Origin: Mobula hypostoma
Lineage: Eukaryota
NCBI RefSeq assembly: GCF_963921235.1
Contig: NC_086108.1
Coordinates: 70,122,001 to 70,186,000 of the forward strand
Reading direction: 5' to 3'
Length of the DNA stretch: 64,000 bases
The translations under genes and the position numbers were made by a program. Below the pieces are notes generated by a model that worked only from the letters and a program-made list of their open reading frames with translations, had not been told where the DNA came from and did not search any database. Below are positions 1 through 64,000 of the stretch, in pieces; within the stretch, counting starts at the first letter, position 1, and each line of letters begins with the position of its first letter.

Positions 1-1018
1 ACAGGTCATATTCTGCAAGGAAGTCGGTCACCAGTGGTGTGCCTCAGGGATCTGTTCTGGGACCCCTACTCTTCATGATTTTTATAAATGACCTGGATGA
101 AGAAGTGGAGGGAGGGGTTAGTAAATTTGCTGATGACATGAAGGTTGGGGGTGTTGTGGATAGTGTGGAGGGCTGTCAGAGGTTACAGCAGGACATTGAT
201 AGATTGCAAAAATGGGCTGAGAAGTGGCAGATGGAGTTCAACCCAGATAAATGTGAGGTGGTTCATTTTGGTAGGTCAAATATGATGACAGAATATAGTA
301 TTAATGGTAAGACTCTTGGCAGTGTGGAGGATCAGAGGGATCTTGGGGTCCAAGTCCATAGGATACTCAAGGCTGCTGTGCAGGTTGACTCTGTGGTTAA
401 GAAAGCACACAGTTCATTGGCCTCCATCAATTGTAGGATTGAGTTTAGGAGCCAAGAGGTAATGTTGCAGCTATATAGGACCCCGGTCAGACCCCACTTG
501 GAGTACTGTGCCCAGTTCTGGTCGCCTCACTACAGGAAGCCATAGAAAGGGTGCAGAGGAGATTTACAAGGATGTGGATTGGGGAGCATGCCTTATGAGA
601 ATAGGTTGAGTGAACTCAGCCTTTTTTCCTTGGAGTGACGGAGGATGAGAGGTGACCTGATAGAGGTGTGTAAGATGATGAGAGGCATTGATCGTGTGGA
701 TAGTCAGAGGCTTTTTCTCAGGGCTGAAATGGCTAGCATGAGAGGGCACAGTTTTAAGAAGCTTGGAAGTAGGTACAGAGGAGATATCAGGGGTAAGTTT
801 TTTTTTTACGCAGAGAGTGGTGAGTGTGTGGAATGGGCTGCTGGCGACAGTGGTGGAGGCAGATATGATAGGGTCTTTTAAGAGACTCCTGGACAGGTAC
901 ATGGAGCTTAGGAAAATAGAGGGCTATGGGTAACCCCAGGTAATTTCTCAGGTAAGGACAGCTTTGTGGGCCGAAGGGCCTGTATTGTGCCATAGGTTTC
1001 CTATGTTTCTATGTTTCT
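1..1018 (+). mobile_element. CR1/L3 LINE 3' portion (RT C-terminal region plus 3' UTR with (TTTCTATG)n tail)
   Basis: ORFs 39-545 (PQGSVLGPLLF, KFADD, RPHLEYCAQFWSP) and 645-881 (RGDLIEV) are CR1 ORF2 motifs. Short tandem tail at about 997-1018. Confidence 0.93.
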
Positions 1019-2443
1019 AACAGTTTGTAAAAGAATACAAACAACTTTCTCTCAATTGTTTATTCAGACAACAGCCGTGTCAGAACCGATATGAAAAGCT
1101 TTGCACGGTGCTTTCTGGGATACTGCCTTGTGTACAAGCTTTTGGCTGCACAGAACATTTTTCTGAAAGAGAATGAAGGCAGCAACTGACAAACTGAAAA
1201 TTTTGCTTAAGCCATTCAGGATGAGATAGTCCTGATAGGACCTCCCCTCAATTGACTCAGCAGCTTTGGACACAATGTTCTACCAAAGAATGAGTGAGTC
1301 ATGGCTATTTCCTGGATTACAGTTGGTGTAGTAATGTACCTGTAGGTAAATACAGCTCAAATAATAATCTGTTGCAAGTCATTTTCTACTCATGGAAAGC
1401 AATCCTGCTAACTATGTTTAAATAGAAGGAAAATCAGGCGGTTTAAAACTAAGTGCCCCTGCAACCATTGCACCTGATTTCACCCTCCATAAACTTACAT
1501 TCATCTGAAACCTTGCTGTGTTGCCCTAATTGGTACTGTCCCATTCACCTAATACTCCTGTGCCCATGGTCTCAGCATAATTTGAAAATTCTCATGCATG
1601 TTTTCAAATGTCTCAGATTTTCACTGCTCCCTATCTGTATAATCCCCACAACCCACACAAAATGCTGGAGGAAATCAGCAGGTCTGTGCAACTAACCTCA
1701 GAGATTTCTGCACTCCTTGAATGGACACTTAATTTTAAATCTAGTTAGAAAAGTATAGCACAACAAACAGGGACTTCAGCCCACCTTGTCTCTGCTGAGC
1801 CATTTAAACTGCCTACTTCCAATATGCACTGGGACCATAGTCCTCCATATCCCTAACATCCTTATACGTATCCAAACTTCTCTTAAAACGTTGAAGTCAA
1901 GCTCGCATGTACCACTTGCACCAGCAGCTCGGTCCACACTCTCGCAACCCTCTGAGTAAAGAAGTTTCCCCTCAGGTTCCCCTTAAATCTTTCACCCTTA
2001 ACCCATGACTTCCAGTTGTAGTCCCACCCAACTTCAGTGGAAAAAGCCTGCTTGCATTTACCCTCTCTGTACCCCTCATAATTTTGTGTACCTCTATCAA
2101 ATTTTCCCTTAATCTTCTATGTTCCAGGGAATAAAGTCCTAACATATTCAATCTTTCCATATAACTCAGGTCCTCCAGACCCAGCAACATCCTTGTAAAT
2201 TTTCTCTATACTGTTTCAACTTTATTTACATCTTTCCTGTAGGTAGGTGTAACTGCACACAATACTCCAAATTACGCCTCGCCAATGTCTTATACAACTT
2301 CAATTTAACATTCCATGTCCTGTATTCAATACTTTGATTTATGAAGGCCAATGTGCCAAAACCTTTCTTTATGATCCTCTCTACCTGTGACACCACTTTC
2401 AATGAATTATGGACCTGTATTTCCAGATCTATTTCTTCTACCA

Positions 2444-3674
2444 CAGGGGTCCCCAACCTTTTTTGCACTGCGGACCAGTTTAATATTGGCAACATTCTTG
2501 CGGACCGGCCAACCAGGGGTGGGGGGGGGGTCGGGCGGGGGGGTGTAGGGTTGCCAACGGACAAGAGTAGCAGTCAAGTACGTTGTGTTTACCCAGAGGA
2601 AGACTACAATGACCATGAAGCCTTACGCGGGCACCAGTGCACATGCGTGACCTGCCCATGCGTGTACCTGCCGATTTTTTTTCTGCAAATCATTTTTGGC
2701 AATTCTGTTCGGGGGTGGGGGTTGTTAATCACGACCGGAATATAGGTAATAAGTGGCTAATACACTCAATTTCGTTTCTAAAAGGGTTTATCTAACGAAC
2801 TTAATATTAAACACACAGCGCACATTTTCCTTGCATGAATATAGTGATAAGTCAATTATCAGGGGAGGACAGGGGAGCTTGAAGTAAGTGTTGAATGAAC
2901 TTCCAGTAGAAGTGGCAGAAGCAGGTTCGATATTATCATTTAAAGAAAAATTGGATAGGTATATGGACAGGAAAGGAATGGAGGGTTGTGGGCTGAGTGC
3001 AGGTCGGTGGGACTAAGTGAGAGTAGCGTTCGGCACGGACTAGAGGGGCCGAGATGGCCTGTTTCCGTGCTGCAATTGTTATATGGTTATATAAGTAAGT
3101 CAATAGCATCATAGCATTTTAAGTAACATTTGGATATTAAACACACAGCACATATTTTCCCCATGTGAACATATAAAATCATTGCAACACACCAATATCG
3201 CTGAATCAGTGGAAGCCCTGAGCTTGTTTCGCTGCAACAAGACGGTCCCATCGAGGGGTAGTGGGAGACAGCGATACTCGAAGGGGGTTCCTTATGTCCA
3301 GTCTATTCCGCAATTTAGTTTTCGTTGCATTCATTACAGAAAACTCCACTTCGCAGAAAAATGTTGGAAACGGAAGCAACGTTTTCAGTGCTTTCGTGGC
3401 TATCTCAGGATATTTAGCCTTGACTTTGATCCAGAATGCCAGCAGAGATGTTATGTCAAACATACTTTTCAGCCCGCCGTCATTTGCAAGCTCGAGGAGT
3501 TGACCTCCTTCCCGTGCTGACATGGATGACGCACGGGTAATGACCTCGCATGCATAATGGCTCAACAGTGGGCATGACAGGGAATGAGGAAAGGTGCAGC
3601 TGACTCATATCGCCAAATCATATCGTTTCCTCGCGGCCTGGTACCGGTCCACAGCCCGGTGGTTGGGACCGCTG
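2444..3674 (-). mobile_element. Internally deleted hAT-Charlie (Charlie3/MER1-like) DNA transposon
   Basis: TIR CAGGGGTCCCCAACC ... GGTTGGGACCGCTG, with a perfect 8-bp TSD TTCTACCA (2436-2443 / 3675-3682). ORF 3206-3565 is the Charlie transposase C-terminus (LLPFPT..CE..FS, TKLRNRLD, KQAQGFH). Confidence 0.92.
2857..3095 (+). mobile_element. CR1 3'-end fragment nested within the Charlie element
   Basis: CR1 terminal sequence (ttggataggtatatggac...ggcctgtttccgtgctg) flanked by TAAGTCAAT repeats at 2848-2856 and 3096-3104. Confidence 0.75.
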
Positions 3675-3844
3675 TTCTACCACACCTCAGTGCCCTACCA
3701 TTCATTGTGTAAGACCTACATGATGAACAGAAGCTTCAGAAGACTGCCCAAAAACCTATAATTCTTTATTTTTTTCCCCTCAGGATATTCCTTAAAACCT
3801 ACTTTTTTCTGCTCTATTATCTCCCTTTGTCTTCACCCAAGTCC

Positions 3845-4115
3845 TGCCTTCTTCCCAGCATTGAGAATATCTACAAAAGGTGAAGCTTCAAATAGGCAGC
3901 ATCCATCATTCAGGATCACTGTCACCTGGGACATGCTCCTTTCTCATTGCTACCATTAACGAGAAGGTACAGGAGCCCGAAGACACACACTCAACAATTT
4001 AGGAACAGCTTCTGCCCCTCCGACATCAGATTTCTGAACAATGAACCAACCCATGAACAGTACCTCACTATTTTTTATCTCTATTGGCACTACTTGTTTA
4101 ACTTATATATTTATA
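3845..4115 (+). mobile_element. Rex1/Babar-like LINE 3' fragment
   Basis: ORF 3947-4162 (LP..RRYRS.KTHT..FRNSF) resembles the C-terminus of the other Rex1-like copies in the window. Confidence 0.65.
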
Positions 4116-4149
4116 ATTTACACCAGGCTTTGTTTGACCTCAACTCATT

Positions 4150-4900
4150 CATAGAAACATAGAAAGCCGACAGCACAATACAGGCCCTTCAGCCCACAAA
4201 ACTGCGCCAAACATATCCTTACCTTAGAACTACCTAGGCTTACCCATAGCCCTCTATTTTTCTAAGCTCCATGTATCCATCCAGGAGTCCCTTAAAAGAC
4301 CCTATCATTTCCGCCTCCACTGCCGCCGCCGGCAGCCCATTCCACACACTCACCAATCTCTGCGTAAAAAACTTACCCCTGATATCTCCTCTGTACCTAC
4401 ATCCAAGCACCTTAAAACTATGCCCTCCCGTGCTAGCCATTTCAGCCCTGGGGAAAAGTTTCTGACTATCCACACGATCAATGCCTCTCATTACCTTATA
4501 CACCTCTATCAGGTCACCTCTCATCCTCCATTGCTCCAAGGAGAAAAGGCCGAGTTCACTCAACCTATTCTCATAAGGCATGCTCCCCAATCCAAGCAAC
4601 ATCCTTGTAAATCTCCTCTGCACCATTGCTATGGTTTCCACATTCTTCCTGTAGTGAGGTGACCAGAACTGAGCACAGTACTCCAAGTGGGGTCTGACCG
4701 GGATCCTATATAGCTGCAATATTACCTCTCAGCTCTTAAACTCCATCCCACGACAGATGAAGGCCAATGCTCCATATGCCTTCTTAACCACAGAGTCAAC
4801 CTGCGTAGCAGCTTTGAGTGTCCTATGGACTCAGACCCCAAGATCCCTCTGATCCTCCACACTGCCAAGAGTCTTACCATTAATACTATATTCTGCCATC
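4150..4900 (-). mobile_element. 5'-truncated CR1 LINE
   Basis: ORF 4240-4719 is the CR1 ORF2 C-terminus. (CATAGAAA)n tail at about 4150-4165. Closely related to the copy at 1-1018. Confidence 0.93.
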
Positions 4901-5710
4901 ATGCTTTTCATGAAATTGCTTTCCTCAAATACATAAATAACATGGTTCCGTCAGATCCCCAAAATAATTTGCTTGTTTGCCACTTTTTAAGGTGGTGAAT
5001 TTTAGGTCTGAATGCTTCATAAAATCTTACATTCATTTTCATGTTCCTCCTGTAGGCATATCTTCACTTCCCAAGAAAGAATTTTACTTTAACGGTTCAA
5101 TAAATCCATACCAAATAGCCTAAGTTTAAACACCTTACTGAGTGTATTGGGTATTCTACAGTGACTTGTCCTCCCAACAGACTTCGGAAGTTTAAACCAA
5201 AAAGGTTGATTCAGTAATGTCCAGAATATTCGTAACTTTTAATTTCATTATATTCCATAAAAAGGAAGTAAAATATTCATGTTAGTAGAATTAAATACAA
5301 CTTAGCAGCATTTAAAAGGCTATCAAATGTCAGTGAGAAGATGAACAGGAATCAGCAGAAATAGAGCTCTTTCCCTTGCTACTGCATATTTTCTCTACTC
5401 TCCACTATATGCTTTCTCCAAACCTTAACCTCTTAAGTCTTCACTTTCCTTCCAAAATGTCCACTGCTGAACTCCTATCTGAGCTCAGTTATTGGTACCT
5501 CATAATGTTGCCTCCTCAATGCCACAAAAATGGCCACCCTCATTGATACAGCAATTAAGAGTCACAATCACAATATTGAATATGATAATTTTCAATATTT
5601 CTTTTGCACACTAGCACTCAGAGTTAACTTATTAAGCTATGCAAGGAGGGAAGCATTTTCTGTGTTTCATTGATTCAGGGAAAAAATGATAAGGCGAAAA
5701 CATCACCTAC

Positions 5711-5938
5711 CCAAATCTGCAACTTGACCCTTTTATCATTTCTGTAAACAGTCTTCACTTTAAAGTCAATACCAACGGTACTAACGAAGGCTGATGTGAA
5801 TGTGTCATCTGCATATCTGAAAAGGAAAGAAGTCTTGCCCACACTGCTGTTTCCAATTATGAGAAGTTTGAACATATAGTCAAAATTCTGATCTGATGCA
5901 TCCTTCTGTCCATATCTTGAATCTGAGGCAGATGCCAT
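5711..5938 (-). CDS. RAB3B: Ras-related protein Rab-3B, first coding exon (76 aa)
   Basis: [76 protein letters not shown] contains the P-loop GNSSVGKT and effector TVGIDF. Acceptor TTTTTTTTTAG lies immediately before the ATG and donor GTAGGT follows TGG. Paralog assigned from the DDTF residue and synteny with TXNDC12/BTF3L4. Downstream exons were not found in the window. Confidence 0.93.
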
Positions 5939-6589
5939 CTAAAAAAAAAGCAGATGAAATTGCAAACTATCAAAAAGTTGCTTAAGGAACATGCTGTAGT
6001 GAAAACTATATTATAACTAGATGATAAAAATAACAGAGTGAGACAGCATATATAATCAGTAATCAAACAGAAAACAGTACTTCAGCCTGTGACAACTGTG
6101 CTGACAATGATGCCAGTTTAAATTAATCCTACCTGCTTGCACATCATCTATATCCACTGAGGCTCTGCCTATTGCTTTGTCTGCCTAAATGCCTCTTAAA
6201 TATTGCTATCATATCTACTATATCTCCTTAACAGCACTTTCCAGACACTTATGACTCTATTTTTAAAAAACTTGCTTCATAAGTATCCTTTCAACTCTTC
6301 CCTTAAAGCTTTGCCCTCTGGTATTTAATGTGCCCATCCTGGGGGGAATGAAAGAAACTGACTACCTATCCTATCTATGCTCCACTTAATTTTATATACT
6401 TCCATAAAGTCACCAACTCTTCAGAAAAAAACAGTCCAGGTTTATCCAAACTCTCTTTATAGATAATATTGTCTCAAGACAACATCCTGATGAACCCCTT
6501 ATGCATCTCTCCACCCCCCTGCATCCTCCCTATAAACGCAGTGATCTGAAATGCACAAAATACTCCAAATTTTACCTAACCAAAGAATC

Positions 6590-8170
6590 TGAATCAGGTA
6601 TATCACTGGCATATGTCGTGAAATGTGCTGTTTTGTGGCAGCAGTACATTGCAAGACATAATATTTTAAAAACTAAATTACAATAATATATACAGTACAT
6701 ATTTTTAAAATTCAAATTAATTAAGCCGTGCAAAAAGAAAGTCAAAAAAAGTGAGATAGTGTCATTGTCCATTCAGAAATTTAATGTTGGTGGGGAAAAA
6801 TATGTTCCTAAAACACTGAGTATGTCTCTTCAGGCCCCTGTACCTCTCCTTGATGGCAGCAATGTGAAGAAGGCATGTCCTAGGTGATAGGAGTCCTTAG
6901 TGATGGATCTCACGTTTTTGAACCATTACCTTTAGAAGATGTCCTCAGTGCAGAGGAGGCCGAGGATTGAGCTGGCAGAGTTTACAACTTTCTGCGGCTT
7001 TGTCCAATCCTGTACAGAGGTCCCTCTGTAGCAGACGGTGATGCAACCAAGTAGAGTGTTTTCCATGATATGTGTATTTGTAGAAATTTGTGAGTCTTTT
7101 GGTGGCATTCCAAGTCACCTCACACTCCTCATGAAATATAGCCATCAGTGTGCCTTCATTGAAATTGCATCAATGTGTTAGGCCCAGGATAGACCACCAG
7201 AGATGTTGACACCAAGGAACTTGAAACTCCTCACCCTTTTCACTACTGATCCCTCGATGAGGGCTGGTGTGTGTTCCCCTGACTTTCCTTCCTGAAGTCC
7301 ACAATCAATTCTTTGATCTTACTGACATTGAGTGCAAAGTTGTTGTTGTGTCACCACTTAACCAGCTGATTTATTTCACTCCTGTGCATCTCCTCCTCAC
7401 CACCTGAAATTCTGCCAACAATAGTTCTGTCATTGGCAAATTTATAGATGGCATTTCAGCTGTGCCTAGCCACACAGTTGTGGCTACAGAGAGAATACAG
7501 CAGTGGGCTCAAAACATATCCTTGAGGTGCACCAGTGTAGATTGTCCGTGAGGAGTAGATGTTATTTCTGATCTGCACTGACTGTGGTTTCCCGATGGGG
7601 AAGTCAAGGATCCAGTTGCAGAGGGAAGTACAGAGGCTCAGGTTTTGGAGCTTGTTTATTAGTACTGAGGGTATAATGGTGTTGAACGCTGAGCTGTTCA
7701 ATAAACAGCAGCCTGACATGGGTATTGCTATTGTCTGGGTGATCCAAGGCCAAGTGCAGAACCAATGAGATTACATCCACTGCAGACTTATTGTGGTGAC
7801 AGGCAAACTGCACCAGGTCCAGGTCCTTTTTCAGGCGGGAGTTGATTCTGGCCATTACTAACTTCACAAAGCACCTCATCACAGTAGATGTGAGTGCAAC
7901 TGGGTGACGGTCATTGAGACAGCTCAGCCTTCTCTTCTTGGGCACTGGTATGATTGCCTCCCTTCTGAAGCAGGTGGGAACTTCCTTCTGCAGCAGTGAC
8001 AGATTGAAGATATCCTTCAACACACCCACCGTTTGGTTGGCACTGATTTTCAGTGCCCTATCAGGTACACCATCAAGGCTTGACACCTTGCAAGGACTCA
8101 CCCTCATGAAAGATGTTCTGACAATGGCCACTGAGACAGAGATTACAGGGTCACCAGATTCTGTGGGGAT
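6590..8170 (-). mobile_element. Rex1/Babar-like LINE, degraded RT and 3' end
   Basis: ORFs 7604-8191 (IIPVPKK..LNDRHPVALTS) and 7456-7719 ([24 protein letters not shown]). Confidence 0.85.
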
Positions 8171-8219
8171 TTGCAGTTTATACAGCTGCAAAATGTCTTC
8201 TCTACACTTCTACTCCACG

Positions 8220-8720
8220 TCCCAACTGATTAAGGCAATACACCCTCATTACCATCCTATCTGCTAATGTTGCCACTTTCAAAGACCCATGAACTTCCAC
8301 CCCATCAGTGCTCCGAACTGTCCTGCCATTTACTCTTAGCTTGACCTTCCGAAGTGAAACACTTCACATTTGTCCAGATTAAACTTTACCTGCCATTTTT
8401 CTGCCGTACTTCCTACTGTTCTATACCTTGCTCTATCCTTTCACAACCTTCCTCACTATCCACAACTCCACCATACTTTCTGTAATCTGCAAAGTTACTA
8501 ATAAGACCACCTACACTTTCATCCAGATCATTCACATACATCACAAACAGAGGTCCCAGCTCTAATACCACTGGTCATAAATCTCCTTTCAGAATAATAC
8601 CCCTCTATCACTATCCTCCATCTTCTAAGACTAAGAAAATTTTGCATCCATTCTATTAAGACATCATGGATCCAATGTGTGTTAACCTTCTGGATCTGCC
8701 TACTATATGGGACCATGTTG
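8220..8720 (-). mobile_element. Degraded CR1 RT fragment
   Basis: ORF 8528-8794 includes FSKTFNMVPYSR..QKV..WMQNFL, from the CR1 RT region. Confidence 0.65.
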
Positions 8721-8724
8721 AATG

Positions 8725-10300
8725 TTTTACTAAAGTTCAAAGTAAATTTATTATTGAAGTACATATATATCACTTTATGCAACCTGGGAGTCATTTTCTT
8801 GAGGGCTTACAGAGTAAATCCAAAAAACACAATAGAAACCATGAATGACTGCACCCAACAGAACAGACAAACAACCAGTATGCAGAAGAAAACAAACTAT
8901 GCAAATACAAAAAGAATAAAGAAATAATAATAATTACAACTAAATAAACAAAAAATATCGAGAACATGAGATGAAGAGTGCTTGAAAGTGAGTCCATAGG
9001 TTGTGGAAACAGTTCAGTGATGAGGCAAGTGAAGTTGAGTGAAGTTATCCCCTCTGGTTCAAGAGCCTGATGTTGAGGGGGTAATAACTGTTCCTGAACC
9101 TGGTGGTATGGTTCCTGAGACACATGGACCTTCTTCCTGATGGCAGTAATGAGAAGAGAGCATGGCGAGAAGGGTGTTGCCTGTGATGGACTGGGCTACA
9201 TCCATTATTTTTTGAAAGATTTTCCGTTCAAGTATGGTGTGGAGATGTATCCATGGAGATCAGGCGTGATGCAACCAGTCAATATACTCTCCACTACATA
9301 TCTATAGAAGTTGATTGAAGTTTTACACGTCATGCCAAATCTTTGCAAACTTCTGAGGAAGTAGAGACACTGTCGTGCTTCTTTCTAATAGCACTTGCAT
9401 GCTGGACCCAGGACTGATCCTCTGAAATGATAACACCGAGGAATTTAAAGTTGCTGACTCTCTCCATGTCCTACCCTGATGTCTTTCAAATCATAAGCTC
9501 TATGACAACCGTGGTGCACTAATTCAGATCCTCTGATGAGTCCTCAAACATGGCCTAGTCCAACGACTCGAAGCAATCCCATAGCCGCTCCTCTGCCTCC
9601 CATAACCAGCTTTTTGTTGTCCTTATCACTGGAGCTTTGCTCTTTAGTCACTGGCTGTATGCAGCTAGGAGAAGGACAGCAGATTTCCCAAAATGCGATC
9701 TCCACCTGGAATGGTAGGCAGTGGTCGAATGTGTTGGAAACCATGGTGCTTCAGGTTATATGGTGATGATAATTGTGCAGAGGTTTCTTCAAACAAGCCT
9801 GATTGAAGTCCCCGACAATGACTTGAAAGGCATCATGGAGGCTGTTTCTTGTTTGCTAATGGCAGCATTTAATATCTCGAATACCTAATCAACATCGGCC
9901 TTTGTCAGTATGTAAACTGCAGTCAGGACCATGGAGGAGAACTCTCTTGTAAGTAGTGTGGTCAGCACTTAATCGTTAGATGTTCCAGGTCAGGGGAACA
10001 AGAGTGTGACAAGACCACTGTATCCAAACACCACAAACAATTTATCATGAAAAAAGTCTCCCACCTTTTGCCTTCTCCGAACCAGCAGTCCAGTCCATCC
10101 TGTGTATCGAGAAGCCCTCAGATCTCACTGATGTATCTGACGAGTGGTGAGTGAACCATGTCCCCGTGAAACACCGAAAGCAGCAATTTCTCATTTCCCT
10201 CCGATACAGCAATCTTGCTCTCAGGTTCTACAGCAACTGTAAATTTGCTAACAAGATGCTGGGTAAAGGAAATTTCATTCCCCTACGCTTCAGTCTAGCT
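8725..10300 (-). mobile_element. Rex1/Babar-like LINE fragments (3' end at about 8725-9470; endonuclease-region remnant at about 9750-10300)
   Basis: The 3' UTR matches the other Rex1-like copies. The minus strand near 10150-10230 reads LRARLLYRREMRNCCFRCFTGTW, an APE-like N-terminus. Confidence 0.65.
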
Positions 10301-10639
10301 TGGAGTCCTGCCCTCCTCTCTTCAGGCCATCGCAATGTACCTTTGTCCACTTCAAGGTGCTGTACCTGCATGCTTGAGAGTTAAGTCCACTGAGTCCTTC
10401 AGAAGGCTGTGAAATTCCTAGTTCCTTCAGACGGTTCAAAATTATGTTACTTTAAGGGAAATTATAGGCTACTGATTGTAGTGAGAGTAGTTCAGAATTA
10501 TATTTTGAAGTTTTGTAAGCTCCCTGCAACACATCAACATGGTTCACTAGCATCATCTTGCCAAGTAAAGTCCATGTATTCAACATCCATTTCCCTACCC
10601 TCATCAGTCATTTCGTTACCAGCTCAAAATACTTAATGA

Positions 10640-11640
10640 AGTTTGTTACACAAGACCTCCCTGCACAAAGCTGTGCTGATTATCACTAATAGGTCCATGT
10701 ATTTGAGATGTGAGTAAATCCTATCCCAACAAGTCTTTTCCAAGTACTTCCCTACCACTGATGCAAGTTCACTAGCCTAGAACTTGCCTAAGTATCCCAA
10801 TTTCCCTTTTTAGACAAATAAAAAACATTGACTATTCTCCAATCCTCTGGGACAGTGCCTGTAAATAAAGAAGATACAAAGATCTTCAGCAAGGGCCCAG
10901 CAATTTTCTTCCTGCCTCTCTCAATATGCTGGGATAGACCCTATCAGAACCTTAAAGTTCTTCAAGAAACCCAGCACCAGCTCCTCCTTGATATCAACAT
11001 GCGCAAAAATATCCCTGATTTCTCTATCCTCCATATACTTCTCACTAGTGAATATCATTGCAAAATATTCACTAATAACTTGCCCACTTTTTCTAGTCAC
11101 GGGCTTTAATTCTTTCCTCTGTGCCTGTGTAGTTCTATACTCTTTCTAGTTACCCTTTTGTTTTTAATATATAAAATGCCTTGGTATTTTCCTGAATGCA
11201 ATCTATCAAGGAGATTTTGTGACCTCTTTAAACCCTACTGATTCCCTGTTTTAAGTTCATTCTGTATTCTTCATATTCCTCATTGTTCAGACTCAGCTTT
11301 CTAGAAGTTACATATGCTTACTTTCTTTTTGACTAAATTTGTAACATCTCCCATCATCCAAGAATCTCAAAACTAACCATTCTTCTATTTCTTCCTCACA
11401 GAAACTCATACAGAATTCTGTCCAGCTGCCCTGTGAATAACTCCCACACATCAGATGTGGACTTACTCAATACAAGTCAATTCTGATCTATTCTCCCTAG
11501 TACCATTATAATTAGCCTTTAGCCAGTTTAGCACTTTCCATTTGCTCTAGCCCATATCTATCTGAAAACTTCCCAAATGTTCTCCTGTTGAAACTCCAAA
11601 CAACAGGCCATGTTCATTTCCCAATGCAAGGTCTAGTACA
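10640..11640 (-). mobile_element. Old, highly degraded CR1-like fragment
   Basis: Nucleotide similarity to CR1 ORF2 segments seen elsewhere in the window (cacaaagctgtgctga, ctccaatcctctgg). No intact ORF. Confidence 0.55.
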
Positions 11641-14099
11641 GCCCTTTTATCAGCAAATGGTGGAATAATAACCACACCGCATTTTTAAAATAACTTTGTG
11701 CATAAATAAAAAACAATACAAAAGTATACAAGACCAGAATAACAATTACATCTCAAAATTACTTAGCATCAGGATGAACAGTACCACTGATATTGTTCTA
11801 GTCTTGGCTGCCTTTTTCCCCCACAACAATCTCTCTTTACTTGTATAGAAACCATGGTAAATAATGCAATTACTGGGAGTTGCAAGCTAGTAAACAAAGG
11901 CAGGTGAACAAGTTCACAATCCCAGCTGTGGATTACCTTCAAAATTTAATGGTGCTGGTAGGCCACTTATCGAAATTCTTAACCTCTAAGATTATTTTCA
12001 AGAATCAGCAAACGCCACAAGTGTATTTCACATGTCACTGAACTGATGCACAGTGGCAAGGTATCATATATTTTTAAAAGGTTGTAGTAGTGGTATGACG
12101 CTGATTAAACATAATTTCATTGTTGGTGTGATGTTAATACATTTCAGTCTGTATTTGTGTTTACACTGAAAACTAAATTCATTTAACCTCTTAGGTACCT
12201 CAGTTGAATTAGAGCAGCCTGTTGATTGCTGTGTGCTTACTGTGGGCAACTGGGGATTCTAATAAAACTGTTTACAACTTTCTGATTCAACTTAATTCAT
12301 GAGCTCAATGTCAGTCAACGTTGGGCAGCTGAGAGTTGAGTGCACAGAAAATGACTTGACCTGAGACATTAGGAAATTCAGAATGAATTAACGAACAAGG
12401 TGCAGTAGTTGGTAAAACTGAGGGAGATTTTCAGTTGATGCTCCAATGTTTACCTCAGTGCATGACACATTTTTTCAGCATATTGAGTAATGGTCATTAA
12501 ATTTAATAGATGATGAATTGAATTAAATATATTGTCAAGCATAGAACTGTACCTTTCAAATACTGTTGGAAATGTTAAAAATAAAAACATTACATTAACT
12601 TTTGTATTTTCCCTGGAATGCTGGCAAATTGTGTCTGTAAAATAATTTGATAACTGACGTTTATTTTTTTAAAATACCACCTACTTAAAGTCAGGGAGGA
12701 ATACAGCACATAAGCAGGCATGTCAGTCTACCAAGACCATGTCAATTATCAACACGCACCCAACCGTGAAGTATTCTATATCCCCATATCCACATACTAT
12801 CACTCACCTAAACACTGGGGACAATCTAGAGTGGCCAATTAACCTACCTATCCACACATTTTTGAGATGAAGAAGCAAAGCAAAAAAATCAGAGGAAACC
12901 CACACATTCCTCCAACAGCATTGGGGTAGGGAGATGGGGGGAATTCAGAATTGAACCTTGTAAGTAGCACCACCAAATACAGCACCACAGGAGGTGATCA
13001 AAATTGATTTTCTGTTGGTTCACCAGCACATGACTTAAACCCTTAGCAGGTTGATTATTAATAATGCCATTCAATTAACCTTTTACCCCTCTGTGGAAAT
13101 TGTGATATTTTGTGTGAGAGAGTATCATGAGGCAGCAAGTGGTGTTTCCCTAGTGTTCTGCATCTTTATTGAAAGAAGAGTTACATACCCAAATTACAGG
13201 TAAATCCAAGTCACATTCAATTTTCATAAACTATCTTTCATTTCTATATAGTCTTTGAAACAAGAACCTTGGAAAGTGAGCTCTGGGACAGCACTGAATG
13301 GGGAATGATTTGAATGTTCAATTAAAGCAATGAGAAAACAGTAAAACAGATTTCTTAGATGGGGTTTGCAAAGGCTGAGTCATACTAGTTAGTATGTTTT
13401 TGTTCTTCGGTGTGCAAGATAAGTTCTCAACTGTTTATGTTCAAACTAGTGAATTGAGAAATTTAAAATCCAGTTTCCAAGGAACTGATGCATATCCTTA
13501 AACTGCATACAAATCAGTGAAGGATAGAAATGAAATAAGTAATCACCAAAAACAGATCCTTAAATCACAAAAAGACATGCAATAAATACCGGCCCCTTTG
13601 CAGCTGTGTATGAACAAAGAAGAACAAGACAAGCTAATCCACCAACATCAAAGACTAAGATAGAATTAAAACTGAGCAACAGTATGAGGATAACAAAAGC
13701 CCAGAATGAATGCAGAAAAATTGTCTTAGTATCCCACTGGGCTAGCCCTGAGAAGGAGATGGTGGGGGTGGGAGAGAAAGAGAGAAGGAAGTCCATTTCT
13801 CCATGTTTACCCTGAGATAATTCACAAAACTCAAAAATGTTTCCAGAAAAATTCTATTTTCACATTACCAGCAAATTGTGCTCCTACGCACAAAACAGTG
13901 CATAACAAAAAGAAGAAAAGTCCATTTCCAAAACAGTGCATATTCATGCCAATACCTTACATAATATTTATTATTAGCCACCAAAACAGTTTACAAATAC
14001 CTCTGTTTCTTCACTGCCCTCCAGCATAATGACTTCTAAAAATTAAATCCAAATACTCCCATCTCCCACATTGTTTATTCATTTATTCATTTATTAGTC

Positions 14100-14420
14100 T
14101 TTTAAAACTATTTCTAAATCCAAAACATCTACATCCAAAAAACAGAGTGAAATGCATTGGTTCCGTCAAATCAAATCAGTGAGAATCCTGCTGGCAGCCC
14201 ACAAATGTCACCAGGCCTCCAACCTAGCATGCCCACAACTCACTAACTATAACATATAGATCTTTGGAGTATGGGAGGAAACCGCAGCACCCAGAGGAAA
14301 TCCACATGTTCACAGGGAGACAATATAAACTCTTTACAGATAGCAGAGGGAATCGATCACCCATCTTACCACCAGTGTTCTAAAGCTCTGCACTAACCTC
14401 TATGCTATTGTACCACCCAA
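14100..14420 (-). mobile_element. tRNA-derived SINE with V-type central domain
   Basis: Conserved block tctttggagtatgggaggaaaccgcagcacccagaggaaatccaca is shared with the SINEs at 23175, 34860 and 36808. Confidence 0.6.
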
Positions 14421-15443
14421 TATGATGCAATGGTGAAAAGATTTCAGTTATCCTTCATGGGGATTAAGGGATACAAGCCTAAATCCTGCCAATGCTCCAA
14501 GAATAAGTTGACATCATAATGTAAAATAGACCTAAAGCGCATTTGATTGATCTAGTTAACTTTTTGTCAGGGCATGGCAATAACAAATTTAGCTAACATC
14601 ATGGTGCTGTTTTTAATTAGGGTTATATTAACCAGCTATATTATGTGAAGGGGGCACAACTCAATCTATTTTCATTCCTCAGTTCTTATTTGATCTTTTA
14701 ACATGCTCATTAATTTCAGAAGCTTAGCAAGATGACCAATTATCTTGCTTCCAGCTTTTGACATCTTCAAAGTACAAAATGTCTTTCTGTACGATTACAA
14801 AAATACACAGTTAAAACGCACTATAACTTTCTGTTCAAAGACAAGGACTTCTTTTAAAGAAAACAACCTCAATGACAAAGAAAGATTATTTTAATAATTT
14901 GAGACTCTGAGAAGAAACTAACATGGTTCCTGCAATGGGATCTTGGTGTCCAGAGGGTCACTGGACCCAGGCCTGGAAAACAGCCTGTTTTTCTCTGTAA
15001 TTCTAAGTAAGCATTTTCCTAAAATTTGCACTTAATTATCATTATTTGTCATCTTCATGCCACAAAACCAACAACATCATGAGATTTCTGAGCATGTGCA
15101 ACTTGACATGCAAATTCCAAAGCTGCTTACTGTTTTAATACTTTTGAAGAGTCTATGTTGTTCTGCAGCTTTTTCCATTGTAAAAAAAATAGTTTAAATA
15201 GACAATTTAAAGATATTTTTAATACTACTAAGTGCCCGTAAAGTACTACACTTAGTTGCATGCAGTGTAAAGCAATTCTTATTAATTAATACTTAGCAAA
15301 CTGATGAGGTACAGTAGCATATTAACTTACAGAATGGTGTCCAAGTCTCCAACCTGAATGACTGATCAGAAACAAGTTTGAATCCGACTTTAACAACTGG
15401 AAAATGCAAATTCAGATAATTACACCTGCCAGACTGGTTTGCT

Positions 15444-16450
15444 AACAACAGGAGTACTGCAGATGCTGGAAATTCAAGCAACGCACATCAAAGTTGCTGG
15501 TGAACGCAGCAGGCCAGGCAGCATCTCTAGGAAGAGGTACGGTCAACGTTTCAGGCTGAGACCCTTCGTCAGGACTAACTGAAAGAAGAGTTAGTAAGAG
15601 ATTTGAAAGTGGAAGGGGGAGGGGGAGATCCAAAATGATAGGAGAAGACAGGAGGGGGAGGGATGGAGCCAAGAGCTGGACAGGTGATTGGCAAAGGGGA
15701 TATGAGAGGATCATGGGACAGGAGGTCCGGGGAGAAAGACAAGGGGCGGGGGGAACCAGAGGATGGGCAAGGGGTATAGTCAGAGGGACAGAGGAAGAAA
15801 AAGGAGAGTGAGAGGAAGAATGTGTGTATAAAAATAAATAACGGATGGGGTACGAAGGGGAGGTGGGGAATTAGCGGAAGTTAGAGAAGTCGATGTTCAT
15901 GCCATCAGGCTGGAGGCTACCCAGACGGAATATAAGGTGTTGTTCCTCCAACCTGAGTGTGGCTTCATCTTTACAGTAGAGGAGGCCGTGGATAGACATG
16001 TCAGAATGGGAATGGGATGTGGAATTAAAATGTGTGGCCACTGGGAGATCCTGCTTTCTCTGGCGGACAGAGCGTAGATGTTCAGCAAAGCGGTCTCCCA
16101 GTCTGTGTCGGGTCTCGCCAATATATAGAAGGCCACATCGGGAGCACCGGACACAGTATATCACCCCAGCAGACTCACAGGTGAAGTGTTGCCTCACCTG
16201 GAAGGACTGTTTGGGGCCCTGAATGGTGGTAAGGGAGGAAGTGTAAGGGCATGTGTAGCACTTGTTCCGCTTACAAGGATAAGTGCCAGGAGGGAGATCA
16301 GTGGGGAGGGATGGGGGGGACGAATGGATGAGGGAGTTGCGTAGGGAGCGATCCCTGTGGAAAGCGGGGGGGGGGGGGAAGATGTGCTTAGTGGTGGGAT
16401 CCCGTTGGAGGTGGTGGAAGTTACGGAGAATAATATGTTGGACCCGGAGG
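15444..16450 (-). mobile_element. Penelope-like retroelement 3' part (GIY-YIG endonuclease plus pLTR)
   Basis: ORF 15871-16197 FTCESAGVIYCVRCSRCGLLYIGETRHRLGDRFAEH...QPDGMN is a GIY-YIG domain. It is followed by a pyrimidine-rich UTR and a hammerhead motif. Confidence 0.92.
15541..15576 (-). ncRNA. Minimal type I hammerhead ribozyme motif in Penelope pLTR
   Basis: Minus strand: AGUC-CUGACGA-AGGGUCUCAGCCU-GAAA-CG-UU-GACC. Core CUGANGA/GAAA intact, helix I GUC:GAC, cleavage triplet GUU. Confidence 0.7.
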
Positions 16451-16699
16451 CTACTGTCTTTTAGGGAAGGAAATCTGCCATCCTTAGCTGCTATAGTTTA
16501 TAATGTGACTATGGTTCATTCCAATGTAGGCAACTCTTAATTATCTTCTGAATTGGTGCAGCAGGGTACATAGCTGAGGCAAATTTTGAATGCACAAAGC
16601 CCATAAAGAAATTTTTAAAAAACAAAGCACGATATAGTTTGTTACAACCAACTGTCTTTTTTAATTTTAGTTTATTTCCGAGTTTGTTATCAGAGAATT

Positions 16700-17355
16700 A
16701 GAGTAATGAAGTATAACAGCAGAGAAGTAGGCTGTTTGACCCATCTAGTTCATGCTGACCTGATCATCTTCCTAGTCCCACCTACCTGCATCTGGACCAT
16801 ATCCCTTCAAAACCTTCCCATCCATGTACCTACCCATACCTCCCTTAAATGGTACAATTGATCCTGCAGCCAGCAGTTCCGTTGGCAGCTCTTTCCACAC
16901 TTGCACCACCTCTGAGTGAAGAAGTTTCTCCTCAGGTTCCCCTTAAATATATTACCTTTCACCCTAAACCCATGACCTCCAGTTGTCATCTCATCCAAGC
17001 TGAGGGGATAAAGCCTACATGCATTCACCAGATCTATACCCCACATAATTTCGTATACCTCTATAAGGTCTCCCCTCATTTCCATGCATTCCAGGAAAAA
17101 AAAGCCCTAATCTATTCAAACATTCTCTGCAATTCAGGTCTTCAAACCCCAGCACCAACCAAGTAAACACTCTCTGAACTCTCAAGCTTATTGCTATCTT
17201 TCTAGTAGGTAAGTGACCAGAACTGCACAGAATATTTGAAATTCAGCCTTACCAATATCTTGTGCAACTTCAGCATATCTTAATTCATGTACACAATGCC
17301 TTTATTCTGAAAGAAAATATGCTGTCTTTATGACCCTATCTACCGGTGATGCCAG
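16700..17355 (-). mobile_element. CR1 LINE 3' fragment
   Basis: ORF 16807-17085 reads MRGDLIEVYEIM...RNFFTQR. Confidence 0.85.
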
Positions 17356-17659
17356 GTTCTTTAATGCTGACCAACTTGGCATCATTTTTGTTGGACATCA
17401 GGAATCCTAATTGAACAATCAAAGAATTCTAAAATTCTACCCTGCTCAAAGATATATCATGAGTTCACTTCTTGTTACAATACTTTGCCTATAATAATCC
17501 TTAGAAATCATTTACATCTAGTGCAGTTCAACTGGAAACAACTTTCAAGTTGGATTAAAGAGTGTTCTCCATTTCCAAAAGGAGTTGCAATCAACTAGTT
17601 CTTAACTCAATCTAAAACAGCAACCAACTATTTCTTCAAAGTTATTCTTCAGATTAGGT

Positions 17660-17729
17660 CAGGGGTCCCCAACTTTTTTAATGCCATGGCCCCCTACCAT
17701 TAACTGAGGGGTCAGGTTGGAATTCCCTG
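17660..17729. mobile_element. 70-bp hAT-Charlie MITE
   Basis: Same CAGGGGTCCCCAAC terminus as the 2444 element, with right end GGTTGGAATTCCCTG. 8-bp TSD GATTAGGT/GATTAAGT (17652-17659, 17730-17737). Confidence 0.8.
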
Positions 17730-18059
17730 GATTAAGTGAATAAAATCAACTTGCACAGGACTCCACGGCGTTTTTCAGTATATTTCATTGTAAAGAGAAA
17801 TTGTAAGTTTTTCATCGTAAATGTTTTATAGTACTGCATAGTAGTATTAAAATCTCAAAATACTTAATTCCACTTTAAATGAAAATCAGAAATACCTACA
17901 CAGCAAGCCATTACACATTTTTTTTATACAGGAATGAATTTAACTCAGATTCAAGGAAACTGCTTCTGGCATATATCTTGCTAAATCCAATATCCCAGTG
18001 TAGTCATTAGAAACACATTCAAATACAGAGAACGGGTTTCTTAATTTGCTGTCAAAATA

Positions 18060-18930
18060 CAAGAGTCAAAATTTAAAACACTAGCAACTTATTCACTAAT
18101 GCCAGTCTCCTAGAATTTAATCTAGTCGCTGGGGTTCCAAAGTTATAAAGAGATGAAGATGGGGAAACATGTGAGAAATGGAGTATAGTGGGGAAAATAT
18201 GAAAGTGTCTACTTAGGCCAAAAAAATATGGGCAAGAAGCATGTTATGTGGCTGGTGCTCCTGGGATGCAAATGAATGGGAATGAAATACTGCATGATTT
18301 GCAAAAGGCTAGTACAATGTTCTCATTCATTGCATTAAGAAAGGAACAGAAAAGAAAATAGGTTTATGTTTTCATGATGCGGGGCAATGGTGAGGCTACA
18401 CCCCAAGTATTGTGAACAGCATTGGTCACTTAGTTGAGAGTATGCAAATATGTTGGAAACAGTTCCACATAAACCTACAAATCTGGAATGGGCATGGTTG
18501 TCTTTTTAGTCGAGCCACTGAAGACTGGATGAGTGACAAGGACGAGACTGAAAAGTACAAGATCCTACGGGGTCTTAATAGCATGCACGTGAAAAAGATG
18601 TTTGTTCTTGTGAGAGATTCTAGAATCAGTGATCATTGTATGAAAATAATGAGTCATCCATATTAAGTCAGTGAAAAGGCAAAACATTGTTTTTCTCTGG
18701 GTTTGGCAGAGGGGAGTGAGTTTTAGAACTCTTCCTTAGAGAAAAATGGAAGCTGAATATTTGGATCATTTTAAGGCTGAGATCTTGATAATTAGCAAGT
18801 AAGTGAAGGGACACATTTATTGGGAGTAATCTGGAGGAAGGTTAAGATTACAGTCAGATCAGCCATGAATCTTAATGAATGACAGGGCAGGTTTGAGGGG
18901 TCAAATGACCTGTCTAGACTCCTGACAGGT
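18060..18930 (+). mobile_element. Old degraded CR1 fragment
   Basis: ORF 18412-18666 (ETEKYKILRGLNSMHV..MF) and a CR1-like 3' UTR (cagatcagccatg). Confidence 0.6.
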
Positions 18931-19949
18931 TCTGTACATGTGCATGACTCCATGTGGAAAATTCTGATTCATACAAGCTTTGGCCCATCATACAAAAAAC
19001 TATTTTAATCATAATTCCCTTATTCTTCTTCGTGCTTTATCCTTCCTTATTACTCATATCTATCCACATAATTTAATTTGGAATACTACCTATTTCTGCC
19101 ACAACCATGCTGGATAACCTATCAGGAGAAAACAAACAGTGAAAAAACACCAACATTTCTCTGAAACAGCACAAGCAAAGATGAAGGAAAAGGCAATATC
19201 ATAACTAAGAGGTCTGAAGCTTGACAGTTGGGAAATGTCTTTCTTTTCCTGTTTCAATATTGCTTTTCTATTCTCTCAGGATTCACGGTTTTTTAAAAAA
19301 ATTTTATTACTTCTGTGCCGCTAGATAAATTAGATTATCAAAATTTAAACATTTTCCAAACGAATCTACCAGCCGCCCAAACCCAACAGGTATTGACTGC
19401 TGGCAGGAGGACGGCTGAAAGAAAAAAAGTCGCTGCTGATAATTTTACCATTAGTGCTTAAATTCTCCATGAAATAGCACGAACTGGAAGTTTGGCATTG
19501 GAAAATTGTCACTATTTTGTAATATCCCCTTGAAAATAAAACAAAGATAATAAAAAATCGTCATCTATTGTCCCAGTTTGCCACTGTTTTAAATCCCTCA
19601 AGATTTGTTCACGATATCAAAGGACCAGCCGCACATTTGAATAAATGTCCAAGTCATCTTCGCAGTCACTACCTTTAAATCCACGAAAAGACACTCTAAG
19701 ACAAAGGCATAAGACTGATTGATGTTAAGTACCTTTGGGGATTGGATGGAACAATTAATTTCACCTGATGGCAAATGTAGGTCAGTTATTTTATTTCTAC
19801 CTGCAAAATAGTAACGGGTAGCGAGTAGATAAACTACCTAACCCATTTCATCACATTACGCTACCCCAGGATTTACTCAAAGAACAGGTGTCATTCCGCA
19901 AAGGTATTATGAGACCTCGGCTTACTTGACCATTTGCACCAATTTAAAA

Positions 19950-20720
19950 TACCGCCTTGTGAAAGTACCGGTCAGTATTTCAAAACAAAATAAAATGTTT
20001 TGTGGTGTGATTGGCGATTCGAGTGCACAACACGATGATGCGCCTTAGCATGTGGAAGAAACTTATCGCAAATTTGCTGCGATTTTCATGCACAAAGCAA
20101 ACCCTCTCTGAAAGTGATTCTCCAGATATCGCGCAGAAATATCACTTAGCAGAAGAGGACGACTGTTTAAAACGAAATTCTTCACAATCCAAGAAGAGAA
20201 AACAAAATCAAGATCAGCTGGACGGGAAATTCGAAATACAAACTATACTGGTGGAATTCGTCGAAATCGGAAAATAAAACACGCCTTTTCCACAGGTACA
20301 ACAATAACTGAGACGCTCGCATAATGCACTGACCTGCTCTGCTTTCTAAATTAACTGGGAAACCCGGATACAAGTCAAAAGAAGACAAAAGTAATGCTTA
20401 TTCAAGGTTTGACAGGCACGGACAGTAAACCACCAGGTCAGTTCAGTAGAGCAAACGGCTCAAACAGATGGTTACGGTGAGTGGTTGCTGCCTTCAGTTA
20501 GACTATTCCAACACGATCCAGGAATCTCGCTGCTCTGCTAAGGCAGACAAGAACGTCAGACGGGCAGCAGAAACGTCTCCCCGCCCTTCGACGACGGCGC
20601 GTTTTTTTTTCATTCTAAGCACGTCGGAAACGTCAGGTTGCAAGGACTGTACGGTATTAATTTTTGACCTTGCTTTCTAAAGTATTGATCGTATAGGCTT
20701 CGCTCAATATCGGATCCAAC
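19950..20720 (-). promoter_or_regulatory. CpG-enriched non-repeat segment; probable RAB3B promoter and non-coding first exon
   Basis: Local CpG enrichment in a CpG-poor background. GC box CCCGCCC near 20580, CGTCA half-CRE motifs near 20554 and 20631, and a candidate minus-strand donor CAG|GTCAGT at 20334/20333. The RAB3B ATG exon begins at an acceptor, so an upstream exon must exist. Confidence 0.5.
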
Positions 20721-20879
20721 ACCAAACCATGATGATTAAATTGTCTTGGATATTAATAATTAAACAATTGCCGTGAGGTTACTCTCCAGAGCTTCAAATT
20801 TGATATCCTTACCTTTCAAAGTTCACACTGGCCCAACATCCACTCTTTTCATGGCAGAAGCTTCTCGATTTCTAATATA

Positions 20880-21488
20880 CGAGGGGTGATTGATAAGTTC
20901 GTGGCCTAAGGTAGAAGGAGTCGATTTTAGAAAACCTAGCACATTTATTTTTCCTACATTTACACACACCGTCCAGCCGTCGTAGAGCATACGGATCCCT
21001 TCATTGTAGAAGTCGACGTCTTGGACCTCCAGAAAGTGGTCCACAGCAGGGGTGATTGATGAGTTCGTGGCCTAAGGTGGAAAGAGATGAGGAGAAACCT
21101 CAAACTTTCTTCATTTTCACTCAGAGTTGAAGTGCATGTGCATGTAACGAGAGCTGTATAACTTTCTACCCTAAGCTACGAACTTATCAATCACCCCGGC
21201 TGCGGACCACCTGGAGGTCCAAGAGGCTCGCCTTACACGCACGTGCAGTTCAACTCTGAGTGACAATGGAGAAAGTTTGAAGTTAATAACTGATCTCCTT
21301 CTACCTTAGGCCACGAAGTTATCAATCACCCCTGCTGTGGAGCACTTCGAGAAAGAAGGGAACCGTATGCTCCACAACCGCTGGACATGTGTACATGTAG
21401 GAGGGCACTATGTTGAAAAATATATGTGCTAGGTTTTCTAAAAATAACTCCTTCTACCTTAGGCTACGAACTTATCAATTACCCCTGG
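20880..21488. mobile_element. Tc1/mariner-derived fold-back (palindromic) non-autonomous element
   Basis: TA flanks (20878-79, 21489-90) and a TIR of about 40 bp, CGAGGGGTGATTGATAAGTTCGTGGCCTAAGGTAGAAGGAG. Both arms carry the mariner transposase C-terminal remnant (FYNEGIRML.DGWT.CVNVG). Three additional internal TIR copies. Confidence 0.88.
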
Positions 21489-22149
21489 TATTTCTTGGAG
21501 GCTCTGCCTCCCCGTAATACACAAATGACTTAAATGAACATTGAGTTTATTTATTTTTTAAATTATTATTATAATCGAGGAATCATTTGAGGTCTAGCCC
21601 CAAGCGTTTTCACCATTCTGGGTTCACGTTTCAGCTTTCCAGCACTCACAGTTGTTTGCTTTGATAAATCTGTTCTTGCCGAAGTTTACATTTATGTACA
21701 CTGCATCTACTGATCAAAAGTAAAAATTTTGATTAAACTTTAGGCAAGATCTACAATGGCAGCTGTGGTACTAACAAAAGCAAAATGTCATTTTGAATGT
21801 TTAAAAGATGCCAGTCCAACTACTGGCGACCACAGCAGCAGCACTAGATTGTTACAAATAGCTTTCAGGGAAGTCAATGTCATCCTTACCCAGTACAACC
21901 ACTATGTGACTCACTAATGTTACTGTCTTTTAAATACCACACAAAATAGCCTGGCCAGTTCAGGAACAATTAGAATACCCAGATATAAATATCTGATTTA
22001 TATCATTCCTTATTCCACTTCAGTGGAATTCAAAGGTAAAAGTACATTTTATTATCTGAGTACGTACAGGTCACCACATACAACCCTGAGATTCATTTTC
22101 CTGCAGGCCCACTTAGCAAATCTATGGAATAGTAATTACATCAAGATGT

Positions 22150-23035
22150 TGTAGTGTGTGAAGGAAGAGAAGTGGGTGCCCTTACTGTTACAGGAGAGAA
22201 GGTGCTCAAAAAGCTGAAAGACCTAAACGTACGTAAGTCACCTGGACCAGATGAACTGCACCCTAAGGTTCTGAAAGAGGCAGCAGTAGAGATTTGGTGG
22301 CATTAGAAATGATCTTTCAAAAATCATTGGACTCTGGCATGGTGCCAGAGGACTGGAAAATTGCAAATGTTACTCCACTCTTTAAGAAAGGAGGAAGGCA
22401 GCAGAAAGTAAATTATAGACCAGTTAGCCTGACCTCAACAGTTGGGAAGATGTTGAAGTCAATTGTTAAGGATGAAGTGATGGAGTACTTGGTGACACAG
22501 GACAAGATAGTACAAAGTCAGCATGGTTTCCTTCAGGGAAAATCCTGCCTGACAAACCTGTCGGAATTCTTTGAGGAAATTACAAGTAGGATAGATAAAG
22601 GGGATGCAGTGGATGTTGTATATTTGGATTTTCAGAAGGCTTTTTTCAAGGTGCCACATGAGACTGCCTACCAAGTTAAGAGCCCATGGTATTACAGGAA
22701 AGTTACGAACGTGGTTAGGGCATTGGCTGATTGGTAGGAGGTAGCAAGTGGGAATAAAAGGATACTTTTCTGGCTGACTGCCTGTGACTAGTGGTGTTCT
22801 GCAGGGGTCAGTGTTGGGACCACTTCTTTTTATGCTGTATATAAATGATATAGATGATGGAATAGATGGCTTTGTTGCCAGTTTTGCAGATTATACGAAG
22901 ATTGGCAGGGTGGCAGGTAGTGTTGAGGAAACAGGTAGGATGCAGGACATAGACTGATTAGGAGAATGGGCAAGAAAGTGGCAAGTGAAATACAATGTTG
23001 GAAAATGCATGGTCATGTACTTTGGTAGTAGAAAT
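22150..23035 (+). mobile_element. CR1 LINE internal RT fragment
   Basis: ORF 22294-22737 includes VPEDWKIANVTPLFKKG, NYRPVSLTS, QHGF and YLDFQKAF. Confidence 0.9.
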
Positions 23036-23174
23036 CCCTTAGACACTTTATATTTAAAAATACTTCATTGAGGTTGATAGCCAGTAGAGAAAAGGAAAGT
23101 CTTTGGTGCAAAATCCACAGGATAAAAGTACTTCCAATGCATAAAAGACAACTGTTTTGGTACACACCAAATTA

Positions 23175-23427
23175 GGGGTGACACGGTAGTGTGGCAGTTC
23201 GCAGAACACTCTTACAGTGCCAGTTACCAGGGTTCAATACCCACTGGTGCCTGAAAGGAGCTTGTACTTTTTCCCCAGGACTGCATGGATTTCCTTCAGC
23301 TGCTCCAGTTTCCCCCCAACACTCCAAAGATGTACCGACTATTTGGTTATTGATCAAAGGGGTGCAATTAGACGGCGCAGGCTTGTTAGGCCCACCAAAG
23401 AGGCCTGTTATCATGCTGCATCTCTAA
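23175..23427 (+). mobile_element. tRNA-derived V-domain SINE (HE1-like)
   Basis: A-box-like ggtagtgtggc, B-box ggttcaatacc, and central gctccagtttccccccaacactccaaagatg. Confidence 0.7.
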
Positions 23428-23489
23428 ATTTTAAAAAATCTCCAAGTTTTACAGTGAACAAGTACCAGAAGAAAAATATCACCAAAGTG

Positions 23490-24610
23490 TTTTATTTAGA
23501 GATATAGTGTGGAACAGACCCTTCCAGCCCAACCAGCTACACTGCCCAGCAAACCACCTATTAAAGCCGAGCCTAACCACAGGACAATTTACAATAACAG
23601 TTAACCACCTATTAAACCCTAGCCTAATTACAGGACAATTTACACTGCCCAGCAAACCAGCTATTAGACCTGAGCCTAATCACAGGACAATTTACACTGC
23701 CCAGCAAACCACCTATTAAACCTGAGCCTAACCACAGGACAATTTACAATAACAGTTAACCACCTATTAAACCCTAGCCTAATTACAGGACAATTTACAC
23801 TGCCCAGCAAACCACCTATTAAATCCGAGCCTAACCACAGGACATTTACAGTAACAGTTAACCACCTATTAAACCCTAACCTAATCACAGGACAATTTAC
23901 ACTGCCCAGCAAACCACCGATTAAACCCAAGCCTAATTACAGGACAATTTACGCTGCCCAGCAAACCACCTATTAAACCCGAGCCTAACCACAGGACAAT
24001 TTACAATGACAGTTAACCACCTATTAAACCCTAGCCTAATTACAGGACAATTTACACTGCCCAGCAAACCACCTATTAAACCCGAGCCTAACCACAGGAC
24101 AATTTACACTGCCCAGCAAACCACCTATTAAACCCAAGCCTAACCACAGGACAATTTACAATAACAGTTAACCACCTATTAAACCCTAGCCTAATCACAG
24201 GACAATTTACACTGCCCAGCAATTAGACCCGAGCCTAATCACAGGACAATTTACAATAACAGTTAACCACCTATTAAACCCTAGCCTAACCACAGGACAA
24301 TTTACACTGCCCAGCAAACCACCTATTAAACCCGAGCCTAACCACAGGACAATTTACAATAACAGTTAACCACCTATTAAACCCTAGCCTAATCACAGGA
24401 CAATTTACACTGCCCAGCAATTAGACCCTAGCCTAATCACAGGACAATTTACAATGACCATTTAACCACCAAACCAATACATCTTTGGAGGAAGACAGAG
24501 CACCCGGAGAAAACCCACACGCCAATGGGAAGGACATGCAAACTTCTTGGAGAGGACTCTGGAATTGAACTCCGAGAGCCCGATCTGTAATAATATCACA
24601 CTAACTGTGG
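23490..24610 (-). mobile_element. V-domain SINE whose internal segment is expanded into a tandem array
   Basis: The flanks (ccttccagccc at about 23520; tctttggaggaagacagagcaccc and ggaattgaactc at 24480-24570) match the single-copy SINEs at 34860 and 36808. Confidence 0.75.
23538..24455. repeat. Minisatellite, 18 units of about 51-52 bp in two interspersed variants
   Basis: Unit CACCTATTAAACCCGAGCCTAACCACAGGACAATTTACA followed by CTGCCCAGCAAAC (variant A) or ATAACAGTTAAC (variant B). 18 CAGGACA cores counted. Confidence 0.95.
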
Positions 24611-25285
24611 TTATATAAAGCAGTATTTATTACCCTGATCTCCCTCCATTGAAACCTTCCTTAATCCCAACCAAAAATCAAGATATTTACTCAAGCAGGT
24701 CCAAATTTAGTTAAAATATGCTCTGGCAAATCCATGAGTGTGTCCAACACTGTGCCACAAGATGGCAGCATACCATTTTGCAATTGCTGTCTCAAATGTC
24801 AGTCTGCAATATTCTTTCACATCAGAAGCAACTGTGAAACAAAAGGGCAATAAAGACCAATGTGGAGAATGTGATACACAATAATACTTGCACTTTGTGT
24901 GATTATGACATGCCAAGGCAAACTCAGTGCCCCTTTGCTACAGGAAGTTAAGTCTATAATGTGCGCAAACTGAGAATTAGTATCAGGATGGTCAATCAAT
25001 GTGAATGTACTGTTTATCAAGGAGAACCAGGCACAAATGAGATAATACCCAAGGAACAGCCTATTCAACATGTTGGATGCATGGTTACTCTTAGTGAGAT
25101 ATTGGAGAGTTACCATCACCATTAGATTTGTGCAAAGGGGTCACTATTCCATTGCTAGAAAGATATAACTGTTTTTAAGATGTATTATTTTCCATAGTTT
25201 TTTGGACTAAAGTGAAGTCTAGGCTTATGGAGCGTAAGGAAAGATCTGCCATGATCAAATTAAATGACAAACATTGTTCACAAAG

Positions 25286-26110
25286 CTGTCAGAAACCTCA
25301 AAGGAGTTGATCATGGTAGAACTGATGGTGCTTTGGGAAGGCCAGATAGAAGAGGTGTTCAGCATAAGGCAGCCAAATACCAGGAGCTGGTAGAGCAATG
25401 CCAGAGACAAGGGTGGAGGGCATGTTGCGACCAAAAGAGGTGAGGTGAGGTGAGGTGTGGTGTACAGGTTTTGCTGACTGCTTGCTCTGCATAATCTACT
25501 TTCTACTTGGCATTAGGATGGCTGCAAAGAGAAGAGCCATCAGGACAGTCACAGAGGCTGCCAAGCATGCCTTCAGATGGCTATGGATCAAGGTGACCCA
25601 TGGACCAATGCCAAGCATGCCTTCAGATGGCTATGGATCAAGGTGACCCATGGACCAATGCCAAGCATGCCTTCAGATGGCTATGGATCAAGGTGACCCA
25701 TGGACCAATGCCAAGCATGCCTTCAGATGGCTATGGATCAAGGTGACCCATGGACCAATGCCAAGCATGCATTCAGATGGCTATGGATCAAGGTGACCCA
25801 TGGACCAATGCCAAGCATGCCTTCAGATGGCTATGGATCAAGGTGACCCATGGACCAATGCCAAGCATGCATTCAGATGGCTATGGATCAAGGTGACCCA
25901 TGGACCAATGCCAAGCATGCCTTCAGATGGCTATGGATCAAGGTGACCCATGGACCAATGCCAAGCATGCATTCAGATGGCTATGGATCAAGGTGACCCA
26001 TGGACCAATGCTGCTAGGACACAAGCTGGGCCCTGATCAACCCTGGCTTGGTCACCTGTGCGATGTTGAAAGACCTGGTGATGTGTCCCAGAGCATCCTA
26101 GATGTATCTC
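25286..26110 (+). mobile_element. HERO-like (restriction-like endonuclease) non-LTR retrotransposon 3' fragment
   Basis: Translates LSETSKELIMVELMVLWE..YQELVEQCQRQGWRA..GFA..LLGIR.AAKRRAIRTVTEAAKHAFRWLWIK, matching the ELTVPWE..KY..EVGCRGF..ASRWLW C-terminus of HERO-clade elements. Confidence 0.75.
25561..26010. repeat. Near-perfect minisatellite, 9 x 50 bp
   Basis: Unit CCAAGCATGC(C/A)TTCAGATGGCTATGGATCAAGGTGACCCATGGACCAATG. Only unit position 11 varies. Confidence 0.98.
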
Positions 26111-26179
26111 AGCAGCATTGTGGTCAAATCTTGTTCATATTTATCATCTCCTTTTACAGCTTGCCTACTTACTTTGTAA

Positions 26180-26372
26180 AGCCAGCCATTGGTGTAGTGG
26201 CATTAACACTGGACTTTGAGACGAGTGGTTCTGGGTTTGAATCTGGCCAGCTCCTTGCACACTTTCAATCTGTGCTGGGTTGAGCAGAGTTAGCAACTCA
26301 ACCTCAAAAACAAATGCTAAAGAAAGAGCAAGGTTGCTGCCTGATGCGCCGCAAGCCACGGAGAGGAACCAA
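26180..26372 (+). mobile_element. tRNA-derived SINE (same family as 61843-62125)
   Basis: A box TGGTGTAGTGG, degenerate B box GGTTTGAATC, and body ctttcaatctgtgctgggttgagc..gcaactcaacctc. Confidence 0.65.
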
Positions 26373-26394
26373 TTTATTTTGTAAATCTACATTC

Positions 26395-28983
26395 TTTTTT
26401 TTTAATTTTATTTTTATTTGGATAAGGAATTCACAAATATCATGTACTTTTTTCACCCATATAACCTTTTCCATTTTTTATATGTATAAAACTATAATTA
26501 TTTATACATTCTTAAGTACACATTGAGATGATATAAAAGGAAATTAGACACTTAGATAATTATGTACCGTGGTAATTCTAAACTATTAGGCTAAGTAATG
26601 GTATTAGTTGTTAAGAAAAATAGTAATAATAGTTTCCATATAACTCTTCTGGACCATTTCTACTGGTCCAAAATGTTGTATGTAAGCCTATGTAACAACC
26701 ATTTTAGGTGTTTATATCCTAATCTGTTCATGCATGCTCCTGCCCACATACATAATTATCCAATTCCTATGTACTTATTTACTTAATTTTTCCATTTTTT
26801 ATCCCTTTCCCAAATCTTTCCCTTTACTTGTGTTAATTCTCTATTTTCCAAAAGAAAACAAAAAAAAAGACATTTAGACTAGGGGTGCTTACGTTAGCAA
26901 TATTACTGTGTTGATGAGAAGTGCAGTATAAATCATTAGGAGAGTCATCTAAAGTCTGCTCGCATTGGGGTTATATATTCAATCCATTTATTCCAGATTT
27001 GATAAAATTTGAATTCTCAGGGAGTAAGTCAACTTTTCCATTTTAAATATTTCCAAGATAATTTCGTGCCAATCTTCTAATGTAGGTGGTATTGGATTTA
27101 GCCACTCTCCAGTGATTGATTTCTTACTTGCCGTTAAGAGGGCCTGCAGCAACTTTATATCTTCCTTCTGTTCAAGGAACAATACATGCCCCAAATAGAG
27201 CGTCTCAAAGTTCAGAGGTAACTGGGACCTAGGTACCTTAACTAATGTTCTATGAATACCTTCCCAATATAGACTTAATTTAGGGCAATCCCAGAAAATA
27301 TGAAAATGATTTGCCTCCTTGGAGCTGCACCTTCTCCAACACGTCACGTTTGCATCTTTATATTTTTCCCGATATGGGGTCTTGAAGTATCTCATAATGT
27401 TTTTCCAACAATGTTCTCTCCAAGTCAAAGAATTAGTCGAGGACCATTGAAAGCTGCAGATTTTCCCCCAAGCCTCCTCTGAAAGTACCAACCCCACTTC
27501 TTTCTCCCACTTCTCTTTAATATACAGTGTATTTACATTTTTAGCATGGGAGAGTGGATTATATAGTCGAGAAACTGATTTACTAGGTATTGAACTGCAA
27601 GCCGAATTCAGAATCTTGAAAAATTCTAATTCTACTGTTGATAGGTCTGTATATCTACATCTCTGGTTAACATAGTTTCGTACTTGAAGGTACCTAAAAA
27701 AGCCATTGTGTTCTAGGCCATGTTTGTCCTGCAGGATTTGGAAACTTTGTAATACTCTTTTATCTATAAATGAGAGGTAGGTTGTAAGACGTTTCTTTAT
27801 CCATAGCTCAAATGTTTTATCTCCTCTGTTGGGAAGGAATTCGGTATCATATGCACACCATCTAAAGAGTTTTAACATGTTATTAATTCCACATGAATTA
27901 ACCACCTTCTGCCATACTTTTAATGTAAGATTTATCCAACTGTTTCTAAATTTTTCCAACTGGGCCATCAATCCTTTGTCAGCTATTGAGGCCTGAAGAG
28001 GAAAACTGTCAACTAATCCAAATTCTATTTCCTTCCATCTAGCCTTATATTCCCTATTACACCAATATAACAGAGGGGTTATCTGTGAGGCATAAAAATA
28101 ATTTCTCAGGCAAGGAAGAACCTCCTTCCTTCCCTCCCTAACTGTAAGGTGTTATAACGAATTCTAGGTTTCTTTCCTTGCCAAATGAAGCGGGAAATCC
28201 ATTTGTCCCATTCCCTGAATTGATTATCATCCACCTCCACCGGTAAAGTACGGAAAAGATACAATAACCGAGGAAGAATATTCATTTTTATAGTATTTAT
28301 CCTTGAATTTAAACTTAAAAAGGGGATAAGATTCCATCTATGCATATCTGCTTTTATCTCTGAGATTAATGGCCCATAATTTACCTGTGACAGCGTTGAA
28401 AGATCCTTCGGCACGGTTATTCCTAAATATTTTAATGATTTAGCTTCCCACTTAAGATCGTATGTATCCTGCAATTTTTTGGATGGTGTATAATTTAGGG
28501 ACATAACCTGCGTTTTCTTTACATTTATTTTATAACCTGATATTTTCCCAAAGTCATCCAACAGTGTAAACAATCCTATAAATGATTTTTCTGGTTCACT
28601 CAGATAGACCAAAACATCATCTGCGAATAACGCCACTTTCTGTTCAATCCCTGCCACCTTGATACCTTTTACGATTTCGCTCTGTCTTATTAGTTGGGCA
28701 AGCGGTTCAATATATAGCACAAAAAGGAGAGGAGAAATTGAGCATCTCTGTCTGGTGCCTCTCTCTAAGATGAAGGAGTCAGAGAGGTCCCCATTTATCT
28801 TAATTCGGGCTGTAGGGCTGTCATATAGAGTCTGAATTAGTGTAATAAACTTTTCTTGAAAGCCGAATCTTCCTAACACTCTGTATAGGAATGCCCAACT
28901 AACCAAATCAAAAGCTTTCTCAGCGTCCAATCCTCCTACCATTGTCTCTGTCTCAGCGTCCAATCCTACTACCATTGTCTCTG
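26395..28983 (-). mobile_element. 5'-truncated L1-clade LINE (RT plus C-terminal cysteine-rich domain, poly(A) tail)
   Basis: ORFs 28106-28975 ([25 protein letters not shown]) and 26988-27971 (CWRRC..H..WDCP). T-tract at 26395 and a perfect 15-bp TSD TGTAAATCTACATTC at 26380-26394 and 28984-28998. Confidence 0.95.
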
Positions 28984-30321
28984 TGTAAATCTACATTCAT
29001 AAACACTGTTGATTACAGTGGATTTTTCTATTGCCTTTATGCAATCCCTGAATTGCTTAAGTTAACACATCTTGCTCACGTATACTCTCGATGTTTGAGG
29101 GGCAATACCTTCTGAAACTTAGATCCCCTTTATAAAAAAACCATTTTAAAATCCACTTGCTTTCAACTATTTTGCCTTCAGTTAACAATCATTGCCATTG
29201 CAAATCAGTAACGATTCTAAAATTATTGAAAATAATCTTAAACTAAAAGACAAGAAGTCCTTACTATTGTTTTCAATTTAAATTCCACTTTTGTGGGATT
29301 AAACATAAACCTCAGCCATCTTTACGTAACATGCAGTGTACTTGCACTCAAAGTTTGCACAAGTTAGAACTTCGATAAAAATCTGATGATGGAGGTGTTC
29401 ATCACTAACTTGTTCAATTTTTGTTTATAGAATTGCTGCCTGCCAAATGGAAGTATAAACCAACCGTTCTTCTGGTGCTGAGCTTTCTAGATACTCTAAG
29501 AAATCAATCACTTCGATCCAAATGACTGAGGAAAGTTGCTTGGAAGCAAAACATTTTTAAAAATAGAACGATGTTCCATGTATACACTGCACAATTCTTT
29601 CAGCTTTATATATTTCATTCCAAAAAATGTATCAAAAATACAGGATAAAATACAAGTACAATTACACTGCACCCCACTTCATTATATCTTCAAAAGATTC
29701 CGTCCATACATTTCAACAACAGAAATAAAACCTAGGTTTTACCGGTCTGATTTGCTTTAGAGACAGGATATTAATAGTTTAAAAGTACAGAAATTACATT
29801 GGTTTTTTTGATTTGATTCTTGTAAATTCCCATCATAGACCATTTCCAATCTGACACATACACCAGGGTTATATGTTCTGTTAATAAATGAGATATACAG
29901 GAGAAAAGAATATTCTTACATGGTCCCATATGACTCTATTAAGCCAAAACAATAAAAGACTGAAAATATTCTTTATAAATATATTGGCGCTAAGAAACAG
30001 CTCTTGGAAATTTTTACCACCTCAAGTATGCAAAACAAGTGGCTGAAACTTATCCCACATATTTATGATTAGCATCCAAATCAGTAGAAGCATATTAAAG
30101 CTATTATTTTCATAGAGCTCCCAAGCTATTTAGGATTAACACTTCATTAAGACTTAAAATCATTTGAATTCAGAAATACTAATATTCAGAGGTTTCCAGT
30201 TGTTATTATAATTTGACATGATCTTTGTGACAGATATTTAAGCTGCAAAATAATAGGGCACAATATAGCAATATTTTGTGAAATGTTCTAACCCATTTGA
30301 AAAATTACAAATTATTACAGA

Positions 30322-31260
30322 GCAACACACACAAAATACTGGAGGAACTCAGCAGGTCACGCAGCATCCTTTGAGAATAAATAACAATCTCTGTTTCAGC
30401 CAAGACCCTTCATCAGGACTGGAAAAGAAGGGGGAAAACGCGAGAATAGGTGGGAGGAGTGGAGGGAAGGCAAACCTGTCGGTGATAGGTGAAGCCAGGT
30501 ATTTGGAAAAGTAAAAGGCTAGAGAAAAAGGAATCCGAGAGGACAAAAGTGTGGACCATGGGAGAAATGAAAGAAGGTGGAACACCAGGGGGAGGTGATA
30601 GGCAGGTAAGGAGAAAAATTAATAGGCCAGAGTGGGGAACAGAAAAAGAGGGAAGAGGGAAGGGAAAAGAAAAAAATACCGAAAGGAGAAATTGATGTTT
30701 ATGCCATCAGGTTGGAGGCTACCAAGATGGAATATGAAGTAACACACGCAAAATGCCGGTAGAACGCAGCAGGCCAGGGAGCATCTATAGGAAGAAGTAC
30801 AGTCGATATTTCAGGTTGAGACCTTTCGTCAGGACTAACTGCAAGAAGAGGCAGTAAGAGATTTGAAAGTGGGAGGGGAAGACCCGAAGTGATAGGAGAA
30901 GACAGGAGGGGGAAGGATGAAGCCAAGAGCTGGAAAGTTGATTGGCAAAAGGGATACACGGCTGGAGAAGGAGGAGTATCATGGGACGGAAGGCCTTGGA
31001 AGAAAGAAAGGGGGAGGGGAGCACCAGAGGAAGATGGAGAACAGGCAAGGAGTTATTGTGAGAGGGAAAGAGAGAAAAACATTAAAAAACAAACAAATAA
31101 ATAATAAATTAGGGATGGGGTAAGAAGGGGAGGAGGGGCATTAACGGAAGTTAGAGAAATCAATGAGGTGTTGCTCCTCCACTGGCCTCATCATGGCACT
31201 AGACGCCACAGAATGTCGGGATGGAAATGGAGATTGGAATTAAAAGGCTGGCCACCAGGA
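30322..31260 (-). mobile_element. Penelope-like 3' fragment with a second Penelope copy nested at about 30741-31165
   Basis: Two pLTR/hammerhead segments (about 30325-30420 and 30741-30840). The host GIY-YIG coding remnant is interrupted at ggaatatga.gt and resumes at atgaggtgttgctcc. Confidence 0.8.
30801..30836 (-). ncRNA. Minimal type I hammerhead ribozyme motif
   Basis: AGUC-CUGACGA-AAGGUCUCAACCU-GAAA-UA-UC-GACU. Core intact, helix I AGUC:GACU, helix II AGG:CCU, triplet AUC. Confidence 0.72.
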
Positions 31261-32205
31261 ATAATACAGATACATCCCAAGTCTTGTTTTCATTTAAGCT
31301 TAATCAGGCTTAATTTTCCCCTTCTCTTAGTGCTGCAGACATCATGAATTCACCTTTTTCCACTGTGTGTTCATCAGGTTTCCACTCTGCAGGGGTGTTA
31401 AACCAAAACTTCCATGATTCCAAAAACCAGAAGCTCTAATGTGTGCAGCCAAATTCCCGGGCTAACACCATAGTTCAGCAAATATATAATTAGACCATCT
31501 ATGGAACAGGGGAGAATGGAATTTCATGAAAAGCCATTGAGTAATTCTAACTTAAAACAACGTGGCTCAAGTCAGAACTCTATGATACCAGACTTGCTGC
31601 TGGAATTGAAAATCAACCCTCTTTTGTTAACTAAATTAATGTTTCTAAATACATAATTCAGTATTAACCTCCAAGTATCAACTGAGAGCTCAAAATGTCA
31701 CCAAATGAGTTTGAGCAAAGTCAGTCGAGGGAAATACTCTATATTTAAGTAGCCTAGGAAAAGACTGTTGTAAGTTCAACAAGGCTTCACCTATAGCCTA
31801 GGGGAAAATGCAATTTGGATCCATGGAAAATACATCATGTCACATATGCAGTTTGTAACAGTTATTGCACTAAACAATAAGTTTTAGGCACCAATTTTTC
31901 TTAACAGCTGAAAAACTTCCATCTCTGCAAAAGTTACTTAGGATTTGTATTAATGTAAATGCATTAACGTATTACCATTAACATGAATACAATCGGCCAT
32001 CCCACAAGTCCTTAAAATAGTTATGATCTCCCAAGGATCTGAAAATGTAAGAATATCTTTCTAGATTTACTGATTTTGAAAATCAGTAAATAAAAATTAA
32101 AAATAACCTTCAAATAATATCACAATGATAAATCAGTAAATGATCTTGGATAAATTTAACGATCTTTCTTGTCCGACAATGTACAGAAGTCAGTGGATAA
32201 TGAGC

Positions 32206-32285
32206 TCAAAATTCATCTGTGTATCGTTGTTGTGTAGCTATGTCACCAGTCAGCTTTTCTTGGGCTTCCTTCATAGCAAATACCA
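32206..32285 (-). CDS. TXNDC12: TXNDC12 exon 7 (last coding exon): (V)VFAMKEAQEKLTGDIATQQRYTDEF*
   Basis: Acceptor TTTCATTTAG. MKEAQE.LTGD matches the TXNDC12/ERp18 C-terminus. Stop TGA at 32208-32206; phase consistent with exon 6. Confidence 0.93.
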
Positions 32286-32844
32286 CTAAATGAAACCAGA
32301 ACACAGACTTTTTAAAAAGAGGTTATTCAGAGATCAGATATAAAAACTTCTAACCAAGTTAAATAATAAAATCTTGTAACATTTTACTTATATCACTAAC
32401 CAAATGAGAAAAGAGTTACATACACACTGTGAAAATTCTCCTTTCATCAAATGTTTCAGTTAAATGGATTTTGGAAGGTCTGAGTTCAAAGAGCAGTGAA
32501 CGACATAATTAGTTTTTAAAGCTTTGATTTGAAGTTTTTCAAATTCTGATTGGACTAGATAATACAGATTCTTTAAGTTGCCATCAGAACCTCTGAAACA
32601 ACATTTAAGTCTCATTCCATCTTTGATAGGGCAAACATGGACTTGATGACTGATTCAGAAGAAGCAATCTATAAGTGATTTCTAATTTTGGTTTTCCCCA
32701 TCGTCCAACCACAGTGCCCAGCCTTGCTGGAATCTGCCAGCATTTCTTGCCGAGCCAGCGCCCTAAACTTGAGCTGGGTCAGGCCAGTCAGTGCTGATTA
32801 AGCTATGAGAAACTTTTTCTGCACTGTGACAACTCAGGATAACC

Positions 32845-34170
32845 TGCAGGTTGAGTCGGAGGGAATGAAGGCAAATGCAATGTTGGCATTCATTTCAAAA
32901 GGATGAGAAAATACAAGCAAGGTAAAGCTGAGGCTTTATAAGGTATTGGTCATATCCCACTTGGGAGTATTGTGAGCAGTTTTGGGCCCCTTACCTAAGA
33001 AAGGATGTGCTGACATTGGAGAGGATTCAAAGGAGGTTTACAATAATGATCCTGATAACTCAAGGGTAACATATGAGCAGCATTTGATGGGTATGGGCTT
33101 GTAATCGCTGGAGTTTTAGAAGAATAAAGGGAGATCTCATTGAAATCAATGAGGATGACAGCAGAAGGCAAACAGGTGTTCAGCACCCTCTGCCTGTGGT
33201 AAACCGGTCTGTCTCCCTCTCACTCGCTGTGCAGAAATCTTGGGTCTTGGGCAAGGTTTGATCAGTGTGGTTTGTGGATTGGACCCATTTATGGAGGACT
33301 CTGTAGTTCATATTATTTGCATCTCTGGTTACTCTTTTTTAAACTGCTATTTTGATTGGGGTGGACCAGCTCTGTGGACTGTTTCAACAAATGAAAGAGC
33401 GCTCAATTGAACTGAACATCCCTAGACTGTTTCAACAAATGACAGAGCGCTCAATTGAACTGAACATGCCTAGGCTGTTTCAACGAATGACAGAGTGCTC
33501 AATTGAACTGAACATCCCTAGACTGTTTCAAGGACTCTGTGGTTTGATTGGGGTGGACTGCCTCTGTGGCCTGCAGTCAACGATTGAAACAGTGTTCAAT
33601 TGAACTCAACTACAATGAACTTGACTGTTTCAAGGACTCTGTGGTTTGAGGTTTAATATTCTGATTGTTATGCACTCATTTTTCAAAATTTGCATTTTTT
33701 TTGCATGTTGGGTGTTTGATGCTTTCTTTGAACGGTGTCTCTTTGTTTTGTAACCGTCTGCAGGAAATCGAATTTCAGGGTTTTTTACCGCATATATACT
33801 TAGGTAATAAATGTACTTTGAACCCTATTGAATATTGAAAAGCCTAGGTACAGTGGATGTGGAGAGGATGTTTCCTATAGTGGGGGGAGTCTAGGACCAG
33901 AGGGCACAACCTCAGAATAGAAGGATGAGGAGAAATTTTTCGAACCAGAGTAAATCCGTAGAAATTATTGCACACATGGCTATGGAGACCAAGTCATTGG
34001 GTATATTTAAAGCAAAGATTGATAGGCTCTTGATTCGTAAGGGCTTCAAAGGTTACAGGGATAAGGCAAGAGAATGGGATTGAGAGGGATAATAAATCAG
34101 CCATGATGGAATAGCAGAGCAGGCTTGATGGGCCAAATGGTCTGATTCTGCCCTTATGTCTTATGGTCTT
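32845..34170 (+). mobile_element. CR1 3' fragment interrupted by a second repeat (about 33150-33820)
   Basis: CR1 sequence (gagtattgtgagcagttttgggcccc; aaggttacagggataagg; tatgtcttatggtct tail) on both sides of the insert. Confidence 0.7.
33377..33531. repeat. Tandem repeat, 3.2 x 48 bp
   Basis: Unit GACTGTTTCAACAAATGACAGAGCGCTCAATTGAACTGAACATCCCTA starts at 33377, 33425, 33473 and 33521. Confidence 0.9.
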
Positions 34171-34859
34171 ACTTAAGAGATGTCAGCTGATTCAGAAGAC
34201 AATTAACAATGGTAGTTGACAGTATGAGTCGATCAGTAATTTATGCAAATCAGCTCCTCTTGATCCAGAGGTGACATCCACAATGTGCGATGTGAGTGGC
34301 AAACTAATTTTCCCTCCAAACCATTGGAAAAGCATTCAGCAATTACTTTTTATTCATACAATTCATTCTGGAACTCAGAACATATTGTGTAGTAGTGCTG
34401 AACTTTAATCAGGCAGTTCCAACTAAGAAAACGTGTCCAGTTTTTGATTATTTAAATGAACTGTGCCTCCCCCAAAACAATCATAGAATAGCAATAAAAA
34501 AAATGCAGAAACCCCTCACTGGCCAATGACGTAACCAAAGTAATTCTATTTCCATGGACACAATTACAAAAAACAATCACCACTTTTACAAAGGCATTAA
34601 TTTCATTCCAGAAAATCACTGCATCAAATGACAGCATTTGTACATGTTGTGGCTAATGGAATGCTTGATAAAATTATTGATTTTATTTTATACACACACC
34701 AGAAAATTATATTTGAATTAAGGGAAAGGGTGTTCTCAATGGCTTAGGCCTCTCAATTCCCAGATTAAAAAACAAGAATAAACACCAAATAAAGATCGTA
34801 TTCATTCACTCAAATTCTGATTAGTGAGACAAAGCATTCAAGTTGTTTCATTATTTATG

Positions 34860-35070
34860 TATTGATTGATTGATTGACAGGCAGCACCGATGAGGCCCTT
34901 CCAGCCCTTTAAGTTGCACTGCCCAGCAATCCCCTGATCTAACTCTAGCCTAATTACAGGACAATCTTCAAGGACCAATCAACCGGTACATCTTTGGACT
35001 GTGGGAGGAAACCAGAGCACCCAGTGGAAACCCACGTGGTCACAAGGAGAATATACAAACTCCTTACCGG
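34860..35070 (-). mobile_element. V-domain SINE (single-unit form of the 23538 array host)
   Basis: cactgcccagcaat...tagcctaattacaggacaat...tacatctttggactgtgggaggaaaccagagcaccc, with an (ATTG)n tail. Confidence 0.7.
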
Positions 35071-35220
35071 CAGTGTGCATCTCTCTTCTATCCCCTAACA
35101 GATGGTTATCTAAAGCAAAAGCCAAGTGTACATTCCAGCCTAATAAACTGTACAATGACAAAAGAACTAAGATTGGATGGGCATCAAAAGCACAAGTATT
35201 TGATAAAGAAACACACTCAC

Positions 35221-35304
35221 CTTGGTCAGCAGAACTGTAGAAATACTTGTATTTGGGATTTCCCTTTTGATTAATGACCTCAGGATGAACATTACCTCGA
35301 GCAT
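35221..35304 (-). CDS. TXNDC12: TXNDC12 exon 6: (D)ARGNVHPEVINQKGNPKYKYFYSSADQ
   Basis: Acceptor TTTGCAG, donor GTGAGT, 84 nt. Matches human [23 protein letters not shown]. Confidence 0.95.
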
Positions 35305-35523
35305 CTGCAAAGTAACCAACAACAAATGGAATAAATAGAAGAGAAATTCATGATTAATTGATCTATCAGTAGGTCAACTAGCAGATAATTTCTTAAATTG
35401 TATTTCATTACTTTAGCAATTCACTCATAACTATCGGCCAAACAAACCTTTCTGAAACACATGAAGAAAGGAATCGATTAAGTTTCAGAAAGAAGCACTT
35501 CATAGATCAGCAAATAACTAATA

Positions 35524-36329
35524 CAGGTGCACATTCCTTTATCTGAAATTCTGAAATCCAAAAAGTTCCGAAAACCTAAGCTTTTTTCGCCGACAGCTGA
35601 CATCACTCGGGTGTGACGTGGCAGCACGAGCAGATGCCACCAGACGTCAGCTGTGGCTCAGCACTCGTATTGGTTACACGTGCATTTGCTGTTTGCTGAT
35701 ATTTTGTGTTCACTGTTGACTTCGTGTTTAATTTCACTGTGGAAATGTCAAAAAGAGCTGCAGATACCCCTATGGGTAACAATGAGAAAAAGAGAAGGAA
35801 TCTTCTCTATCAATAATGCAGAAAGTGGAGTTATTGCAGAAGCTTGATTGTGCAGCGTCTTACTAAAGAAAATAGTGTCGGAACTACCACTGTATATGAT
35901 TTAAGTAAACAGAAAGACAAGTTACCGAAGTTTTACAGTGACTGTGACGTTCTACATTTATTCTAATAAGTCATTTACCATGTGTTTGATTCAGTTCATT
36001 TGAAGCCATATATTTATATGTTTCATTGAATGTTTTCGTTGTAAATAAAATTTCTTGTCATTATTCCCTAAATGCAGTATAACAATTATTTACATAGCAT
36101 TTACATTGTATTAGGTATTCTAAGTAAAGTAGAGATGATTTAAAGTATACAGGAGGATGTGCGTAGGTTTGGTGCGCCACTGGGTCCTAAAGTCCACCAC
36201 ACTGAGACAGGTTAAATAAGGGACTTGAGCATGTATGTTTTTTGGTATTAGTTGGGGGGGGGGGGTCTGAAATCTGAATTCCGAAATGCAACTGGCCCCA
36301 AGGATTTCGGATAAGGGATTGTGGACCTG
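35524..36329 (+). mobile_element. Tigger4/Zombi-like pogo element, internally deleted
   Basis: TA TSDs and TIRs CAGGTGCACATTCCTTTATCTGAAAT / CAGGTCCACAATCCCTTATCCGAAAT. Transposase N-terminal remnant MSKRAADTPMGNNEKKRR..QKVELLQKLD..VGTTTVYDLSKQKDKL. Confidence 0.88.
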
Positions 36330-36598
36330 TACTATACAATTGAAGAGGTACGATTTAAGAAACAAATATCATCTGCCAGAATTGTCTACTCTTTAAATAG
36401 TTAAAAGCAGCTCCTTTCAGTAGAAAAACAAAAAGTTGGTGGGACAAAATTGTGGCATTAATTTGCAAATTATAGGCTTTACTTAAAGCAGAGACCAGTT
36501 TTACAATGTTCAGAATGGGTTGATTTGGTAATCTCACAGATGGCACCAATTCAGCAGTGCTAACCAGGGAGGTAACATGTCAGGAACTTAGTTCTTAC

Positions 36599-36668
36599 CC
36601 AAGAATAAAATCCGAGGTACATAACCTCCATCTGGGCTAAATGCCAAATCCTTTGGCTCCTCGTCATC
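36599..36668 (-). CDS. TXNDC12: TXNDC12 exon 5: DDEEPKDLAFSPDGGYVPRILFL
   Basis: Acceptor TTTTGTAG, donor GTAAGA, 70 nt. Contains the AGR/TXNDC12 signature SPDGGY.PRILF. Confidence 0.96.
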
Positions 36669-36807
36669 CTACAAAAGCAATGGGAGAAATACTCAAATAA
36701 AATTCAATAAACCGCATCATGCTATCCTTCTGTATGACTTACTTAGACAACAGAAGGAAAAGTATTTAATTGGGAAAGGGCTTACAACGATGCTATTAGG
36801 CAGATAT

Positions 36808-37080
36808 CTGGGGCAGCACAGTAGCACAGTGCTTTACAGTACCGATGTCCCGGGTTCAATTCCCACCAGCGCTTACAAGCAGCTTGTATGTTCTCCCCGT
36901 GACTGCGTGGGTGTCCTCTGGGTGCTCCAGTTTCATCGCACAGTTTAAAGATGTACCATTTCGTAGGTTAATTGGTCATTGTAAACTGTCCTGTGATTAG
37001 GCTAGGATTAAATTGGGAGATTGCTGGGCAGCACGGCTCAAAAGGCCAGAAGGCCTATCCATGCTGTATCTCAATAAATA
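36808..37080 (+). mobile_element. tRNA-derived V-domain SINE
   Basis: B box GGTTCAATTCC, V-like core, 3' tail ggcctatccatgctgtatctcaataaataaata. Confidence 0.75.
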
Positions 37081-37129
37081 AATATTTGGGAGCACAAATT
37101 GGGAACAGCTGTTCTCAGGAATGTGCAGG

Positions 37130-39120
37130 TTGTTTTGGCAGCACTTATGTGGCGTTCTGAACAAGTTTGCCCAATTGAGGCAGGGAAAGGATGGTAGGGT
37201 GAAGCAACCAGAGTTAACAAGTGAAGTAGAACATTTAGTCAAGAGGAAGAGAAAAAGAAAACTTAAGATTCAGGAAGCAAGGACCTGACAGGGCTCCAGA
37301 GAATTACAAGTGGCCAGGAAGAGGGGACTTAAGAAGGGAATTGGAGAGCTAGAAGAGTACATGTGAAGGCCTTGGCAAAGAACACATTAAGGCATTCTAC
37401 ACATATGTGAAGAATAGGGGTAGGACCAATCAGGGAAAAAGGACAAAGTCCGAGGAGGTTGGAGTTCCTAATGAATACTTTGTTTCAGTATTCACCAGTG
37501 AGCAGGACCTTGATGAATGTGAGGTCAGCGTAGAACAAGCTAATGAGCTGGAACATGTGGGGGTTGAAAAGAGGATTTGTTAGTACTTTTGAAAAACATT
37601 AGGACAGATATGTCATTGGAGAGGGATATACCCCAGGTTATTATGGGAAGCAAGGGAAGTGATTGCAGCTACTGGTGATCTTTGTGTCCTCACTGACCAC
37701 AGGAGTAGTGCCAGAACAAAGTTATTCCTTTGTTCAATAAAAAGGGTTAGAGGGCAATCTTGGGAATTATAGACCTGTGAGTCTTATATCAGAGGTGGCA
37801 GACTACTGGAAACAATTTTTAAAGGCAGGATGTACCAGTATTTGGAGAAGCATAGTCTGATTTGGGATTGTCAGTGTGGCTTTGTGAGGGGCAGGTCATG
37901 CATCATGAGCCTGACTGACTCTTTTCTTTGAGAAAATGACTAAACAAATTAATGAAGGTAGAGAAGTGGATGTGGTGAATATGGATTTCAGTAAGGAGTT
38001 CAATAATGTTCCCTATGGCAGCTCATTCAAAAGTCAGGAGACATGGAATCCAGGGAAAAATGGCTGCATAGATTCAGAATTGGCTTGCCACAAAAGGTGG
38101 CAGCAGATGGGACATACACTGCCTGGAGATGCATGGCTCATGGTGCTCCACAGGGATCTGTACTGGGACCACTGCTCATTGCGATTTTTATAAATGACTT
38201 GAATGAAGAAGTGGAAAGGAGGGTTAGTAGCTTTGATGATGATATGAAGGTTGGTGTTATGAATAGCGTAGAAGGTTATCTTGGGTTATAAAGGGACATT
38301 GACAGGATGCAGAGCTGGGCCAAGAAGTGGGAGATAAAGTTCCCAGAACTGTGAGAAATGATTCACTTTGGAAGGTTGAACTTGAAGCAGAGTATAGGCC
38401 AATAGCAAAGATTTTTAACCGTGTGAATGAACAACGGGATCTTGGGATCCATGTCCATAGATCTTTCAAAGTTGGCACACGTTATTAGCATGTTTAAGGC
38501 GGCATATGTGTGTTGATCTTCATTCGTCGGGGGACTTAGTTCAAGATCTGCGAGGTAATGTTACAACTCCATAAAACTCTGGTCAAACCACATTTGGAGT
38601 ATTGCGCTCAGTTTTGGTCTCCACATTATAGGAAGGATGTGGATGTTTTAAGAGAGGGCGCAGAAGATATTTGCCAGGATGCTGCCTGGATTAGAGAGCA
38701 TGTCCCATAACGTTGAGCTTGTTAGGGCTTTTCTCTTGGAACAGAGGAGTCGTCTTGATACGAGTGTATATGGTAAGAGGCATAAGTAGAGTGGACAACA
38801 AATGCTTCTGTCCCAGGCCAACAATGACTAATATGACAGGACATACTTTTAAGGTGATTGGAGGAAAGTATAGGAGAGACGTCAGAGGTAGTGTTTTTTT
38901 TTTGAAGAAACACCGAGTGGTTGTTGGATGGAATACACGGCTGGATTGGTGGTAGGCAGATACATTAGTCTTATTAAAGAGACTCTTAGATAAGCACACA
39001 GATGAAATAAAATGGGGGGGCTGGGTGGGAGGGAAGGGCAAGCTTGATCATGGAGGTTAAAAAGTTGACACAACAAAGTGGGCCAAAGGGCCTGTAATGT
39101 TCCGTATTGTTCTATGCTCT
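37130..39120 (+). mobile_element. Degraded CR1 LINE (RT through 3' UTR); an additional CR1 tail follows to about 39435
   Basis: ORFs 37936-38193, 38043-38291 (PQGSVLGPLL..FINDL) and 38713-38955. Confidence 0.88.
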
Positions 39121-39961
39121 AACATTAGTGCAGACACATTTCTTCCAAGGTAGAATGGTCAAATACTAAAGGACATACATTTAAGGGGCAGGGGAAGAAG
39201 TTTAAAGGAGATGTGCGGGGCAATAGGTGTGACTGGAATATGTTGCCGGGGTAGTGGTGGAAACAGGTATGACAGTCTTATTTTAGAGATTTTTACATAG
39301 ACATGTGATCACACAGGAAATGGACAGACATGCATCACATACAGGCAGAAAAGATTTAACTTAATTTGCCATCACACTTGTCCAGAGATCATAAACTGAA
39401 GGTTCTGTTCCTGTGCTTACTGCTCTACGGTCTAACATTAAGAACAATGCATCCAGTTAGAAACATTCGGGGGGGGGGGCGCATTCTGCTCAAGAACAAC
39501 TTTTGTTATTCAGATCCACTTACATAGTCAGGGACATTGACTTTGGATATGAGCTACTTACAAGATATTTTCAAGGGATATTATTCTGCCGACTGCAAAT
39601 GACTCATTGAAGGGGAAATCAGGGTGATGCATATAAAATAGGAAAGAGCCAAGCTGGACTTAAGCCAAAGATTCTGCAAAGGCTGGAAATCTTTAGCAAC
39701 ACACACAAAATGCTGGAGGAACTCATTAAGTCAGACAGCATCTATGGAGGGGAATAAACAGACTTTATTTGGCAGTTCTTTTCCCAGACTAGTGTTAACC
39801 TATAAATCACAAGTCTTTACACACCTTCAGAACAGAATTGCAGCATTTGCTGGACAGACGGATCAGGGGGATTTCATACCTTACAATATGTCTAATAACA
39901 GGAAATATAAAAATGGTCTCATGAACTTGCTTCAATTGTCCAATTTGACCAAATGATAATT

Positions 39962-40582
39962 TGATCCCGACATAGATTGGGAGACCGCTTCGCTGAGCAC
40001 CCTTGCTTCATCTGCCAGAAAAAGCAGGATCGCCCAGTGGCCACCCATTTTAATTCCACTTCCCATTCCCATATGTCAGTCCATGGCCTCCTCTAAGGCC
40101 ACACTCAGGTTGGAGGAACACCACCTTATAGTTCATCTGGGTAACCTCCAACCTAATGGTATGAACATCGATTTCTCGAGCTTCCGGTAATGCCCCCACC
40201 CCTCATCATTCCCCATCTCCTCTTCCCTCTCTCACCTTATCTCCTTGCCTGCCCATCTCTGGCACTGCTCCCCCTTTTCTTTTTTCCAGGGCCTTCTGTT
40301 AGATTCCCCCCTCTCCAACCCTGGTCTCTTTCACCAATCAACTTCCCAGTTCTTTTCTTTACCCCTGCCCCTCCCAGTAACACCTATCACCCTGTGCCTC
40401 TGCCTCCCCTCCCCCCACCTTTCATCTCTACTGATCTTTTTTTTCTCCAGTCCTGCTGAAGGGTCGCAGCCCAAAACGACAACTGTGCTCTTTTCCATAG
40501 ATGCTGTCTGGCCTGCTGAGCTCCTCCAGCATTTTGTGTGTGTTGCCCAGATTTCCAACATCTGCAGACTTTCTCTTGTTTG
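39962..40582 (+). mobile_element. Penelope-like 3' fragment with decayed hammerhead
   Basis: GIY-YIG remnant (RLGDRFAEH, PVATHFNS) and pLTR. 12-bp TSD CAAATGATAATT/CAAATGTTAATT (39950-39961, 40583-40594). Confidence 0.85.
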
Positions 40583-40772
40583 CAAATGTTAATTAACCCT
40601 ATTTTTCCTCCCTCACCTTAGATTTAAAATAACTTTCATTTTTATCTCTCCCAGGACAATACCCATTAGGGTTTGGCAAAGGACATCAAAGCCCGTTGTT
40701 TGAGCATCACAAGGGCATGGAATAGGCTTGATCATCAAATCTGGAGAAGAGCTAAAACATGGATCCTCTTAC

Positions 40773-40846
40773 CTCTACATTCACCATGACAAAGTTATGT
40801 GCCAGTTCTGAGATCTCCTGAGAAGAGGCAAACTTTGGTTTCAGAG
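40773..40846 (-). CDS. TXNDC12: TXNDC12 exon 4: (A)[24 protein letters not shown]
   Basis: Acceptor CTTCTAG, donor GTAAGA, 74 nt. Matches human [25 protein letters not shown]. Confidence 0.96.
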
Positions 40847-40988
40847 CTAGAAGTAATAGTATAATTCACAAAAAGAAATGTTTAAGTAGAACATTTTCAT
40901 GATGATGTGGTATAGAAAATAGTTAAGATCAATAATTTTTAAATTATTAGAATTTAAATTTTTAGAAGAATCCAAATTATGAATCTAC

Positions 40989-41041
40989 CTGTACAAGCAC
41001 CACACCAGCTTTTATGTATGATCAACATCAGTGGCAGACCA
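40989..41041 (-). CDS. TXNDC12: TXNDC12 exon 3: (S)GLPLMLIIHKSWCGACT, active-site CxxC
   Basis: Acceptor TCTTTTTAG, donor GTAGAT, 53 nt. Contains the WCGAC thioredoxin motif. Confidence 0.97.
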
Positions 41042-41529
41042 CTAAAAAGAGAACAAAGAAAAATCTTTAGCAGTAAATAATATACAGGTTACTCGTCTTA
41101 ATGATCTCTGAATGTTCATACCAAATCATAAGACATTTTAAATCTTGCTCCCCAAAACTGAACCAATATTATTGGGCAAATAAATAATATGCACAAATTT
41201 CACAATGGCTATTTCCCATTTCTTCTTCCTCCATTTCCCTGTCTCAAATGGAGTTTCATGGAAATATCAGCTACTAATCTTCATGCCAATCTGGACAGTG
41301 AGAATTTGCAAGCTATCCCACCAATACCCAGGGAACCTCAGGCACTGACATACCACGGCTGCTTTAAGGGCCTCAAGACAATGATTACAAATAGCAAACC
41401 AGGTCAGAGAAACCGAAGTATCACTTCTATTGCAAATGTGCTAAAACCAACTAACTCAGAGCAGACAAAATCAAACCAAAACATTGCACAATTCAACTGC
41501 AACCTAGCTTTGCCAGGAAGGACACATTA

Positions 41530-41915
41530 CTTACTAACTGCCCATTACCGCTGGCATTTAGGGCAGCAATGAAGATCCACCATCTCCGGCAGTGTTCAGG
41601 GTATCCTTCACTGTGCCAGTAGCTTCCTCAGTTTTCACTACTGTCAGTCCTGGGTGGAGTCCCAGGAATACCATCTCACTCAGATGTAGGATTCTTCTTC
41701 GCTGTTTCCATAACAGTTTTGTCTTATCGATCAGGGTTGTTAGCCCCGAGATGAATCCCTGAACCTGAAGGACCAGAGGACCACACTTAGTCCGTCTTCT
41801 ACCCTTAGACCCTTTTGGCATGGGCGACTCAACCAAGAGCCAAAGTACAAAGCCCTGACTCCAGCCAAAATAGCTCTCCAGATCACTGAGGAATGCAAGC
41901 CTCCAAACCACAACA
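41530..41915 (-). mobile_element. Probable RTE-derived non-autonomous (5' UTR plus 3' end) element
   Basis: Blocks tggcatgggcgactcaacc, actccagccaaaatagctctc and cagggttgttagcccc resemble RTE 5' UTR sequence. No ORF. Confidence 0.45.
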
Positions 41916-43309
41916 TGGTTACAGTCCTCTTGGAGGGAAATAAGACACATGAAAAACTCCTTAATCAATAGTCCACTCAGTGTATCACTAAAATGCCAAA
42001 TCAAGGCAATTGACTGCAGAAAGCAAATTATAAAATTAAACAATCCAAATAATATTTACTACATTCTGCTGGTATCACGTCTTTCACAGTCTTACTGCTA
42101 ATTATATTTACAATTAGTTTTGTTTTTTTTAATTAAAAAAAGGTCAAACGCGAATGTGCAGAGCTGAAAGGCCATAAAGTGCAACACAACAGCACTGGAT
42201 CTGCGTCTGACTCTGAACGTGAAAACATACCATTTGACATCTCAACAGATGGGCCCAAAGATTAAAACCATTAAAGCACCCATGAAGCCCATTGGCATCA
42301 TCCCACTAACCCCCAAGTCACTGCTATTGGCTTACCAAGGAGATATGGAAGGCAAAATCTCCTCGGAATTCTGCTTATTGTTCATGCGTGCGTATTTTGC
42401 AATAAAGTTTGGATTCAGTTGTGCACTTTTCTAATTTTAACTCATATGAAAAATGATTCTGACCAATTCTCAGGGAATTCCCCAGTTAGGAATTTGGGAT
42501 TATACTGAAAGGATACAATGGGGTCTACTTGCATTTACAACTACACTTATAAATACAGTTGCCAAATGCAAATCAAACAAAAAAATCAGCATTTCAATAG
42601 GAAATATTTCACAAAATAGTTCTTTGACTGCAAAAAGCTCAGACTCAACTTGGAATTTCCACCTCAATAGTCAGATTAAAATACATTTGCTTCATCAATA
42701 GAATACAAACAATGGAAACAGTGTTGACCGTTGGAGCCATGTAGACAATGTAAAATGCAGTTTTTATCCACCTTGCAACACAGCAGACCATTTTAGAAAG
42801 TAATTTATGGATTTTCAAAAGTCATTCTGTTATTTCCTTGAAGTTGCTGTGCATAATTAGCAATCTATACTGTTTATCTCTAGTATTTTTAAAGTTTGCC
42901 CCATTGCAAAAAAACACAATGAATATTTCCTTTTCTAAATTAAGTACTGACACCTTGTGGTGAAGTAACCGCAAAATACAAACATCTGTAATCTGCATAG
43001 CTGTAGTAAAAGTTACTTTCACAAGTATACAAAATATAGATGATTTCCATTTCACTACATTATTATTTGAACTAAGCCATATTATTAAAAACAACATACC
43101 CACTTGTCCTAAATCAAACATACACGATGTATAAATGCTGAAAATGAACAGCCCAATACGCCAATCCAAGTTTGGAGGCGTATTTTTTTCTAAGCTCTGA
43201 AGATTCAACTGCTGCCAACAATAGTGTTTTAGTATGAACACAGTACATTCAGATTTGCATAATTTGTATAAAACTCCACGCCAGAACAGGAAGAGGAAGT
43301 TCTGTATAC

Positions 43310-43370
43310 CTGGCTTCGGCTACTTTTTTACCATCATCAAGAGTAGTCCAGTGAATATGATCTCCAAATC
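43310..43370 (-). CDS. TXNDC12: TXNDC12 exon 2: (G)FGDHIHWTTLDDGKKVAEA(S)
   Basis: Acceptor TTTTTCAG, donor GTATAC, 61 nt. Matches human [21 protein letters not shown]. Confidence 0.96.
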
Positions 43371-43835
43371 CTGAAAAATAGTTAAATTCCCAGTTTCAAT
43401 AAGTTATACCACACCAAGTCAAATTCTCATATCCAAACAATATGTATTGCGAATCTTAATCACTTATTGTTAAATACGAAAGGGCCATCTTAAATTAATC
43501 GATAATTATCGGCATGGACTTTTAAGGATGGATTCTGCAGAACGTCGGGATTCTGCAGGGAATGAAATACTAGAACAAAATGGAGAATAAATCAACGATT
43601 TCCTTTCATGGATGTGCAGGAACTATTACTTGTTCTCCCTTCTATTTTTCCAAATGGATTACTGGGTCGAAAACAAAAATGACATTCACCCTATATTAGC
43701 ATCTGAGCATCCCATCTAACATAATAACTCACGTAACTATAGGAAACTTGTCATTCTTAGCCACACAATGAGTGATCGGGTTTTGCAACAGAACGAGGCC
43801 ATTAATGATTTCTTATCTTAAAAATACTGACAAAC

Positions 43836-43920
43836 CTCTTCCTAGACTTCCACCCTCAGAAGCGTGGGAGCAGATCAGACCGCTCCAAAACACGGCAAGC
43901 AAGGCCTCCCGAAGCTTCAT
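43836..43920 (-). CDS. TXNDC12: TXNDC12 exon 1 coding part: MKLREALLAVFWSGLICSHASEGGSLGR (signal peptide)
   Basis: ATG with A at -3, a hydrophobic signal-like stretch, and an LGR-G ending like human LGK-G. Donor GTTTGT in phase 1. The exons sum to 507 nt = 168 aa + stop. Confidence 0.9.
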
Positions 43921-44090
43921 GATTCATCCGACCTTCCGAGCAAACTGAATGAAGCCGGCAGCCGGGGACCTACCGGAACTGACGCACCCGACGACCAGGA
44001 ACATCCGGCTAGAATTCGGAACGTCCCCCTGATGCCAAATGTGGGTACAGGACTCCTCCCAAAATCGTCCTGATAGTCGCCCTTTGGAAA
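43921..44090 (-). promoter_or_regulatory. TXNDC12 5' UTR and CpG-rich promoter
   Basis: CpG-rich non-repeat sequence directly upstream of the ATG, with ETS-like ACCGGAA (43972-43978) adjacent to TGACG. Confidence 0.65.
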
Positions 44091-44494
44091 ATCATTTCCA
44101 TACACATAAATTGCCGTCCGATTCAATTTTAGCCATCAACTTAGTTGCAACGTTGAGATTTAACATGAAGTTATATGTCTGCTGTACAGAAAAAGTTAAA
44201 TCAAATTGCTTTTCCTCTAAGACAAAGGTAGATATGTATTATACAGATAGCTATGAGCAAATTTCATAGAACTAAATTTCAGCTCTGTGCCCTACAAAAT
44301 ATCTTTATCTCCAAAGCAGTCAGGATCACAATGCAGCAATTTCTGAACTTGTGGCCCGGTTAGAAACTGGCAAGTTTGACGTTGTGGGCATCACTGAGTC
44401 GTGGCTGAAAGAAGTACATAATTGGAAATTTATTATCTAAAGGACAGGCAGGTAAGCAAAGGGGTAGGCTGCTTCTGTTGGTAAAGATGTTTTC

Positions 44495-46218
44495 ATAGAA
44501 CATAGAACAGTACAGCCCTTCAGTCCACAATGTTGTGCTGACGCTCAAACCCTGCCTCTCACATAAGCCCCCACCTTAAATTCCTCCATATACATGTCCA
44601 GTAGTCTCTTAAACTTCACTAGTGTATCTGCCTCCACCACTGACTCAGGCAGTGCATTCCACGCACCGACCACTCTCTGAGTAAAAAACCTTCCTCTAAT
44701 ATCCCCCTTGAACTTTACACACCTTACCTTAAAGCCATGTCCTCTTGTATTGAGCAGTGGTGCCCTGGGGAAGAGGCGCTGGCTATCCACTCTATCTATT
44801 CCTCTTAGTATCTTGTACACCTCTATCATGTCTCCTCTCATCCTCCTTCTCTCCAAAGAGTAAAGCCCTAGCTCCCTTAATCTCTGATCATAATGCATAC
44901 TCTCTAAACCAGGCAGCATCCTGGTAAATCTCCTCTGTACCCTTTCTAATGCTTCCACATCCTTCCTATAGTGAGGCGACCAGAACTGGACACAGTACTC
45001 CACAAGTGTGGCCTAACCAGAGTTTTATAGAGCTGCATCATTACCTCGTGACTCTTAAACTCTATCCCTCGACTTATGAAAGCTAACACCCCATAAGCTT
45101 TCTTAACTACCCTATCCACCTGTGAGGCAACTTTCAGGGATCTGTGGACATGTACCCCCAGATCCCTCTGCTCCTCCACACTACCAAGTATCCTACCATT
45201 TACTTTGTACTCTGCCTTGGAGTTTGTCCTTCCAAAGTGCACCACCTCACACTTCTCCGGGTTGAACTCCATCTGCCACTTCTCAGTCCACTTCTGCATC
45301 CTATCAATGTCTCTCTGCAATCTTTGACAATCCTCTACACTATCTACAACACCACCAACCTTTGTGTCGTCTGCAAACTTGCCAACCCACCCTTCTACCC
45401 CCACATCCCGATTGTTAATAAAAATCACGAAAAGTAGAGGTCCCAGAACCAATCCTTGTGGGACACCACTAGTCACAATCCTCCAATCTGAATGTACTCC
45501 CTCCACCACGACCCTCTGCCTTCTGCAGGCAAGCCAATTCTGAATCCACCTGGCCAAACTTCCCTGGATCCCATGCCTTCTGACTTTCTGAATAAGCCTA
45601 CCATGTGGAACCTTGTCAATTGCCTTACTAAAATCCATATAGATCACATCCACTGCACTACCCTCATCTATATGCCTGGTCACCTCCTCAAAGAACTCTA
45701 TCAGGCTTGTTAGACACGATCTGCCCTTCACAAAGCCATGCTGACTGTCCCTGATCAGACCATGATTCTCTAAATGCCCAGAGATCCTATCTCTAAGAAT
45801 CTTTTCCAACAGCTTTCCCACCACAGATGCAAGGCTCCCTGGTCTATAATTACCCGGACTATCCTTACTACCTTTTTTGAACAAGGGGACAACATTCACC
45901 TCCCTCCAATCCTCCGGTACCATTCCCGTGGACAATGAGGACATAAAGATCCTAGCCAGAGGCTCAGCAATCTCTTCCCTCACCTCGTGGAGCAGCCTGG
46001 GGAATATTCTGTCAGACCCCAGGGATTTATCCGTCCTAATGTATTTTAACAACTCCAACACATCTACTCCCTTAATATCAATATGCTCCAGAACATCAAC
46101 CTCATTCATATTGTCCTCACCATCAAGTTCCCTCTCATTGGCGAATATAGAAGAGAAGTATTCATTGAGGACCTCGCTCACTTCCACAGCCTCCAGGCAC
46201 ATCTTCCCACCTTTATCT
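44495..46218 (-). mobile_element. Young 5'-truncated CR1 LINE inserted antisense into the older CR1
   Basis: 418-aa ORF (44946-46202) plus 152-aa ORF (44545-45003) with a single frameshift. Full RT motifs including KFADD. (CATAGAA)n tail. Confidence 0.95.
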
Positions 46219-46835
46219 CTGAAATCAAATCCTTAGGAAGAGGTGACATGAATCAGAAAATGTAGAATCCTTGTGGGTAGAGTTAAGAAACTGCAAGGGT
46301 TAAAAAATCCTGATGGGAGTTAAATACAGGCCCCCAAAACATCAGCCAGGATGTGAGATATAAATTATAATGGTGTTGTGTAATGAACCAGATTTGTTTA
46401 GGAAGCTTAAAGTAAAGGAACCCTTAGGAGACAGCGATCATAATGTGATAGAATTTACCTTGCAGTTTGAGAGGGAGAAGCTAAAGTCAGAGGTATCAGT
46501 ATTACAGTGGAGTAAAGGGAATTACAGAGGCGTGAGAGAGAAGTTGGGTTGGCCAAAGTTGATTGGAAGGGGACACTAGTGGGGTTGATGGCAGAGCAGC
46601 ATTAGCTGCAGTTTATGGGGGCAATTCAGAAGGTACAGAATAAATACATCCCAAAGATGATGAAGTATTCCAATGGGAGAATGGGGAAACCATAGCTGAC
46701 AAGGGAAGCCAAAGACAGCATAAAAGCAAAAGAGAAGGCATATAATATAGCAAAAATTAGTGGGAACTTAGAGGACTGGAAGCTTTTGAAAACCAAAAAA
46801 GCCATAAGGAGAGAAAACATGAAATATGAAGGTAA

Positions 46836-47009
46836 CACTCACAACACGCTGGAGGAACTCAGCAGGTCGGGCAGCATCTGTGGAAAAGATCGGTTGATGT
46901 CTCGGGCCAGAACGTCAACTGATCTTTTCCACGAATGCTGCCCAACCTGCTGAGTTCCTCCAGCGTGTTGTGAGTGTTGCTTTGACCCCAGCATCTGCAG
47001 ATTATTTTG
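46836..47009. mobile_element. 174-bp Penelope-derived fold-back mini-element
   Basis: Inverted arms of about 65 bp of pLTR sequence plus a short tail. Perfect 16-bp TSD TGAAATATGAAGGTAA (46820-46835, 47010-47025). Confidence 0.88.
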
Positions 47010-49399
47010 TGAAATATGAAGGTAAGCTGGTCAATACATAAAAGAGGATACCCAACATTTTTTTCAGATATATGAGAAGTAAAAGAGAGGAGTGAATATC
47101 GAACCACTGGAAAATGACATTGGAGAGCTAGTAACAAGGGATAAAGAAATGGTGGATGAACTTAATAAGTATTTTACATCAGTCTTCACTGTAGAAGACA
47201 CTAGCAATATGCAAGAAACTCAAGAGTGTCAGGGGGCAGAAGTGAAAGTAGGAGAAGGTGCTTGGGAAGCTGAAAGGTCTGAAAGTAGATAAGTCACCTG
47301 GGCCAATTGGAATACACCCTAGAATTCTGAAAAAGGTAGCTGAAGAGATTGTGGAGGTATTAACAATTATACTTCCAAGAATCACTAGATTCAGGAAAGG
47401 TTCCAGAGAAATGGAAAATTGCAAATGTCACCGCTCTTTAAGGAAGGGAGACAGAAGAAAGGAAATTATAGGCCAGTTAGCCTTCAGTGGTTGGGAAAAT
47501 GTTGGTGTCCACTATAAAGGATGACATTGAGGTAATTGGAGACACAAGAAAAAATAGACCAAAGTTGGCATAGTTTTCTTAAGGGGAAATCTCACCTGAT
47601 GAATCTGTTGGAATTCTTTGAAGAAATAACAGTCAGGATAGATAAAGGAGAGTCAGTAGATATTGTTTATTTGGATTTGCAGAAGGCCTTTGACAAAGGT
47701 GCCATTCATGACTGATTAGCAGGAGGCAAAGCATGGGAATAAAGGGGGCCTATTCTGGTAGACTGCTGGCAACCAGTGACAATCTTCAGGGTTCAGGGTT
47801 CAATATTGGGACCACTGCTCTTTACATTATATGTCAATGATTTGAATGAGAGAATTGATGGCTTTGTGGCCAAGTTTGTGGACAATATGAAGATAGATGG
47901 AGGCAGGTAGTATTGAGGAAACAGAGAATCTGCAGAAGGACTAAGACAGTTTAGGAGAATAGGCAAAGAAGTAGCAGATAGAATATAGCATAAGGGAGTG
48001 TATAGTCGTGCACTTTGGTTAAATAAATGAAGTGTAGTCTCTTTTCTAAATGGAGAGAAAATTTAAAAAACCTGAGGCACAAGGGGACTTGGGAGTATTT
48101 GTGCAGGATTCCCTAAAGGTTAATTTGCAGGTTGAGTCTGTGATGAGGAAGGTAAATGCAACGTTAGCATTCATTTCAAGAGGACTAGAATATAAAACCA
48201 AGGATGTAATTTTGATGCTTTAGAAAGTGCTGGTGAGGCCTCACAGAATATAGTGAACAGTTTTGGGCCCCTTATCTAGAAAGGACATACTGACGTGGGA
48301 GAGGGTTCAAAGGAAGTTCTCAAAAATGATTCCAGGATTGACAGGCTTGTCATATGAGGAGTGTTTATTGGCTCTGGGCCTCCCCTCACTAGAACTCAGA
48401 AGAATGAGCAGTGACCTCATTGAAACCTTGAAAGATCTTGATAGAGTGGATGTGGAGAGGATGTTTCCTATGGTGGGGAAACCTAGGACCAGAAGACAGA
48501 GCCTCAGCATAAAGGGATGTCCTTTTAGATAGAAGATGAAGAGGAATTTCTTTAGCCAGAGAACGGTGAATATGTAGAATTTGTTGCCACAGGGGGCTGT
48601 GGAGGCCAGGTCATTTGGTATATTTGAGGCAGAGATCAATGGATTCTTTATTAGTCAGGATGTGAAGGGATATGGGGAGGAGGTATGAGATTGGGGCTGA
48701 GACAGAAAATGTATCAGCTATGTTGAATGGCCTAACTCTGCTTCTATATCTTTTGGTCTTATGGTTCAAGAGCCTAATGGTTGAAGAGTAGTAACTGTTC
48801 CTGAACCTGGTGATGTGGGGCTTGAGACTGCTGTAGTTCCTTCCAGATGGCAGAGAGAGAAGAGAGCATGGCCTGGATAATGGGGGTCATTGATGATGGA
48901 TGCTGCCTTTCTGTGGTGGCAACGTTCCTTGTAATTGGATAGGATATCCATGTAAGTAGGATGGAAGATGTCTGTGAGCCTGAAGAGCTAGTACGTGCTT
49001 TCAGACTTTTGTATTTCTGCCTGATGGAAGGGTGAGAAGTGAGAATATCTGGGATGGGTGGGATCTTTGATAATGACTGGGTTTACTGAGGCAGTGGAAA
49101 ACATGGGGGGGGGGGTGGTAGTCTGGTTCTGTCATGTGCTCAACTGTGCTCACAATTCCCTGAGCTTTCTTGCAATCACAAGCAAAGCATTTACCATACC
49201 AAGCCGAGGTGCGTCGCAACAGGAAGTTTTCTGTGGCGCATCCTAGAAACTTGAAACAGTCAACCCTCTCAAACTGAGCAAGTTTATTTCCATTCCAGAA
49301 CATCTGAGATGTACTCTTTTATCAAAGGATGGGGATCCACACCTCTTCTGTTTCCCACATATCTGTCCTCACGCCATCCCCCTACCCATGTAACAAGGA

Positions 49400-49635
49400 T
49401 AGTGCACGTGGCCAAGTGGTTAAGGCGTTTGTCTAGTGATCTGAAGGTTGTTAGTTTGAGCCTCAGCTGTGGCAGCATGTTTGTGTCCTTGAGCAAGGCA
49501 CCAAACCACACATTGCTCTAGTCTGTGCAAGGAATGGCGCCCCACACAGACTTCCAATCTGCGCCTTGTACGGCATGAAAATGCCCGACGCAGGCCTCTC
49601 ATGGTCTGAGTCGATGTTCCCTCCCCCCCCTCCCC
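49400..49635 (+). mobile_element. tRNA-derived SINE with CORE-like domain
   Basis: Perfect A box TGGCCAAGTGG and CORE-like tgtgtccttgagcaaggcaccaaaccac. Confidence 0.7.
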
Positions 49636-50499
49636 TGATCTTACCTACCACCCCATCAGCCTCTGCATCAATCACTCTCTGCAACATCTGCTGTCTCCAA
49701 CTGGATCCCACCACCAGGCACATATTTGCATCCCCCCCCCCCACCACAGGAATTGTTCTATCTGTGACGCCCGTGCTTGCTCATCCCTCTCCACAGGTAC
49801 CCCCCCCCCCCACGGGTACTTAACCCTGCAATTATCCCAAATATTACGCCAGCCTCTACACCTCCTCTCTCTCACCACCACTGAGGGCCAAAATTAGTTC
49901 TACCAGGTGAGGCAGCACTTCACATGTGAATCCATCAGTGCCATTCAGTGCTCCCAGTGCAGCTTCTTGTACCTCGGAGAAGCCTGGCACAGATTGGGAG
50001 AAATTGCTTCATCTACCGTCTTCATACCATTTGTCGTAACAGCCAGAATCTTGTGATGGCCAACCATTTCAAGTCCACTTTCCATTCCCATACTGACATG
50101 TCCGTCCACGGCTACTTCTCTTGCCAAGTTGTGGCATATTCCCAAACCTGTTGGCATCAACATTGATTTTTATAACTTCTGATATGCACTCCCCTCAGTC
50201 CACACCCTCATTCATTGTCTTCCCTTATCGCTCTGGCCCCATTACTCCTTCTCTTTCCCCTCACACACCTGCCAAACACTTTGGTTCTCCACTTCCTTTC
50301 CTTTATTCCTCTCCTATCAGATCCCACTTTTTTCAGCCCTTTGCCTGTTACACATTTTACTTTGCAGCTTCTCACATCATTCTCATTTCTCCCACCTCCT
50401 TCCCCGCTGACCTATCTTACCTCCTCTCCTATATTTCATTATCACCTGCCCGCTCGTGCTCCTCCCCGCTTCCTATATCCTTTCATTCTGACTCTTTCT

Positions 50500-50535
50500 A
50501 GTCCTGATGAAGGGTCCTGGCCTGAAATGTCGACT
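50500..50535 (+). ncRNA. Minimal type I hammerhead ribozyme motif
   Basis: AGUC-CUGAUGA-AGGGUCCUGGCCU-GAAA-UG-UC-GACU. Canonical core, helix I AGUC:GACU, GUC triplet ending at 50531. Confidence 0.75.
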
Positions 50536-51499
50536 GTTTATTCCCCTCCACTGATGCTGCCTGACTTGCTGAGTTCCTCCAGAATTTTGTGTCCCCAATG
50601 TAACTTGCCTGTTTGGCACAAAAAATCTGATGGCAAAGTGAATGAGGTGAAAACTTCCCCATGTTTCAAAGGCATTTCGAGCAGAATGAAAACTTTCGTT
50701 AATGTGCAGAGATTAATAGTTTGAGTAAGAGAACAGTCTCTTAAAATTTGTACATTCTTCATTTTAATTCATATTTCTTTGAGCTTTGGATTGGAATTAT
50801 CAAATAATCAAATACACACCAGGGCAAAAACAGAAAATATGAATATTTCTGTTCAAATCATAGTTAGTTAAAGAATCATAGAATTAAGCATCATTGAAAC
50901 AGTCCTCATGGCCCAATTTGTCTTTGCCAACCAAGGTGTCTATCTAAGTTTGTCCCACTTACCTATGTTTAAGCCATATGTTTCTAAACGTTTCCTATCT
51001 TTGCACTGTCCAAACACATTTTAACAATTGTTATGGTATCTGCCTCAACTGTTTCCTCTAGCAGTTCATTCCATGTAAATGTCAGGCTCTGTGTGCTGAA
51101 GTTGCCCCTCAGGTCCCTTTGGAATCTTTTCCCTCTGACCTTAAACCTATGACCTTTGGTTTTTTTATTATCTCTTTTTAACTACAAAGGTTGCGCATTC
51201 AAATAAAAGGTCAAATAAAGGTCAAATAGAAGGTCAGTTCTGATAAGAAATAATACTTTTGAAGTGGCCTGGTCTGCTTCACATTCGGTGCTGAATTTCT
51301 GTCATACTAATTATTTTTAACTGGAGGATATCCCTGGATGTACTCCATATCTCAAAGATTTCTTGTCTGCCACTCACAAAATCCATTACTATCAGTTTAA
51401 AAATGTAAAGGTACATATTTAAGTGCACATATTTGACACCGTTCAAAAGCCAAAAAGGAGCAATCAAGCCCACTGTATTGATTTGAATTAAATTGAATT

Positions 51500-52720
51500 G
51501 ACATTATTTCTTACATCCTTCACATACACAAGGAGTAAAAACCTTTACATTACGTCTCTGTCTAAATGTACAATTATAGTAATTTATAATAAATACAACA
51601 GTCAATGTAACATAGAAATACACTCAATCAGCGTGAGTTAATCAGTCTGATGGCCTGGTGGAAGAAGCTGTACTGGAGCCTGTTGGTCCTGGCTTTTATG
51701 CTGTGGTACCGTTAACCTGGTTAGTAGCAGCTAGAATAGATTGAGGTTGGGGTGACTCAGGACCCCAATGATCCTTCAGGCCCTTTTTTCACACCTGTCT
51801 TTATAAATGTCTTGAATGATGGGAGGTTCATAACTATAGTTGTGCTGGGCTGTCCGCACCACTCTCTGCAGAATCCTGAGATTAAGGGAGGTACAGTTCC
51901 CCTGCAGCCAGCCAGGATGCTCTTAATTCTGCCCCTGTAGAAAGTTCCTCGGATTTGGGGGCCCATACCAAACTTCCTCAACTGTCTGAGGTGAAAGAGG
52001 CACTGTTGCGTCTTTTTCACCACGCAGCTGGTGTGTACAGACCACGCCAGGTCCTCAGTAATGTGGATGCCAAGGAACTTAAAGTTGTCTACCCTCTCAA
52101 ACCCAGATCCATTGATGTCAACAGGGGTTAACCTGTCTCCATTCTTCCTGCAGTCCACAACCAGCTCTTTTGTTTTTGTGACATTGAGGGAGAGGTTGTT
52201 TCTTGACACCACTGTGTCAGAGAGATGACTTCTTCCCTGTAGGCCACCTCATTATTGTTTTGAGATTAGGCCAATCAATGTAGTGTCATTGGCAAATTTA
52301 AGTAGCAGATTAGAACTGTGGATGGTGACACAGTCATGGGTATACAGGGAGTAAAGGAGAGGGCTTAAGACACAGCTCTGAGGGGCACCTGTGTTGAGGG
52401 TCAGAGGGGCAGAGGTGAGGGAGTCCACTCTTACCACATGCCCATGATCTGACAGAAAGTCCAGGATCCAGCTACACAAGGCAGGGTCAAGGCCGAGGCC
52501 TCTGAGCTTCCTGTTGAGCCTGGATGGAATTATAGTGTTGAATGCTGAACTGTAATCCAAGAACAGCATTCTCATTTAAGCATCCTTCTTCTCCAGTATG
52601 TAGAGCAGTGGCTATTGCATCATCTGTCGATCAGTTGTGTTGGTAGGCAAATTGTTGGGGGTCCAGTTTGGGTGGTAGCAAGCTGCAGATGTAATCCTTG
52701 ACTAGCCTCTCAAAGCATTT
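51500..52720 (-). mobile_element. Rex1/Babar-like LINE, 5'-truncated
   Basis: ORFs 52252-52575 ([38 protein letters not shown]) and 51757-52212 (FKFLGIHI). Confidence 0.88.
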
Positions 52721-52802
52721 TTTTATTACATTGAATATACAGTTAGATTAGAATCTTGGCTTCCTAGCTTGTTCAGATACTTGGGGCGGTCCTTCATGGA
52801 TA

Positions 52803-52957
52803 TACAAGAGAAAATCTGCAGATGCTGGAAATCCAAAGCAACACACACAAAATGCTGGAGGAACTCAGCAGGCCAGGCGGTATCTATGGAAAGGAACACA
52901 GTTGATATTTTGGGCCAAGACCCCTCAGCAGGTCAAAACGTCGACTGTACTCCTTAA
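52803..52957 (-). mobile_element. 155-bp Penelope-derived mini-element with short inverted end
   Basis: pLTR tail through a decayed hammerhead, then inverted aaacgtcgactgtactc. 11-bp TSD CTTCATGGATA/CTTCGTGGATA (52792-52802, 52958-52968). Confidence 0.78.
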
Positions 52958-53664
52958 CTTCGTGGATAGGTTGTTTTTGGATTAGTTGATAGAGAATGGA
53001 AAATTTTTCATCTGTTCAACAAATTAGTTAACCTCTTAAGTTGCATTAGTGTTCGTTCTTAACCCATATCAACCTCATCTCACCTTTCTTCTACATTATA
53101 TTGTTCTAACAAAACCTCCTGCAAACTGTGCCAGAATGAAGGTATGACTTTTTCTCCAGACTCAGAAACATTTTCTAAATCTGTAGGATGTATTTGAAGA
53201 ATCTGCACAAACCTCTTATCTTTTGCAATGTCACCGAGCTTCACATTGCCTCCAAATTAATCCAAAATCAATCAGGAATAATTTTACTATTTCAATTTAA
53301 TCAATAGAGGATAATGCTTTTGTTAGTTTCTTATAGATGTTCTCCTATAAATATGGAATGATTGACAGAGGAGGAGGCTGCTCAAATATGGAAAAAGGCT
53401 TAATCAACAGAGGAAAGGTGAAAAGCTGATACACATCTTTAAAATTATAGAACGGCCTTACACACTAGAAAAGTTGTTGAAAACAAAATGTAGATACTGG
53501 AAATTTAAAAGTAAATTGGTAAACACTGGAAATTCTCTGGAGGTAAAGTAGCATTTGTGCAAAGAGAAACATTAACTCTTCCTCTTGGAGAAAAGCAGTT
53601 TCCATTGTAGGCAACTCCACAACAATGGGCCATAAATAGACACTAGGTTAATCCCTAATAAACT

Positions 53665-56600
53665 CAGGGGTGCAGAGCTGCTGGAGCTCACCGGAGCACT
53701 GCTCTGGCACCTCTGTAAAAAAAGGTCAAAATAAACAAGCGGGGAATTTAACAGCGGCCGCATATTAAATAGAGGGAATTTTACGGAAGCAGGGGCTGGG
53801 GAGAGGGGGTGGAGGCTGGTGGGGAAAATACCACTAATAATATTAGGATATTTGATCGTTTTTGGTGAAATCCTGGAGCTGTGACTGTTTTGTGAAATTC
53901 CTGCTCGCTCGACCCATTGTCCCAGCATACCCTGCTGTAGATTCCTGCCATTTCACAGATCCTCAGTCTCTCTCCAGCACTCGTTATTTGAGCATTGTTC
54001 GCTGAGAAAATAAAAATCTTAGATCTTTTGAAAAGTGGCATGTCGCTTGCTGAAGTGGGCTGTAAGGTCGCTAAGAATGAATCGAGCATTCACACAATAA
54101 AGCAGAAAGAAGCTGAAATTCGTGGAAGTGTTAGTGCTACCCCTACAAAGGCAAAAATGGTCTCTCTGGTTCATGATAAAGTGCTTGCAAAGACTGAGAA
54201 AGCATTAAGTGTGTGGCTAGAGGACATGTCACAGAAGCATATCCCTGTTGATGGCACAATTATGCGTGAAAAAGCACTTGGCCTCTATGAGCACTACTGT
54301 GAGGGGGTTGAGGAGAGCGAGAGGAAGGAGTTTAAGGCTAATAAGGGATGGTTGGCTAGCTACGTAAAGCTCTACAGTCTCAAGAACTTAAAGATCACCG
54401 GAGAATTGGCATGGCAGATGTACCAAGTATCCTATTATGGAGCTAATCAAAATACACACTTGAAGTCTCTCAGGAAAAAAATTGTTGATCACAAACTATC
54501 AAAAACTCACACTGATGCTCTAAGTGTTGAAAATATAGCTATTGAAGATGCTGTCGGAAAATTATGTGACACCATGAAAGCTTCGCATCTAAAGGCAACT
54601 TGTTCAATTTTTCATTCTGCATATTATATAGCTCAGAATGATCATACTCTGATCACTTTGGCTTATTGGAACTTCAAAACAAAATGGTATTGACATTGGA
54701 ATTGGACTGCATTCCCGCACTTGTGCTACAGAGATAATCAATCACATAACCATTAATATGAAAAAGAAAATTTGCTAGCATATCAAGCAGATACATGGCA
54801 AGTTTTCTGTTCTCATTGATGAATCAACAAGCCTGAGCGTTAAAACCGCCCTAATAGTTTATTTCAAATGTGAGAGTGATAAGGAAGGTGATCCCCATTT
54901 TATGTTTTTAGATCTAATTGAACTGCCTGATCAGAAAGCAGCAAATATTGCAAAGCATCTATTGAACTGTCTCAATAACCATAGATTTGATGCCTCTTAC
55001 TTGAAACAGAACCTTGTAGCATTTGCTAGTGATGGGGCGAGCGTAATGCTGGGTGTCAAATCTGGTGTTGCTACAATTCTCAAGGAGCCTGATGTGATAA
55101 TTTGGCACTGTCTTAATCACAGATTAGAACTTGCAGTAGGTGATTTGGTGAGAAAAGTTCATGGAATAAATCATTTTCAATCATTTATGGACAAATTGTA
55201 CTCTGTTTACAGTAGATTACCTCTAAATCAAAAGGAACTGTCTGAATGTGCCTCTCAACTGGAACAACAAATTTGCAAACTAGACCATGTTCTGGGCACC
55301 AGCTGGGTAGCTAGCTTATTTCGAACAGTTTCAACAGTGTGGCAAATTATGAAGCACTGTGTTCTCGTTTTGAAAAAGCAATGAAGGATGAAACGAGATC
55401 TGGGAGTGACAGAAATACCTATGAAGGTCTGTTGAAAAGACTCTCTTCGGAACAGTTTTTATTGGACTTAGCTCTAATGTATGACACATTGCATGAACTT
55501 GATTTACTGTCAGAGTATTTACAGAATCGCACTACTATGATTGTTTATGCAGACAAGCTGATTCAACAGAGCATAATATCACTGCATGGACTGAAAGAGC
55601 AACCAGGTACAAAAACTCTAGAAGCTCAAGAGGCAGTTGAAAAGGGGAAGTTTGGAGAAATTACCTTAACAAGCAACAACAAAATTGTCTCCATTAATTA
55701 TCTACAGTTTCTTACCAGTCTTATAAACAATTTGCAGCACTGTATGTTCACGGCAACATTCTTGAAAGGTTCGCAAACTTCTAAACCTCAAAGTATGTAT
55801 AAATCCCTGCTAAATGAAATGTGTTTCCTTGATAAAGATAACTGGCCTGCTGAAATACCGCCTAATTATAGAGAAGCTGCAATATCATCTCTCTGTAAGA
55901 GGTTTAAGCTTTCTTCTTCCTCTGTAATAAATGCCTTCAGAGATTATGTGGAAGATTGTGGATGCCGCATCCCCCACGATTTACGCCCATTACTGAGCTG
56001 TTCACAAGTTATCCCTATTAGTACTGCTGAATGTGAGAGAGGATTCAGTCCCATGAACTTGATAATAACAACAACATGCTCAAGAATTCTCATAAATCAT
56101 GTATCAGCACTTATGTTTGTTCAACTACACAGACCTCCTCTAGTTCAGTGGAATCTTGAGCTGTATGTCACATCATGGCTGCGGTACCACAGATCAGCAG
56201 ATGACACCAGGACAAGAGTTGCTTCAGACCCCCAAACACATTTTACGCCTGACCCTTTGAGGAAATTATTGTGAAGCTTTTCATTGGTGGCATTTGGTAA
56301 GGAGGTAATTACTTTTAAATTGGTAAAATACATGATTACCATCTTTTTCTTTAATTGTTTGATAATTATATTTTATGATAATTAGTGAGTGCAACCGTGC
56401 AATACTTTGTCATATTATTAAATTATTTAAGTATCATATGTTTTATTGTACCAGTTGTACACTGAAATGTAGAGATAGGCTATAATCTTGTTAATGCCTT
56501 AACTACTGTATCACTATATTTCTGTAGAGCTCTGGAATTCATATATTTCTTTCATCTTGGTTTAGTGCTTGACATTACAAGAATCTCTCAATTTGTGTAC

Positions 56601-56742
56601 CTGCTCATTACATAAATGCGGAATGGGGCAAGGAAGTTGCCCAGTACATGAAATTAGCAGGTACACTAATTGCGTGTGACATACATAGAAAGGATGTTGG
56701 AAATGGAAAGCATTTTGTCAGTTTATTAGCATTTCACCCCTG
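53665..56742 (+). mobile_element. 3078-bp hAT DNA transposon (KIAA1586/ZNF862-like transposase) carrying a Tigger-type N-terminal segment
   Basis: TIRs CAGGGGTGCAGAGCT vs CAGGGGTGAAATGCT (12/15 match). 8-bp TSD AATAAACT (53657-53664) / AATAAATT (56743-56750). Confidence 0.9.
53995..56274 (+). pseudogene. Disrupted chimeric transposase: pogo/Tigger CENP-B-type HTH region (about 53998-54420) fused to a KIAA1586-like hAT core
   Basis: The N-part EKIKILDLLKSG..NESSIHTIK..EKALSVWLED..FKANKGWLASY..LKITGE is Tigger-like. The C-part has SLRKKI.DH, SVLIDEST, FASDGASVMLG, WHCLNHRLELA, STAECERGFS and HRSADDTRTR. Frameshifts near 54650-54690 and 55340; TAG at 54776-54778. Confidence 0.85.
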
Positions 56743-57079
56743 AATAAATTGCAGAGGGATTTCAACCCAAATATTGTTACTCAGTTGTAGAGTAATGCAA
56801 CAACACTTAACTCTACGCCCGTATTCTCTACTGAATCCTGTATTTTTACAACAAATCTTTCTTGGTGAAAAAGGAGAGGATGTCCGAACAAATATTGCCT
56901 GGGAAAACCCATTCTCTGTCGGACACCAACTACTTGTACGCAAGTTTTAGAAAAGCCATAAAGTGAATTATCAAGAGCTCATTGGAAAATGCGAACACAG
57001 AGATAGTATAATTTCCTCGTTGGATATGCAGCTTCACACAAGCCTCTATTCTTTTGCTGGGTAATACCAACATACTCAG

Positions 57080-57271
57080 CTCCCCAATGCGCATAAGCGA
57101 GTGGCCGCAGCAGGGTGCGGTGCCCGTGACGGAATGAACGCGGGACGCGTCACGTGCCGGGAGACGCATTGGAGGCTCGTGTACTCTGTCCCGATCTCCA
57201 TCTCTTTCCATACCCGCCATCTTGCTCACCGCGTGTTTCCTTTGGGTCCGGACAAACATCATAAGGTTTGT
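57080..57271 (+). promoter_or_regulatory. BTF3L4 CpG-island promoter and probable non-coding exon 1
   Basis: CCAAT (57084), ATGCGCAT, E-box GTCACGTG (57149-57156), ATTGG (57168), TCT/TOP-like CTCTTTCC (57202-57209), YY1 CCGCCATCTT (57214-57223) and candidate donor AAG|GTTTGT at 57265/57266. Confidence 0.7.
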
Positions 57272-57881
57272 GACCGAGGCAGAAAAGTTTCCTGTCACTA
57301 TGATTGACCGCGCAGTTGTCGCCCTGATAAAATCGAGATGCAGTCCCCGTGTTAGCAAATTATGTGCGGGAGCGGGGAACGAGAAATTGCTGTGAACAAA
57401 ATTAGTTTGGAGGTGGGATTTTAAAATCGGCTGGTTTGAGCTACATTTTGTGGCTGGTTGCTTTCTAAGGCTGGGCACGTTAGGCCGCGACATGACTTAA
57501 GTGGAAGAAAAGTGTAATAACCGTGTGTCAAATCGATGTGGTCTTTTTCCTGAGATATCGGAACTGGTTGTGAAGCCTGAACGGAACTGAAGTTTTCAGT
57601 GTGCACCGTACGTTTGTCATGCTACTCAAATGTCTACCTCTCAGTTCGCTGAAAAAAATAGTTTAAAAGTAAAGCAGAGCTACGATAAATAAATCTAGTC
57701 GTCATTTGTGTTTATAGAACGAGAAGTCCTTTCAAGTTACTTAGATAACAAGTTTTACATGGAAATTAATCTTTAATTAACTGGCCTAGATCGCATTGTA
57801 ATGTTTGTTATTTTGCGAAAATAATGTAAATATAGTGATTTTGAATTTACTTTTTTTTTTGCCTTCTCCAGATTATACACT

Positions 57882-57935
57882 ATGAATCAGGAAAAATTAG
57901 CAAAACTACAGGCTCAGGTCCGGATAGGAGGAAAG
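57882..57935 (+). CDS. BTF3L4: Transcription factor BTF3 homolog 4 (NAC beta-like), first coding exon MNQEKLAKLQAQVRIGGK
   Basis: Exact BTF3/BTF3L4 N-terminal peptide. Acceptor (T)n-GCCTTCTCCAG at 57871, donor GTGAG at 57936. Head-to-head with TXNDC12 as in other vertebrates. Further exons were not seen in the window. Confidence 0.92.
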
Positions 57936-59006
57936 GTGAGATCATTGTTTGTCATAGTTGTTTATGTAATGGCAGCCACTAATTTAATATCAAGAAAATT
58001 AGTGTTTTGTTTTTGTGACTTTTAAATGGTATAACTTTTCAAATACTAGGTTGTTGCTTTTGTTAATAAGGGATGTTACACTTAATCCTTAATTTCAAAG
58101 CCTAGAACTACAGGTGTGTTTGCAGTTTTTACTGTTTTGATATCTACAGAGCAAGAGAGTGAGACAAACTTTTTCATGTTCATCTTTTTATAGTTCTGTG
58201 CTAAGGTCATTGACCAGAAACATTAATATCATTCTCAAATTATTTTGGCTTTTTTGCTTTTTTGCAGCATTTTGTTGTAAATGTCAGGTTTCCAGTGGCC
58301 GTGGAACTCTGCTTTTGCACTGGAGTTTTAAAGACAACTTTCAATAATGCTTGCATTGTCTTACCAATCAGGACCATTAAATTTGTTCCTTTGTATGTTC
58401 ACATATTTTGAATATTGCAATAATTTTGTATTTGCTTATCGTGGTTCTCTTTGAAGGCAGCAAATATTTCTTAAACTATTGCAAACAATGTGAAGAGAAC
58501 TCTTAATATACTCTGAAAAGGGCATTTCCAGCAGTTTTATCCAGTGATAATGAAAGAATTCAGCCGTGTCAAAGTTGGTTTGGTCTGTGACTGGCAGATA
58601 TATTTGATCTTTTCATTGGTTTAAATTTTGAGGTTATCATTGCTGTTCTATTATCCTGTTAAAATATGACAGATTTAAAAGCAAATATTATTTGTAAAGT
58701 TCCTTTTAGGACTCAGCATCTTCCAAAGTGCTTCTCAGTCAATGAAGGTCTTCTGGTTCAACTGTTGCTGTCAGGCGTGGAACTTAGCAGTTAATTTTCA
58801 CACAAGTATCGCAGACCAAATAAACGTTTTGATCTGATTGGTTGAGAAATAAATATTGGCTGGAATGCTGAAATAAATCTGTTTTGGTTCAAAGGGATAT
58901 TTTATCTACTTTCACGGGGGCCCTCTGATTTTTTTTAAATCTTCAGAATTTAAGAACAGCAATGTAACTCATGGCTGGATTGAATTAGCTAGATTAGGTC
59001 CTCAAA

Positions 59007-59575
59007 TGTCGTGGTTTCTCGTTTCTCACAAACGACAAGGAGATGCAGAAAACTCATCAAGACGTTTTAAACTTTAATTTGCAAATCAAATCTGAGACAA
59101 TCAGAAAGCTAGTAGCTGACTGCCCATCGAGGCTTGTATACAGCATTTTTTATAGCAATTTTCCTATCTTAGCTACATTATCATATCCAGTCGGCCTGTG
59201 ATTATATATCATCAATATATCCGCTCTCGACTTTCCACTATTGTTTTACTCCCCAACTTAATTATGTCCTAGTTTACATTTTAGACCATATGTCCTGTCA
59301 TCCCTAACCACAGTTATTTCTTAATTAGTCTTGCGTTGACATACTGCCACATATTTCATCCCCTTACTCGCCACCATTATCTTTCTACTTGGTTTCATTC
59401 TAGTTCTCTTCATGAATTAATAGTGATCAGGTCAAAAGTCATGGTTACATAGTGAATACCTATTGAGCTAGCAGTGGTTACATAGTAAATATAGAAAATA
59501 CAATGTGTACATTTGAATATATACTGTTGAGTAAATACTGTAATACATAGAAAATACAATGCATTTTCCAATACA
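59007..59575 (-). mobile_element. Possible solo LTR
   Basis: Ends TGTCGTGG...CCAATACA (imperfect inverted termini). Minus-strand TATAAAAAA near 59150 and ATTAAA near 59075 are in LTR order. No TSD found and the right boundary is uncertain. Confidence 0.35.
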
Positions 59576-60256
59576 AGGCATTTGCATTGAACATGAGTTG
59601 TCACTGAGCAAATCTGTGTTTGACTTGTATCAGTTATGGCTACAATGATAGCTCTCTTAGTGAGAGCATTGTGGGATCATCTTTGCCTTATTGACTACAG
59701 CAGTTTAAAGCATGAATTACTTTGCAAAACAGTCATGGATGATGAGTGCAAAATTCCAAAATTCTAACATAAGGCCATTTAAAGTGGAACATTTCATGTT
59801 TTTTGACATACTAAAATTTTTAAAAAATTGCCTGCATATCAAATATGCAAGTGCATTAGCTTTTTATTAATGGGATAGTACTGCTGAGAAGACCAGCACT
59901 TGATGTTCACTTTATAATTAATGTGGAGGAATATATTCTTATCAGTTTAAGAAATATTGGGTAGACTCTGAAAGGAAGTGTAATACTTTGGCTGTGTGTT
60001 GACCTGAATGATTATTCCTTTTCCTGACTATTGTACAAATGGATACTGTTCCTAATGACATGTTTTTTCATGGTGACTATTTCAGCAGATGTCACCTGTA
60101 AATTTTAACAATAGTTAACGCTGAATTAGCATTTCCAGTTTTTGAATTTGAATGTATTTTCATGTTTATTTATTGATTAGAAAAGTGTTTGGTATCCAAA
60201 AATACAAGTCTAAGGTTAAGCCTATGTAATCTGGTGATGACATTGTAGAAATCAAA

Positions 60257-60474
60257 CATAAAAGTTGCTGGTGAATGCAGCAGGCCAGGCAGCATCTCTA
60301 GGAAGAGGTACAGTCGACGTTTCGGGCCGAGACCCTTAGTTCTGACAAAGGGTTTCGGCCCGAAACATCGACTGTACCTCTTCCTAGAGATTCTGCCTGG
60401 CCTGCTGCGTTCACCAGTAACTTTTATGTGCGTTGCTTGAAATTCCAGCATCTGCAGATTTCCTCATGCTTGCG
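60257..60474. mobile_element. 218-bp Penelope-derived fold-back mini-element
   Basis: Inverted arms of about 80 bp with hammerhead parts at the apex. 14-bp TSD TTGTAGAAATCAAA/TTGTATAAATCAAA (60243-60256, 60475-60488). Confidence 0.88.
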
Positions 60475-61704
60475 TTGTATAAATCAAATATTGTTTTTTT
60501 TTGGCACAACAATAATAAAAAACCATGTACATGCTGCACTGATGTATACATTGTTCCCGAACATTTTTGGACCATGGTTTTAAGAAAGCATCTCTGCTGG
60601 GTTTGTAGTACATTTAGCTTTTTGCCCAATATCTTCATATCATCAGTGGGTTAAAAAAATCATGTTTGATTATTTAATTGTTTTAGTATTAAAAAGAATC
60701 AACAAAGGTGGAAGTAGAGGCTAAAGAGCAAAGCTCCAGAGATTAGGACAACAAAAAGGTTGTTGCAGGAGCAGAGGAGTGGCCACGGGATGGCTTGGAG
60801 TCAGTGGACTAGGTCGTTCGTGTTCAAGGACTCTGCTGTGGATCTGAATGAATACACTATGGTTGTCATGGACATTATTAAAACAGTTGTAGTCGAGAGT
60901 GTCTCCAGAAAATCATTCAGTCTTCGCCAATCAGAAACCCTGGATGAACCATGAGATCCTTAGTCTACTAAGGGCCAGATGAAGAGGCATTCAAGTCTGG
61001 TGACCAAGAGAGTTACAAGAGGTCCATGTACGATCTCCAGAAAGCCATCGCACACGCAAAGTGGCAATTTCAGATTAAATTTGATTCAATGAAGGATGCT
61101 TGACAGTGGTGGCAGGGCTTGAATACTATCACCTCAAGAGTCAAAGGCGACAACAGGGCTTAGCTTCCAGATGAGCCCAATGCCTTCTATGTTCGCTTTG
61201 AACGTCAAAACATGAAGGAACCATCACAAACTCCCACAGCCCTTGATGATCCTGTGATTTCAGTCTCTTAAGGCTGATGTGCGAGCAGTCTTCAGAAGGG
61301 TGTACCCACAAACATCAAGCCCAGATGGAGTACCTGGCCAAGTACTAAAGACCTGTGCTGATCAAGTGGCTGGAGTGTTCATTGAGATCTTTAACCTCTC
61401 ACCTTGGCAGTCTGAGGTACCCACCTGCTTCAAGCAGGCTTCAGTTATACCGGTGCCAAAGAACATGGTAATGTGGCTCAATGACTATTGTCCAGTAGCA
61501 CTTGCATCCGCTGTGATTAAGTGTTTTGAGAGGTTGGTGATGAAGCACATCAAGTCTGCCTGAAAATCGATTTGGATCCACTCTAACTTGCCTCGCTCCC
61601 TAGCAGATACAATCTCACTGGCTTTTCACTCTACTCTGGAAAATCTCGACAACAAAGATGCATGCATCAAGATAATCTTTATCAACTATAGCTCAGCATT
61701 CAAT

Positions 61705-62790
61705 CATCGTCATCAGGTGCCATGCCCAGTTTGAGCTTTGACTGCCATGGTTCACACACTCCTGTTTCGGGTCAGGTGGATCAATTCATTGGTATTTATT
61801 TCCAGTACTCTAGCTGCTGTCTCCATCATCATTTGTCTTTGTTTTTTTTTGGCGTGTGCCCGTGTGCGTTTGCGTGTCCGTGCGTGCGTCCGTGATGATG
61901 GATTTTACAAGATGCGGAGTGAGTGAGAGAGACTGTGTGACATGCCACTCCTCACACAGACATTTCACAGTATTTTCCCTTTGTTTTACGAGGTCGAGTT
62001 GCGATCTCGGCACTCAACCCGGCACGGATGGAAAGCGTACTCGGGGGCGGACCTGACTAGTTTCGAACTTGGGAACCTCCGCTCCCGGGTCCGGCGACGA
62101 TGTCGTTGCACCACCGGCCAGCCTGTCATTTGTCTTTGTCTTCCTCTTGCTTTCTTCCCTTCAATCTTTCCCATAATTACTGTGCATTCTAACTTCTCTT
62201 TCCTAACCACATGTCCAATGAAGTTACGTTGCCTTTTCGTGGTTTCATACATTATTTCTCTTTTGTGTTTGCTCTGTTCATGACATCCTTGTTATATATT
62301 CATTTCGTCCATGATATTCTTTGCATCCTCCTCAAAAACCACATTTCTGCTGCTTCAATTCGTTTCCTCATGTTACTAGATATTGTCCAACATTCTGAGC
62401 CATATAACATAACTGGATAAACATAACATTTCTGTACTCTGAGGTGGGTTGTCATGCCTAGTTTAGTATTGGTCAGTATACTCTTCATTCTCATAAAGGT
62501 GTCTTTTGCCATCTCTATTGGTGTCTATGTCACACCTGCCATCTGATGTCACCCAGCTTCCTAAGTAGCAAAAGTTCTGTACTTGTTTTATGTCTTTCTC
62601 GTTTATTCTCAGCCTGCAGATAGGATTCTCCTTCTTTTTGGATATCATCATACATTCTGTCTTTTTGCAATTGATAGACCCATTTTTGTACTTTCTTCAA
62701 CAACTATATCAATTGTTTTGTAGGTCTTCCTCCGTACTTGCAATTAGTACAGTGTCATCTGCATATCTGAAACTATTGATGTTTTCAATT
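61705..62790 (-). mobile_element. RTE-clade LINE 3' fragment
   Basis: ORFs 62463-62651 (QVQNFCYLGS), 62300-62512 (PVMLYGSECWT..RIEAAEMWFLRRM.RISWT) and 61986-62252 (FIGHVVRK..GKIEGKKARGRQR). Confidence 0.88.
61843..62125 (-). mobile_element. Young CpG-rich tRNA-derived SINE with poly(A) tail
   Basis: Minus strand A-box-like TGGTGCAACGAC and B box GTTCGAAAC. Perfect 14-bp TSD TCATTTGTCTTTGT (61829-61842, 62126-62139). Confidence 0.85.
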
Positions 62791-64000
62791 ATTTAAAATT
62801 GAAATTAAAATTAAAATTCAAAGTACTATTCAGCATTCAATGCCATCACCTAAAAACTAATCAGTAAGCTTCAAGTCCTTGGCCTCAATACCTCCTTGTG
62901 CAATTGGATCCTGGATTTCCTCATTTGTAGACCCCAGTCAGTTCAGATTGGCAACAATCCATGGTCAATCAGCGCAGTTGCACTACAAGGCTGTGTGCTT
63001 GGCCCCCTGCTCTACTCCACCACTTATGACTTATGGCTCCAATGCCATATTCAAGTTTGCTGACGACTCAACAGTTGTATATGCAAAGTCAAAGCTGGTG
63101 ATGAATCAGCGTAAAGGACGGAGATTGAAAATTTAGCTGAGAGATGCCACAGCAGCAACATCTTAATGAATGTCAGCAAGACCAAGAAGCTAGTTATTGA
63201 CTTCAGGAGGAGGAAACCGGAGGTCCATGAGCCAGTTCTCATCTTGAGGATCAGAGGTGGAGGGGGTCAGCAACTTTAAATTCCTCGGTGTTATGATTTC
63301 GGAGGATCTCTGCTGGGGCCTAGCGCATAAGTGCAATTCTGAAAAAAGCATGGCAGCACCTCTGCTTCCTTAGCAGTTTGTAAAGGTTCAGCAGGATATT
63401 TAAAATTTGACAGATTTCTATTTCTATAGATGTGTGGTGGAAAGTATATTAACTGGCTGCATCACAGCCAGGTATGGTAACACCATTGGAATAGAAAATC
63501 CTACAAGAAGTAGTGGATATGGCCCTGTCCATCATGGGTAAAGCCCTCCCCACCACTGAGCACATCGACACGAAATGTTGTCACAGGGAAGCAGCATCCA
63601 TCATCAGGGACCCTACCACCTGGGACATGCTCTCTTCTTGCTGCTACCATCAGGAGCCTCAGGACTCAACCACCAGGTCCAGGAATGGTTACTACCCCTC
63701 AACCATCAGGCTGTTACACCAAAGGCGGTAACTTCACTCATCTTCTCTTACCCCATCCTTAAAATGCTTCCACAACCTATAGACTCAAACTTTCAAGGAC
63801 TACTCATCTCATATTCTTGATATTTATTATTAATATTTCCTTTTTTGTATTTGCTCAGTGTTGTCTTTTGCACACTGGTTGAATGCCCAAGTAAGTTTCG
63901 GCCTTTCATTGGTTCTATCGTGGTTGTTATTCTGTTATAGATTTATTAAGTATGCCCACAAGAAAATGAATCTCAGGGATGTATATGCCTACATATATGA

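What the first reader, a model, noticed from the sequence alone, without database searches (positions are those of the whole stretch)
53665..56742. Cross-superfamily chimeric transposon: Tigger/pogo DNA-binding domain fused in frame to a KIAA1586-like hAT catalytic core inside hAT ends
Seen: hAT TIRs and an 8-bp TSD bound a 3078-bp element. One open frame (53995-54693) runs from a CENP-B-type HTH region (EKIKILDLLKSG...FKANKGW...KITGE) straight into KIAA1586-like sequence (YQVSYYG..SLRKKI.DH). The junction GGAGAATTGGCATGGCAGATG (about 54400-54420) can be read as the Tigger GE-SASAD motif with a 1-nt loss, or as the hAT W-x-x-Y segment, suggesting a microhomology join. Downstream D (LIDES), D (SDGA), CxxH and E (AECERGFS) motifs are all present, but this copy has frameshifts and a stop. 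No Tigger TIR is visible. Known: KIAA1586/ZNF862-type hAT proteins do not normally carry pogo HTH domains. Inference: either a domain-swapped transposase family that was once mobile, or a one-off capture during gap repair.
Basis: partly seen in the sequence, partly recalled or inferred. Interest (0 to 1): 0.75.

Follow-up and report, generated by a model that had tools for sequence, protein, structure and literature searches.

The report
Dead hAT transposon carrying Tigger front end
A decayed hAT jumping gene in a devil-ray genome has had the start of its enzyme gene replaced by the front end of an unrelated Tigger jumping gene, most likely by accident and not as a working hybrid enzyme.

Summary
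The chimera is real. hAT ends (53665 and 56742) and an 8-bp target duplication (7 of 8 bases) bound 3078 bp. Window 53923-54412 comes from a ray Tigger element. It holds about 80 bp of Tigger 5' UTR and Tigger codons ~26-163 (Pfam HTH_Tnp_Tc5, E 1e-8). A 131-bp deletion removed the Tigger ATG. From 54412 onward the sequence is a KIAA1586-like hAT transposase.

Tigger copies lose similarity to the window at 54412 (two of four run on weakly to 54427). Two ordinary hAT copies gain it exactly at 54412. Both ordinary copies carry a normal N-terminus with a CxxC motif that the window lacks. The hAT part has three frameshifting deletions and one stop.

No protein spanning the junction turned up in 1.84 billion cluster representatives, in two word searches, or in JGI metagenomes.

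My best reading is that a Tigger inserted into the hAT and a later deletion fused the two frames by chance. The result is a dead, non-autonomous element.

One unchecked scan note (s1-144758) reports a similar 3123-bp element elsewhere in this genome.

Interest is low to moderate.

The parts
53657..53664 (+). Left copy of the 8-bp target-site duplication (AATAAACT)
   Evidence: Matches 56743-56750 in 7 of 8 bases.
53665..53678 (+). hAT 5' terminal inverted repeat (CAGGGGTGCAGAGC)
   Evidence: Matches the reverse complement of the 3' end of ordinary copy L006 in 13 of 14 bases. Matches the window's own 3' end in 12 of 15.
53679..53922 (+). 5' subterminal stretch, presumed to be hAT; origin not verified
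   Evidence: Shares the GCTGGAGC and GGAGCACTG motifs with the L006 terminal region. No match to L001-L007 otherwise. It could instead be DNA captured along with the Tigger piece.
53923..54002 (+). Tigger 5' end and 5' UTR fragment, starting in a terminal-repeat-like motif (CAGCATACCCTGCTGTAG)
   Evidence: 79% identical to L004:608-685 and L005:1-72, which lie upstream of the Tigger ATG. Similarity stops at 53923-53925.
54002..54003 (+). Site of a 131-bp deletion relative to Tigger copy L004 (686-816); it removed the Tigger ATG and about 25 codons
   Evidence: The blastn blocks L004:608-685 and L004:817-1220 abut in the window.
54003..54412 (+). Tigger coding piece, codons ~26-163: partial CENP-B_N plus a complete HTH_Tnp_Tc5 (54196-54387)
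   Evidence: Pfam. Nucleotide identity is 87% to L001, 80-81% to L004/L005 and 76% to L003. Protein identity is 88% to Mobula hypostoma P0173 aa 25-162. 149 of the 150 listed hits are Tigger-type and almost all end near query residue 139.
54408..54416 (+). Tigger-to-hAT junction, in frame, with short microhomology (T/GGCA)
   Evidence: L001 and L003 similarity ends at 54412; L004 and L005 run on weakly to 54427. hAT similarity (L002, L006) starts at 54412.
54412..56274 (+). KIAA1586-like hAT transposase gene from about codon 119 to its stop; broken by deletions after 54639 (4 bp), 54679 (1 bp) and 55343 (1 bp) and by TAG at 54776-54778
   Evidence: 82-86% nucleotide identity to L002, L006 and L007. 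85-93% protein identity to the intact 549-aa relative P0201. Indels listed. Dimer_Tnp_hAT scores 17.7 bits here (below the cut-off) and passes in relatives.
56275..56742 (+). 3' untranslated region and 3' terminal repeat (ends CACCCCTG); includes 56395-56674, which is absent from L006 and L007
   Evidence: L006 ends with the same CACCCCTG at the homologous place. The window has 13 nt where L006 has 37 nt just inside the end.
56743..56750 (+). Right copy of the target-site duplication (AATAAATT)

Best explanation
**What it is.** This is a dead, non-autonomous derivative of a KIAA1586-like hAT transposon of devil rays.

**What was replaced.** The stretch from the hAT 5' untranslated region to about codon 118 of the transposase gene is gone. 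That stretch included the CxxC half of an N-terminal zinc-finger-like motif. In its place sits the front end of a resident Tigger element: its end-like motif, its 5' UTR and its first ~163 codons, which encode the two CENP-B-type helix-turn-helix domains.

**Most likely route (inferred).** A Tigger inserted into the 5' part of a hAT copy. One later deletion, joined at 1-5 bases of microhomology, removed the rest of the Tigger and the start of the hAT gene. The join happened to be in frame, which is a 1-in-3 chance.

**Consequences (inferred).** The composite keeps both hAT ends, so ordinary hAT transposase could still move it in trans. The fused frame itself is unlikely to have served as a transposase. 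Its DNA-binding part would recognise Tigger ends, not hAT ends. This copy has since lost the Tigger ATG and carries four breaks in the hAT part.

**Shown:** the four homology boundaries, the ordinary N-terminus in relatives, and the breaks.

**Inferred or unresolved:** the order of events, and insertion-plus-deletion versus template switching. Whether the Tigger piece arrived before or after the hAT landed at this site is unresolved.
For: - Tigger copies L001 and L003 match the window only up to 54412. L004 and L005 run on weakly to 54427.
- Ordinary hAT copies L002 and L006 match only from 54412 onward.
- L002 and L006 are 87.5% identical to each other. They share an ordinary N-terminus with CKVC, which the window lacks.
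- The Tigger piece includes non-coding 5' UTR (53925-54002 matches L004:608-685). Its similarity stops at 53923-53925, and the L005 contig begins within 6 bases of that point.
- A 131-bp deletion removes the Tigger start codon.
- The left end is a true terminal repeat of this hAT family (13 of 14 to L006). The right end is at the homologous place.
- No junction-spanning protein appears among 1.84 billion cluster representatives. 149 of the 150 listed hits are Tigger-type and almost all end near residue 139. The one hAT hit, P0118, has an ordinary N-terminus.
- No junction-spanning protein appears in the word searches or in JGI metagenomes.
- The hAT part carries three frameshifting deletions and one stop.
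Against: - The bases just before the Tigger-like end are CC, not the TA duplication a Tigger insertion should leave.
- The Tigger terminus is defined by one flanked copy only (L004). Its likeness to the Tigger1 end is from my memory, not a test.
- No 3' Tigger end survives to confirm a nested insertion.
- The ordinary hAT 5' end was not recovered. The origin of 53679-53922 is therefore unverified, and a captured genomic fragment would look the same.
- The junction is in frame, and the ancestral composite (before the 131-bp deletion) may have had a complete ATG-to-stop fusion frame.
- An unchecked scan note (s1-144758) describes a second 3123-bp 'hAT ends enclosing a Tigger transposase' in this genome. 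If it is a sibling, the composite did move.
Confidence: 0.5

Rival explanations
1. Capture by template switching during repair (Pack-TIR-like gap filling). After excision or a break in a hAT copy, repair synthesis jumped to a Tigger copy elsewhere, possibly copying some of its flank as well. It then jumped back into the hAT gene at a short microhomology. This replaces the 5' part in a single event.
For: - There is short microhomology at 54408-54416, and the two parental sequences look alike for about 15 bases past the junction.
- There is no TA next to the Tigger-like end.
- 53679-53922 matches nothing recovered and could be captured flank.
- Tan et al. [quoted passage not shown]
Against: - Similarity to Tigger copies starts at a motif that looks like a Tigger end, and the L005 contig breaks there too. 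That fits an intact Tigger terminus better than an arbitrary switch point.
- If flank was also captured, the same pattern would arise, so this argument is weak.
Confidence: 0.3
2. A once-working domain-swapped transposase family. The Tigger DNA-binding domain and the hAT catalytic core formed one protein that moved its own element. This copy is a decayed member of that family.
For: - The junction is in frame, and the helix-turn-helix region is open.
- All hAT catalytic motifs are present.
- The unit has hAT ends and a target duplication.
- Before the 131-bp deletion, the Tigger ATG would have headed the frame.
- One unchecked note reports a similar element elsewhere in the genome.
- The junction stretch shares 23-50% of its sampled 31-mers with DNA runs of five coded organisms.
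Against: - No junction-spanning protein was found.
- The join breaks the hAT CxxC...HxxSxxH motif.
- A Tigger DNA-binding domain would be expected to recognise Tigger ends, not the hAT ends that bound this element. This is established knowledge of transposase end recognition, and an inference here.
- Ordinary relatives with the normal N-terminus exist, and one has a long intact frame (P0201). A helper enzyme for movement in trans is therefore available.
- An in-frame join has a 1-in-3 prior.
Confidence: 0.07
3. Assembly artefact. The Tigger and hAT halves were joined wrongly by the assembler.
For: Both halves are repeats, and repeats invite mis-joins.
Against: - The join is in frame at a microhomology.
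- The left hAT end and its target duplication lie upstream of the Tigger piece, so two separate mis-joins would be needed.
- Runs from several other organisms hold up to half of the 31-mers of 54250-54570. Known Tigger and hAT relatives are only 80-87% identical, so this is hard to get from separate halves. This last point is an inference.
Confidence: 0.03

Closest known systems
KIAA1586-like hAT transposons (NCBI names relatives 'E3 SUMO-protein ligase KIAA1586-like' in Mobula hypostoma, Mobula birostris, beetles and fish)
   Same: - From 54412 to the stop, the window is 85-93% identical in protein to the intact relative P0201 and 78-88% to P0181, P0182 and P0184.
- It has the 8-bp duplication, CAGGGGTG ends, the D/D/CxxH/E motifs and a hAT C-terminal dimerisation region.
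   Different: The first ~118 codons and the 5' UTR of the ordinary element (seen in L002 and L006) are missing. Tigger sequence stands in their place.
Tigger/pogo elements of rays (L001, L004, L005; the N-terminal region of Mobula and Hemitrygon proteins P0173, P0172, P0151)
   Same: 53923-54412 is 80-87% identical in DNA to these copies. It encodes CENP-B_N (partial) and HTH_Tnp_Tc5.
   Different: There is no DDE_1 catalytic domain, no 3' end and no TA duplication. The ATG and 25 codons are deleted.
Nested transposon insertions later trimmed by internal deletion, and internally deleted non-autonomous hAT elements such as maize Ds
   Same: The outer element keeps both ends and can be moved in trans. 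The inner part is foreign or deleted. The junctions show short microhomology.
   Different: Here the leftover inner piece happens to be a coding DNA-binding region from another superfamily, joined in frame.
Pack-TIRs / Pack-MULEs (Tan et al. 2021, PMC8277862)
   Same: Foreign DNA is carried between the ends of a terminal-inverted-repeat transposon. Gap filling or fork switching is proposed as the origin.
   Different: Pack-TIRs are defined by captured host gene fragments. Here the captured DNA is another transposon, and most of the carrier's own gene is retained.

Membership tests
hAT superfamily element | 8-bp target-site duplication | tested here: met
   AATAAACT and AATAAATT, 7 of 8.
hAT superfamily element | Short terminal inverted repeats shared with other copies of the family | tested here: met
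   12 of 15 between the window's own ends. 13 of 14 between the left end and the L006 3' end. The right end is at the homologous place.
hAT superfamily element | Transposase with D, D, CxxH and E motifs in hAT order | tested here: met
   LIDES, SDGA, CLNH and AECERGFS read directly from the sequence and conserved in P0181, P0184 and P0201. This is motif level only; no structural test was done.
hAT superfamily element | hAT C-terminal dimerisation domain (Pfam PF05699) | tested here: inconclusive
   The window piece scores 17.7 bits against a cut-off of 21.4. Close relatives pass: P0181 22.2, P0187 23.4, P0186 25.2. The Atlas feature search gives hAT dimerisation clusters at 0.96.
Tigger/pogo element | CENP-B_N plus HTH_Tnp_Tc5 DNA-binding region | tested here: met
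   HTH_Tnp_Tc5 scores 35.5 bits against a cut-off of 22.2. CENP-B_N is truncated at 12.6 bits against 21.2. Relatives carry both.
Tigger/pogo element | DDE_1 catalytic domain | tested here: not met
   No DDE_1 hit in any piece. Similarity of L001 and L003 ends at 54412, and L004 and L005 fade out by 54427.
Tigger/pogo element | Two Tigger terminal repeats flanked by TA | tested here: not met
   Only a 5' end-like motif at 53923-53940. No reverse-complement partner in the window or the loci. The preceding bases are CC.
Active chimeric (domain-swapped) transposase family | Several copies with the same junction and different target duplications | not testable with these tools
There is only an unchecked note of a second element.
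Active chimeric (domain-swapped) transposase family | At least one intact fusion reading frame somewhere | tested here: not met
   None. The only proteins with both Tigger HTH and hAT-type domains (P0172, P0173) are GTF2IRD2-like gene models with a different hAT part and a different junction.
Pack-TIR-like carrier of foreign DNA | Foreign DNA between the ends of a terminal-inverted-repeat element | tested here: met
   53923-54412 is Tigger-derived and lies inside hAT ends. Under the strict definition the cargo should be a host gene fragment, and here it is not.

The most novel reading that the evidence does not exclude
The fusion was once a working enzyme: a Tigger CENP-B-type DNA-binding domain driving a hAT catalytic core. 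It amplified as its own family in devil rays. That would be a natural swap of DNA-binding domains between two transposase superfamilies.
Probability: 0.07. Interest if true: 0.75.

Novelty: new member of a known kind. Interest (0 to 1): 0.3.

Why it matters
If this is only an accident, it is a clean, base-resolved example of how nesting and deletion (or template switching) can join coding pieces of two transposon superfamilies in frame. Joins of this kind are the raw material for new fusion proteins.

It would matter more if the junction proved to be multi-copy with an intact frame. No natural exchange of DNA-binding domains between pogo and hAT transposases turned up in the three literature searches run here on this question.

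Tried and rejected
**Read-level and DNA look-ups that failed**
There is therefore no read depth, no junction reads and no RNA evidence.
Queries started at 54130 or ended at 54084.
- Local scripts on the closed machine did compare fetched loci with the whole window file.
- Exact look-up of the window's own 311-aa and 160-aa frames found nothing on record.
- DNA of the Mobula and Hemitrygon genome records could not be fetched because the files are too large.

**Searches that came back empty or uninformative**
- NCBIfam gave nothing useful.
- PDB sequence searches gave only a weak CENP-B match.
- Two JGI metagenome scans were blank. They probably hold no ray DNA, so this says little.
- A findings search by sequence was blank.
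- A text search for the Tigger1 end sequence returned only unrelated primer hits.

**Leads I dropped**
- A 27-nt likeness of the Tigger-end motif beside the hAT end in L006 scores within the range of shuffles and has no inverted partner. I dropped it as evidence.
- I did not compute dN/dS on the two halves. The branches mix the active-lineage history with decay after the fusion, so the result would not discriminate between the readings.
Full report
**1. What is at the coordinates**

The stretch 53665-56742 begins CAGGGGTG and ends CACCCCTG. The two ends match in 12 of 15 bases. The flanking 8-mers are AATAAACT and AATAAATT, a 7-of-8 match.

Such end-plus-duplication pairs are not rare by chance across 64 kb. 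I found 5 in the window against about 2 in shuffles. Two independent facts fix the ends here:
- An ordinary copy of the same hAT family (L006) ends with the same CACCCCTG at the homologous place.
- The window's left end matches the reverse complement of that copy's end in 13 of 14 bases. It also shares the GCTGGAGC and GGAGCACTG motifs.

The open frame 53995-54693 (232 aa) is real, but it has no ATG at its head. Pfam finds HTH_Tnp_Tc5 at aa 68-131 (E 1e-8, above the curated cut-off). It also finds a truncated CENP-B_N at aa 2-43, below the cut-off. A weak PDB match to the CENP-B DNA-binding domain agrees with this.

**2. Anatomy by homology**

I searched the 232-aa frame against 1.84 billion cluster representatives. 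It gave 935 hits. 149 of the 150 listed are Tigger-type, and almost all end near query residue 139. The one hAT-type hit is P0118. I fetched contigs for several hits.

| Window | Origin | Evidence |
|---|---|---|
| 53665-53678 | hAT terminal repeat | |
| 53679-53922 | presumed hAT 5' region; origin unverified | |
| 53923-54002 | Tigger 5' UTR, starting in a terminal-repeat-like motif (CAGCATACCCTGCTGTAG) | L004 and L005, 79% |
| between 54002 and 54003 | 131-bp deletion that removed the Tigger ATG and about 25 codons | L004:686-816 missing |
| 54003-54412 | Tigger codons ~26-163 | L001 87%, L004/L005 80-81%, L003 76% |
| 54412-56274 | hAT gene from about codon 119 to the stop | L002 82%, L006 83-84%, L007 86% |
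| 56275-56742 | hAT 3' region and terminal repeat | |

- Tigger copies L001 and L003 match the window from about 54004 and stop at 54412. L004 and L005 match from 54003 and run on weakly to 54427.
- L004 and L005 also match 53925-54002, with sequence that lies upstream of the Tigger ATG.
- Ordinary hAT copies L002 and L006 start matching exactly at 54412. L007 covers 54724-56394.
- At the junction, the Tigger side reads GAATCGGCAT and the hAT side reads GAGTGGCAAAC. The window reads GAATTGGCATGGCAGATG. That is an overlap of 1-5 bases.

**3. What the ordinary element has in place of the Tigger piece**

P0118 (on L002) and the start of L006 share an N-terminus that contains CKVC. They are 87.5% identical to each other in DNA. 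The window keeps only the downstream HKLSKTH.

The join therefore falls inside what looks like a CxxC...HxxSxxH zinc-finger-like motif. This reading is at motif level only. Pfam does not recognise the region.

The hAT family is alive or recently alive in devil rays:
- P0184 (Mobula hypostoma) and P0182 (Mobula birostris) are named KIAA1586-like by NCBI. They are 85-88% identical to the window's C-terminal piece.
- P0201 is a 549-aa unbroken frame, 85-93% identical to the window's pieces.

Against these relatives, the window's hAT part shows deletions of 4 bp after 54639, 1 bp after 54679 and 1 bp after 55343. It also has an in-frame 6-bp deletion at 55087 and a TAG at 54776-54778.

**4. Is the junction found elsewhere?**

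No protein spanning the junction was found:
- The representative search found none.
- The word search with aa 46-232 of the frame (candidates of 103-327 aa) found none.
- The search for long proteins carrying this Tigger DNA-binding region (420-1335 aa) found none of the window's type.
- Two JGI metagenome scans found none.

The only proteins with both Tigger HTH and hAT-type domains are GTF2IRD2-like gene models of Hemitrygon and Mobula (P0172, P0173). They have a different hAT part and a different junction.

These blanks are weak evidence. Decayed copies give short frames, length filters apply, and ray genome DNA could not be fetched.

Two indirect hints point the other way:
- DNA runs of five coded organisms hold 23-50% of the sampled 31-mers of 54250-54570. 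Known separate Tigger and hAT relatives are only 80-87% identical. Such shares therefore fit close copies or orthologues of the whole stretch better than the two halves held apart. This is an inference, and it could not be checked.
- A first-stage note (s1-144758) describes a 3123-bp 'hAT ends enclosing a Tigger transposase' elsewhere in this genome. It is unchecked.

**5. Mechanism**

Both breakpoints of the replacement are sharp. The Tigger piece carries its own 5' UTR. Its similarity to L004 stops where the L005 contig also begins. The motif there resembles the Tigger1 end as I recall it, which is a lead and not a test.

That pattern fits a Tigger that inserted into the 5' part of a hAT copy. 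A single deletion from Tigger codon ~163 to hAT codon ~119 would then have followed. I give this route about 0.5.

Template switching during repair, as proposed for Pack-TIRs (PMC8277862), fits almost as well. It is favoured by the missing TA and by the unverified origin of 53679-53922. I give it about 0.3.

Under either route the in-frame join is a 1-in-3 accident. The composite is non-autonomous, and ordinary hAT transposase could move it in trans because both ends are kept.

A working fusion transposase is unlikely, about 0.07, for three reasons:
- The Tigger domain should recognise Tigger ends, not the hAT ends that bound this element.
- The hAT N-terminal motif is cut.
- No intact fusion frame was found.

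**6. Comparison with known things**

The hAT part is a member of the KIAA1586-like hAT group, by close similarity and by the superfamily hallmarks. The Tigger part is a fragment and fails the tests for a complete Tigger element.

The whole belongs with nested or trimmed and cargo-carrying terminal-inverted-repeat elements. Three literature searches found no report of a pogo-hAT domain swap.

**7. Limits**

- Local scripts on the closed machine did compare fetched loci with the whole window file.
- Copy number, an empty site, transcription and assembly correctness are untested.

Noticed in passing
proteins P0172 and P0173 (no locus; NCBI models of Hemitrygon akajei and Mobula hypostoma): Some isoforms of ray GTF2IRD2-like gene models begin with about 185 residues of Tigger sequence (CENP-B_N plus HTH_Tnp_Tc5). 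These run in frame into the usual MAQVATT start, then a GTF2I repeat and the hAT-derived C-terminus. The Tigger part stays open in both genera. This may be a real host gene built from two transposase superfamilies, or a read-through of a Tigger fragment in the 5' UTR.
   Followed up: partly
L003:155-2446 (P0001) and P0171: An intact 763-aa Tigger transposase on a Logan contig is 96% identical over its DNA-binding region to a skink (Tiliqua scincoides) protein. It is 75% identical in protein and 76% in DNA to the ray Tigger piece. This is an unusually close likeness between a squamate and a ray, and might reflect horizontal transfer.
   Followed up: no
window 56395-56674: About 280 bp in the element's 3' region is absent from ordinary copies L006 and L007. 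It holds its own 25-nt inverted repeat (56589-56613 and 56648-56672). It is either a small insertion here or a deletion in the other lineage.
   Followed up: partly
L006:768-1398 and L006:6021-10493: The ordinary hAT copy on L006 is split by an insertion of about 630 bp. About 2.9 kb from its 3' end lies a Ty3/gypsy-type retroelement with an unbroken 1490-aa pol frame.
   Followed up: no
protein P0201 (Logan contig of 2178 bp, not fetched): A 549-aa unbroken frame of the same hAT family, at least 90% like the Mobula hypostoma copy, suggests the family was active recently. Its frame starts right at the position matching window 54640. Its contig might reach the junction region.
   Followed up: partly
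The tool says the filter also trips by chance. I worked beside them from then on.
   Followed up: no
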